From Heptranchias perlo (Eukaryota): a stretch of DNA of 64,000 bases. A program made the translations under genes and the position numbers. Where the stretch lies: contig NC_090348.1 of the NCBI RefSeq assembly GCF_035084215.1, positions 25,854,001-25,918,000 of the forward strand, given 5' to 3'. Under the pieces are notes generated by a model. That model was not told where the DNA came from, searched no databases, and saw only the letters and a program-made list of their open reading frames with translations. Below, in pieces: positions 1 to 64,000 of this stretch (positions are counted from its first letter, which is position 1; the number at the start of each line of letters is the position of its first letter).

Positions 1-861
1 ATTATTAACCCAAATGCCCCAATGTGTATGATGGTGCTTGCTTGAGGTCTGAGGGAATTGCTCCACATGCAAGGTCAATTCTTAATCTGAGGGCAATGGT
101 CTGCTTTATAGTTTAAAAAGCAGAGTATTTGTTTTATCAAGGTCATTTAAAAACAAATCACAATGGGGACCAAGAAGGTACAAGGATAATGATTAAAAAG
201 GACAGTGAATTGATAGCTCCCTTGTTTATAAGATTGCAAAGATTTACAATCATTCCATCTGGTTATGCAAACAGGATTTGGATGCAGTCTGTGCTCTTTT
301 GTTTTAGTGTATGTGTGCCACTTTGAATCTACTCACATGTTTCAGAATATTAAATCTTTCACATTGCATTGCAAATAACTTCATTATAATCTCCCGGACC
401 TTTAACTGAGTGTTTGTCGTAGGTAGTGGGGTTTTGTTTCCAAGAAATACACCTTCCATTTCATTAAATTTTAGCACTAGTGTATCTCCCATGGCACTGC
501 TCACAGTGAGTCAGAGGAGTTTTTCTCTTGTCAGTCTGTCAACTTTGTGTTGCTGCTTCTCTCTGACTTTTTCTCTTTCTATCTCCTCTGCAACTTTCCA
601 GTGTCTCAACTTCTGCTTCTCGCTCTAGCCTTGCGCTACTATTAAAACACACTTATGTTGCAATCCTCCAGAAGCTAGATGCCGTTGTTATTTCTACATG
701 ATTTTGATTGGATGGAAGATGTTTTAAAAGTAAAAGTGCCAGGTGTAGTAGAGCTGTTAACGCAACTGGAAGGTAGGGACACATTGGTAACTGCAAACAT
801 GTGCTGCAAATCAAGCCGAGAAAGATGGAAGGGAATAGTTTGAATCCACTCTGTCTTCATT

Positions 862-1287
862 GCAGTATGGCATTAGTCCTCTCGCCTCTGAGTCAGAAGG
901 TTGTGGGATCAAGCCCCACTCGAGACTTGAGCACATAATCTAAGCTGACACTTCAGTGCAGTACTGAAGAAGTGCTACACTGTTGGAGGTTCCCTCTTTT
1001 GGATGAGACATTAAACCGAGGCCCCTTCTGCCCTCTCAGGTTGATATAAAGGTCTCATGGTACTATTCGAAGGAGAACAGTGTCCTGGCCAACATTTATC
1101 CCTCAACCAACACCATTAAAACAGATTATCTGATCATTTGTCGCATTGCTGTTTGTGGGATCTTGCTGTGCACATACTGGATACTGCATTTGCCCCCATC
1201 ACAACAGTGGCTGCACTTCAAAGGTTGGCTGTGAAACATTTTGGGATGTCCTAAAGACATGAAAGGAACTATATAAATGCAAGTTCT
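862..1287 (+). mobile_element. Deu-domain SINE (SacSINE1/AmnSINE1-like), near full length
   Basis: tRNA-like head (GCCTCTGAGTCAGAAGGTTGTGGG..CAAGCCCC), Deu-like core (GCTGTTTGTGGGATCTTGCTGTGC) and L2-type tail (TATATAAATGCAAG). Related copies at 18045, 18270, 21605 and 46035. Confidence 0.75.
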
Positions 1288-2103
1288 CTCTCTTTTCCTA
1301 GTCCAGATTCTAACATTTTACCAGGGTAAAACATTCAAAAGCATTATTTACAGTACTTACTTTCTTTAGGGGAAGAGAGGGATAGAGATGGACAAGAGTA
1401 GATTTTTGAGCTTGTACTACAGTTTGTAGAAATAACAAATTATGTTTATAAATATACCTGCTCTTAAACTGAAGGCTGAAAGAGCAGAGCATTCTTCAGT
1501 TGACCTTGGAGAATATGATAAACAAGGCTTCAGTTTAATATGTGGGTGTAATGGAGATAATTTTTTTTCTGTTATTGCCTTGTATTGGTAAATTGTTTAC
1601 TCTTAATTCCTTTGCTGTAAAATTAAAGTAAGTGCACGTGTACAATGACAGTATATATACTCAATATAGAATATTCCAGGCATTCACTGTAGAATCAATT
1701 TAGAATATTCCAGGTGCTCACTATAGATTATTTAACAGTAAGACTCCAGCAATAATTTTCTCTTGGGTGAACATCATCACATGTCAAGAACATAGAGGGC
1801 ATTGATGGTCAGCATCCACATAAACATCAGCTGCCAGCACAAAACTTGGCCAAAAGCAAAATGATTCCACCACACACAAAAAATTCAAAGAGTGCATATT
1901 ATAAATATCAAACCTAGGAGTACAGCACCAAATCTTAAAAATGATGGTTCTGAACCTGTGTCTGTTTATATCTTTCAACCCCTGATTGGATAGTCATTGT
2001 CTAATCATTGTCACATGCCAATGACTCGTCTTGTTATTTATTTAAATAAACATTTCCATTAATGAATAGTGCATGTAGTAACATGAAGTAAAGGTAAGCT
2101 TAC

Positions 2104-2205
2104 GTTTAATGCAGCTGGATTGAGGACTAGCTTGCACCCATACCAAATCATACAAGTTGTCGTGATAGCAAACGTTGAGATAAAGAGAAGCTGGAAGTGT
2201 GGCAT
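2104..2205 (-). CDS. MLC1: MLC1 coding exon 4 ([34 protein letters not shown])
   Basis: 102 nt, ttcttcag acceptor, gtaagc donor. Closely matches human MLC1 [34 protein letters not shown]. Confidence 0.95.
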
Positions 2206-2296
2206 CTGAAGAAAATAATTTTTTTTTAATTTTGCAATTTTACTCTTTAAACAATACAAAAGTATAATAAAGTGCATTTCGTAATGATGTACCTAC

Positions 2297-2350
2297 TGCA
2301 TTAACTCTTCTTTTAGCTATAGCAAAACTGACAACCGCTGCAGGAATACT
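2297..2350 (-). CDS. MLC1: MLC1 coding exon 3 (SIPAAVVSFAIAKRRVNA)
   Basis: 54 nt, ctcccag acceptor, gtaggt donor, phase 0/0. Resembles human CIPSAIVSFTVSRRNANV. Confidence 0.92.
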
Positions 2351-3212
2351 CTGGGAGAAAAAAATCAATTAAAAACAAAAATTTCAAGAATAAAGTAACA
2401 AGCACTTGAACTATTAACATCATATTTACATTAAATGCCTATTGTACAAAAAAAGCTTAAAAAGAACAATTATTTTATGCAATGTTTCATTGAGATGTTC
2501 ATCTATTTGCATATTTCTGATAAAACATGCTCTTTATTTAGAAAAATAAATAGATAAGGTGAAAATCTCTTCTCTCACGCTCTCCTCTCACAGCCACCTG
2601 AAAGGGTTGACTTTAAATGAGTTTGGGACAGTCTTAACCCAGTTCCTGATAGTCATGATCTAAAAATTAAAAGAAATTGGCAATCTCACTCAGAGTGGTT
2701 TTAAGAATGGCTGGGGCAGAAAGTGCAAAAATTTCTAAGGGGTTGTTTATCATGAAGGTGGAGAGAAGGCATGTTGTGGAGCAGAAAAGATTAAACTTTA
2801 CGCTGAATTTAGCCCATGGTTTACTCATGGGCTAAATTATTGGCGCTGATACTGGATAAGAAATGTAGAAAAAGTGTTTAATTTCCCAGAACTAACATTC
2901 ATCACCTTGCTTAGCATAAAAATATTCTCAAACTAAAAAACAATATCTAACAAAGAATTTAGAATAGCGTTTTCAAATAGTGCATGCAATATTTAATTTC
3001 AACAAATAAGTTATTTCAAAAAAGCAGCTATGAATGAAATTTGGTCAAATAGGCCAAGTAGTAAAATTCAAACATACACAAAACCTATTTAAACAATTCT
3101 GTTTATAAAGTTAAACATTTTCATAACAATTGTATTCTCTGCTAAATCATATTTTCAACTACACTAGATTAAAATAAAAAGCTAATAACAATCACATTGA
3201 AAGGGTGCTTAC

Positions 3213-3302
3213 TGAACCTGCTGCGCATCGCAAGTAGTCCATTTCATCAGGAAATACATTTCCCAGATAAACTGAAAAGCCAGCAACTATCAGAAGGCAA
3301 CT
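3213..3302 (-). CDS. MLC1: MLC1 coding exon 2 ([30 protein letters not shown])
   Basis: 90 nt, ttacag acceptor, gtaagc donor. Near-identical to human [30 protein letters not shown]. Confidence 0.96.
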
Positions 3303-3802
3303 CTGTAACACAATTATTTTTCATAATACTGTAGTACCTCACTGTGACACTGATATCACATCACCTCTGATATACATTGATTATAGCTACTGTGCTAATA
3401 GAGAAACAATATAAAACATCCTGTAACAGGCTTCTTGCTGTAACACATTGCTCCCAAAATCTAAATGAAAAACATAGCACCTACAAGATTTATATTACAA
3501 AACATTTTTGCAGAACAAAATCTTATTACTGCATTAAAGCTTATTTCCCCCTTTAGGAATTGTTAGATGCTTTACTATGACTATTATTGCCTAACCTATT
3601 ACTTCTTTCTGATACATCAAATAATAAAGCCTTCATACATGACTTATAAACTGCAATTCCACTTCCTATGTCAACTTTTCTTGGTAAAGTATATATAAAA
3701 TGTCAAATTCACAGATGAGCATTACTTTGAGATTTGAAAACAATAGTTTGCTCTTAGTATTGTTTCAATTTACAAAAACAAGAATACCATGGGTACATTT
3801 AC

Positions 3803-3982
3803 CCCAATCATCAGACTGTAGATCCATTCCCTGTGATGAAAACAAGGATGAAATTTTCTATCTAGCTGAAGTTCACTGGATTTAAAGTCCGTGGTGTAAC
3901 TTCCATTGTCCTGTTTTCCCCGTTCCAATGTAGACATTTTGTCATAGCTAAACTCTTCTTTGTAATTATCTTCCTTGGTCAT
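3803..3982 (-). CDS. MLC1: MLC1 first coding exon (MTKEDNYKEEFSYDKMSTLERGKQD...WIYSLMIG)
   Basis: 180 nt from ATG to gtaaat donor. Resembles human [24 protein letters not shown]...WVFSVLMG. An upstream AG acceptor at 3988-3987, with pyrimidine tract and GACTAAC branch-like motif, implies a non-coding exon further 5'. Confidence 0.95.
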
Positions 3983-5889
3983 TTTCCTTTATGGTACAAC
4001 AGAAAGACGTTAGTCACAGGCATGTGATAGTTCATGACAAGAAAATAAATATTTGTTTCAAAGGAAAACTCACTAGTTTTGATGAGCAAAAATGCAAGTG
4101 ACAGCAGACTCGTTGTTGTGCAGCAGCTCGCTGTACTCATGCAAAAAGCTCTAGAAGATTTTACAGTGCAGTGAGCTTCCTTTGAAAAGTTTGCTCATCA
4201 ACTTTGGCTTTGGGCATAATCTATTCAAGTTGCGAACAAAGCCGCAGCTAAGAAACAGTGAATTAAAGCCAGGAGAGTGGAGTGCATCCTGAATTTAAAT
4301 GAGCAGAAAAGGCTAGAACAGGACCTCTACTAAATGTATTCCACCCAACGGTTTACTTTTTCTAAACTTGTGAATACACAAATTTAATGTAGAAGGAAAC
4401 CATAGGACAGAAGAAAGACAAGTCTGTTTAGCCATGTTGAATTATATGTTTTCGCAGTTTAAGTGTGGCTATACTGCCTGAGAAACATGATTATAGTTGT
4501 TTTGCTCTGTGTGTTTTGGCTACAAAATGGTCACACATGCAAGGCACATCTTTGTTGAACACTATGGTGATTAATGCCCATATAGAGAAAGACAAAAGCA
4601 TGGATTACTTTGGAATTTTTTAACCATTTAGCAAATGCTATTTGAAAATGTTCTCTTGAATGTTGTTCTGATAGAAAAGCACTTTCTATGTATTTTTCAC
4701 CAGCAGACCTAAGAAATCTCTTCACTTAAATAAATAGGTCTTCCATTGAAACAGTTAGTGCTTTGAGAATATCATCTTAAATACTGGAAATACCAATGAT
4801 GTGCTTCTTTTCTAAGCACTACTTGGAAACATGGTCCAAATTACAGGAAGACTTGAAATAAATTATATACATTTTGAAGCACCAAAGATACGGACTACAT
4901 TATCTGGATAAGTATGTGGTTGAGAATTGGACTGGAGGTTTTAGGGACACGTATTGACTGAGATAATCAAATACACCATGGGATATAATGATTCCTGTGC
5001 TACTGGCACTTATATTAGTGATACTCATGATGCTGCTGGGGGGCGGTCATCTGTGGAGGGTATTTGATCAAGTTTGAATAATGGGGCTGCATTGATGGAT
5101 AGTACAGTGTTTTGCTTGATTGCCATTAGGAATCAAGGAATGTGTTTTTAGAACTTTCTCCAAACTGATTAAATTGGTGGGGTAAAGAGTTCAAGACATG
5201 AAGATTGTAGATGGTTAACAACAATACTGTGGGTTGTGTATGAGTTCATTTAGCTTTCAGTAGCAGAAAAAATGTTATAAAATGGCTGACAGGAATAATT
5301 CTTGTAATATTGCACTCTGAATCTTTCAATAAAGTAGAAGAATCATACAAAATATTATCTAGATTTCATGGAAAGAACATTGTTTTACTTTTCACATACA
5401 CAAGTGCACATTCAGGAATAAGCACATTAACATGGGTCCTTGCTGTGTGTGTTCCCACAATTATTATTTTGCCCTTCTGTGTATTTCTAACAAATAGCAA
5501 GACAAATGGTTTGGTCAAAATTGCAGCCATTGCCACAACATGTGCACAAGATGAAAGAGGATGCAATTCAGGTTTCAGGCCATCTTAAAGTTTTTAACTT
5601 ATTGAAACAAACTTACCCATGCTATATATTATATATTTTGGCAATTTATTGGTAGCTGTAAATAAATAGCAAGGGAGACACATTAGAAAAAGCAGTAAAA
5701 AATCTATTTTATTTGTTTAAGCCATTCTGTATCCAATTAGTTATCAATTTATGGCAAATATAATACTCATGCAACTCACACTTCCCCATCTGAAGGAGCA
5801 GATGCATATTTGTTCCCAGGCTGCTTCAAATATTGTTCTTAAGTTAACTGCCAGAAAGTACATAATAACTTCATGTTATATTAGCCACG

Positions 5890-6500
5890 AAGGAAGAGAC
5901 TGGGAAGGGTGACCGAAAGTTTGGTTAAAGCATTGTGTGTTAAAAAAGTTTTTAAAAGGTGGAGATAGAGAAGTAATGAGGCAGAGGGGCTTAGGGAAGG
6001 ATTCCCAGAGATCTGGGCTGAGGAGGCTGAAAGTGATGTCACCGATGGTGGGGCTAAGGAATGTGGGTCAGTGGACCAGAATTTGCAGGATGGGATACAA
6101 GCCATGGAGGGATTTGAAGATGAGGATGAGATTTAAAATTTAATGTGTTGGAGGACAAGAACCACTGTAGGTCAGTGAGGACAGTGAATGATTGGTGAGC
6201 AGGAATTAATGTGGGACAGGATACATGTATGATACGTACATGAGTTTGTTTCAGTTGGAATTTATGGAAGATGGGAGGCTCGAAGGGAGAGTATTGGAGT
6301 AATCTACACTGGAGGTGACAAAAGCAAGTAGAATGGTTTCAGCGGTAGAAGGGTTGAGGTAGGGGATGAGGCGGGTGATGTTGCAGAGATAAGAATAGGT
6401 ATTCCTGGTGGATGATAGGTTATGGAATTTAAAGCTCAGCTCAACTTTGAACAGGATGACAAGGTTACATGTAGTCCAATTCAGCCTCAGCGAGTGGCTA
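5890..6500 (-). mobile_element. L2-clade LINE 3' fragment
   Basis: Minus-strand translation RLIPYLNPSTAETILLAFVTSSVDYSN is typical of the L2 ORF2 C-terminus; degenerate. Confidence 0.7.
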
Positions 6501-6650
6501 GGAAAGCAAGATTGAGTCAATGGTAAGAAAAATAATAGCTCCTTTGGCACTATAACTCACGCAAGAACAGCCTTGGTGAACCACCCACAAATTTTTCATC
6601 CACCCCATGACAAATGTTCCTCCCAATTTTACAACTTCAAATTTAACATT

Positions 6651-9600
6651 TACATAGAATTACATAGAATGTACAGCACAGAAATAAGCCATTCGGCCCA
6701 ACAGGTCCATGCCAGTGTTTGTGCTTCACATGAGCAGCCTCCCTCCCTACTTCATCTAACCCTATCAGCACATCCTTCTATTCCTTTCTCCCTCATGTGT
6801 TTATCTAAGCATCCCCTTAAATGCATCTATATTAGTTGCCTCAACTACTCCTTGTGGTAGCGAGTTCCACATTCTAACCACTCTCTGGATAAAGAAGTTT
6901 CTCCTGAATTCCCTATTGGATTTATTACTGACTATTTTATATTTATGGCCCCGAGTTCTGCTCTCCCTCGCAACGTTTCCTGATGGGTATAGCCTCTCAA
7001 TTCTGGTATCATCCAAGTAAATCTTTTTTGCAACTTCTCCAGTGCCTCTTTTGTAATATGGAGACCAGAACTGACCACAGTACTCCAAGTGTGGTATAAC
7101 CAAAGTTCTAAAAAAAATTAACATAACTGCTCTGCTTTTCAATTCTATCCCTCTAGAAATGAACCCCAGTGCTCGGTTTGCTATTTTTATGGCCTTATTA
7201 ACCTGCGTCGCTACTTTTAGTGATTTGTGTATCTGTACCCCCAGATCCCTCTGCTCTTCTACCCCAATTAGACATTTATTATCCAAGCAGTATGTGACCC
7301 CCTTATTCATCCTACCAAAATGTAATATCTCACACTTGTCTATATTGAAATTCATTTACTAATTACACTCTGCAAGTTTATTAATGTCTTCCTGTATTTT
7401 GTCCTCGGTATTAACTATACCCCCAATTTGTTGTGGTCCGCAAATTTTGAAATTCTACTTCCAATTCCTGAGTCCAAATTGTTTATGTAAATGGTGAACA
7501 ACAGTGGTCCCAGCACTGATCCTTATGGAACACCACTTCTACCTTTTGCCAGTCTGAGTAACTACCTTTAACCCGTACTCTGTTTTCTGTTTTGTAGCCA
7601 GCTTGCTATCCATTCTGCTACTTGTCCCCTGACTCCACATGCTCTGACCTTGGTCATGAGTGTGCTATGCGGCACCTTACCAAAGGCCTTTTGAAAATCC
7701 AAATATATTACATCTACTCCATTACCCATGTCTACCCCTTCTGTTACTTCTTCAAAGAATTCAGTAAGGTTGGTCAAGCATGACTTTCCCTTTTGAAATC
7801 CATGCAGACTATTCTTCATTATATTTTCAGTTTCTAGATTTTTTTCTATTACACCTTTGAGTAAGGATTCCATTATCTTTCCTACCACCGACACTAAGCT
7901 AATTGGTCTATAGTTCCCTGGATTGGTTCTATCTCCTTTTTTAAATATAGGAATCACATTAGCTGTCCGCCAGTTCTCTGGCACTATTCCCTTTTCTAAT
8001 GAATTTTTATATATATATATGTAATAGTGCCTCTGCTATCTCCTCCCTAACTTCTTCAAATATGCCCGGATGCAATCCATCCGGACCAGGGGTTTTATCC
8101 TCTCTAAGTTTGATTAGTTTATCAATTATCTCCCCCCTTTCTATGTTAAATGTCTTTATATCTTTTTTGATCTCTTCTTCTCATGTTATGCCCACCATGT
8201 TAGTTTCCCTGGTAAATATTGAGGCAAAGTAATTATTTAATATTTCTGCCATTTCGCTGTCATTACCCGTGACTTTATCGTGTGTATTCCTTAGTGGTCC
8301 TATCCCTATCCTGATTTTTCTTTTTTTATCTATATATCTGTAGAATACTTTACTATTTCTTTATATATTCCTTAATAATTTAGTTTTGTATTTTCTCTTT
8401 GCCTTCCTAATTTTTTTTTTAAACTTCTTTCTTAACCTTTCGTATTCCCTTTTGTCATCCTCTCCTTTGTTGTCTATGTACATTGGTATGCCTTTTTCTT
8501 TAGTTTCAATTTTGCCCTTATTTCTTTATTCATCCGTGGTGTATTATTACTGGCAAGTTTGTTCTTGCTTTTTAGTGGAATATATTTCTCCTGGGCTCTA
8601 ATGATCACTGTTTTAAATGTTTTTCGCTGCTGTTCTATTTCTTTGTTCATCAGTAAATTTTTCCAGTTTATTTTCCCTAGTTCCATTCTCATCCCCTGAA
8701 AATCAGCTTTTTTCCAATTTATTACTTTGATCTTTGTCTTACTTATATCCTTCTCAATCTTTATCTTAAATATTATTATGATGTGGTCACTATTGCCTAG
8801 ATGTTCCCCTACGCTTACTTCTCTTATCTGTTCTGGTTCTTTTCCTATTATTAGATCCAGCAGTGCTTCCTTTCTTGTTGGGCTTTTTACATACTGGGTA
8901 AGAAAAGAGTCCTGCACACGTTGTAAAATCTTCATTCCCTGTACCCCTCTACCTACCTCTTCTTGACAGTTTATTTGTGGATAGTTAAAATCTCCCATGA
9001 TTATTATTCTATATCCTTTACTCATTTCAAATATTTGCTTACATATTTCTTCCTCCACCTCCTTTCCACTATTAGGTAGTTTGTAGTATACCCCTATTAG
9101 CATGATCAATCCCTTCTCATCTTTTATCTCAATCCATATGGATTCCGTTTCTATCCTTCTGTTAGTTATGACCCTTTTTTCTACTATATTATGAGTAATT
9201 AGTGCAGCTACTCCACACCACCAGCTCCCCCCACCCCCACCGCCGCCTTCTTCCTTCCCTATCCTTTCTGATTATGTTATAGCCTGCAGTATTTAGTTGC
9301 CAGCCCTGTTCCATTTATTCCTACTACATCTGGATCCTCACTGCAGATTATTGCCTCCAGTTCCCTGGTTTTAATTTGGATGCTGTGTGCATTGCTGTAC
9401 AGGCAGTTTAATTCATCGTTAATAATTGTTCCTTTTACTTTATTTTTAAACAGTCCTTTTGTACTTCTGTTTTATAACTGTATTTGTTCCTTGACCATTT
9501 ATGTTATCTTTATTCTTTACTCTGGTCTGACCTTTACACTCATCTCCTGTTTCTTTTATCTTTAAGCTTTTGTTATTGCTACCAGATCCTTCCCCCCATC

Positions 9601-10000
9601 TTGCTAGTTTAAAGCCTGTGCAGTGCCCTATTTATCCTTTCCGCTAGGACTCTGGTCCCATTCCCGTTCAGGTGGTGCCCGTCCCAACAGTATAGCTCCT
9701 TCCTGTCCCAGTATCCCATGAAATGGGACCCCTCCTACCTACACCAATCTTTCAGCCAGACCTTTCTGATCTGCCCATCCCAATGCCAATTAGCACATGG
9801 CTCAGGTAGTAAACCTGAGATTACCACCCGTAAGGTCCTGCTTTTTAATTTAGTTCCTAGCTTCTGATATTCCCTTAGCAAGACATCCTCCTTCTTCTTC
9901 CTTATGCTATTGGTGCTGACATGAGCCATGACAACTGAATCCTCCCCTTCCCATTTCAAGTACCTCTCCAGTTGCTCTGAGATATCCTTTATCCTTGCCT
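6651..10000 (-). mobile_element. CR1 LINE, long degenerate copy (partial ORF1 esterase + ORF2 endonuclease/RT)
   Basis: ORF fragments: SGNH-like ORF1 (VVMAHVSTNSI...VVISGLLP, 9735-10052), APE endonuclease (IIMGDFNYP, LGNSDH), RT (PGNYRPISLVSVVGK, YLDFQKAF) and C-terminus (PHLEYCGQFWSP). Short tandem 3' tail (ATTCTATGTA)n at ~6651. Frameshifts and stops present. Confidence 0.92.
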
Positions 10001-13000
10001 TTAACAATTGCCATATATTTTTGGTGCATTTAGTAAGTGGGTGTTCCAACACAGATGGGAGTCTAATTATGACAATTCAGAGATAAATGTCTCAACTACA
10101 CATATCGTAATGGAGAAATATATTAACAGGTAAATCTATCTACTTTACATTTTTTAATTTATAAATTCACATCATGAATTGGAAGAATGTGTGGTGGATT
10201 GATCATGGGTGAATAAGCAGTTGAGGATCAATAATACAAATACAAATTGTGGTTGTGCCAAACTGCAGTTACCATGTAAATGCAACATAATGTTGATTTG
10301 TTTTCAAAAAGATTTCTTTTTTAAAATTTGAAATAACAGTACACACATCATCAAACCAACACTACAGCACTTCTATGCATATGCACCAATATATTTTGTC
10401 TGTAAACTTTACTCCTTCAGCAGCCAAATCAGTATTCCTTCCAGGAATTTTCAGAGTACCCAGAATGGTATCAAAGGGTTTTGCTGCCAGGCTTTTAGTT
10501 AAATCTACAAGCAACACAACCATTAATGTTATCTCAAAAGTGACAAGGTTTTTTTTAAACTTGACTTTTAGTTTCCCCCTCTCCCCTCACATACTAATCT
10601 CTGTGCACATGGGTTGTTGGCCAAAGATTCAGGGGCAGTGCTTCAGTAATAACTCATCCGTAAAGTCACAATGGGATACACAGTTTCTACAGTTCAAATT
10701 TAAAATAAGCAGATGTCTTGTCATTTCCCATGAATAACTCTACAAGACATCCAATCTCCAACCATGCAGAATTTTGTGGAAAAGCATGTTACTCTCACCA
10801 TGAAATAATTCAACAGAAAGTTGTTCTGGCTATATTTTGCAAAGATCAGACATGTGGAAACTACACAAAGGTAATGAAAACAACCAGCAACTGATTGAAT
10901 TGTGGAACTGGAAGTTACAAAGACATAAATTGTATTTCATTCAATTTTGTGATGCAATACTAGCAACACTCTCTAAAAAGCATTTGAATCACTATAACTG
11001 AAATGTAAATCTGATATCCCAATAATATAAAATAAAAACAGAAAATGCTGGAAACATTTAGCAGGTCAGGCAGCATTGGTTTTAAGATTTTATGTTTGTT
11101 TACTTTTTTAGCATGGAAAATGTCATTTTATTTAATTTATTTACTGTATTTTTCATGTAAAACAAAAACGCTATGTTGTCAGATGACTAGTGCCATTTAA
11201 AGTTTCAGATCCATGGTCCGACATTATACTGTATGTTACTAACATACAAACACTTAATGTATTCATCTGAAATTCCTCTCTCTACCATTTTAGCAAAGGT
11301 GATAACCCACGCCTCCACTAAAATAGTGACGATGACCGCATACTTCACAGAACAGGACTTGTGCTGCAGGAATCATGAATGAGTTACGTGAGGAATACAA
11401 CTAGTCAGGTTTGAATAGCAAAGTTGAATTTATATCCTGCATTTTTCCCCCCAATCAATAACTTCAGGTTCAAGGAGAAATTTCATGGAACTTAATTTTC
11501 TTAAAGGTTATATCTGTGGTTGGTAACCTCCCTTAGGAGATTAAGTGGGATCTTTACCACCCACACAAAACCTTTGGACAGAAAGGACTAAAACGACCTT
11601 TACTTTCATACATAACATTGGTTCCTAGCACTTCAATTGCTTTCAGTATATAGGGGGTGTAGCACAAAGAAGAGGCTCTTGGAGTCAAAGCTCAGTGACA
11701 AAACATCACATTTATGTTCTACAGTCTGAATAAGTCCAGTCACCTCATCATGAATTCAGGTTTTTTTTAAAAAACTTAAATTGAAACAAAAAGTGTTAGC
11801 ATATGGCCATTGTGGGGTGTTATTCCAGAGTATTACCTTAATGAAAGCATTGATTATAAATGCAACTTTTTTAACAGTTTACTTTGCAAACTGGCTATCA
11901 AAGATTTTTTTTACTCCCTCTACTATAGTAACAGGCCTCTTCTCTAACCACAGTAGCTTTGTACAATAGTACACTGTTCATTTGCCTCACATAGTTGCTT
12001 GACAGCTGGGGATTTAGAACTTGCTGTGAAATAAAAACCTGTTTGAACTGGATTATTCAAAAGCAATCATGCTCTTTATTGTCCCACCAAAAATAGAGTA
12101 ATTACCCTGGGTTCTCCTGTGGTAAATAAAGAACAGGAAAGAAAAGAACCACAGATACACTGTAGAAGAAAAAGGATGCAGAAAACCAGTGCAGAAGGAT
12201 GCTGCTTTGCTAAGTAAAAAACATCTGCTGCGTGTTCCATAAATATTTATCCAGTTGCTTTACATTGCAAAACACCACTTACATACTGTCAAACAACAAA
12301 AGACCTATAAAGTAAAAATGTTAAAAGTTTTCCACCTGACTCCCATTTCAGAGTCTTACAATGGTAGTTATAAACACTTTAACTGACAATTCTGAAGGTG
12401 ACAAGACCACCTATATTAGAAGTCTTTTAAAGAAAAGGGAAGTTGCTTTTTTTGTTTTTCAAAAGGGCAATAGTTCCTTCTAATAAGATGGGAGGAACAT
12501 TAGATCTTTATTTTTTTAAAACTCTGCATTCCATTCTCCAGCTGACACAACAACCTATCTAATCCCTCCATCTTCCCTGATACCTCCTGGCCTTCTCCCA
12601 ATGTTTGCCACTTCTTCTACAATACTCCCTCAAAAGAGAAACAGAGAACTTACCATTATGGGTCATAAAGCTACTCAGGAAAAAAATCTAGTTAAGATTA
12701 AATGAACAAGCATAGACACAGATAATCAAATATTATTCACACAAAGAGGACTGAACGTTTGGAATAGACTTCCAGGTACAGTGGTGGAGACAAAAAGCTT
12801 GCAGTAGTAGATCTACCCCTCCACTAGGGTGAACTAAATGGCTTTTCTCATCCATATCTATCTTGTTCCCACATACCATTTCAAAACCAGCCACCCAATT
12901 TCAATATTCATGAGCCAGACAAGGACAAATGAGATAAAAAACCGTCTTCCCTTTCCCTCCAAAAAACACATGAATTAGGGCTTTACTTTACTAGTTGAAT

Positions 13001-13169
13001 TCAAAGTCTTATTCAAATTTGACATACAACTACCGGCCATCCTAACTACACTTGGTTTGTGTTTCTAGAGCATGAGCAACTGAGAGAGAACCTTTTTTTA
13101 AAATAAAAAACGCGACTTCAGACAGAAAAGCAGAACAAATACTGAGGCAGAAACTCCTTAATGTCACCT

Positions 13170-13314
13170 AACTTGCACTGTGCACGTGGTCGCACCGCAC
13201 TCAGGGAGCGGCTGCGCTCCGGCCCACGTTCCGCCGCCACTGTGATGTCAGAGGCGGCCGTCGCGTGAGCAGAACTCCCCAGACCCCAGGGGGACGTGCA
13301 CGAGGCAGGTGAGT
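13170..13314 (+). promoter_or_regulatory. MOV10L1: Putative MOV10L1 promoter / non-coding exon 1 (small CpG island)
   Basis: The most conspicuous CpG-dense patch between the two genes. E-box CACGTG at 13183-13188 and a consensus donor CAG|GTGAGT at 13308/13309. The first coding exon is preceded by an acceptor at 19655-19656. Confidence 0.65.
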
Positions 13315-13639
13315 TCCAGCAAAGAAAGGAGGTAATGCCCCCACCCCGTAAAGGGATTGGTGCTTGAGTGCAACCTTCAGGCAGTCTTTGCAGATTATAC
13401 CTGCCCGTGTTAAGGGTACACGGTTCGCGCTAGTAGTTTGAAAAGGTATCGTTTTGGTGGATGTATTTGAGTTGATGAATGTGTTTATTACTAAGTTCAG
13501 TTGGTCTTAATTCTCGTGCGTTTATTTAGTGGAGAAATTTGGTAAATATATTATTATTTTGCTCCCCCCCCCCAAAAACCTGATATTGCTATCGTAGTAG
13601 TGATGCGATATTCAGAGCAGATTAACAGGATTCCATGTA

Positions 13640-13750
13640 GATTAGTGACTAGGCTACATTTGGAATACTGCAATTTTGGGCACTCTGTGTTTAGAATGAC
13701 ATTAATGCATTGATAGGATTTGGAGAAAAGTGACCAGGATGATTTCAGGA
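13640..13750 (+). mobile_element. Old CR1 ORF2 fragment
   Basis: Degenerate match to the CR1 RPHLEYCxQFWAP-coding segment. Confidence 0.5.
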
Positions 13751-13774
13751 TTTAACTTTTAAAGTTGGAAGTTC

Positions 13775-14160
13775 TGTGAATGCCCAGGCAGTAAAGTCAC
13801 CATCTAATTTAATTTAATCTAATCTAATTTGACACGAGGCCAGGCAGTACCAGAAGGTCCCTGGTTTGACTTCCAGGTTTGCACTGTTCTCAACCAGAGC
13901 AGAAGTGGGTTGCTATAATTGGACATAGGACTCCTGGCAGGGAAAATACTGGTCAAAATTTCCACTCCTGATTGCAGTCCCCTGCTGGAAATTGTGTGTG
14001 GACATCAATTGTGAATAGGATCAGGCTCAGCTATGATGCTCTCCATGGACTAATAATCCACTAAAACTCACTTTATAGGCTTAGACATAAAGAATCAGCA
14101 CTTGCACAAAGTACTAAAACTCTGCTGCTACCCAAGTAACCATGCCCCAACATGATTCAG
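13775..14160 (+). mobile_element. Unclassified tRNA-derived SINE-like repeat
   Basis: Shares blocks with 58340-58635 and 29060-29185 (CCTGCTGGAAA..GTGTG, CACATGAAGAAT-like, AACCAT.CCCCA). B-box-like motif in the head. Confidence 0.5.
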
Positions 14161-14664
14161 TGACCAATTAGTGATTAGACTCCTCTGGGGTCAATGTGGC
14201 CCCAAAATGGCAATGGAAGGGCAAAAACAAGTCAACCTCTGTGGCAAATTTAGTAATTGATACCTGAGCTAGCCAGATTCATAGTACTCCAGGGCACTGT
14301 TGATGATTGATTGATTAACCAGCCTGGCTCACTAATGGAACCTGAAGGAATACACCTGTCACTGGAGGTTGGATTTTTTGCACCTGCTCCAATTAATCCT
14401 GGAAATCAATGCCCCATGAGGTGGGTGGCCCTGGTTGGACACACAGCAGGAAACTTATCAGTACTCTGTGCTGATAGGCTGTGTGGGATCAGCTGGTTGG
14501 ACTCAAGCCATATCCCTGTGTTCTCTATGGGGGGGTCCCTAAGCATTGGTTCTGCCAATCTACACCTGGACTTAAGAAGGTGAGATGCTACTTTATGGGG
14601 AGACAATGCACACTCCATATAGGGTAAACAGAAATCCTACCAGTGTGTATTTCTCAGCACCTTG

Positions 14665-14858
14665 GTTTGGAGAGGGTGGTGGAAGTAGATTCAATAGGCA
14701 CTTTCAAAGGGGAGTTAGATATATACTTGAAAAAGGCAAATTTGCAGGGCTATTGGTAAAGAGAAGGGGAGTGGGACTAATTGGATAGCTCTTTCAAAGA
14801 GCCAATACAGACATGCTGGGCTGAATGGCCTCCTTCTGAGCTGTATGATTCTATGATA
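14665..14858 (+). mobile_element. CR1 3' end fragment
   Basis: GGGTGGTGGAAGTAGATTCAAT...GAATGGCCTCCTTCT...ATGATTCTATGAT tail. Confidence 0.8.
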
Positions 14859-15369
14859 TTGACAGTTGCGTGTTTAAGATCCCAACATTGTTACTGCTGT
14901 TTCAATTCTCGAGTCTGCTCTCGATATTCTTTCAGAGTCACTGGTTTCTCCCATAAGTGGACCTCGGCTCCCTACAATCACTAACTTATCTTTACTGCCT
15001 AGTAAGTTGTCAGGATAGCATGGCCTGGGACGGTAGCAAGAGCCCCATGTTATATGAACGAGATGCTGTAAACACACTCATGCGACCGTGTGTGTTTCTC
15101 CAGACGTCTGTGAGGTGGAATTGATTAATTCTCTGGTGGGACAAAATCAAGAAACTGTTTTATTTTACACATTACAAATGCCTGAACAGAGTAGTAAATC
15201 CTAAATATAAAACAAAGCACACCATGTTATCCTTGTTAGTAAGGTCACTTCACTTTCTGGTTAGCCTGTTCACTGAATCAGACCGGATCTATTTTAAGCA
15301 AGGGGGAATCTGTTCTCTTTCTGTCTCTTACCAGCCTGCCATTATAGTCCCCTGACCATGTGTTACTCC

Positions 15370-15888
15370 AGTGCTCTCCTGGCCAGCCTCCCATCTTCCA
15401 CCTTCCCTAAACTAGAGCTTATCTAAAACTCTGCTGCCCGTTCACCCATCACCCCTGTGCTTGCTGACCTACGTTGGCTCCTAGTCCCCAAACGTCTTTA
15501 ATTTAAAATTCACATACTTGTGTTCAAATACCACTATGGCCTTGCTCCTCCTTATCTCTCTAACCTTCTCCACCCCTATAACCCAATAAGAACTCTGGGT
15601 TCCTCCAATTCTGGCCTCTTGTGCATCCCTGATTTCCTTTGCCCCTCCATTGGCAGCTGTGCCTTTGGCTGTCCAGACCCTAAGCTATGGAATCCCTTCC
15701 CTAAACCTCTCTGTTTCTCTACCTCTCTCTCCTCCTTTAAGATCCTCTTAAACTTACAACTTTGACCAAGCTTTTGGTCACCTGTCCTAATATCTCCTTA
15801 TGTGACTCGGTGCCAAATTCTGTCTGCTAACACTCCTGTGAAGTGCCTTGAGACGTTTTACTACATTAAAGGCGCTTTATAAATGCCT
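15370..15888 (+). mobile_element. L2 LINE 3' end
   Basis: Encodes the L2-like ITPVLADLxWL / FKxxxGLAPPYLSNLL segment and ends with the AAAGGCGCTTTATAAATGC tail. Confidence 0.8.
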
Positions 15889-16544
15889 TTGTCCGTTCTT
15901 GAAAGAAAGTCAGCCATTCAATCTCTGACCTCCCTGTCCAGAGTTTGCAAATGAAACTGGCTACTGTCCTTTGGAAACCATCACCTGTTGTTTTTAAAAT
16001 GACTCGGCCCATCCACCACAATGAGTCTGTCTGTGGTGAAATGGCCAAAATGTTTAATCTGATAGGAATTTGGAATAATAAGTGGTAAAATTACTAATGT
16101 TCAGGGATTCTACCAGTATGCTACCCTTGAGATAACCCAAATAGCCAACTCAGGAACTTCTATTGCCTTTCATTGTAAAGAGCACTGGATGCTAGTAACT
16201 CCATAAAAGATTGATTATAAAACCTTAATATGTATACAAGAAAGCTAAAAATGATTAAAACAATTCGCTAGGATACGTACGTATAGCAGGATGGTACCAA
16301 AAATGAAGATTGGTCACTTTTACCTAGGTAACAATTTGGCTCTAACTACAGCAAGCGACCTGGGCACAGGCATGTTCAGTTCAGATGAATGCGAGTCCGG
16401 GCTTCTTTGTTATTTCTCTTGATAACAGTAACAATGTCAGAAACTACCCTGCAAGAAATGATCTTGACGTGTATTCCATGGCCTAACTTGGTAACTCACC
16501 CACCTGCAGTGGCTCTCTTTCAGTGTGTATTTTTAATTCTTCAT

Positions 16545-16870
16545 TTGTCTTTTTCTCTCGGGATGTGTGCATCGCTGGTAAGTCTGTTATTTATTGCCCA
16601 TCCCTGATGCCCTGAGAAGGTGGTGGCGGGTGGCCTTCTTGAACTGAGTGACTTGCTAGACCACTTGAGAGACAGTTAAGAGTCAACCACGTTGCTGTAG
16701 GACTAGTCACATATAGGCCAGACCGGGTAAGGACAGCGGGTTTTCTTCCTTCAAGGACATTAGTGAATCAGTTGGATTTTTAGGATAATCCGATAGCTTC
16801 ATGGTCATCTTTATTGATACTAGCTTTTTATTTCCAGATAAGTTAAGAAATTGAATTTGAATTCAGTTTT
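16545..16870 (-). mobile_element. SINE with LINE-derived tail (same family as 44940-45352)
   Basis: Reverse-strand tail GGGATGGGCAATAAAT...GCGATGC.CACATCCC, shared with 30570-30625 and 44950-45000. Confidence 0.7.
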
Positions 16871-18044
16871 AATACATGCTATAGTAGGTTGATAATGTGT
16901 TAGGGTTTAATGATGTGATATCTACAAAATTATCCTGAATATACTTGCTCATTTTAATGAGTTCTTAATTTTATTGAAAAAGTAATGATTTATTGTGTGC
17001 ATGTGCTTTTTTTTACAAGATTCTGGTTAATACATTTGTGATTTTCTGTGTATATGTATATCATAACATATCTCTGTCATTAAAAATATTGCATCTGGAT
17101 ATTCCGGCTGTAACCTCTCAGAACGGCAGGCTAATTTTGTAAAATGTAATTTTTCACTGCATTCTATGTTAGTACATTTTGGGGGTGGGGGGGGGGGTAC
17201 AGAGAGGAACAAAATTGCTGAATATTTTAGTCTTGGAGCCTAAATGTGTACAGTTTTGCATTTTTAGTGGCTACGTTATTTGAGCTCACAGTTTTAGATC
17301 TCCATGTTTGCCACTGCACCATCTAGTAGCAGAGATTAAGTACTACAGGAACAATAAATCCCATGACCTAGGAGTGTCTAAACCTTAAGAAATATTTCAT
17401 GTTGATCTAGATCTAAAAATCGTAGACTTTGGAGAACTGAGATTCATAGTCTCCATTAATTCAGAATATTGAATAACTCTGTAATTGTTAACTGCTTACC
17501 CCTTCTTTGCTCCCCCACATTGAGGAGGGGTGTCCCCACTGCATGTTGTTCAAATCCATTAGTGATGGATATAAATTTGCCAAAATCTGTTCATGAATTA
17601 GCAGCACAAGCACCGGTCTGTCCAATGCCAAACACTAATGCCCCTGCACACGCACCCCTGCCAATCTGCCTATGACAAACTCCCTATTGTCTGTCTGTCA
17701 TTGGGTCCTCTAGTGAAGCTGTTTTTAAAGCACCATTTTGCTATTGCAAAGTACACATTTTTTAAAAAAACAGCTTCAGGCAGGGAACTTTATTGGGAGC
17801 TCCTGCCCCCATGGTCTCACATCCCAGGATCACAATTCCATCCCCCCCCCCCTTCTGTGTTGGCAGACTCTCCTCCACAGACCCTGGGACCCTATCCTCT
17901 GGATTCCATTCTCATCTTTCCCCCCGCCCAGTGCTGTCAGATACAGGACCACAAATGCTCATCTCTCTCCCACTGTACTTCTGCCCCCACGCCCCCAGCA
18001 GTGTTCTGAGACGGGGGAATCCCAGTATTGGCCAGACCACTGAG

Positions 18045-18515
18045 AGGACTCCCCTGCTGTTCTTCGAAAAGTGCCATGGGATCTTTTCCATCCACCTGAG
18101 AGGGGATTCAGGGCCTCAGTTTAACATCTCATCTGAAAGACAGCATCTCCAACAGTACTGCACTGAAGTGTCAACCTAGATTATGTGCTCAAGTCTTTGG
18201 ATTGGGACTCGAACCACAGCCTTCTGAACCATGGCTGACACTTGAAAAATAAATAACCAGTTAATCTGTTTCATGGAGTTAGTTGAGGGAAAATTATTAT
18301 CCAGGATACAGGGAGAATTCGCCTCTTCTTTAAATAGTGCTGTTAACATTTAACATCGCATCCGAAAGACAGTACCTCCAACATTGCAGCCTTCCCTCAG
18401 TAGTGCACTGAAGTGTCAGCTTAGTTTGCTGTGTGTTTGCGTTATGGAATGGGGCTTGAACCCACCATCTCCTTACTCTGAGGCAAAAGTGCTAGCACTG
18501 AGTCAAGCTGACACT
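18045..18515 (-). mobile_element. Two tandem Deu-SINE 5' fragments
   Basis: Reverse complements of the 862-1100 SINE head occur twice (~18045-18245 and ~18270-18515). Confidence 0.7.
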
Positions 18516-19677
18516 TGAGTAACACCTTGCCACTGAAGACTAGCAGCTGTAAATTTGTGCCATGTGCAGAAACTTATGTGGATTAAACAAGTTTGTTTGA
18601 ATTGCCATTTGCATTAATGAAGTTACACCTTATTTGATGATTGGTGAGTTGTCTTGTCTCAAATCATAAGGGACTGTTTCAGTATTTCTTTATAGAATCT
18701 TATAGCTATATCTACGTTGCAGCTACTTTAATTTGGTTGCTGCAACTGGATGCTGGGAAAGATTCTCCCAGCCGTATGTTGCTCATTTTCGGGACCAACG
18801 TTGCTGGATGGTATGCATACTACCACTTCAAAAGTGGCCACCCCAAACACAATACGTTATCAGATACTTTGCACTAAGGTCACAGCTTTGGATCATAGAG
18901 GAAGGATTTTTTTCACTAGTTAGGACAATGCCCAAATCGTAATAACCATAACACATAGAGTGATGGAGCAACCAGCACAGAGTTATTCTGCCTGTTTGCA
19001 GCATTCTTTGCATGGGTAAAGTAAAACTCTGCTCACTGGTGTCTGACTACCAGTGAAATTTCCAAGAGCCAAGTTAAATTTAAAGCTAATTAAATGGATT
19101 GACTACCCTAATTTGTTTTAAACTTAAATTTAAAAAAAAATTGCTTCAAGCTATTTATGAAGCTGAAGCTGCAGCAGCATGATACTACTTCCTCCAGATT
19201 GTCTCATACCTGACATTGATTCAGCTGTAATTATACCAGAAAACCTACTTTGAGAGATGTGCAGTATGACTGCACCATTAGAAATTGCTTGTTGTAGCTG
19301 TCAGAACCTACTTTTAATAAACATTATTAAAATGTGTTGCTTGTTGCTCAGGACACATTTTTGATGTTGATTCCCTGTTGTGTTTAAGTTGTCATTTAGT
19401 TGAGCTGCTCTAAATATCAAATTTGTTTGTACTCTGACAAAAATTGAGTAATCTAATGTTCTTAAAACACCTGCAGCTAACCAACTGAAAAGGGCCTCTG
19501 CAGCAACTATATCAATCTGAAGCATTCTGCTTGTACAGCTCTAACATAGGCAGAAGTTTGTACAGTTTTAAGGACAGTCAAGTATTTTTTTTCCACTTAA
19601 GCTCAACTAGACAGACTGTGTTTTGTCAGTATTAAGCTTTTCTCTCTTGAATTTAGATATATTGAAAAAATACTGCA

Positions 19678-19762
19678 ATGCTCTCCCTCTTATTGAAAGC
19701 TGCCACATTCTTGTGGAGAAGAGTTGATGACGACTTGGAACAAGATACATGTGAAGCTGCAG
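19678..19762 (+). CDS. MOV10L1: MOV10L1 coding exon 1 (MLSLLLKAATFLWRRVDDDLEQDTCEAA)
   Basis: Resembles the human N-terminus MLSLAAKLVAFFWR. Acceptor at 19655-56 (exon starts 19657), donor G|gtact, phase 1. Confidence 0.88.
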
Positions 19763-21604
19763 GTACTGGATTTTACTCTGAATACTGTGATGTTAAAGTG
19801 GGAAATTGTCTCTTCCTTTTAAAGAATATAAATCACATACATATATGATGCTGTCACTATTATTGAAATGGTTGTTTTCAGATTCATTAATACTGCCTGA
19901 AGTGTACCTCTCCCACACTTGCCACGCACCCTCTGCGTTGATGGTAATTGTATACCACTGTCAGTAGCAAGTAAGAAGCACACTACTTTAAATAGTTTGC
20001 TGCTGCTTGTGGATATTTTACCAGCTTTTTGCTCCATAAATTATGTACAGTTTTTTAAAAAATGGGCAGTAATTAGATACAAATACCACCATGTAATATT
20101 TTGGAGGGGAAGAATTTGTGATTGTGAATTTGTAGATTTTTTTTAAATGAGTGCAGTTAAATTGATGTATGTATGAGAGCAAAGAAATGTATTAATTTTG
20201 GTCTGAAAAGTTGTTAAAAATTCATAGTAATGCTGCAGTGTACAATGGACAAAGAAACTCATGGATTATTTGAGCAGTTCTTCTGATTTGATTCTGATTT
20301 TGATTTTGATTTGTGTTCTCCCCATTCCAACTATCATCAAATTTATTTAAACTTCAACTTGTTTGCATTCCTCACATCAGTTACTCCTATTTACAAATTG
20401 TGAAGGACTTGGAATATGTTTTAAGAATATTTAAGAACACCATAATAGTTTGAAATGGCATTTGAATTCCTACCAAGTTCAACATGTTCTTCACAAGCCA
20501 GTGCAACAGTTTATACAGTGAAGAAGGAGCAATATATTTTCTCCTCTCCTAAAAGGCGCTGACTCTAGTTCATTTTCTAACTCTGGATGAACGTATTCCT
20601 GAACTTTCGATCATGTGAGTTTGCCCACTGTTTGCATTTACCTTGAGTGTCTCCGTGCTCTAGTATTTCTAAGATAATGTAAAATAATTATGTTACAAAA
20701 CACAATATTTTGTTTTAGACTAGATACACAATTTGGACAGAAATGTTTTGGAATCATCTTATGTAGACAAGGATTATGCATGCCAGAATTGGAATGGCCA
20801 ACGACAAAATCTATGGCAAACTACCCATATGGACCAGCAACTTTGTGTAGATTTTAGGTTGCAGATGGTCGGTTCTTAACTGAGCAGCTGACCCTGCACT
20901 GCTCTACCTGCTGCAGTTGACGCTGCTGGCCTGCATTCCTCTTTCCTCCCTTCTCTTCCTGCAGCGCACAGCTGCTGCCGCTATGGTAACCATTCACCAT
21001 CCCATTCAGTAGTGCCCGGCCGCTCCTCACCGCTTCGCTCTCCATCACCGATCGTTTTCTCAAATCAACTTCATGGCCGCACGAGAAAGAGCTGCTGTTT
21101 TAATAAATAGCCATTGACACTGTGCTGTCCATTAACCGCAGCCTCCTCGCAGACACGGAATCTTACGATCTTCATCAGCAGACGGATGCCCAAATTGTCT
21201 TGACCGTGTGCAAGTTATTCAACAATGAAAGCATCACAGCTATGTTGGTCCCACCTGATGTGTACGCACTCATGTTTACTTTCCAGCGAGGAACATTGGA
21301 TAATGATCAGGAGTAGAAACCTTGGCTGTTTTTAATTTTTCTTTAGCCAAGGGACACTAAGGACAATTGCAGTAGTTTAAATGCTGTCCCAGCTGCGATC
21401 AACTAACTTAATGCAGAGCAGGAATTGAACTCTGGATCTTTTGGTCTATATGGCTTAGTGCTACACAGGATAGATGGTGCTTAAACCCAGTAACCCATCA
21501 GGTGAGATTGAGCAATAGTAAATTTAGGATTTTGAATACTGGATTTCAAAAAAGGACAATTAGCTTTAATTATAAAAAGGCAAATTTTCTGATTCCATTA
21601 AAGA

Positions 21605-21715
21605 AAGAAAGACTTGCATTTATATAACTCCTTTCACAACCTCAGGGTGTCCCAAAGCACATTACAGTCAATTAGGTACTTTTGAAATGTAGTCACTGTT
21701 GTAATGTAGGAATTA
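21605..21715 (-). mobile_element. Deu-SINE / L2-type 3' tail fragment
   Basis: GACTTGCATTTATATA..CCTTTCAC..CCTCAGG..GTCCCAAAGC is the reverse complement of the tail at ~1190-1287. Confidence 0.7.
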
Positions 21716-21791
21716 CATTATTAGTGCAATCATGTGTAAATGGTTGACTGATACCAGTTGTATAACTAACTTTTTAAATATTGTTTTCTAG

Positions 21792-21979
21792 ATTGTACCG
21801 AGTATAAAAATGTACTTGGAGGTACTGTGACCAGGTTTTGTGGTAAATATGGTTTAGTTGATGACTCCATCTACTTCACTGCTAATGATGTGCTGGGAGG
21901 TATGCCTTTGCAAATCGGCCAGAAGGTGAACATAGTGGCCCAAAAGAATGAGATATCGGGCGGTTGGAAAGCAGTCAAG
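21792..21979 (+). CDS. MOV10L1: MOV10L1 coding exon 2 (..GTVTRFCGKYGLVDDSIYFT...GGWKAVK; S1/OB-like N-terminal region)
   Basis: AG/GT boundaries, phase 1 to 0. Resembles human [20 protein letters not shown]...GLKAIR. Confidence 0.93.
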
Positions 21980-22639
21980 GTAGGATGTGATAGAAATGGT
22001 TACTTATTTCATTCTGATAAAACAGTGAACTTTGAAATGCAGAGTTTAAAATTTTTAACAAAAAAGTTCTGCATTAGTTCACACTGCATGTAATCCTTGA
22101 ATTGCAAACCTAATGTAAAACAGAGATGAGCATCATCAACTTTGTAAGGATATTTGGGCATATAGTTTAGGGAATCCCCAGAGTATACTTCCATTCTGAA
22201 AGGTCACCATTCTCTCCTAAAATAAAAAGGGAAAGCTGGAAATCTGAAATAAAAACAAAAAATGCTGGAAATACACAACAGGTCATTCTGCATCTATAAA
22301 GAGAAAAGACAGGTTATGACAATTAGGGTATGTACCCTTTATCAGACTCTGCTCTCTAGTTTCCTGTTGTTGGTTTCATTCACATTCCCTTCCCCTGTCT
22401 TTTATAGTGCTGCTTTTTATGCTGGAGTGAAGTCACCATGTGCTTTAAAGACCACTGTCAGTATCCCTCTCCCTAAGAGACCCCACCCTCGACCCCTCTG
22501 TCCTTGCAAACTACCACCCCATCTCCAAAGTCCTTGAACATGTTGTCGTCTCCCAAATGTGTACCCATGTGTCCGCAGCTCCCTATTTGAATTTCTGTAA
22601 TCAAGTTTCTACCCCTCGAACAACACCAAAACAGCCTTA

Positions 22640-22885
22640 ACTTGTTGGCAACTGTGCCTTCAGCTGTCTAGGCCCCAAGCTCCGAAATCCCCTCCTTAAA
22701 CCCATCTGCCTCTCGCTTCTCTTTCCTCATTTAAGACTGTCCTTAAAACTCACCTCTTTGGCCAAGCTTTTGGTCACCCCTCCTAATATCTCCTTGGCTC
22801 AGTGTCTTTTTTTTTGATTGCATCTCTGAAGAGCCTTGAGACATTTTTCTATGTTCTAGGAGCTCTATAAGTACAAGTTGCTGTT
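22640..22885 (+). mobile_element. L2 3' end fragment
   Basis: Similar to 15650-15888 (GTGCCTT..GCTGTC...CCAAGCTTTTGGTCACC). Confidence 0.65.
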
Positions 22886-24962
22886 GTACACTGCTCTAGT
22901 GGAATGAGTTTTGCACACCACAAAAATTGTTAACCAATGTACAAGTTGGTGCTTAGAAACTGGTTGTCAAGCATTTTTGTCCAATATAAGGCACACAGAG
23001 TTGAGAAGGTTTTTAGTGATTACTTAACTGAAAAATTCAAGAGCTGTTCTAACACCCAGATTATCTCTCTCAATTACTTTCAGATGCTATACGAATGCAG
23101 ATAGTTATTACTGTTCTTGCTAATAAAGGTTCCCTTGTGTACTCTGATATCAGGCAGGCACTTTTCATTTGCAGCCTGCAAAAGAGATGTAAGGGCAAAG
23201 TTGGATTACTGTCTGCAGTTTAGGGCACTCCACTGTAGAAAGATATTGGTGCCATGAAAAAGATATGATGCAGATAATACCAGGGATGAAAAATTTGGGA
23301 ACAATTGCTGGGATGTTCACTGGAGCAAAGACGACAGAGACTAAGGTGGGATCTAATAGAAGTATTCAACATTTTGAACAGGTTTGAGAGGGTAAATAGT
23401 GAAAGATTATCTTCATTGGTGAATCACTAACAAAAGGATATAAATTGAGCTTTAGTGCTATGGAAGGGGAAGGTTTGAAGGATTTCCCCCCCCCCCCCCC
23501 CACAGAGAATTATTAGAATATGGACTGCATTATCACACAAACCTACTGAAACCGTGTTTCTTACAATAGATGAGGGAATTGGATGAAGACTTGAAGAAAA
23601 ATATTGAAGGGTAGAGAGAATAGAAAGAACATGGAAATGGGATTGAGGTACATAGCTCAAGTGTAAAGCTAGCACCGGCATAGGCACAGCGGGCCAAGTA
23701 TTTTTCCTCCATGCTGGAATTTCTGTGATTCTTTGGATCTCATTCTGCTGTAAGATTACCATGCCTGGCCAAATATCAAGTGTCATACCCTAACAAGTTG
23801 CTTACAGATGCTCCTGTTATCCACAATGACAGTCAATGTAGTCAAGACACTTTTGTTTTCCAAAAAAAGTGCTAGTTCATTGACTTTAATTATAAAGACT
23901 GTTCTATAAAAAGCCAACCCTGTGATCTGTTGTAATTCCTTCGGGTACAGTCTCATTGCACTCAAATAAAATATAAAATCATTTTGCTACCACTCCATTA
24001 GGAAACTTGTTCTTTATCACTTTTGGTGACTCATCAAGATGAGAGATGGCAGTGCTAGGGATTAGACTGGAAGCTTTTGGGCATTAAGTATCATCACACT
24101 GTTGGGTCAGGTATGTTGTTGTATAGTTCAAATGCAGAAGTAAAGCCTCTTGTGTTCTTAGCAATACCCTTTAGCCCCAACAATGGAAGAAACCCTCCAC
24201 TACCAGTTTTTTTTTCCATTTTCCACAAAGGGGAACTGCTGCTTTGATTGAAATTGCCAGTTTATGTCATGTTAAGTTCAGTTTTGTGTAGTGGATGCTT
24301 GCCCATAAGGAATGAGGTTGAGACATTCAAACTCATTTCTGTCCTTCAGGTGAGATAATAAACGGAGCCCTGGCTTCCTGTTCAGGTAATATTGTAATGG
24401 GAAGATGGTAGAATGAGATCAAATGGACTAAAGGGTCTTTTTTTTTTTAAAAACCTGAACTGAGAAAGAAAGTTTTCAGTCTGAGCAGGATTCAAAATCT
24501 GGATCCTAGAAAAGAAAAGATAATGTGCTAACACCCACCCTCTCATGTTGCATCCAATTCATTTTCCCCTCCCCCAGATTATTTTCCTTATTTCTTTGTT
24601 CGCTTCAGTTCTAAATGAAAATGTGATATTGTTGGTTTAAAGACTATTTGGAAAGCAATTACTAAGTAAGTTGGGTAAGTCTTTGAATTCATACTACCAA
24701 TTTGGGATACAACTAATTATCTGAATTTTTTTTTACGTACTGTATAATATGTACATATGAGCTCATGCTTTGTATGTCACTTGTGCAAATTGTATCACTA
24801 TTACTGACATGGATTTAAAATGCCAATGTGCGAAGATCTCTTGAGTTTTACTTAATTGCTGTTGCTCATTTAAAAAAACAATGAACACGTGCATTATGTG
24901 CAAATTGTAAAAATATTTGGAACAATGGAATTGTCTTACACCTATTGTATTTTTTATTGCAG

Positions 24963-25131
24963 GTGGAACCTGTAACCAGTCAGTGGGATGAGGATGGTAC
25001 TAACGATACCTACTCAAACCTTCCAGCACAAAGTGAGACTCACAACCTGATCGGCATTATAACTTCACGCACCAAGGATGGTGGCTATCTTAATGAAACT
25101 ATTTATTTCTCAATGGCAGATGTTTGTGAAG
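24963..25131 (+). CDS. MOV10L1: MOV10L1 coding exon 3 (VEPVTSQWDED...TIYFSMADVCE)
   Basis: ttgcag acceptor, G|gtaaa donor, phase 0 to 1. Resembles human VEAVSDKWEDD...TTYFSLESVCEG. Confidence 0.93.
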
Positions 25132-25184
25132 GTAAAAATGCAGTGATTTATCTTGCACTGGCTACAAAACAGAAAAGAGAGTAG

Positions 25185-26200
25185 TTGTTAAGGGTAGCTA
25201 CTCAGAATGGCAAAAGGTGGGACGTGGTGTTCCACAGGGATCGGTACCGGGACCACAAATTACATCAACGATTTGGATTCGGGAATCAGAGTACAATTTC
25301 AAAATTTGCAGACGACACGAAATTGGGAGGTGTAGTTAATACTAAGGAAGAATGCGTCAAAATGCAAGAGGACGTTAATAAACTTGCAGAAAGGGCATGT
25401 AATTGGCAAATGAATTTCAATATAGATAAGTGTGAGGTGGTGCATTTTGGTAGGAAAAATAAGGAGGCCACATATTGCTTGGATAATAAGAGTCTAAATG
25501 GGCAAGAGGAGCAAAGGGATCTCGGAACAGGTACACAAATCATTAAAAGTAGTGATGCAGGTTAATAAGGCCATAAAAAAGGCAAGTCACGCACTGGGGT
25601 TCATTTCTAGAGGGATAGAATTGAAAAGCAGAAAAGTTATGTTTAACTTGTAAAGAACCTTGGTTAGACCACACTTGGAGTACTGTGAACAGTTCTGGTT
25701 TCCATATTATAAAAAGGATATAGAGGCGCTGGAGAAGGTGCAAAAAAGATAAACAAGGGTGATACCAGAACTGAGGATATATTTATCAGGAAAGACTAAA
25801 CCCGCTGGGGCTTTTTTCTCTAGAAAAGAGAAGGCTGAGTGGTGACCTGATGGAGATCATTAAATTAGTGAAAGGGTTTGATAGGGTAGATGTAGAGAAA
25901 ATGTCCCCACTTGTGGGGACTCCAAAACCATAGGTCATAAATATAAGATAGTGACTTATAAATTCTATATGGAATTTACCCAAAGGCTGGTAAGAATGTG
26001 GAACACACTACCGTTAGGAATAATTGAGGCAAATAACATAGATGCATTTAAGGGGAAGCTAGATAAGCACATGAGGGAGAAAGGAATAGAAGGGTATGCT
26101 GATAGGGGTAGATGAAGTAGGGAAGGAGGAGACTTGTGGAGCATAAACGTCGGCATAGACCAGTTGGGCCGAATGGCCTGTTTCTGCGCTGTAGACTCAA
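25185..26200 (+). mobile_element. CR1 LINE 3' portion
   Basis: ISKFADDTKLGG RT motif, [11 protein letters not shown] segment and CR1 3' UTR; frameshifted. Sequence is close to the 6651-7560 copy. Confidence 0.9.
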
Positions 26201-26214
26201 TATTACATTGAGTT

Positions 26215-28790
26215 ATTTGGTTAGAGTTAAGAAATAGTAGAGGTGCCATTACACTATTGGGTGTATTTTATAGGCCACCAACTAGTGGGAAGGATATAGA
26301 GGAACAAATTTGCAGGGAAATTAGAGAGAGGTGCAAAAGCTATAGAGTATTGATAATGGGGGACTGCAACTATCCTAATATAGACTGGGATAATAATATG
26401 AGGGCAAAGAGGGGAAGGAATTTTTGAAATGTGTTCAGGATAACTTTCTTGACCAGTACGTTTCCAGCCCAACGAGGAAGGAGGCATTGCTGGACTTAGT
26501 TCTAGAGAATGAGGCGGGCCAAGTGGAGCAAGTGTCAGTGGGGGAGCGATTATAGTATCATAAGGTTTAGAATAGCTATGGAAAAGAACACTGACCACTC
26601 TAGAGTAAAAATACTCAATTGGCGGAGGGCCAATTTCAATGGGATGAGAACAGATCTGGTCCGGGTAAATTGGAATCTAAGATTGGCAGGCAAAACTGTA
26701 ATTGAACAGTCGGCGACCTTCTTCAAAGAGGAGATGGTTCAGGTTCAGTCTAGGCACAGTGCAACGAGGGAGAAAGCCAGAGCTCCATGGATGACACAAG
26801 AGATAGTGAGTAAGATGAAATGGAAAAAAAGGGCCGTATGACAGATTTCAGGTTGATAACACAAGTGAGAACCAGGCAGAATATAGAAAGGTCAGAGGGG
26901 AAATGAAAAAGGAAATAAGAGGGGCAAAGAGAGAGTATGAGAATAAGTATGAGTATGCGGCCAACATTGAAGGGAATCCAAAAGTCTTCTACAGGCGTGT
27001 AAACAGGTAGTAAGAGGAGGGGTGGGGCCGATTAGGGACCATAAAGGAGATGTACTCATGGAGGCAGAGGGGATGGCCGAGGTACTAAATGAGTACTTTG
27101 CATCTGTCTTTACCAAGGAAGAAGATGCTGCCAGAGTCTCAGTAAGGGAAGATATAGTTGAGATACTGGATGGGCCAAAAATTGATAAAGAAGAGGTACT
27201 TGAAAGGCTAGCTGTACTTTTAAAGTAGATAAGTTACCCGGTCCGGATGGGATGCATCCTAGGTTGCTGAGGGAAGTAAGGATGGAAATTGCGGAGGTAC
27301 TGGCCATAATCTTCCAAACATCCGTAAATACGGGGGTGGTGCCAGAGGACTGGAGAATTGCAAATATTACATCCTTGTTCAAAAAAGGGTGTAAGGATAA
27401 ACCCAGCAACTACAGGCCAGTCAATTTAACCTCAGTGGTGGGGAAACTTTTAGAAAGGAAAATCCAGGAGAGAATTAACAGTCACTTGGGCGAGTGTGGA
27501 TTGATTGGGGAAAGCCAGCACGGATTTGTTAAAGGCAAATCGTGTTTAACTAACTTGATAGTTTTTTGATGAGTTAACAGAGAGGTAAATAAGGGCAATG
27601 CAGGTGATGTGTATATGGACGTACAAAAGGCGTTTGATAAAGTGCCGCATGGTAGGCTTATCAATATTGCGGCCCATGGAATAAAGGGGGCAGTAGCAAC
27701 GGGGATATAGAGTTGGCTAAGTGACAGGAAACAGAGTAGTGGTGAACAGTTGTTTTTCGGACTGGAGGGAAGTGTACAGTGGTGTTCCCCAGGGGTCGGT
27801 GCTGGGACCACTGCTTTTCTTCATATGTCTTAATGACTTGGACTTGGGGGTATAGGGCACAATTTCAAAATTTGCAGATGACACAAAACTTGGAAGGGTA
27901 GTAAATAGTGAGGAGGATAATGATAGACTTCAAGGGGATATAGACAGGCAGGTGGCATGGGCGGACACGTGGCAGATGAAATTTAACACAGTAAAATGTG
28001 AAGTGATACATTTCAGTAGGAAGACCGAGGAGAGGCAATATAAACTAGAGGACACAATTCTAAAAGGGGTACAGGAACAGAGAGATCTGGGGGTATATGT
28101 GCACAAATCGTTGAAGGTGGCAGGGCAGGTTGAGAAAGCAGTTTAAAAAAATGTGGGATCCTGGGCTTTATAAATAGAGCCCTAGAGTACAAATGTATGG
28201 AAGCCATGACGATCCTTTGTAAAACACTAGTTCGGCTACAACTGGAGTATTGTGTCCAGTTCTGGGCACCGCGCTTTAGGAAAGATGTGAAGGCCTTAGA
28301 GAGGTGCAGAAGAGATTTACTGGAATGATTCCAGGGATGAGGGACTTTAGTTAAGTGGATAGACTGGAGAAGCTGGGGTTGTTCTCCTTGGAACAGAGAC
28401 GGTTGCGGGGAGATTTGGTAGAGATATTCAAAATCATGAAGGATCTAGACAGTAGATAGAGAGAAACTGTTCCCATTGGCGGAAGGGTCAAGAACCAGAG
28501 GATATAGACTTACGGTGTGTGGCAAACTAGCAAAGGTGACGTGGAAAAACTTTTTTTATTCAGCGAGTGGTTAGGATCTGGAATGCGCTGCCCGAGGGGG
28601 TGGTGGAGGCAGATTCAATCATGGCCTTCAAAAGGGATCTGGATAAGTACTTGAAAGGAAAAAATTTGCAGGGCTACGGGGAAAGGGCGGGGGAGTGGGA
28701 CTAGCTGGATTGCTCTTGCATAGAGCCAGCGCAGACTCAATGGACCGAATGGCCTCCTTCCGTGCTGAACCTTTCTATGATTCTATGTAA
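26215..28790 (+). mobile_element. CR1 LINE, most of ORF2 plus 3' UTR (second subfamily)
   Basis: Endonuclease remnant, [37 protein letters not shown] and KFADDTKL motifs, tail CTATGATTCTATG; multiple stops. Confidence 0.92.
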
Positions 28791-29776
28791 AAAGCCACGT
28801 ATAATTAGCTTACCCATTTCTTTCCATTCTAACTACCAGTTGATGGTCCACTGCATATCATCTTATGTAAAAAGATAAATCTATTGCATGTAGGGCATAT
28901 GCAAACTTTATAAATTAATTGTATGATTTTTGTCAGTATGTAGTATGTTACTGTAATGAAAGTGATTTTTAAAAAACTACATAGCTCCCCGATTGTTTTT
29001 ACCCAGTAAGCTTTGTCTGATTTCAGTAGACACGCTTTAATTGGTCTCTGTGCTCTTTAGGTAGGAAGTGGGAAAATCATTTAGGGGTGCTTTTCCTGAT
29101 TACATGTAGTGACCCCTGCTGGAAAAAATGTCTGTGTGGAATGTCTCCAATTGAATAATAGCCTGACACTCACAGGCACTCATGACACTCGTAAAGCAAA
29201 CATATAGCGGTAATTCATACATACATAGAAGTTACAACACAGAAACAGGCCCAACAGTCCATGTCGACATTCACTTTCCACATGAGCATATAGTCCTAAT
29301 TACATTTTGTTACCCGAAAGATTATCTCCTCTCAGACAGGAAACAAATCCTGGAGCTTATTTTCCAAGAAAGGAGGGAAGAGTACCTTAGGTTCTCCCTT
29401 TCCAAGAATACCTTGCCCCTCTCCCTTAAGGATACTGTGCCTCTTTATTGTCTCTTTGTACCACCAAAAGCAATTCTGTTCTACATTACCTATCTCCTGC
29501 TTAGTTTCTTTAACAATAGCATTGGTTCCTTTCACCACTAGGTTTGTTAGGGTCATCGGTACACTTTTCTTAGGACCTGCTGCTGAGGCTGTGAAGGCAA
29601 TAACAATCAACAAGCATTTTCAGTTACTAACTGGGGATTAAAACCAAATATTGGTGACCTTAACTAACATTTATTTTTGCATGCTTATCAGCTTTGGTTT
29701 TCTTCATCCATTTCTCTGTGGACAAACCAAAAAGAAAAAGTTTAAAAAAAACATAATTAAACCTTTTAGTTTTAGG

Positions 29777-29966
29777 AGCAGCACCAGGTGTACCTAAAAA
29801 TGAGGTGCCAACCTGGTGAAGCTACAACACAGGACTACATGCATGCTAAACAGCGGAAGCAACATGCTATAGACAGAGCTAAGCGATTCCAAAACCAACA
29901 GATCAGATCAAAGCTCTGCAGTCCTGCCACACCCAGTCGAGAATGGTGGTGGACAATTAAACAACT
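29777..29966 (+). mobile_element. LINE ORF2 internal fragment (CR1-group family distinct from the flanking CR1)
   Basis: Translates as ..[35 protein letters not shown], a tether region between endonuclease and RT. A likely matching 3' end follows at 30350-30625. Confidence 0.6.
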
Positions 29967-30216
29967 GGTTAGACCGCACCTGGAGTACTGTGAGCAGTTC
30001 TGGGCACCGCACCTTCGGAAGGACATATTGGCCTTGGAGGGAGTGCAGCGTAGGTTTACTAGAATGATACCTGGACTTCAAGGGTTAAGTTACGAGGAGA
30101 GATTACACAAATTGGGGTTGTATTCTCTTGAGTTTCGAAGGTTAAGGGGTGATCTGATCGAAGTTTATAAGATATTAAGGGGAACAGATAGGGTGGATAG
30201 AGAGAAACTATTTCCG
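29965..30216 (+). mobile_element. CR1 ORF2 C-terminal fragment
   Basis: [38 protein letters not shown]...[13 protein letters not shown]. Confidence 0.9.
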
Positions 30217-30349
30217 CATCGTTCACCTGAGGAAGGAGGTAGCCTCCGAAAGCTTGTGAATTTAAAATAAAATTGCTGGACTATAACTTGGTGTTGTAAA
30301 ATTGTTTACAATTGTCAACCCCAGTCCATCACCGGCATCGCCACATCAT
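30217..30349 (+). mobile_element. Penelope-like pseudo-LTR end
   Basis: Nearly identical to 40490-40618, the 3' end of the Penelope-like element. Confidence 0.85.
30222..30260 (+). ncRNA. Minimal type I hammerhead ribozyme motif (PLE-associated)
   Basis: TTCAC-CTGAGGA-A-GGAGG-TAG-CCTCC-GAAA-GC-TT-GTGAA: stem I (TTCAC/GTGAA), CUGANGA core, 5-bp stem II, GAAA, and a palindromic loopless stem III. Confidence 0.8.
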
Positions 30350-30640
30350 GACTAGAAGGACAAGGACAAGGGCAGCAGGCACATGGGAACAACACCATCT
30401 GCACCTTCCCCTCCAAGTCTCACACATCGCTACTTGGAAATATATCTCCGTTCCTTCACCGCTGGGTCAAAATCCTAGAACACTCCACTTAACAGCACTG
30501 TGAGAAAACCTTCATCACAGGGACTGCAGCGGTTCAAGAAGGCAGCTCACCACCACCTTCTCAAAGGCATTTAGGGATGGGCAATAAATGCAGGCCTTGC
30601 CAGCGATGCCCACATCCCGTGAATGAATATATATATAAAA
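30350..30640 (+). mobile_element. LINE 3' end (GGGCAATAAATG..GGCCTTGCCAGCGATGCCCACATCCC tail)
   Basis: ORF2 C-terminal coding (..FKKAAHHHLLK) followed by a conserved tail, GAAT repeats and an A-run. Confidence 0.7.
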
Positions 30641-31088
30641 AAAAAGTTGGAGTCAGGAATAAAATCATTGTTAAAGCTATCAGTAAATCCTAATGGATGG
30701 CTTCCACAACAACTTAGTGGATAAACAAACCTCCTAGTGTGATACTGACCATAGAGACCAGAGGACACAGATTTCATCCCTTTTCTACTATTGGGTTACT
30801 CTACCCAGCCGGGAAACTGGGTCTGCCAAATTTGTTCCCCTCTCTGCCCCACTCAATCCTCTGACTTCTAATTCAAGGTTTCAAAAATGTGACAAGTCAA
30901 GGCATAGGGTGGCACAGCTGGTCAGCACTGTGTTCTGTACCTCTAGACTGTGGCTGTGATTGCCCAGGCTGACGTGCAGTCTCCTTTTTGATGGTGAGAG
31001 TGCTAAGTGAATAAATCTGTGCAGTCTGAATATGCTACCTACTGCTCACCAATCCACGGATGAAAATTGCTTATTGTTTGTTTTACAG

Positions 31089-31201
31089 GTTTTCAGCCCT
31101 ATAAAGGTGATTGGGTACAGGCACAATATTTTATTGAACAAACAACTTGGAAAAGCCAAGCGTGCTGTATCAAGCCACTTAGATATAAAAGAGTAGATAA
31201 A
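31089..31201 (+). CDS. MOV10L1: MOV10L1 coding exon 4 ([13 protein letters not shown]...[11 protein letters not shown])
   Basis: ttacag acceptor, gtaagt donor. Resembles human FEPCKGDWVEAEY...[11 protein letters not shown]. Confidence 0.96.
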
Positions 31202-31709
31202 GTAAGTATAAAAAGATGCAAAGCTCTTTATTTAAGAAAAAACACTTGGGAACTGCAGAATTTTGTAATTTGGGAAAAAAAAATTGGTTTGGTATTATGG
31301 AGCATGGGGTCACTTCTATTTAAGGTCCCTGAGTTGCTTTCCTTCCTATTAGAGCATTCAGTGAAAGATTATTGCACATGTAATTACCCATTAGGTTTAT
31401 AGTAAGATCATTTCCATATGCTCAGGACACATTCCATGTACTTTGATTTACGTTTTTTTAAATCACAAACCTACCTACAACCTTCACTCTAACAACGTCC
31501 CTCTTTTAGCCCTTTCCCAAGCAGCACAATGTACCCTGCTAGGCCTCTGAACAGCCTGCACCCTCTCCCTGGCAAAAAAAAAGTAAACGACAATTTATAT
31601 CAGATTCGTCTGGCATCCCCAGAGCTACTACAACATTGTATGACGCAGGAGGCCTAAGAGCCACTGCCAGGCCAACTCTTCCGTTCCCCCCCCCCCCCCA
31701 CCAGCAAGA

Positions 31710-31950
31710 ATGGGAAATGAGGACTTTTTTACACAGCGAGTTGCTACAATCTGGAATGCTCTACCTGAAGGGGTGGTGGAAGCCGATTCAATAGGCACTT
31801 TCAAAAGGGAATTAGATATATACTTGAAAAGGAAAAATTTGCAGGGATATGGGGAAAGAACCAAGGAGTGGGACTATTTGGATAGTTCTTTCAAAGAGCC
31901 GGCACAGGCACGATGGGCTGCATAGCCTCCTTCTGTGCTGTAAGGTTCTA
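31710..31950 (+). mobile_element. CR1 3' end fragment
   Basis: FFTQRVATIWNALPEGVVEADSIGTFKRELD followed by the 3' UTR. Confidence 0.85.
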
Positions 31951-32688
31951 GGAATGTGCGGAGTCCATCTGCTGGAATTTTCCTCTGTAGCAGATGAACT
32001 CTCAGGAGTCACTATATAGTCTTCACCCCTCCACCCTCCAAGCTTGCACAGGGATCAGTTTGCTGGAGTTTGTTTCCCCAGCTCCTGACCCAGATGCCCA
32101 GGACAATAGTTCCCTGGTATCCCCAGCAAGACCAGAACCCCCTCCATACCTATTCCATGGCCTGCACCGTCCTGATCTCTCTGTGGTTTCTCTGCAGCCT
32201 GCTCCTTTTCCCACATAGTAGGAAATATAGGGGTGACGGAAGTCTTGCAGTTTTAAAAAAAAGAGAAAGGTTAAAACTGAAATGCAAGTAGGAAAAAAAG
32301 GGAAAGTAAAAAGAAATAAATTAGTAGAGAAGAAAAAAAGAGACGAGGGTGGGGAAAAGTGGCAAGAGGACAGATTGGGGCACCTGCAAAGCAGTCTCTC
32401 TGATGAATGAAGTCCTGAATTTATCTTTGCAGTGCAGGAAATGGTGAAGGAAGTGAGGTAGTTGCTGCTGTGGATCTGTGTTTTTGTAAGGGAAATTACT
32501 GACCAAATGAATGTAATTCCGTTCTGCATAATCTGGATAACCATATTTATGCTAATATAAAATTTTCTCTTGTAACTCTTAACCTCCAGTATAGCATAGT
32601 TAGGCAGAATAACAGAATTTCTAATCATACAGCTTGCCTGAATTAACTATAAACTATTCAAATGTATTGCTATGTTTCTTGTGTGAAG

Positions 32689-32879
32689 GTACCAATAACC
32701 AGAATACTTCATCGAAGTGGTGTAGTGGATGACATCATATTCTTCACTCTTGAAGCACTCCGACTACCACACCTTTATGTACCCAAAAAAGATGATTTGG
32801 TCAACCTTGTGATTATTGAGAGTAATCAGTCTTTATACCAATGGAGAGCTTTATGCATCGCACCTGCAGAGAAAGAGAG
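32689..32879 (+). CDS. MOV10L1: MOV10L1 coding exon 5 (VPITRILHRSGVVDDIIFFTLEAL...YQWRALCIAPAEKE)
   Basis: AG/GT boundaries, phase 0 to 2. Resembles human IFFTLDSLKLP...ESSQSCYVWRALC. Confidence 0.94.
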
Positions 32880-33379
32880 GTATGGTATAACCCAGCTTTG
32901 CGATTACACTGAATATTGTGCCACGTACATGTTTCATTTAATTGGTTAAAATTTTGCGATCCAAAACCAATTTGTGTATCGCCCTCTCGGGTAGACTATT
33001 GGTCCATTAATTGGCAATCTGTTTAAAGGGACTGTGTCATTCATTATTGCTTCCCTAATTTGCTCAAATATTTCTAGTAAAGAGAACAGTTCACTCCCTA
33101 TAGGAGATTTTTCTCTTTTCAGAGGCTTCTAATGTATAGTATTTCCAAGAATATAGTAATGCTGATTTATAGCTCTCCATTTTACACCCAAAACTTTTAG
33201 GCTAATGGTGTTGGCTGCTGTCTTAATGTGGTACTGCAGTACACAAATAAACATCCAACTCCTCAAAATTGGGACTTAATTACTTTATTGGGATATTTAT
33301 CACCAAAAGAACAAAGGAAGACATTAGAAGATTTTGTTTTCTTTAGAGGGTTGCTAGAACGTGAACTACCCTAACAACC

Positions 33380-33618
33380 AGTGGTGGAAGCAGAAGCTAT
33401 AATTACTTTTAAAGGGAATTGGATAAATATTGGAAAACAAATAATTAAAGGGTATGGAAAAAGGACAGGAGAATGGGAGCAAGTGGATGGATGTTGCAGA
33501 GAGCCGGCACAGGCACGCTGGCCCGATTCGCCGTCTCCTGCTCTGTAAAATTGTATGATTTTGTTTTGCTGGCCCGATTCGCCGTCTCCTGCTCTGTAAA
33601 ATTGTATGATTTTGTTTT
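33380..33618 (+). repeat. CR1 3' end with a perfect 51-bp tandem duplication (33517-33567 / 33568-33618)
   Basis: GCTGGCCCGATTCGCCGTCTCCTGCTCTGTAAAATTGTATGATTTTGTTTT occurs twice in tandem. Confidence 0.85.
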
Positions 33619-33987
33619 TCCCTTCATGCGTGTTTACATTTAGTCATTCATTGCTGTGATTTCATGGTCAATGTTAATATTTCATGTGTGAATTTCCATG
33701 TAATGGTCTGCAGTAGTGTACGGTATTCCAGAATAAATTTTAAACCGTGCTCAAGTTCCTACCAGTATCCATTTGTTCAGTCAATAATCAGAATATGTAC
33801 CTGACCACAAATCGTTCAAAAGTAGAGATAGTAATTTAAACCCTCATGATGCTGGAATAACCTACTGTTGAGAATCAGCGGAGATGTAGCATAGAATTCA
33901 GAGACGTTGAAAGTACTATATGTTACAGTTTTGGCTTTTACCTCAACACCTTTTTTTCATGTTTGTTTTGATTGTTTCCATAAGCAG

Positions 33988-34026
33988 AAACAAACAGAAT
34001 CTGCGTTTTGTGAACCCCAAATCACG
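33988..34026 (+). CDS. MOV10L1: Candidate 39-nt MOV10L1 micro-exon (RNKQNLRFVNPKSR)
   Basis: Long pyrimidine tract, AAGCAG tandem acceptor, CG|gtaaat donor. Phase 2/2 matches the flanking exons, with no stop. Confidence 0.45.
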
Positions 34027-37000
34027 GTAAATCACTTACTTGAGAATATGTGGATGTTTTAGAAGGTGGAAAATACTAGACCACTGCATACAAGTTGAAA
34101 CTAATGCCTACATTTAATATACAGAAGCAGGATGCGACCAGTAAAGTAAACTTGCACTGTATGCAAACTGGGTTGATTGTTTAAAAAGGCCTGTAGATCT
34201 TTCAGCTCCTCTCAGTAAGTTCTTAAAGCCACACAATCTTTGATGGTGTATACATAAAATTATTCCCACAGAGCTCTAATTGCCTCTTGTAGGGAAGTAT
34301 GATGAATAGAAAATTGAAGACGCCAGGAAAGTTCCTGGATTAGGAGGACATCTTTTCCATTGTAGTTCGAAGCCTCTCTGCAAATCATGTCCCCTAACTC
34401 CTTTATTTTTCTCTCCCCTCCACCCCCTCCCTGCCCCCCACAATTAAAGCAAATTTAGTCCTGTATCTCTCATCATAATGTGATACAAAACTATATAATT
34501 ATTCTTGTCATTCTTCTCTGCACCATCTTGTTTTATGTCTTGCCAATTTTTCCTCATTCTGGTCACCCTCCAGTACTTTGCTAAAGTGGCCATTATGCAT
34601 GAGCCATGACTTTGATAGAGTGTTGGCAGGTTATTTGACCACAGGGAGAATTGCAATCAAGCCTAATCCTGTCCTTGTCATATGGTCTCCTCCTGTGCGA
34701 AAATCTCTGTCTCTACATAACACAACTTTGAGAGAGTGTGCAATGTTCTGTAGACAATGAAACAAGGTAGCATTCAATTTGAATTCAGCTCAGATCAAGT
34801 TCTATTCCATCCTTACTTCATTTTGTGATTAAATAAAAACAGTAAAATGGGAAAATCCTTCAGTAATGAGTATTTTGGGTCGAGAGGCTTAGGTTGAACT
34901 AAATACTGGAATGGAATACACACCCGGTTGCAGAATTCTGCAGAGCAGCCACTCGAGTTCTGAGTGTTCAGAAATTGATTTTTTTTAAAAAACTTATTTT
35001 TGCTAAGCTTTTACATTCTGTTCAGCAGCGGAGGTGGTGGTAGAGGAGATCCTAAAAGAGTAGCAGGGAGTAAGTGGAGGTGGACCAGACCAGGCAGTGG
35101 AAGATTTAATGTGCATTAAATAAAGTAAACTGGCAAAACACAAGAAGTTAACACTATTTTAAATAATACCTAATATCCCCATGTATCCTTCCCCTTGAAT
35201 GAACTCTCCATCTAGTCTGCTGGAGATGCGGAAGTCATTTTTTATTGTGTCCCCCCCCCCAGCTTTTTCTCTTTTGGTTGGGGGAAGGGGGTTGGGCAGA
35301 GTTTCTGTTTCTTTTTATTTCAGCACAAATTGGCATTATGTTTAACCTGCACTGTATCACCTGTGTTTACTGAACGGTAACAGGACTGTAAATGTTTTTT
35401 TGAAAGTATTGGCATATTCAGTAAATTTAAAATCATTTTGAGTGCCACTTCCCATTTTAATATCAGTTCAATTTATAACATAGCAAGATGTTAAGCTGTT
35501 TTTGACCTTAGTTTTCATTTTAACTAAATGCTGTTCCAATTACCAAGACTAAATTAATGGCAAAAAATATGGTACTTTTTGTTTGTAATTTCAGCAGTGT
35601 CCTGTAGTGCAGGATCAGTGTCAGAGAAGCATTTAGCAGTGTTCTTGACTGTATCTCCTATCTCCAATAATTTAGTGAGTATTGCATGACATTGCAGCTG
35701 AATGCCAATACTGTTTCAAGATTGTATTAAAAGAGGCCACTATTAAAGGGTGTTACAGGATAGATGCCTCTGTGAGATGGCTGAAATGACAAATCATCTT
35801 GTATGCTTTAACCGTACTGTAACCTTCCCAAACATCATCTGTTTATTTCTGAAATCTCCACTGTCTAATTTATTAATCAAATTAATTTGGGCTCCACAAA
35901 CTTTGACTTTTTAAAAAAAAAATCGACCAGCACAGCACAGGAGGTGGAGAGGGAAACATGGGCACTAGGGACCATGTGCCTTCCTTTTCTCTCCCACACC
36001 CCACCAAATCCTGCCTTCACCTTGGCCCATGTCCCAATCCTCTTCCTATTCCCAATGTATAATATTACTTTGTGTGTTGCATGATATAACATTCCTGTTG
36101 TTATAAATCCTCCAACTCAGCAGTGTGTAAAACAAAGCCCCTGAGCTCCAACCCAACCTGTGGTTCCTTTGAGAACTTTTGCATGCTTGTGCATAAGGAA
36201 GACTTGGCTAAGCAATTCAACCATTCTGGACTGGAAGATTGGAAAACGCTGCTGTCTGGGCCCTGGAAGTTTGGAAAAGGCTAAAACAGGACGATTAGGA
36301 TTTGGACTGAGAGTCAGCAGGAGCCAGTGGCAGAGAGGATCCCCAAAAAAACCAAGGAGCAAATGGAGCTGGACCAGACCGGGCAGTAGAAAATTGTTTA
36401 ATGTGCATTAAATAAAATAAACTGGCAAAACCTAATGAGGCATTGACACTATTTTAAATGATACCTAATATCCCCAAGTATCCTTCCCCTTCTTGAATGG
36501 AAGACCTGCTCATTCTAGATAATATAAAGGGAATTTTACCCTTCTTAGACAATGACCTACCTTGTATCCCACACCCTCCTTCCCCAGACTCTCAACCGAA
36601 AACTCACTTTTCAAAATGCAAGCTTCATGTGCATAATTTGCGCGTCTTTACAAGGCTCGAAGATACATTTATTGATGTCCGAGAGTTGGTCTAACTTTAT
36701 AATTGAATCTAAACTTAATTCCCGCCAAGGATATTATCAAAATATCTTGCAGGGTTATCCATCTTATTATCCTCATGCAAATTAAGAAAAAAATCCTTAT
36801 TTATTTAAATAAAGTGCAAACTTTAAGGTTGCCTGTTCTGTGCAGCAAAAAAAAGTGGCCTTTCACTGGAGGTTCATTGCATAAAGCATACAAAAATTAA
36901 ACTATATTAATAGAAATAATGTGAATTAAATGTAGAAAGAACCTAAAATTAACACATTACATCCTGAATGGAAAGAGAAAATGATATTTTTGGAATGCCC

Positions 37001-37192
37001 AATAGTAAATCTAAAGATTTGCTTCCTTGTATTGATTCACCAAAAAAAGGGAAGTTTTGCCTCCTGTTGAATTGAGCTGTATTTCAGATGAAGATTACCC
37101 AGTTCAATGGAATGAAGATAATGTAAAAGTACAATAAGAAAAAACTTGCAATTTCCAATAATATAACATTTTGCAATTTGGCTGTTTTTCAG

Positions 37193-37339
37193 TTTATCAG
37201 TTCCTTCAGTGACAAACAAAGAGCTTGAGCAAATTGACTTAGAGTTGTTCGCTAACAAAGGAGGATTGGAAGTTACAAGGAAGATTCATTTTGGCACCAT
37301 CAAGCAGGGAGAGAAGAAAGACTTGATGGTGTGGATTGA
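37193..37339 (+). CDS. MOV10L1: MOV10L1 coding exon 6 (..LFANKGGLEVTRKIHFGTIKQGEKKDLMVWIE)
   Basis: tttttcag acceptor, gtaagt donor, phase 2/2. Resembles human [32 protein letters not shown]. Confidence 0.93.
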
Positions 37340-37674
37340 GTAAGTTTATATGAAATACAGTATTCAGCATAGTGCAGTTTGTATGTGTGCAGCTGAATTA
37401 CATTTTAGTGTAGCTGGCATACAGATTCCATGTATTGATATTCTGTTTGAGTGGTTTGACTAAAAGAATAAAACAATGCAACTATTTCATTTGGTAATCC
37501 TCATACTCTTTTTTAAAAGATTTAAGGAGTAAGTTTAGATGTTGTCTTGGTGGCATTGAGGGCCTTTAGATGCAAAAGTGGATTGAATGGAAGCTTCAGA
37601 GTGAACAAATGATCAACACTTCAGTGCAGTCACCCGTTGATCACTCTTCAATGCAGCCCAATGTAGTAGGAGTT

Positions 37675-38377
37675 GGGTAAATTTTAACAGGGAGCCGGGA
37701 AGAGAGCGGTTGGGGTGGGGGACGATTTCCTGACGGGAAACCTGGAAATTTGGGTTTCCCGGACGTCCTTACAATTTTGATGTAAGAACGTCTTTCAGTT
37801 TTTTTTTTCCCCAGTAGGTTTCCCGCCCTACAGCCGGCAGGCTGGCTGTGAGTCAGACTGACGAGCAGCCAGGGAGCGGATGCCAGCAGGTAAGTCTTAG
37901 ATCGGGGGGGGGGTGCGGGTGGTTGGTCGGTCATTGGGGAGAGTCATCCGTGTAGACAGTCATCAGTGGGGTCGGTCATCGGGCTCAGTCATGGGGGGGG
38001 TCGGTCAGTCACGTGTGTGAGATCGCGACAGGTAAGCTTGTTGGGCCTGGCAGAAACTCTCCTGCTCCTCCTGGCCCACAAACAGTGCTAAAAAGGCACT
38101 TACCTTTAATCCGGGCCTTCTCGCCTCCTCTTACATGGCGAGAATCAGAAGGCCCAGGAATCCCAGCCCCTACGAGTTGAAAATAAAAAACCTATTAAAA
38201 TGGAGGCCCGCAGCCTCCTTAAAAGATTTTACTGGCTGACTCGCCTCTTGAGAGCAGGTTCGTCACCCATCCCTCGACCCGCCTCCGTTAAACCGGAAGT
38301 GGGCGGGTTGGGGTCGGGTTTTACTCTTTTTTACAATTTTTACCTTCCCACCCATTCGTGAGGTTAAAATTTATCCC
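37675..38377. mobile_element. Non-autonomous DNA transposon (MITE, PIF/Harbinger-like)
   Basis: Imperfect TIRs GGGTAAATTTTAAC / GTTAAAATTTATCCC; interior colinear with 52097-52851. Confidence 0.75.
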
Positions 38378-38849
38378 AATTTGTCCACTAACCCAAAAAA
38401 AGTAAGCCAAAAAAATGTCTTTAGGTCTTGTGAGCAGAACTGTGAAATGCTACCCCTGTAGGTATTGCCTCAGGAGGTATCACCCAGAATTATTTTCTCT
38501 AAGAGAACAAAACACTAACCTTTTTGGTACAGGTAAAAGAGATCACAATATTCTAGCCTTTCCTCTGATATTGCTCAGGGTTATTCAAAGTCAGGGAGAA
38601 GACAGACCAGAATCTAATGTTTCCCAAAAACTCAAGTGCCATTACATGTGCATAGATATGAACTTACAGCATCTTATGAGGACCACAGTTGATGGGCTAG
38701 TGCAATCCAAACCAATTGAGTGAAGTAGTGCTTAATGCAGCTCACTTGTGCTGGAACCAGTACCATAACTGCATTACTTTGGAACATGCTTCCCTATCTT
38801 ACTGCCTTTCTAATCTCTCTTCTGACAATGCTATTGATATTACCTGTGA

Positions 38850-39055
38850 ATAGGAACAGGAGCAGGCCATTCAGCCCCTCGAGCCTGTTTTTCTATTTAG
38901 TGCGATCATGGCCGATCTGTATCCTAACTCCATCCACCTATCTTGGTTCCATGTCCCTTAATACCCCTGGCTAGCAAAAATCTATGGATCTCCAATTTAG
39001 ATTTTTTAATTCAGCTAGCATCTACTGCTTTTGCGTGAAGTGTTTCCTAGAATTT
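38850..39055 (-). mobile_element. CR1 3' end fragment
   Basis: AGGAGCAGGCCATTCAGCCCCTCGAGCCTG is the reverse complement of the CR1 3' UTR seen at ~63390-63440. Confidence 0.75.
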
Positions 39056-39708
39056 GGTCCAACATAAGCTCGTGTATTTTCTGATTCACCCCTCTCCCCT
39101 TCCCCGCCCCCCCCCCCCCCCCTTATAAACTATAACATCCAGTGATCGTTGAGTTGCCCAAATTGTGCCTTTTTAGCTTTTGGTCTCCACCATAACAGCA
39201 TAATTTAATCAGTCTGTAAGAACTGCTGAGGTACAGCCACCAATCACAATGATGGAATTTGCTCTTAAGGGGACGGGTATCAAAGTTTGAAATTCCTTTT
39301 GGTTTTATTGTTGTCTGGACTTTTTAACAGCTAAATTTTTGGCAGCTATTAAATTATCCTCATTTTAATGAGGAATGATAATTACATGTTATGAGGTACT
39401 GCGGAAAAATCTGATGGTCTGCACAGGTCATATTATACTATACATCCCTTCATGCAGCCCACTGCAGTGATATTGCTAATGATCTGCACTCCTTGTACAC
39501 TTGCAGATTTTTATACTAATATGTTGACCGTGGTGTCGGTATGTTATGGAATAGCGGATTTCAGTAGCATTGTTAGATTCAAGTCAGAAGATCCTGGTGT
39601 TGCTTGGGGAAAGAAATGAAAGGCAAGAAAGAAGAACTTGGCCAAACAGTTGAATGTTGTAAACGATTTTACAACACCAAGTTATAGTCCAACAATTTTA
39701 TTTTAAAA

Positions 39709-39747
39709 TTCACAAGCTTTCGGAGGCTTCCTCCTTCCTCAGGTGAA
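39709..39747 (-). ncRNA. Minimal hammerhead ribozyme motif (antisense to MOV10L1)
   Basis: Reverse complement reads TTCAC CTGAGGA A GGAGG AAG CCTCC GAAA GC TT GTGAA; all stems intact. Confidence 0.8.
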
Positions 39748-40490
39748 TGTCAAGAAATCCTCGAACCTCTCACATTTATAAATCACAGAACAATATCTGG
39801 TGATTACAGATAGTCTTTTCAACTGCCCGTTGCCAAGGCAACCAAAGTGTTCAGACAGATAGGTGTTACCTACAGGGCCACCGAATATACAAACGGTGAG
39901 AACAAAAAAAAACAGAGAGAGAGAGAGGCAGAAACATCCGGAAGGAAAAGAGAGCAATTTACCCGTTATATTAAAAACAGATAACTTTTGTTCGCTGGTG
40001 GGGTTACGTGTAGTGTGACATGAACCCAAGATCCCGGTTGAGGCCGTCCTCATGGGTGCGGAACTTGGCTATCAATTTCTGCTCGATGATTTTGCGTTGT
40101 CGTGTGTCTCGAAGGGTAAGTGTACTCCAAGGCAGCCTTCGAGACACACGACAACGCAAAATCATCGAGCAGAAATTGATGGCCAAGTTCCGCACCCATG
40201 AGGACGGCCTCAACCGGGATCTTGGGTTCATGTCACGCTACACGTAACCCCACCAGCGAACAAAAGTTATCTATTTTTAATATAACGGGTCAATTGCTGT
40301 CTTTTCCTTCCGGATGTTTCTGCCTCTCTTTTTTGTTCTGGCCATTTGTATATTCGGTGGCCCTGTAGGTAACACCTATCTGTCTGAACACTTTGGTTGC
40401 CTTGGCAACGGGCAGTTGAAAAGACTACCTGTAATCACCAGATATTGTTCTGTGATTTATAAATGCGAGAGGTTCGAGGATTTCTTGACA

Positions 40491-40529
40491 TTCACCTGAG
40501 GAAGGACGAAGCCTCCGAAAGCTTGTGAA
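40491..40529 (+). ncRNA. Minimal hammerhead ribozyme motif with one stem II mismatch
   Basis: TTCAC CTGAGGA A GGACG AAG CCTCC GAAA GC TT GTGAA; a G>C change gives a C-C mismatch in stem II. Confidence 0.7.
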
Positions 40530-40792
40530 TTTTAAAATAAAATTGTTGGACTATAACTTGGTGTTGTAAAATTGTTTACAATTGTCAACCCCAGTCCATC
40601 ACCGGCATCTCCACATCAAAACAGTTGAATGATATAGGATGGGTTTTTAGAAATGCTACGATTCTGGAATCTAAAGGTCTTGACTCCTAATTAAATGTTT
40701 GTGGCTTTTCTCAGCTCTGAAAGTAACGAAGGGGATGGTGTACGTTGCCATTTTATTTATTTTGCGTATTTTATCTGTGATTTTGTTTTCAG

Positions 40793-41350
40793 GAACAAAG
40801 GAAAAGAGACGCATAGCCTTCTGAACTACAAGCTGGCAGGATGGGAGAGAGAAAATCAGTTCTTGTTGGGGTCACCACAAGTAGTTCTAACTCCATTTGT
40901 CTCTGAAAACACAGCCATACAACAACAGAGCCCCACGGGATTTGTGTCTAACTGTAGAGTGTCTCGATCCCAGCCATCATATGTGGGCCTCAGTTCTTCC
41001 CTTCCCAGAATATCAGTTCAGCCAGACTCTAAGTCCCCCTATGTGACTCTTGATCATACGGATGTACCTACACCTCGTGAGATAACTTCATATCAACAAG
41101 ATGTTAGACACAGTTCACAAAGCACTCAAGATAAATTGACAAAGAACCTTCCATTAGTCTCAGCAAGTTCTGTAAATCAGCTAAGTTGTCCACAAGCTTG
41201 TAATGATACTGATGTATTTGAAAGAGAAAGGAAAATCCAAAAATGTGAAAAGGTGAAACAAAAGCTCAATACAAATGCAGAAATTGGTGAAACAGCACTG
41301 CAAATACCACCTAATGGAAAAGCCTACGTAAACCTAGTGTGTGACGCAAA
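40793..41350 (+). CDS. MOV10L1: MOV10L1 coding exon 7 (ENKGKETHSLLNYKLAGWERENQF...IPPNGKAYVNLVCDAK)
   Basis: 558-nt open exon, ttttcag acceptor, gtaaga donor, phase 2/2. Both ends resemble human NKGDIPQNLVSCKLAGWDK and VPPGGKTFIVVICDGK. Confidence 0.92.
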
Positions 41351-41619
41351 GTAAGAGTCTTATTATTGAAAAGAATTTATTATTGAAAAATGTATTGACA
41401 TGCAGATCTGTGCCTGTAGCTTTAGAGGTAACTAGCACTAATTTTAATGTTTAAACTCTATTGAGATTTAAGTATTAGATATGATCAAAATTTATGTACA
41501 CATAAAGTGAAAGTCTCATCTAATTTTGCCGGAATGTTCTCATTCCTTTTTTGGTTTTTAAAAGCCTGTTCAGCCAACTGAAAGTAGATCAAGGAATTCC
41601 TGATCTCTAGTTTCATTGT

Positions 41620-42240
41620 GGTTGACCACTCCATTCTCCTCCACTGCCTTCCTCCTGCTGTTCACCTCTTTACCACCACGCTTGCAGGCTTCCATTCCCA
41701 CTTGTCCCAATGTACCCAGTATATCCTAGAATCATACAATGCAGAAGAAGGCCATTCAGCCCATCGTGCCTGTGCCGGTTCTGAAAAAGCTTTCCAAATA
41801 GTCTCACTCCCCTGCTCTTTCCCCATATCCCTGCAAATGTTTCCTTTTTAAGTATTTATCCATTTCCCTTTTGAAAGTTACTATTGCATCTGCTTCCACC
41901 ACTCTTTCAGACAATGCATTCCAGATCATAACTCGCTGAGTTTTAAAAAAAAATCTCTCCTCATCTTCCCCCTGGCTTTTTTGCCAATTATCTTAAATCT
42001 GTGTCCAGTGGTTACTGACCCTCCTGCCAGTGGAAACGGTTTCTCCTGTGATGGTTTCTCCTCCCGTGCCTACACTTCGATTTTCAATGTGCCATCTTTA
42101 TCCCTTCCTATTCTTCATGAACACGCTGCCTCTCGGAAATAGCCCATGTAGGGGATCAGTTTCCACGTATATGTTGATGACACTCAGCTGTACCTTTCAA
42201 CCATCGCCCATGACTCGGCAACTGTTGCTGCACTGGCCTC
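41620..42240. mobile_element. L2-like RT fragment (+) interrupted by a CR1 3' end (-, ~41727-42045)
   Basis: VDHSILLH.L before and FH.YVDDTQLY after the insert. The insert is a reverse-complement CR1 3' UTR (TAGAATCATAC...GGCCATTCAGCCCATCG). Confidence 0.7.
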
Positions 42241-42852
42241 TCAACATGTTGGGGCTGAAATTCTACTCCCATGCACTAGCACCAGGTACAGAGGAAGTGG
42301 AAAACCAAGGCCAGCGTCAGTGTGTTCAATTTGCATTGGCCCTGGCAGGAACTGGCGAAGCATTAGATTTGTACACCCCCTGTAGAGCAAATCTCACCTT
42401 GTGCATTTGGGGACATGTCCTTACTGCCCCACAGTTTGCGATACGGATATCATTGCAGTATGCCAATAGTTTATATTTTAGGAAAGGTTAGCTCAGGTAA
42501 ATGCAAAGTCAGCAATACAAATTATCATAGCCCCAGGGTTTCCATTTTTCATAATTCATTTCCCAATAAACTTCTGATCAAGTATGTAGAGTTAATTTTT
42601 TAGCATATCACAACAATATTTTATTCAAATCTGGAATATAATTGATTTCCGTGGTATGAATGTCAGCATCATAAATTATTGTTAATGGCGGAAGAGTTAA
42701 AATCACCTCAGGAGATGTTCGATATTACATTGTATTTTTAAAATAGTATTTATTTTACTTGCAATACACATTGCCTGAAACAAATTCCAGTAATTCACAT
42801 TTGTTTTCTTTCCGATGATTACCTTTTTAATGTAATTTTGACCTTATTACAG

Positions 42853-43053
42853 AAATCCTGGTCGTTGCAAAGAGCTTCTCTTGCTTTATTTTAATGGCTT
42901 TGTGATGGGACGTTACGTGGAGGTGGATGTGATAAGTGATGAGGAATCTCTCCTTGCACCTAGATCCCAATATCATTCCAGACAAGCCAAATCTCTTCAA
43001 ACAGATCAAAAGGAAACTAACTTCATGGTTGTGAGAGTGCAAAATCCTACACG
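42853..43053 (+). CDS. MOV10L1: MOV10L1 coding exon 8 ([37 protein letters not shown]...)
   Basis: AG/GT boundaries, phase 2/2. Resembles human [37 protein letters not shown]. Confidence 0.96.
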
Positions 43054-44939
43054 GTACTGTAAAGTTTTTGAAATGATATAGTAGCAGATCTCCTGTGGCA
43101 TTGCTCACTGTTGAATCAAAGGATTCGGTGTTTTATGACAAAGGAATGATGAAAAAAGTGTGATGGGGAATGTGTGAACTTAGAGAGGAACTGTGCATCC
43201 TTTCGGTGATGTCTCATGGAATTGCACACTGGCCATCCAGACCTGCTTTAGTTTAAAATGAGTTATATACATACTGGTTAGAAATATGACTAGTTACTTT
43301 CAGGTAGGGAATTCGGTCTGCCCAGTAATTGATTAAATGCATTAATTAAATAAACCTGGCTTGTGGGAAAGTAATAAATAAAAAGAGAAACAATCACACT
43401 TTCGGGGTAATGTATTAATGAAACAAATCTTTGGTAATAAATAGATTTTAAATATGGGCTTTTGGGAAAGTAAGAAGCATTAGAGAAGGAAAAATTAAGT
43501 GGTAAATTGGGTGAAATCAATGAAATAAAATCCAGTTTGTTTCCTTCTTGTGAGGAGTAGGAGTCACTGAATTTGGGTGAAATTAAATATAAACTCAAGC
43601 TTTTTGGCTGAAGTGGGATTTTAAATAAAATAGAAAAATAAATTAATTAAGTCAACTGGCACCGGTTACCTTGCCTTAAGTGATTTATAGCAATAATTAA
43701 ATACATTTGGATTCAAGTATCAAGAGCAGTATTAGAAAGAATGGGTTAAAATAAACTGGGGCACTGAGGTAGGCAATAAATAATGGACCTTGCAGAAGAG
43801 AATAAGACACTTGCAAATTAATTAATAATTAAATAAACTTGAGATTGGTGGAGCTTCTGGGATATTAATTAAATAACCATAGTGTCCTGATCAGGTGATC
43901 GCAAACGCACATTAAGGAAAGGAAGAAAAACTTAACTTGCATTCCAGTGGAGTGGAGGCCTGAGGAAGTTCCCAGGTGGGAGTCCCGAGTCAGGGTGGGA
44001 AAAACAGCAAGGATCGAGGCCTTATAATTGAGGATCAGATGCCAGAATCGGGACATCAAATGAATTGGACTGGAGCTTCTTGCATGAGGGAGGATTTTGG
44101 AAAGTAGCAGGGTTGGCAGCTGGAGGATGTTTCTGGATGGGAAGCCAGAGTCAGATGGAGGCCCTGGGACGTTCAGAGGCCAAGGCAGAAGGTGAAATGA
44201 ATTAAACTGGAGCTTCTTATCAGAATAAATTTGGTTTTCTTGCTTACCTGAAGTGGAGGGATAAATTAATTAAATTTAATCCTGGGCTTATGTGGAATGG
44301 GATGCAAGACTGGACCCAGGGTGGTAGGGGGAGAAATATTTAATTTAAAATTTAGGATTGGATTAGATTAGATGGGAAATAGTCTGAAAGGTGGCAAGTG
44401 TTTAATAAGAGGGAGAAAAATTAATGTAAAAATTAAAATACAAAACTAGAACTTATTAAAAGAGAAAATAAAATATAGTCTGAAAATTTGCAGAAAAATG
44501 GAGAATGGGAGCCTCTGAAGCTCCATCTAGTGGTAGAAGTTTGCAGCTACAGGTATGACTTGTTTGCCTGTGACACCTAGTAACTGCATAATGGGAAATC
44601 CTATTGAGATGCCACCTGATGGAAATAAGGAGTAAGTGACAAAAAGTAAAACATTATGAAGATTTGCCATTACTGTTTTCAGATATATAAATCATACAAG
44701 ATTAAGAAGGTATTTGGAAAATTTAATTTCAAAAAAATATCTGATTATGGGACCATAACCTTGAAAGATTAAAACCGCTCTACAGTTTAGTTGATCATTG
44801 TGCTGGGGATCAAACAATTTGGCAAATGAGGTTAAAAATGGATTTTAAATGGAGAACAGCATATCAAATGTGAGCAGCCAGATTCTTCAGTTGTGGAATT
44901 TATTGAAAGTAGCTGATGTCTTTAAGGCAGAATAGCTTT

Positions 44940-45352
44940 TTTTTCATTTGTTCATGGGATGTGGGCGTCGCTGGCAAGGCCAGCATTTATTGCCCATCCC
45001 TAATTGCCCTTGAGAAGGTGGTGCCTTCTCGAACAACTGAGTGGCTTGCTAGGCCATTTCAGAGCGATTAAGAATCAACCACATTGCTGTGGGTCTGGAG
45101 TTACATATAGGCCAGACCAGATATGGATGGCAGGCTTCCTTCCCTATTAGTAAACCAGATGGGGTTTTACGACAATCCGGTAGTTTCATGGCCACCATTA
45201 CTGATACTAGTTTTTTTTTATTCCAGATTTTTTATTTAATTGAATTTAAATTCCCTAGCTGCCATGGCGAGATTTGAACTCATGACTCTGGAATATTAGT
45301 CCAGGCCTCTGGATTACTAGTCCAGTAACATAACCACTATGCTATCGTACCC
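44940..45352 (-). mobile_element. tRNA-derived SINE, near full length, with LINE-type tail
   Basis: On the minus strand, A-box-like TAGCATAGTGG and B-box-like GAGTTCAAATC; tail shared with the LINE end at 30540-30625. Confidence 0.8.
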
Positions 45353-45441
45353 TGATTTTGTAGGGAGTGGAAAGCACTTTCAGAAATTTGGACAACAACT
45401 CATCTAGTTTTTAATATTAACTTTGTGAATATTCTATCTAG

Positions 45442-45556
45442 ACTTGCCAGAAGACACATACCTAGCTTTCTCCCACAATACCCCATACCTGAGAGGTTGA
45501 AGGAGTGCATTGAAAAAGGCGCAGATGTCCTCACTATTCAGCCAAATCTCGTGGAG
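45442..45556 (+). CDS. MOV10L1: MOV10L1 coding exon 9 ([24 protein letters not shown]...)
   Basis: AG/GT boundaries, phase 2 to 0. Resembles human [22 protein letters not shown]. Confidence 0.96.
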
Positions 45557-45650
45557 GTTAGTAACTTAACTTATTTGCAGTCAGCCCATTTCCAGTTTTA
45601 AAAGAAAAATGATACCTTTTTAAAGTGAATATTTGTTTGAATCCTTTTAG

Positions 45651-45828
45651 GCAATGAATATGCTAAAATATAAAGACCGTTTCTCAACTCTTCTGTGGCT
45701 AGAGGAGATTAACGCTGAGTTGGAGATAAGAGCATTTAACATGATTGCAGTGGTCTTAAAAAAGTGTGGAGACTGCCTAATTCTGGAGGTGCCAGGGTTG
45801 ATTGAAGGCCGGCCATCTGTAGTTATTG
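45651..45828 (+). CDS. MOV10L1: MOV10L1 coding exon 10 (AMNMLKYKDRFSTLLWLEEI...LEVPGLIEGRPSVVI)
   Basis: AG/GT boundaries after a 94-nt intron. Conserved FSTLLWLEEI and LEVPGLxEGRPS motifs. Confidence 0.96.
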
Positions 45829-46034
45829 GTTAGTTGGACATAAATCCATTTATAAACTCTGTAGACTATTAGGTTTTGAGCCAATTCATCGTGTGCTGTT
45901 GCCCCAGTTTGGGAGGTCGGAAGGGACAGTTAGCCCAGTTAGTCCCCAAAGTTACCGCTATCTGATCGTTTAAAATTGTATTTCAATTATTTGTCTCAAA
46001 GTTAATTTATATTTCTAGCTCAGCTATTCTTGGG

Positions 46035-46210
46035 CACCTGAGAGGGCAGACGGTGCCTCGGTTTAACATCTCATCTGAAAGACGGCACCTCCATCAGTGC
46101 ATCACTCTTTCTGCACTGAAGTGCCAGCCTAGATTATCCGGTGTGGGCTTGAAGTCACAACCTTCTGTCTCAGAGGCGGGAGTACTACCACTGAGCCAAG
46201 ACTGACACTT
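46035..46210 (-). mobile_element. Deu-SINE 5' fragment
   Basis: Reverse complement of the 862-1040 SINE head. Confidence 0.7.
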
Positions 46211-46873
46211 TGTGGATATAGGTAGTATTAGGGAATAATGCTACCAGTAAGTTTTAGGGAAAAAACTTAAAACAGGATCTGCTGCTTGCACTTAGTGGTA
46301 GGACCTCTTATTGGTATAGACCAGGGATTGAAGTTGGAACACCCCTAGTCTACATGGTCCAGTATTGCTGTGTGCATTTATCCACTGAGCAATGAGGGGA
46401 GCCCCAGCACTACTGTTTTAATTAAAATATTGTATTCTGTCTCTGCCCATAAAATGAAAAAAGTTCAGATAATATAAGGGATAGTCTGATCATTTTTTTT
46501 GCACTGAAAAAGATTGAATTGACTAATAATTTGAATGAAGCAATATACATAACACAGCAAAATAGGAATTTGTCAAAAATTTAATTAACTTGAATTAAGC
46601 AAATCAAGTAATTTTCAAGTGAAATCACACACAACCTAAGTTTGACGGTCGCAACGACAGCATTTTATGTTCAAGGTCACATGACTTCCTTTTATGCAAA
46701 TCTTTTGGGAAACAAGTAGCTGAAAGGTTTTTTTTTACTTTACCGATTAGATATGAAGGGTATAGCATATGATTAGATAAAAGTTGCATTGTTAAATGCA
46801 ATGTTTGTACAAGTGTCTCTTCATTTACTTTCAGTGAAGTGCTCCAAAAATATTTTTGTTTGTTTGTCATTAG

Positions 46874-46944
46874 GTGACCGAATAATTTTGAAGAAAACTA
46901 GTTACACAGAAGCTGAAGTGCGGTATTGTGGCTATGTTACTAAG
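46874..46944 (+). CDS. MOV10L1: MOV10L1 coding exon 11 (GDRIILKKTSYTEAEVRYCGYVTK)
   Basis: AG/GT boundaries, phase 1 to 0. Resembles human [24 protein letters not shown]. Confidence 0.9.
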
Positions 46945-48200
46945 GTAAATGGGTAACTGCACGCTGGGCTCTGGAAAGAGTGCAGTACCTAATTCAGTTA
47001 CTGATTTTAAAATAGTTCCCATACTTATTACAAACAGTGAGCCTCATCCCTGGCACTTCAGAAGCAGAGTTTTTACTTTCAAAATTAAGTGAAATTGTGG
47101 ACATTGAAAAAACAGCTTTTATTGGTTCTAAATATTCAAACATTTGTATTAAATCAGAAAAAAAACAAGTTCATACTGTGTAACTTTAAAGGGACCCTTA
47201 CACTGGTAGCTGAATTCATTGAGGAACTTTTTTTGTCTTTGATTTTACATTTTGTCATTCACACTAGGTGCTGGTGACTTTTGGTAGATACATTAAATAA
47301 TCCTATTGAGAAATTAGGATGTGGCTGTACTTTGGCTTCTACTTAAATTCCTCCCTATAGACGTATCAGATGTTCATCTTTCTGGTGATTATGGTGTTAT
47401 ATTTCCAGCATATGAACCCTTTGAAGTGCAGCTTACCTCCCTCCCTTCGCTGTGGCCTTGCCAATTCTCTGGCTGTAGGCTGCTGCAGATCCCAACCTTC
47501 TGCTTTTTCACCTTCTAATATAGAGTGCTTGGTTAATTGTTCTTGTGCTGTAAGGTGCCAACCTCTTTCCTTAAAGCTGCCCTCTTTAAAGGAACTAGAA
47601 GGTGACCTGGGTGGGTGAGGAGGAGTTGCAAGAAGACCCTACGACCTGCAAACAGCATTTGAAAATCATGATAGGACCATGTTCCTCTTTTCCTGCTCCC
47701 TCCTGCCCTCTTTGAATGACGTGAATAGTCCATTATTGTGTAGCTATAAACTGCATTCAAAGATTGAAGACCGTATTGAAGATAGCTAAGCTAATTTTAA
47801 AGACTTCCATTTTTTTAAAGATTCATAGAGGTATTGTGCTATACAGACAACTTTGAAGATGTGTCAAATTTATAAAGAAAATTTAGAACATTTCAGAGCA
47901 CGGATGTTGTTTCCTCAAAGTGGGAAAATAAATGTCTGACTTCAAGGGAATATCTTTTAATTACCTTGAATAATGTCATGAATTTTGTGCTTGCCTCATC
48001 TCTCCTCCTTCACTGAACTTGGGGGCTTGCGCTAAATGTACTGTTTCAAATGTGCCTTAGGCGCCACAGTATTTCATTTAGATGGCCATTCTTGGTGAGT
48101 AAGGCTATTTGACTGGGGAGAGCATTGCAGTCAAGACTGATTCTGCCTCCGCTTATGCACTTTTTAGTATGGGTCACTGGATAGTGTTCAGGGTTAGGTA

Positions 48201-48425
48201 CTTTTTCCTTCCTTTTTTCTTTTTCTTTAATAACTTTGAACAAAACAAAGGGAAACTTATAAAAGTAAATCATCATATTCCTGGTAACTACAAAATGCTC
48301 CAGTCCCTGCAGTGCCCACTGGTTGCGGAAAGCCTCAAGTGTACCGGTGGACACCACACGCTCCCTCTCCAGGGCCACCTGGGGACAGACCAGACTGCAG
48401 AAGAGAGGCAGGCAGCCAGAGCGTT
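48201..48425 (-). mobile_element. L1/Tx1-like LINE 3' end
   Basis: Minus-strand ..VALERERVVSTGTLEAFRNQWALQG resembles Tx1-type ORF2 C-termini, followed by ATTAAA and an A-rich tail. Confidence 0.6.
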
Positions 48426-48679
48426 TCTACCCCACCCCCCACCCCGGACTGTGTCCATCCTGGACCTATAGAGGACACTGAAGCCACATCACTGCTTCAT
48501 TTGAGACCCTCTAACTCAGCATACGGATCAAACATGGGGCTGTTCTGGTCTCTTGTGACTTAGTTTCCCATTTGTTCTGAAGTCTTATGTCATGTTGTCT
48601 TCCCTGGTTTAGATGTATATAGCAGGTCTTTCTGTACTCAGAAAAGTAAATAGTTCGTTCCTCCTCTCTCTTGGTACAG

Positions 48680-48771
48680 GTTTGTGAAGACGAGCTGGAG
48701 CTGATGTTTAATGCTTCATTTCAACAGACCTATGGAGGGGAGCCTGTGGATGTAGAGTTCACGTATAGCAG
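48680..48771 (+). CDS. MOV10L1: MOV10L1 coding exon 12 (VCEDELELMFNASFQQTYGGEPVDVEFTYS)
   Basis: AG/GT boundaries, phase 0 to 2. Resembles human [31 protein letters not shown]. Confidence 0.93.
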
Positions 48772-48910
48772 GTAAAACGGGATGAACAGTAATTGCCTTT
48801 TGAAAAACATACTTTAAAGAAGAAATTAATAGCACTGGAATTCACCTCACAAAATTAGTTGGTACAGCCTAAGAATTGGTCTATATTCATTTGGAATGCT
48901 TATGTTTTAG

Positions 48911-48969
48911 AATCTCAACCCGGAGATGTCAGTTTGCAGTGGAACAAGCTTTTCATCTTGGTGAAGCAG
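48911..48969 (+). CDS. MOV10L1: MOV10L1 coding exon 13 (ISTRRCQFAVEQAFHLGEA)
   Basis: AG/GT boundaries, phase 2 to 1. Resembles human TTSRRCHFALEHVIHLGVK. Confidence 0.92.
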
Positions 48970-49339
48970 GTATAATGACTTCTTCTAGAGGAACTTGTTG
49001 TTTTCTGACAAATGTCAAAGCGAGAGGAATTTTTGGGGTTTTCACCTCTGACATTTGGAAGTGGCAACATGATTTGTATTTGAAGTTTTAAAGACTGTTA
49101 AATGTTGTAAAGGTTTCAAGTAAACTAGTGAAAACTGACCTACTTTAGAAAGCTAATTTGCTATTTTGTTTATCTTGCTATTTCTCATCTGTATCATAAA
49201 GAACATTATTAATTATGTTGAGAAAGGTAATGATTATGGTTTCTCAGTCATTTCGCAGGGTTCAGATTGCAACCTTGCAGTCACTGGTATGTATCTATTA
49301 TTTTATACTGTGGAGCCTACTGGAATTCTTTGAGAAGAT

Positions 49340-50520
49340 AATTAATTTAGTTGAGGAAGGGTCTCTAGTGGATGTAATTTAGAATTTCGGACGGCATTGG
49401 TTGAATTCCGTGTTAGGATTATAAAAGATTTGTTCGCTTTTATACTCAGTGCATCAAAATAAAAACACAAGTAAGACATTGAAAAGACTTTTTTACAGTG
49501 CGTTACCATTACGAGTTTAAGAAATTGAACCAGTCAGCATGCATGGAGTCCACGTCACTTGCAGAAACATTAACCTGATGGTATTGAGTTTGGTACAGGT
49601 GTTCCAACAAGGCAGTGTAAGAGTGCAGAGTTTTGCTTTTGCCGATGGTAAATTCAGGCAGCTCATTAATATTCTAGCAGAATGTGTATTAATGCTAAAT
49701 TAGCTGGAGTGAAACTATCATGGTAATAGAAATTAGACGGTGATGCTAAATAAAAAAGCTCAATATTGGACTTGTAGTGGAAGGAATGAATGAAAAGTGG
49801 AATTTTGTAGAAGGATGTTTTGGAATCTGAGAACATTTAATTGGACAAGCTGAGGAATAGGGTTTTTAATATGGTTAAATGTAAAGTAATACATTTTGGA
49901 ACAGGAAATGCATATTAATGGATATCCAAAAGTTGGAAAAAAAGGATTTGGAGGTGAGCCAATCAAATGCTGACATACATATCAAGAGCATTTGATTAGT
50001 TTTCTTTTAACAAAAACTATTATAGATTATTGGTGAGGTTACATGTTATATGCAATTTTGTGCACCTATATTCAAAACATTAATGTGTTTGGCAAAGGAT
50101 ATTGATCATTGTTGGGACATGGATCTCCGAGTTATGGAGAGAACGCTCAAAACTGAACTTTCATTTAGAGAAAAGATCAAGGGCTTTAAAATGATGAGGC
50201 CCAGATACTGTGATTTAGCATGGAGTGAGAGTCCTAAACTACAGGGCACAAGTATGAGATCAACAAATACGGCTGGAGAAATGTTTGTTTTCCCATAAGG
50301 TAGTTGATTTATGCCGTTGATTTCTGTTTTTAAAAAGTCTTTCTTTTGGTGGAAAGGGAAGTTAGTTAAATGTTTGGTTTAAAAGTAAGAATGAAGTTTA
50401 AAAATAATATAATTGAGCAAATATTTTAGAGTACAATAATTCTTGTGGTGTTGGGACTTTTGGGAATAGGGTAGTCAAGTTGAATAATGGAGGGCATGGG
50501 GTTGGATTGATACCATGGAG
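49340..50520 (+). mobile_element. Highly degraded CR1-like remnant
   Basis: Scattered CR1-like blocks (GTGGATGTAATTTAG, GGTGTTCCAACAAGG, TTGGTGAGGTTACATG...GCAATTTTG). Confidence 0.4.
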
Positions 50521-50688
50521 TTTCACTTAAGCACCTTCTGAGTTTGGGGAGAAATTGTCTCCCTCGGAAGGTTGAGTAAATTTTGTAATGGGACAAACTG
50601 AATCCAACAATGAAGTTTTAAATTGTCTCAGAAAGTTCTTTCGTCAAGCCAGTAACTTTCCATTTCTTTTTACCCATCCCAACCCCAG

Positions 50689-50810
50689 TTTTGTTTCCAG
50701 AAAATATTGTACCAAAAACTCCACAGACTGTTAGCACATGGAATGACATTGACATGTTAATGAGAAACAAAAAGAAAAATTGCTGCAGGTCACAAGGCCA
50801 GACTGACAAA
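50689..50810 (+). CDS. MOV10L1: MOV10L1 coding exon 14 (VLFPENIVPKTPQTVSTWN...QTDK)
   Basis: AG/GT boundaries, phase 1 to 0. Resembles human VLFPEEIILQSPQVTGNWN. Confidence 0.92.
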
Positions 50811-51926
50811 GTAAGAATATTTTTAGGATTTTTAAACAAAAATATGTTATAAAATACTTGCATTAGAATCTGATAACCATCATCTGTTTATTATATATAC
50901 TTGTGTTGCTATGTTTGCATATTGGTCTGTTCTTTTAAACTGAGAGATTGCATTGTTTTTTTTCCCTTTTCTATTAGGATTGGGTTGAGCCCAAGTAGAG
51001 GAGGGTATTTAATATTTTTTGTTTTTTATCTAAGGCAACTGTCAGTTTCCTTGACTTAGCCTTTGGAACCTGAGGTCCAGCCTATTCTTTGAAATACTGA
51101 ATCTGATCATTTAGTGTGATGTGTTCACAGTTTAAGTACACACATGCACAAAATAATACAGCAGAATGGAAAGGCCATTCACTTTGTCCAGCTTGCTTTG
51201 TCATTAGTGCCCTATTGTAGCAGCTGATCTGATCATTTTTCACCTTTATTCCACCCTAACCCTGTACCTCCACCCTCCCTGCTGAGTTAGGAATCAATCC
51301 ATCTCTCGTAGAAATGCTGTAGCTGAGAACAATATTCGCTAAACTTTGGTAGCTACAACACGGAAACAGGCCGCTCCGCCCAACTAGAGCCTGCCCCACT
51401 CGGGATTCTTCAGTGGCTGCTGCGGAGCTGCTTGCCCAGATTATTTAGATGATGCCCCAGGCCCAATTTCAGGCTGACCTCGGGCCTCCTGGTGCGGGTT
51501 ACACCTTCGTGCCAATGAAACTGGGCGCCAATGAATTTCAACCCTAATCTGCGATGTTAGTGTTTGTCAAATATTGTACCATGATCTCTTCCTTGACTCA
51601 CTAAGTACATATTTGCAAATTCATCCTGCTGGCTGCAAAATCTCAACTGGGGTGAAATCAAACTGTGATTTTAGTTAATGCTTCTTAAACTGACCCCGTT
51701 ATGATAGAGTCAGGTCTTTTCCTGCTTAACTTAAACAATCAATATTTTTAATGTAATGCTTCTGTCCTTTTAAAATTGGAATAACATTAGATATTTTCCA
51801 GTCTTCTGGAACCTTGTATTAAATAGTTAGTTGAGAATTTGGTAAATACTGTGTAGTGTGTAAAACTGCCATTAAAACGCCTTTTATTCACTTTTACTGT
51901 GAAATTTTATTTCTACACCATTTCAG

Positions 51927-52074
51927 GAAAAGGACGTGGATGCAAAATTAAGTAGTTCCTGCACAGGTAAAACGGACTTATACCGAGATACTGGATGCAC
52001 AGTTACTAAGGAGAGAACAACTGAAATAACATCCATGTCTGATGGATTATCGGTTGCTGCACAGACTGGTCATG
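51927..52074 (+). CDS. MOV10L1: MOV10L1 coding exon 15 (divergent linker EKDVDAKLSS...AAQTGH)
   Basis: tttcag acceptor, G|gtgaga donor. The phase 0-to-1 change is required to join exons 14 and 16; low sequence conservation. Confidence 0.78.
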
Positions 52075-52096
52075 GTGAGAGCAAATCGCACGCATT

Positions 52097-52851
52097 GGGC
52101 TCGATTTTAAAACCAAGCCGGGAAGAGGGCAGGGTGGGGTCAAATTGAGAATGGGAAACCCACTAGTACGGATTTCCCAGACGTCCTTACGATTTTGACA
52201 GAAGGATGTCTTTTTTGTCGGTTCCCCGTCCAACTGACCGGCCTGATTGACAGGATGGTCTCAGTCACACGGGAGACCAGCCAGGGAGAGGAAATCTTCA
52301 GGTAAGTCTGCAGGTAAGTCTTTGTTTGTATGGGCAGGCATAGGTTGGCACAGGGGTCGTGAGTCATCAGTCATGGGGAGGGGGTGTCGAGATCGGGGGT
52401 CATCGTGAGGGTCCGCAATTGTTGAGGGGGAGGATCCGGGGTCGGAGGATCGAAGTGGGGGGGAGGATCGGGGATCTGTGATCGTTGCGGGGTCGGTGCA
52501 AGTAGACTTGTTGGGCCTGGGGGAAGCACTCTTGCTCCTCCGGGCCCACAAGCTAGGCCTTTCTAGGCACCTACCTGTTAGTCTCAGGTCTTCTCGCCTC
52601 CTTTCACGAGGCATAAAACAGAAGGCTTGGGAATCCCGGCCCCTCTGGGTTGAAATTGGGAAGTCCAGAAAAATGGAAGCCCAAAGTCTCCTTGAAAGGT
52701 TTTAAGGCCCGACGCGCCTCCTGGGAGCGGGTTGGTCACCCGCCCTGATGAAAACTGGAAATGGGCGGGTTGGGGGCGGATCTGAAATGGTGGCAATTTT
52801 CAATGCCCCCTCCCCCCAACCCACCCATTTATCACTTTGAAAATTGAGCCC
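52097..52851. mobile_element. PIF/Harbinger-like MITE
   Basis: TIRs GGGCTCGATTTT / AAAATTGAGCCC and a 3-bp TSD ATT on both sides; related to 37675-38377. Confidence 0.85.
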
Positions 52852-53382
52852 ATTAAGTCTTTTAATTATGAAATCCACTTATTTTTAGTACAGGGAGAAA
52901 ACCTTGATAATTTAACTTTTCTGAGGAAACAATCTGATGTTTGAGATTTTCTTTTAAGCTGTAACCCACATGACTCTTCCACCAGAAGTCAACATTCATT
53001 TCCCTCCTACCTTTGGAAAATCATACTGTAGTTTGCTCCATGTGTGAGAGTTGTGTTTTGGTCCTTCCTATGCTCCCAGTATTGTACTACACTAAGTTTC
53101 CAGACAACAGAAAAGCATGTGCAAAGAAGCTTTCTGGCTCCTTGGCACATGCCTGGTCCAAGTCAGGTGATTTTCTGAAATCAGCTAACTAGTTCCACAC
53201 CAGGGATTGTGTTTCTAACAAACTAGCTACTTGCAGAGTTAAAATAGAATCTTTAATCATCTCCATACATTTCAGATTCTGGTGGACAGTGTTAGTGGAT
53301 TACGCTAAACAATTTTAACAGTTTCTAGGTTATAAGCCATTAAAACCTTGAACTACTTCCGATTTCATCAAAAATATTGTAG

Positions 53383-53567
53383 GAGGAAATCGTATAGATG
53401 AGCCATTCAACAGGCAGGAATATAACTTTTTCAACTCGCTGCTGAATGACTATCAAAAGTCTGCAGTCAAGAGGATCCTCCGTGGAGAATGCAGACCAAC
53501 GCCATATATTCTGTTTGGACCCCCTGGCACCGGAAAAACAGTCACTATCCTTGAAGCCATCTTGCAG
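53383..53567 (+). CDS. MOV10L1: MOV10L1 coding exon 16 (helicase Q motif and Walker A: [47 protein letters not shown])
   Basis: AG/GT boundaries, phase 1 to 0. SF1 helicase motif I. Confidence 0.97.
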
Positions 53568-54324
53568 GTATTTTATATGTTATATGTTAATGGACTCATT
53601 AGTGCATTTTAAGATTACACTGTAGCTGTACACAGCCTCTGGTGACTTGCGCTCTATAAGCATGGATGGATTTTCCTTCTGTATTTAAAGCAAGTCGTCA
53701 CTCCATTCTAGCAGAGGACACCAAGGTACATGTATTTTTTCCCATTCCACTTTCTTTGGCTGACCTGCCATTCCCTACTTGGAGGGCATATGATTATGTT
53801 GTCTCTTGGTCTCCATCAATGTCAGTACAAGGAGGTGACTTTCCCTTACTTCTCCCTGTGGTGAAGTGCCTGACCTCAATTCAGCACCTTCCCTCATTGC
53901 TACAGCTGACATTGGTAAGTCACCTTCCCAGGAACTATGTACACAAACCCATGCACTACCATTCCAGCCCTGATTTAGCACTTATTATTTAATGCTGGTT
54001 TGTTAAGGAATCCATTAGCTGACAGACTTCTAAGAAGTACTCTTTAAACCACATTTACTTTATAAATTGAGAAAACTCATAAATATACCCAGGGTTTTAA
54101 AAAAAGTTCACTTGCAGCTAAACCATATGAAACAACATTCTCTCTATACAAGCCTTACTATTGGACATAGACAAACAAATCTAAAAATGGCCTTGCATGA
54201 AGCTTTAGGAAGAGTTGCTAACTGCAGTTTCAGCAGATTAATTTTCTTTACATTTTGTTTTTTTTTTGACGGGGTGGGGAGAGTTTAAAGCTAGTATTGT
54301 AAAAGGACTTTTGCTTCTGTTTAG

Positions 54325-54471
54325 ATTCACTTTACTTTACCAGACAGTCGGATTTTGGCTTCTGCTCCCTCCAACAGCGCTGCTGACCTTCTGTGTTTAC
54401 GTTTACATGAAAGCAATGTGCTAAAGCAGGGAGACATGGTGCGAGTTAATGCCACGTGCAGATCTGAAGAG
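54325..54471 (+). CDS. MOV10L1: MOV10L1 coding exon 17 ([30 protein letters not shown]...[11 protein letters not shown])
   Basis: AG/GT boundaries, phase 0/0. Motif Ia (APSNSAAD). Confidence 0.97.
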
Positions 54472-54614
54472 GTAGGGTAATATTTTACTTTGGATAAAAA
54501 CTTTAGGAAATATTTTGTCAGGACAGGAAGATTTGACTGTACTTAAAACCGTTCTAGACTAGAGGCAAAATCATCCTTAAATTGTAAAAAGTGATTGTCT
54601 AGACCCTTCATGAT

Positions 54615-54955
54615 GGTTGTAGACTGAGAAGATAGAGAGAAACTGTTCTCATTGGCGGAAGGGTCAAGAACTAGAGGACGTAGAAATAGTGATTGGCAAA
54701 AGAACCAAAGGTGACGTTTTCTTTTTTACGCTGCGAGTGGATAGGATCCGGAAAGCACTGTCTGAGGGGGTGGTAGAGGCAGATTCAATCATGGTTTCAA
54801 AAGGGAACTGGATTAGTACTTGAAAGGAAAGAATTTGCGGGACCACGGGGATAGGGCAGGGGAGTGGGACTAACTGCATTGCTCTTGCATAGAGCCGGCA
54901 TGGACTCAATGGGCTGAATGACCTCCTTCTGTGCTACAACCTTTATGATTCTAAC
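54615..54955 (+). mobile_element. CR1 3' end fragment
   Basis: Colinear with 28450-28790. Confidence 0.85.
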
Positions 54956-55124
54956 TATCATTAGTACTTGTTAACAAAGGTGCTCTCCCATCTGACAGCT
55001 GTTGCAACTCTTCATTCAGATCTTCCTGTACACCACACCACCAACTCACTCTGGCTTTCCACTTGATCTTTTTAATCAGTGTGTCTACTCTGACCCTTGG
55101 TCTTCTCCCCATTTTGAGCTTTGC

Positions 55125-55174
55125 ATTCACTTTACTTTACCAGACAGTCAGATTTTGGCTTCAGCTCCATCCAA
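55125..55174 (+). repeat. Intronic partial duplicate of the first 50 nt of MOV10L1 exon 17
   Basis: 47 of 50 positions identical to 54325-54374; no AG acceptor in front. Confidence 0.9.
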
Positions 55175-55959
55175 AGGACTGAAAGGTCTTTTTCATTACT
55201 TTAGCATGGTCACTATATGCTCCCAGCATCTTCCTCTCAAAATCATCCACACTTACATGCTGAGCCTCCATTGGGGTCCAGCTCTCAATATCTCTCAGAA
55301 GTGTCACTTGGACACTAACCTTAAACACTCCCTTTCCACATTCCAAGCCAAAGCATTTGTAATTTGAGATTTACCTGCTTGCAATTTGTTCTGTAACAAT
55401 AAGATTTGGCTGCTTGTTCTGCGTTACTCATTTGCCAGTGTTATGGTGAAATTAAATCCTTTATTTAAAAATGTAGTTGCAACAAGCAGTCAAGTGTGGA
55501 CCCCAGTCAACACAGACCTTTGATCTTCTCACAATTCAATTGTAGGAAAAATAAAAATTGAAGATTGAAGTCTTGTGCGAAGGGAAATTTAACGTCCGAG
55601 GTGGTGTATGCAGAATAATCACTGTCATAGGGCTAACATCAACTCAAGGATACATTTTGAATACTAAATAGTTTACAGGGATTAAAACTAGCCTAGTCTT
55701 TGTGAGTCATTAATATAGCTTTTGTTGAATGTGAGATTTAAAACAAAAAGTAGGCATGTAAACAGTTTGAAGGATATTTATATAAAATATATAAGAACTC
55801 AATACCTACCAGAACTATATGTAATTTTAATTATACCTCAGTAAAATCGCTGAAGATTGTGGATAACTATAAAATAGCATCTGTGCATGTATAAGACACA
55901 TTCTGACTTCGGGTAACAACTGTGCATCCATAACGCACACACTTATGTCCAAACATTAT

Positions 55960-57646
55960 GGGGGGAAAAATTGGATAGGGCCTGATATTGAGCAGGAGTA
56001 GCGTGATCCGCTATTACCCCGCACCCAATGGCCCCTGCGCAGGCTGTATAAGACTTTCGTGAGGCCTGAGGACTTACTTGCAATCTGCGTTGGAAATCAG
56101 CGTTGAATGAGGATTCCATGCAATTTGCACTTTCTACTAGCAGGGGGAACTCCAATCTCTTAAAGGCAGGCTGTCTCTTAAAATCTCTTAGAGGTAACTG
56201 ATACCTGTTGTTTGCTGAAAATAACATTCTGCTGTCTGCACGGAGTTTGAATGGAGATCAGACATCACACATGCAAAACACAGATGCGGCTCCTGTCCCT
56301 ACAAACTGATGAGTTATGTTAAAACATTGAATAAAGGTTGCGCACTACTAAATCCCACATCATCCAATCTGCATGCCAGATCTCGCTGATCTGAGTTTGT
56401 ACCAGGCCTGCGGGAGTGCATGCACCAAGGCTCTCTGCTGATGCACTAGAGGCCTTGGTGCAAGAGATGGACAGATGGGGGGACATCCTATATCCACAGG
56501 GCGGGGGAAGGGGGGGGCGGTGGGGGGCACAAGGCCCTCCAGACATATACCCGGGAGGCAGCGGGGGACGAAGCCAATGCCAGGCGCACAGCATCATGAA
56601 CATGGATGCAGTGCAGAAAGAAGTTCAGTGCTTTGACACGAGTGGTCAAGGTGAGTGAGATCAACTGTCAAGTGGCATCTCCTACCAACTACATCACCAG
56701 CTGCATCCACTGCTCCACACACTACACCCCCCATCACCCACGTACCAACAAACTCTTTCCATCAGTACTCAACTCTTCCAATCAGATGCTTCCTCTCACC
56801 CTTACACATTACCACTGTTGCAAGCCACCCACTCATACCTCACAGGCCACACACACTGGCAGCTATTCAACCATGACAGACACATCACCTAGACATATGT
56901 CCCGCTTTCTTGCAGGAAAAGGTGGCGCATATCAGGAGGCTGCAAGTGGCAGTGGCATTTAGCCCCTTGAGCCTGTTCCGCCATTCAATAAGATCATGGT
57001 GGACCTGTGACCTAACTCCATATACCTGCCTTAGCCCCATATCCCTTAATATCCTTGGTTCACAGAATTCTATCAATCTCAGATTTAGAATTCACAATTA
57101 AGCTAACACCAACTGCCGTTTGCAGAAGAGCGTTCCAAACTTCTCTCAACCTTTACGTGTAGAAGCCTTTCCTGACTTCAATCCTGCATGTCCTGGCTCT
57201 AAATGTTAGGCTATGTCTCCTAGTATTCAAGTATAGGAGGCCTTCAAAAACAGTTACAAATGTCTTGGCAGCCAGAAGCAACAATTCAGCCACTAACCTG
57301 GAATTCATGCATGGTCCCTTTAAATAGCGCTGGTGGGGGTCCTCCAGGCATTCTTAAGACACGTTCAGATGGTCGGGGTTAAGACTGTATGTTGAGTTGA
57401 GCGTTAAGTCCCAAAATGGTGTCTATCACTTTACATCAGCGTTGCACACTGATTGTATCCATTTTCTCCTTACTTTACATGCTTCCGGCATTCGTTATCT
57501 GCGCCTGCACTAACTCCTATACTAAGATGGCGTCCGGCGCAAGTCACGCTGGAAACATGCGTGCGCAGCCAAGCCGCCATCTTGGCACTTCAGGAGGCCG
57601 CCTAGCGCCAAAACAACGGGCGCTACATGGCCCAATTTAGTAACCT
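55960..57646 (+). mobile_element. Degenerate PIF/Harbinger transposon with a Myb/SANT-like gene remnant; CR1 3' end (-) inserted at ~56945-57225
   Basis: APRLSADALEALVQEMD..DILY and QCRKKFSALTRVVK resemble Harbinger Myb/SANT (NAIF1/MSANTD-like) proteins. GC-rich subterminal regions; the ends are imprecise. Confidence 0.65.
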
Positions 57647-57715
57647 ATATTCCTTTTGGTACAGATAAGAGTATGTGTTGACTAAAGTGCCTTAAAGACC
57701 AGTGCTCAGAAAATT

Positions 57716-57820
57716 GGGAGTAAATTTTCAACTTGCTGCCTGGACGTAAAACTGGCATTGCAGATTGGTCGATCCACAACGCTACTTTTACACCTAGACT
57801 GCAAATTGAAAATCTACCCC
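57716..57820. mobile_element. Short palindromic MITE
   Basis: Ends GAGTAAATTTTCAA / TTGAAAATCTACCC, with inner GTAAAA / TTTTAC symmetry. Confidence 0.6.
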
Positions 57821-58339
57821 TTGATGTCAAGACCCTGCCCGAACAAACCGTGTTAAAACATTTTATTTACTCATAGTTGCTTTCTGAACTGGGCCTTATC
57901 TTTCCTTAGTGTTGCTGTGACTGATCTTTTGGAATCGGGACCAGGTAAACCTATCAGGCATTTAGTAAACATAGATATTTTTAAAAAGCTTACAAAATGA
58001 ATTCTGCTTCTGGAAATGATAAAGGCAAATATTCCAGTGAGCCCATCAGTCAAAACCTTGGGCCACATTTATGAAGTATAAATTGGAACGTAGCAACAGG
58101 AGGAGGTCATTCAGCCCCTCAAGCCTATTCCACCATTCAATTAGATCATGGCTGCTTCTACCCGCCTTGGTTCCATAACCCTTTGAAAATCAACAATGAT
58201 TGACGGAGTAATAAATTGTGATTTATTCTTAACATGAATACTGATGATGAAAATCACTCTAAGAAGTGTATCTTTGTAAAAGACTAATATAAAATTTAAA
58301 TGGAACTGTGTGTGTGTGAAGGGGCATATTTGATGTAAC

Positions 58340-58635
58340 TTCCCCCAGTGGAACAGTGGGTAGATGCAGTTTGTCTGGTGGTACTGAGGGCTTACATACC
58401 AGGAAAGTTCCAGATTTGATCCCTGATTCATGCTGAGCTGGTAGTTTGCTAGTCCCCCTTGCTTTTTGCACTTGTGTAGATATCAAGTGATAATGCGATT
58501 GGGTTTAACTCTGATATCCCCATATTCAAATTATTTTCACACATGAAGAATGGCCAGTTGGGCACAGAACCGTTGCTGGCTCCTCTAGAACCATACTCCA
58601 ACAGGAATCTCAGCTTTCAGAAGAGATGGAGAGAA
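58340..58635 (+). mobile_element. Unclassified tRNA-derived SINE-like repeat
   Basis: A-box-like TGGAACAGTGG and B-box-like GATTTGATCCC; same family as 13775-14160. Confidence 0.55.
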
Positions 58636-59225
58636 AATTACAAGAAGAAAAATTGCAATTTGAAAACACAATTTTACTATTTTAAAATGATACAAAATCT
58701 AGTCTGTGGGCTTCATTAGTAAATAAATAGCCTTTTTGACAGTTGGTGTTTTAATAATTGTGCTCGTGTTTAATTTCTTCATTTTTCTAAAATGTTAGTT
58801 TATACTGAGCTTTAATTTTGTGCGTTTCTCCTTTTTGCAGGATTTTTATACACCAGAATGTTTAAACTATTTCTCAAACTACTCTGTTTACTCATTCTAA
58901 TGTTGATCATTTTATCAATGTCTATACTTAAAAAAAAACCCACACAGATCTAGATCCACATCCATCTTCAAAATAACCAACACACACAATCTTAGCTTTG
59001 CACTGTGAAAATAAAGACCTATATAGAGAATACACAAATTTTAATACTCTTCAGTGCTTAAAGGGCACAAATATGCACGGAGCTTTGAAATCCTGGATCT
59101 CTACAGTAATTAGTTATCACTTGAGTCAGGAAGAACAATGTTTTGCCATAAATAACATCATAAAAGAGATGACAACAGAGCTGGCAATTTGTTTTCTGGT
59201 TCCACCCATTTATTTTCCCCTCCAG

Positions 59226-59347
59226 TACATACCTGAAATTGTACAGCTGTACAGTAAAGATGGAGAGGATCTTTGGGATGCAGCACGCTGCAGGATAATA
59301 ATAAGCACATGTAGCACGGCTGGATTATTCTACCAGATTGGATTAAG
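59226..59347 (+). CDS. MOV10L1: MOV10L1 coding exon 18 (YIPEIVQLYSKDGEDLWDAARCRIIISTCSTAGLFYQIGL)
   Basis: AG/GT boundaries, phase 0 to 2. Resembles human [30 protein letters not shown]. Confidence 0.95.
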
Positions 59348-59984
59348 GTATAATGAAGCATGCAGTATTAAATATTCTGTATTGAATTTCTATTAGATCA
59401 TAATTATGCAAAGTGCTTCTATGTGATGCATCTTTTTCTCCAGGGTGAGGTATAATTAATCATCATTGTAAGAACAAACATAATTTATTTTGAATTTTCA
59501 GAAATGTGTGGTGTGAAAATGAGTTCTATCTTGTGTTTTTTTAAAACATTAAAATGTACTTATTTTCTAATATAAAATTGTAAATTTGTCACAGTATAGC
59601 TATAGTAAAGCATTTGAAAACGTGTTTATGAAACCTAGCGTTGCAATAATTTAATGTTCTGTTAGGGAATAAAGTAACTTCTTTTAGACTGGTGCTTGGC
59701 AGTTGCCTTTTGGTTATGGCAAACCCAAAAAGATCCACAGAAAAGAGGAATTGATTGTCTTCACTTCAGATACTTGGCTCCTTGTAGATACTCTTTTTAT
59801 ACAGAAAAGGCTGAATTCTGCTTTTTGGATGCTGGAAAAATAAGATTTTCTGGCCCTTTAAAGACTTCTTGGCCTATGCTGATGTAATAGTTTATTTGTG
59901 CAACATCCTTTCTTCTCCCTACCCAATCAACCACCAGTTTCTTCCTTTTTGACAGTCTGCATCTCTTAGTGAATGATTCTCTTA

Positions 59985-60033
59985 CAAATAAAACTTGTTG
60001 GACTATAACCTGGTGTTGTAAGATTCCTTACAT
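59985..60033 (+). mobile_element. Tiny Penelope-like pseudo-LTR tail fragment
   Basis: AAATAAAACTTGTTGGACTATAACCTGGTGTTGTAA matches 40535-40570. Confidence 0.65.
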
Positions 60034-60465
60034 ATGAGAGAAAGTGCTAGACAATTACAACATTTAAACATGATAATAACTTTGGCTTAGTTCAAAGTGC
60101 CTTTGGTTGTTGATCGTATATAAAATGCCTGTCTCTGCAGCAATTGGTACAGAACACCAAATAAATAATTGTGTCACTGGCTATCAGTTCATTTGTTCCT
60201 GATAAGCAATTAGCGTAACGTTCTTTAGCAGGCAGACGCTAGGACTTCCAAACAGTGTGCCCTGGAGCATATGCTGCCTTTTCCCTTGTTGATAGTGATC
60301 TACTACTGCTGTCCTTAGAAAAAAAACAACTGCTTATGTGACACATAGACTGAGGTCCAAATCCATTGTCCTACTGCATAAATAAACACTATGTGGAAAA
60401 TTTGTTTTCATTACTTTTAGATAGAAGCGACGGCCTTGTAATCCTTCCAAGGCAACAAAAGCATA

Positions 60466-60614
60466 GGAGTAGTTTTGACTTTGGATGATAGTGTAAAACG
60501 GGTGATGTTGATTCAGCCGCCCATTATACATCCAGAAAATCGGGAGAGATGTATAACGGGCGGCTGAATCGATAACATCCGTTTTACACGATCACCCAAA
60601 GTCAAAATTACCCC
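60466..60614. mobile_element. Palindromic MITE (~150-nt hairpin)
   Basis: The two arms are reverse-complementary over ~65 nt, with a short loop. Confidence 0.8.
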
Positions 60615-61252
60615 CATTCTTTCTGTGCTTGGGAACCATGTCACCTTACAGCCAGGAAAGATTCAATCCCAGAAACCAAAAGAATATCGCCTACATCATG
60701 TTATTGAGGAACCAGCTGACTGACACCACAAGGCTTAACACTGATTGTGGAACCACGTCAAGGCAGAAGTTGTACAAAATGCTGTCTGCACCAACTAGTA
60801 ACGTAGATGCATTGCTGAATCCTACAATTGATGCTGAATGTACCCAAGATCAAGTATTGGGCATGTTATAGCAGGGGGAAGATTTTAAGACTGCATGCCA
60901 ATAACCCTACTGGCATTGGGTGACCAAAGAGAATCTGAGGTCAAAGGCATTTTAGCAGCATCAAACCTTTGAGAAAATTCTTTCAATGAAAGAAGTTGAA
61001 GTTGACTTAATCTCTTAAGATGTTTACTCCTGGAGGGTTATTAGAAACAGAAGTATGAGACCAAGAACTAGCAGAACTTTCCAGGGCTGCTAATGCCAGC
61101 TTTACTATGCTGGATAGCTAAAACAGTCTGACTCAGCTAAGTTCTGGTTAAGATCTCAGTTTGATTCTAAAAGGCCACTGAAAAGAAATGAGACACTTTC
61201 TTTCAAAACTAGATAGTTGTAATTGTTCACTTTTTGTTTTCTCTAATCAAAG

Positions 61253-61352
61253 GACGGGACACTTTACTCATGTTTTTGTTGATGAAGCTGGTCAAGCTAG
61301 TGAACCTGAATGTCTCATTCCTCTGCTGCTAGTATCGGAGGAAGATGGACAG
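61253..61352 (+). CDS. MOV10L1: MOV10L1 coding exon 19 ([33 protein letters not shown]; motif II)
   Basis: AG/GT boundaries, phase 2 to 0. DEAGQ Walker B. Confidence 0.97.
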
Positions 61353-62320
61353 GTACGACATGATAGCAGATAAACAAGATTTGGTTTGGATTGGATTGAA
61401 CAATTGTTCACCCTTGGGCTAGTAACATGAGCATTTCCTTAACCTGGTTGTATCTCCAACATGCAAATTCCACTTGCAGGTCCTACTGAATTACATTCAG
61501 CTAGACATTGCAGACAGTGGGAAGTAAGCTAGAAACAATCTGCATTATGTAGAATGTTTGTATATAGCTCTGCCAGATGGGTCATGGTGCTTTGATTGAT
61601 TGCTGTATTAAAATTACTAACAAAATGACTTTGCAGTAACATTTTCCAAGTTATTCAGAGTTGTGTTTTGGTCACTTGCCACGAATGAAAAAAAGGCAGT
61701 TGATAAAACTGCTGTCAAAAGAATAGTTCATCAATCACACATCAACTTTTTAATAATTTTTTTTCTTCCATTTCCCCCTGTCCTGGCCCCTCTTAAACAG
61801 AGTCCAGCTACAGTTCACTTCATTCACCCATAAGTGAATTAGACACCTACCCAGTCGTGATGGAGTTTGACTGAGTAGAGTCTTTTCCTGCTGATTTAAT
61901 ACTCATAATTAATTAGCTAAGTATTTAGAATAGTGCAATTTTTTTCCTTTGACCAACACACACTAGGATGTTTTAGTTTAGTTTTAGCACTTCACATTTC
62001 ATGTTCATGAAACATTTTAGGGCTAGAGTAGTCCTTTTCTGAACTAGTAAAGGTGGATATTGTGCAATAATGTACATATTATCAGTTTGTGCATTATGGA
62101 TACCTTGCATGGAATCGCATTTCTAACCTTTTAATTTGGGGCTGGGGGAATAATGTGAGTCTGCAAAAGAATGTAGCACTGTAAGAATAAGAGATGTCTG
62201 GATTCTGTGATAGTTTGAAATTTCTCTCCCAAGTGCGTAGGGGTATTGGATAAATGAAAGATGGCTTCTGTAACTTGCAACATGAACAGCCTAGTCAATT
62301 GTTTATTATCAAACCTACAG

Positions 62321-62482
62321 ATTGTGCTTGCTGGAGATCCAAGGCAACTGGGGCCAGTAATGAAGTCTAGAATTGCCGCTGCTTATGGTCTGTCTGTTTC
62401 ACTTTTGGAGAGACTAATGATGCGGCCTTTGTACTCTAGAGATGAAACTTTTAGTGCATTTGGTTCCTACAATCCCCTTTTG
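62321..62482 (+). CDS. MOV10L1: MOV10L1 coding exon 20 ([33 protein letters not shown]...YNPLL; motif III)
   Basis: ctacag acceptor, gtgagt donor, phase 0/0. The gene continues beyond the window. Confidence 0.97.
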
Positions 62483-62549
62483 GTGAGTCTTGTCCTTTTC
62501 TTATTTACAGTAGCCAAATACTATGGTCATGTAGATCCCCCTCCCACAT

Positions 62550-63447
62550 GAGGACATAAAAAACCTACAGGGGGATATAGACAGGCTGGGTGAGTGGGCG
62601 GAGATTTGGCAGATGCAATACAATATTGGAAAATGTGAGGTTATGCACTTTGGCAGGAAAAATCAGAGAGCAAGTTATTATCTTAATGGCAAGAAACTGG
62701 AAAGTACTGCAGTACAAAGGGATCTGGGGGTCCTAGTGCAAGAAAATAAAAAAGTTAGTATGCAGGTGCAGCAGGTGATCAAGAAGGCCAACGGAATGTT
62801 GACTTTTATTGCTCGGGGGATAGAATATAAAAACAGGGAGGTATTGCTGCAGTTATATAAGGTATTGGTGAGACCGCACCTGGAATACTGCATACAGTTT
62901 TGGTCTCCATACTTAAGAAAAGACATACTTGCTCTCGAGGCAGTACAAAGAAGGTTCACTCGGTTAATCCCGGGGATGAGGGGGCGGACATATGAGGAGA
63001 GGTTGAGTAGATTGGGACTCTACTCATTGGAGTTCAGAAGAACGAGAGGCGATCTTATTGAAACATACAAAATTGTGAAGGGGCTTGATCGGGTGGATGC
63101 GGTGAGGATGTTCCCAAGGATGGGTGAAACTAGAACTAGGGGGCATAATCTTAGAATAAGGGGCTGCTCTTTCAAAACTGAGATGAGGAGAAACTTCTTC
63201 ACTCAGAGGGTAGTAGGTCTGTGGAATTTGCTGCCCCAGGAAGCTGTGGAAGCTACATCATTAAATAAATTTAAAACAGAAATCGACAGTTTCTTAGAAG
63301 TAAAGGGAATTAGGGGTTACGGGGAGCGGGCAGGAAATTGGACATGAATTTAGATTTGAGATTAGGATCAGATCAGCCATGATCTTATTGAATGGCGGAG
63401 CAGGCTCAAGGGGCCGATTGGCCTACTCCTGCTCCTATTTCTTATGT
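62550..63447 (+). mobile_element. Young 5'-truncated CR1 LINE
   Basis: Uninterrupted 244-aa ORF2 C-terminal frame (62613-63347) and an intact 3' UTR ending TTCTTATGT. Confidence 0.92.
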
Positions 63448-64000
63448 GTACACACAGTATAAGGCAATTTGTTTGCATTTCTGTGTTATTTTGTATAGCT
63501 GTTTCATGTTCATATCCTTGTAAAGTATAACTTTACTACTAGTTACTAAAATAAGGCTTTTGGAAGTTTTCCTGCTATTAGCTCAGCGTAGGCAGGCAAC
63601 ATCGCCAACAATTCATACAGCGGATCAGGGACTGCGTGTTGGAAAAATACTGCATGGGAGGGCAGATTACAAGAAGTTTTCTCTCAGAAAATCTAATACC
63701 ACAAGCCAGATTAATGTTGTTAATAGGAACCCTGTTGATTCACTTCTGATAGAGGAAGTATAAATTATGTTTTCAGTTAGAGTACAGAACTGATTATTTG
63801 AAGTGTTAAGAATGCATTTATACTTCAACTTTAGTGACTCATCAAATCAGTCTCTGCTTCACTGCAGTGCTGAAGTGACAGTGTAACAATGGAGTCAGAT
63901 CATCAATCTGTACTGCACTTGAGACCACAAAGCAAAAAACTGCAAAGCAGTTGGGATCTCACACCGAGTGTAAATCATTGCAATGCCGTTGTCCTGGAGG

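What the first reader, a model, noticed from the sequence alone, without database searches (positions are those of the whole stretch)
39644..40631. Penelope-like palindrome makes a ~450-bp dsRNA hairpin inside the piRNA helicase gene
Seen: highly similar inverted arms around a 20-nt loop (40116-40135), a 13-bp TSD, one hammerhead per arm, and the insertion ending 174 nt upstream of the large exon 7. Known: inverted pLTR arrangements and hammerheads are typical of Penelope-like elements, and long hairpins are Dicer and ADAR substrates. Inference: germline transcription of MOV10L1 would produce anti-Penelope dsRNA, linking expression of a TE-silencing gene to a TE-derived small-RNA source. The hairpin would also sequester the sense hammerhead, so the two folds are mutually exclusive.
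Basis: partly seen in the sequence, partly recalled or inferred. Interest (0 to 1): 0.7.

Follow-up and report, generated by a model that had tools for sequence, protein, structure and literature searches.

The report
Ordinary Penelope mirror insertion in MOV10L1
A jumping gene landed as a mirror-image pair inside an intron of a shark gene whose mammalian counterpart silences transposons; the RNA there is predicted to fold into a long hairpin, but the genome holds hundreds of equally tight mirror-image copies and the gene is still spliced normally across this one, so it is most likely a harmless passenger rather than a built-in silencing switch.

Summary
Two inverted arms (39657-40115, 40136-40589; 12 substitutions, one 13-nt gap) flank a 20-nt loop inside a 13-bp target duplication in intron 6 of a shark MOV10L1 gene. 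Each arm carries a hammerhead core, and exon 7 starts 174 nt downstream. It is a 5'-truncated, head-to-head insertion of an endonuclease-bearing Penelope-like element. The proposed feedback link is not supported. The family has 50,503 exact tail matches. Two sampled centre windows alone hold 485 tight palindromes, and an estimated 4,600 loci have both arms this long. Of 39 sampled sister copies, 23 have the same layout. The site is empty in two other species, the arms are decaying without compensation, and an RNA-derived contig splices exons 6-7-8 across it. The sense hammerhead is predicted to be masked (97% paired) and has a private stem II mutation. No small-RNA data were available, so a minor siRNA output is untested. 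By-product: in 13 of 23 sister pairs the tail-less arm is the longer one, which excludes simple cDNA fold-back and favours two reverse transcripts joined head to head. The scan reported that model before from short stubs in this genome.

The parts
39644..39656 (+). Left copy of the 13-bp target-site duplication
   Evidence: single copy at the empty site of two other organisms
39657..40115 (-). Left arm: inverted, 5'-truncated, tail-less copy of the element's 3' end (reference positions 2705-3170 of 3207)
39709..39747 (-). Hammerhead motif of the left arm, with the family-type stem II; antisense to the MOV10L1 transcript
40114..40115 (.). Head-to-head junction; a 2-nt overlap (GG) belongs to both arms
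   Evidence: gap -2
40116..40135 (+). 20-nt loop, which is the 5' overhang of the right arm (endonuclease-coding sequence); it holds a donor-like GG|GTAAGT
40114..40618 (+). Right arm: sense, 5'-truncated copy (reference 2683-3207) with the last codons of the element's ORF, the pLTR and the tail
   Evidence: translation matches the C-terminus of the 794-aa open frame of sister copy L037
40491..40529 (+). Sense hammerhead motif; private G>C at 40507 in stem II; predicted to be paired with the left arm
   Evidence: G in 69 of 69 other copies; this stem II in 0 of 113 other motifs; pairing 0.97
40584..40618 (+). About 35-nt one-sided tail
40619..40631 (+). Right copy of the target-site duplication
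37191..37339 (+). MOV10L1 exon 6
   Evidence: X5 record 9
40793..41350 (+). MOV10L1 exon 7 (558 nt), spliced to exons 6 and 8 in an RNA-derived contig

Best explanation
This is a 962-bp head-to-head insertion of a very abundant Penelope-like retrotransposon in intron 6 of shark MOV10L1, likely built at insertion from two short reverse transcripts primed from the two cut DNA strands and likely a neutral passenger that is removed with the intron. Shown: the anatomy, the 13-bp duplication, the empty site in two other species, the family size, the same layout in most sampled sister copies, and exon 6-7-8 splicing across the insertion. Inferred: the endonuclease cut the two strands 13 nt apart. One 3' end primed at the end of the tail and the other about 35 nt upstream, which would correspond to the two start sites found in vitro for the anole element. 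Both copies stopped within 22 nt of each other and were joined through a 2-nt overlap. Predicted: the nascent pre-mRNA folds into a ~450-bp hairpin that masks the sense hammerhead and may be A-to-I edited, but it adds little to the family's dsRNA pool, which would be fed by thousands of similar loci.
For: Abundance: 50,503 exact tail 24-mers and 66,106 pre-tail 24-mers, with backwards controls at 0; that is one tail per 64 kb. Tight palindromes: 317 with centres in the window's 200-nt zone (the window's own included) and 168 with longer arms. Of 20 fetched from the 317, 15 fold into 395 or more pairs (-772 to -939 kcal/mol), 14 of those 15 have arms at least 97% alike against 94.6% here, and 17 of 20 have a 10-15-bp TSD. 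In the first 100 listed anchor places, 20 neighbour pairs are head-to-head within 3.1 kb, against 3, 3 and 1 for the other orientations; this extrapolates to about 4,600 loci (2,900-6,800). Sister copies: 23 of 39 have a tail-less inverted partner, 20 of the 23 with an 11-15-bp TSD around the whole unit and 21 of 23 ending at reference 3170-3176. The tail-less arm is the longer in 13 of 23, and in 11 of these with a direct junction and a TSD, so neither arm can be a copy of the other's cDNA. Arms of one locus share 30 rare non-CpG variants against 2.6 expected from other loci (24 pairs, summed by hand), so both arms usually come from one source. No care of the hairpin: the 12 substitutions give 4 G-U pairs and 8 mismatches, none compensated, and the 8 transitions split 4 G-U to 4 A-C as neutral decay predicts. 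Splicing: X5 record 9 joins 37339 to 40793 and 41350 to 42853 with no other letters, and the acceptor zone is not predicted to pair with the element (0.001). Literature: the layout is typical (PMC8557442 and PMC3846280, passages); two start sites flank the tail and both strands are extended (PMC11167929, parts 1-2 of 4); endo-siRNAs were found only in mouse among oocytes of 12 vertebrates including zebrafish (PMC10964541, passages).
Against: No gonad small-RNA or raw RNA reads were available, so neutrality rests on indirect evidence. A tight hairpin of this length in one given 43-60-kb gene has only a 0.6-0.9% chance from the two centre windows counted (6-8% for any loop up to 3 kb). It becomes ordinary only when a whole pathway of genes is allowed as target (0.2-4 expected hits for an assumed 1.5-3 Mb). 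The insertion appears homozygous in the one sequenced individual (weak: flank contigs enter the element by only 28 and 23 letters). One spliced contig shows that exon 7 can be included, not how often. Penelope inverted repeats do give siRNAs in Drosophila (PMC3681739, passages). The samples favour young copies: top 40 of 1,144 candidates by identity, and exact anchors. Two of 18 pairs differ in an 8-nt marker, so some pairs have two sources or were changed later. Shared variants could also come from gene conversion between arms.
Confidence: 0.85

Rival explanations
1. Locus-specific feedback: germline transcription of MOV10L1 makes a hairpin that Dicer cuts into anti-Penelope siRNAs, coupling the silencing gene to a silencing signal.
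For: A predicted 450-bp stem with a 137-bp unbroken helix. The gene is transcribed in the sampled animal. MOV10L1 is a testis piRNA helicase in mammals (PMC12497819, passages). In transformed D. melanogaster, siRNAs match the inverted regions of Penelope (PMC3681739, passages).
Against: Hundreds to thousands of equal or better hairpins exist. The site is empty in two other species and the decay is uncompensated. The fly siRNAs were reported as unable to silence Penelope efficiently (PMC3681739). Endo-siRNAs were not found in zebrafish or most mammalian oocytes (PMC10964541). The hairpin is intronic and nuclear whereas Dicer acts mainly in the cytoplasm (established knowledge, recalled).
Confidence: 0.04
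2. The insertion is not a small-RNA source but mildly alters MOV10L1 splicing or RNA level. The hairpin shortens intron 6 in effect and presents a donor-like GG|GTAAGT in its loop, 174 nt from the exon 7 acceptor.
For: The element fills 28% of a 3,453-nt intron. The loop motif reads GTAAGT here and in 2 of 68 other copies, against GTAAGC in 66, and is predicted partly unpaired. The public protein model of this gene covers only exons 6-13.
Against: An exact exon 6-7-8 contig exists. The polypyrimidine tract and acceptor lie outside the fold. The short public model starts upstream of the insertion and ends far downstream, so its ends do not point at the insertion.
Confidence: 0.08
3. Same neutral verdict but a different origin: the palindrome arose by self-priming (fold-back of one cDNA, or of an antisense template as proposed in PMC3846280), not by two primed reverse transcripts.
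For: At this locus the tailed arm is the longer, the loop is only 20 nt, the junction shares 2 nt, and both arms share two rare variants (40164, 40442). All of this fits fold-back.
Against: In 13 of 23 sister pairs the tail-less arm is the longer, so the tailed arm holds sequence that its partner lacks and the reverse. The tail-less end is nearly fixed (21 of 23), as expected from a defined second start site (PMC11167929). The antisense-template version was not tested directly.
Confidence: 0.15

Closest known systems
Endonuclease-bearing Penelope-like elements with an inverted 5'-truncated copy, a one-sided 30-40-bp tail and a TSD (PMC8557442; Pen2a_Av and relatives, PMC3846280; passages read)
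   Same: Head-to-head inverted copy, tail on one side only, TSD around the whole unit, hammerhead motif in the pLTR, parent ORF with RT and C-terminal GIY-YIG.
   Different: Here both arms are cut to about 460-500 nt and nearly equal, so the unit is a tight palindrome without an ORF. The family is far more abundant (over 50,000 tails) than the rotifer families.
Anolis Poseidon (PAc) in vitro (PMC11167929; parts 1-2 of 4 read)
   Same: Two reverse-transcription start sites flank the tail and both target strands are cut and extended, which matches the two fixed 3' ends seen here. Its hammerhead is dispensable for insertion and needs protein.
   Different: That work does not show joined, inverted products. 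Clade placement of the shark family was not tested by a tree.
Penelope inverted-repeat siRNAs in transformed Drosophila melanogaster (PMC3681739; passages read)
   Same: Inverted Penelope copies can give dsRNA and siRNAs matching the inverted part.
   Different: Flies have a dedicated siRNA pathway (recalled), and those siRNAs silenced poorly. No small-RNA evidence exists for this shark locus.
Intronic inverted repeats as ADAR substrates, such as inverted Alu pairs (recalled, no call)
   Same: A long imperfect intramolecular duplex in a pre-mRNA intron, one of very many.
   Different: A single insertion event made both arms here. Editing was not measurable.

Membership tests
EN+ Penelope-like element | Single ORF with RT and C-terminal GIY-YIG endonuclease | tested here: met
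   Sister copy L037 has a 794-aa open frame with RVT_1 E 2.8e-7 and GIY-YIG E 4.2e-4, 21 bits, just under the 22.6 cut-off. Atlas first hits at 0.98 are RT/GIY-YIG clusters. The window arm encodes the same C-terminus.
EN+ Penelope-like element | Inverted 5'-truncated copy joined head to head | tested here: met
   23 of 39 sister copies alike
EN+ Penelope-like element | 30-40-bp tail on one side only | tested here: met
   Left arm ends at reference 3170, right arm at 3207
EN+ Penelope-like element | Target-site duplication | tested here: met
   13 bp; single copy at the empty site in X10 and X13
EN+ Penelope-like element | Hammerhead motif in the pLTR | tested here: met
   Core motif in both arms with a 5-bp stem I and a palindromic AAGCTT stem III; no Rfam hammerhead hit
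EN+ Penelope-like element | Hammerhead self-cleavage | not testable with these tools
   The sense copy has a private stem II change and is predicted masked
Penelope/Poseidon clade | RT phylogeny and lack of the Zn-finger linker of Neptune/Nematis | not tested
   No tree was built and the linker was not examined
Hairpin endo-siRNA locus | Long intramolecular duplex in a transcribed region | tested here: met
   Predicted fold; the host gene is spliced across it
Hairpin endo-siRNA locus | Dicer-dependent 21-22-nt reads from both arms | not testable with these tools
   No small-RNA or raw-read run was offered
Hairpin endo-siRNA locus | Stem kept by conservation or compensatory change | tested here: not met
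   Absent in two other organisms; 0 of 12 substitutions compensated

The most novel reading that the evidence does not exclude
The two-ended insertion chemistry of this family plants thousands of long self-complementary copies, so the element builds its own dsRNA trigger. The copy in MOV10L1 is one that germ cells transcribe exactly when piRNA processing is on, and it has been kept as a source of anti-Penelope small RNAs.
Probability: 0.04. Interest if true: 0.7.

Novelty: new member of a known kind. Interest (0 to 1): 0.18.

Why it matters
As a single locus it matters little: it is one of hundreds of equally tight Penelope-like palindromes, and it happens to lie in a gene with an evocative name. 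The census has some value for specialists, because how Penelope-like elements form inverted copies is described as still undefined (PMC8557442). Long pairs in which the tail-less arm is the longer exclude simple cDNA fold-back, and shared rare variants point to one source for both arms. If the feedback reading were true, it would be a transposon-built link between a piRNA gene's expression and an siRNA source in a vertebrate germline; one literature search (listing only) showed no such case.

Tried and rejected
Rfam at gathering score gave 0 hits in the window. The E-value scan gave only microRNA models at the hairpin centre, all below their gathering scores and rejected as generic hairpin matches. 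No listed run is on record as RNA and none is small RNA. Three RNA-like contig sets had no cover on unique bins of intron 6, and X8 and X9 had none on the left flank; these blanks are not used as evidence. Summed contig depth on the element in the RNA-like runs was far above that on MOV10L1 exons, but it pools all copies and is not used to rank expression. A>G rows also occur in the DNA run or in single family contigs, so they are not editing evidence. A third palindrome count gave only 8, which first looked like a gap in junction positions; it was rejected because that anchor marks a subfamily of 1,007 matches, giving 0.8% against 1.4% for the main anchor (317 of 23,187). The pairing probabilities failed numerically (all zero) and were recomputed. 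A second MOV10L1 copy was sought with one helicase exon: only weaker hits at 62% and 46%. Literature searches for shark small RNAs, for a transposon feedback insertion in a piRNA gene and for this genus showed nothing on this locus in their listings. Subscription papers are not covered and no supplements were read.

Full report
Observation. The palindrome is real. The arms are 39657-40115 and 40136-40589, with 12 substitutions and one 13-nt gap in a microsatellite. The loop is 20 nt. The predicted fold is a single hairpin at -843.8 kcal/mol, with a longest unbroken helix of 137 bp. The 13-bp direct repeat AAACAGTTGAATG flanks the unit. Contigs of two other organisms pass from the left flank through one copy of that motif into right-flank-like sequence, so the repeat is a true target duplication and the insertion is absent there (compared by eye). 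Each arm has a hammerhead core; Rfam does not score them.

Host gene. The exon-7 translation is 100% identical to a protein that its sources name Mov10l1-like of Heptranchias perlo, and 58-70% identical to MOV10L1 of four other sharks. tblastn places 20 exon blocks on the + strand from 19678 to 62476. The element lies in intron 6 (37340-40792) and fills 28% of it. One contig of run X5 (RNA is the tool's guess; same sample as the DNA runs) joins 37339 to 40793 and 41350 to 42853 with no differences, so exons 6, 7 and 8 are spliced correctly across the palindrome in at least some transcripts. The acceptor zone is not predicted to pair with the element.

What the element is. A sister copy, L037, has a 794-aa open frame with an RT match and a weak C-terminal GIY-YIG match. 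The right arm covers its positions 2683-3207 and the left arm 2705-3170 in inverted orientation. So the loop is the longer arm's 5' overhang, the junction shares 2 nt, and only the right arm has the ~35-nt tail. This is the layout described as typical for endonuclease-bearing Penelope-like elements (PMC8557442, passages; PMC3846280, passages).

How common it is. Exact 24-mers from the tail and from just before it occur 50,503 and 66,106 times, with backwards controls at 0. I fetched 7 kb around all 39 other loci listed (the top 40 of 1,144 candidates, so young copies of the same subfamily). Of these, 23 have a tail-less inverted partner upstream, 20 of the 23 with an 11-15-bp TSD around the whole unit. 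A direct count of palindromes centred in the same 200-nt zone gave 317, the window's own included, and a disjoint zone further upstream gave 168. I fetched 20 of the 22 listed on contig C1, leaving out one near-duplicate neighbour and the last entry. Fifteen fold into 395 or more pairs, and 14 of those have arms at least 97% alike, better than the 94.6% here; exact anchors favour young copies. Among the first 100 of 23,187 anchor places, 20 neighbour pairs are head-to-head within 3.1 kb against 3, 3 and 1 for the other orientations, which extrapolates to about 4,600 loci with both arms about 400 nt or longer. The chance that a given 43-60-kb gene holds one is 6-8%, or 0.6-0.9% for the tight class counted. 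Over an assumed 1.5-3 Mb of pathway genes the expectation is 0.2-4 hits. The hit is therefore uncommon for one gene but unremarkable for a scan of the genome.

Signs of function. The 12 substitutions give 4 G-U pairs and 8 mismatches, none compensated; the 8 transitions split evenly, as neutral decay predicts. Each arm differs from the majority of sampled copies at 9 and 7 of 413 sites. The sense hammerhead has a G>C change in stem II seen in 0 of 113 other motifs, and in the full context it is predicted 97% paired to the left arm. For the anole element the hammerhead needs protein and is dispensable for insertion (PMC11167929), and eight of nine tested Xenopus retrozyme dimers did not cleave (bioRxiv 10.64898/2026.07.22.740005, passages). 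Small RNAs could not be examined. Against, endo-siRNAs were found only in mouse among oocytes of 12 vertebrates including zebrafish (PMC10964541, passages). Sharks and testis were not covered there.

How it was made. In 21 of 23 pairs the tail-less arm ends at reference 3170-3176, and the tailed arm ends at 3206-3207 in all. This matches the two reverse-transcription start sites that flank the tail in vitro, where both target strands are cut and extended (PMC11167929). In 13 of 23 pairs the tail-less arm is the longer (11 with a direct junction and a TSD). Neither arm can then be a fold-back copy of the other's cDNA. Junctions overlap by 1-7 nt in 9 of 23 pairs and carry filler or further element pieces in the rest. 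Arms of one locus share 30 rare non-CpG variants against 2.6 expected (24 pairs, hand sums), and agree in an 8-nt marker in 16 of 18 pairs (read by eye). I infer two reverse transcripts from one source, primed from opposite ends of a 13-nt staggered cut and joined head to head. For this locus alone fold-back is not excluded, because its tailed arm is the longer. Gene conversion could also explain shared variants. Earlier notes of this scan reached the same model from short stubs in this genome; they are unchecked notes, not independent support.

Verdict. Observation confirmed; interpretation partly supported. The insertion is an ordinary product of a known kind of element and most likely a neutral passenger (0.85). 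A mild splicing effect (0.08) and a locus-specific siRNA feedback (0.04) are not excluded. Interest 0.18.

Noticed in passing
window 30222-30348 (+): A second, 127-nt tailed copy of the same family lies in MOV10L1 intron 3, in sense, with a paired stem II and no inverted partner in the window. It is an unmasked sense hammerhead motif in the same pre-mRNA.
   Followed up: partly
window 59982-60032 (+): A 51-nt, 88% match to the element's 3' part in intron 18.
   Followed up: no
window 19678-62476: The public protein P0001 for this gene is only 485 aa (exons 6-13), whereas homologues of about 1,230-1,390 aa map to 20 exon blocks; the 19 translated in frame have no stops (exon 7 is open). The public model is probably truncated; one helicase exon found no second close copy.
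   Followed up: partly
window about 55104-55170 (+): A partial near-duplicate of the start of exon 17 (54325-54471) lies in the next intron.
   Followed up: no
window 40114-40121 (+): The loop holds a donor-like GG|GTAAGT; 66 of 68 other copies read GTAAGC. It could act as a cryptic 5' splice site.
   Followed up: partly
L045 4835-5797, L061 5787-5820 (oriented coordinates): Two sister copies have an inverted 5' segment with little or no duplication of the 3' end, resembling LINE-1 twin-priming inversions (label recalled).
   Followed up: no
L019 and L065: The two arms differ in an 8-nt duplication marker, which hints at two source RNAs in one insertion or a later change.
   Followed up: partly
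window 6801-9271, 25185-28146, 62535-63347: Open frames that read like LINE (CR1/L2-type) endonuclease and RT fragments; the label is recalled, not tested.
   Followed up: no
G000:C30:38876164-38876307: A 62% match to a MOV10L1 helicase exon, possibly the paralogue MOV10.
   Followed up: no
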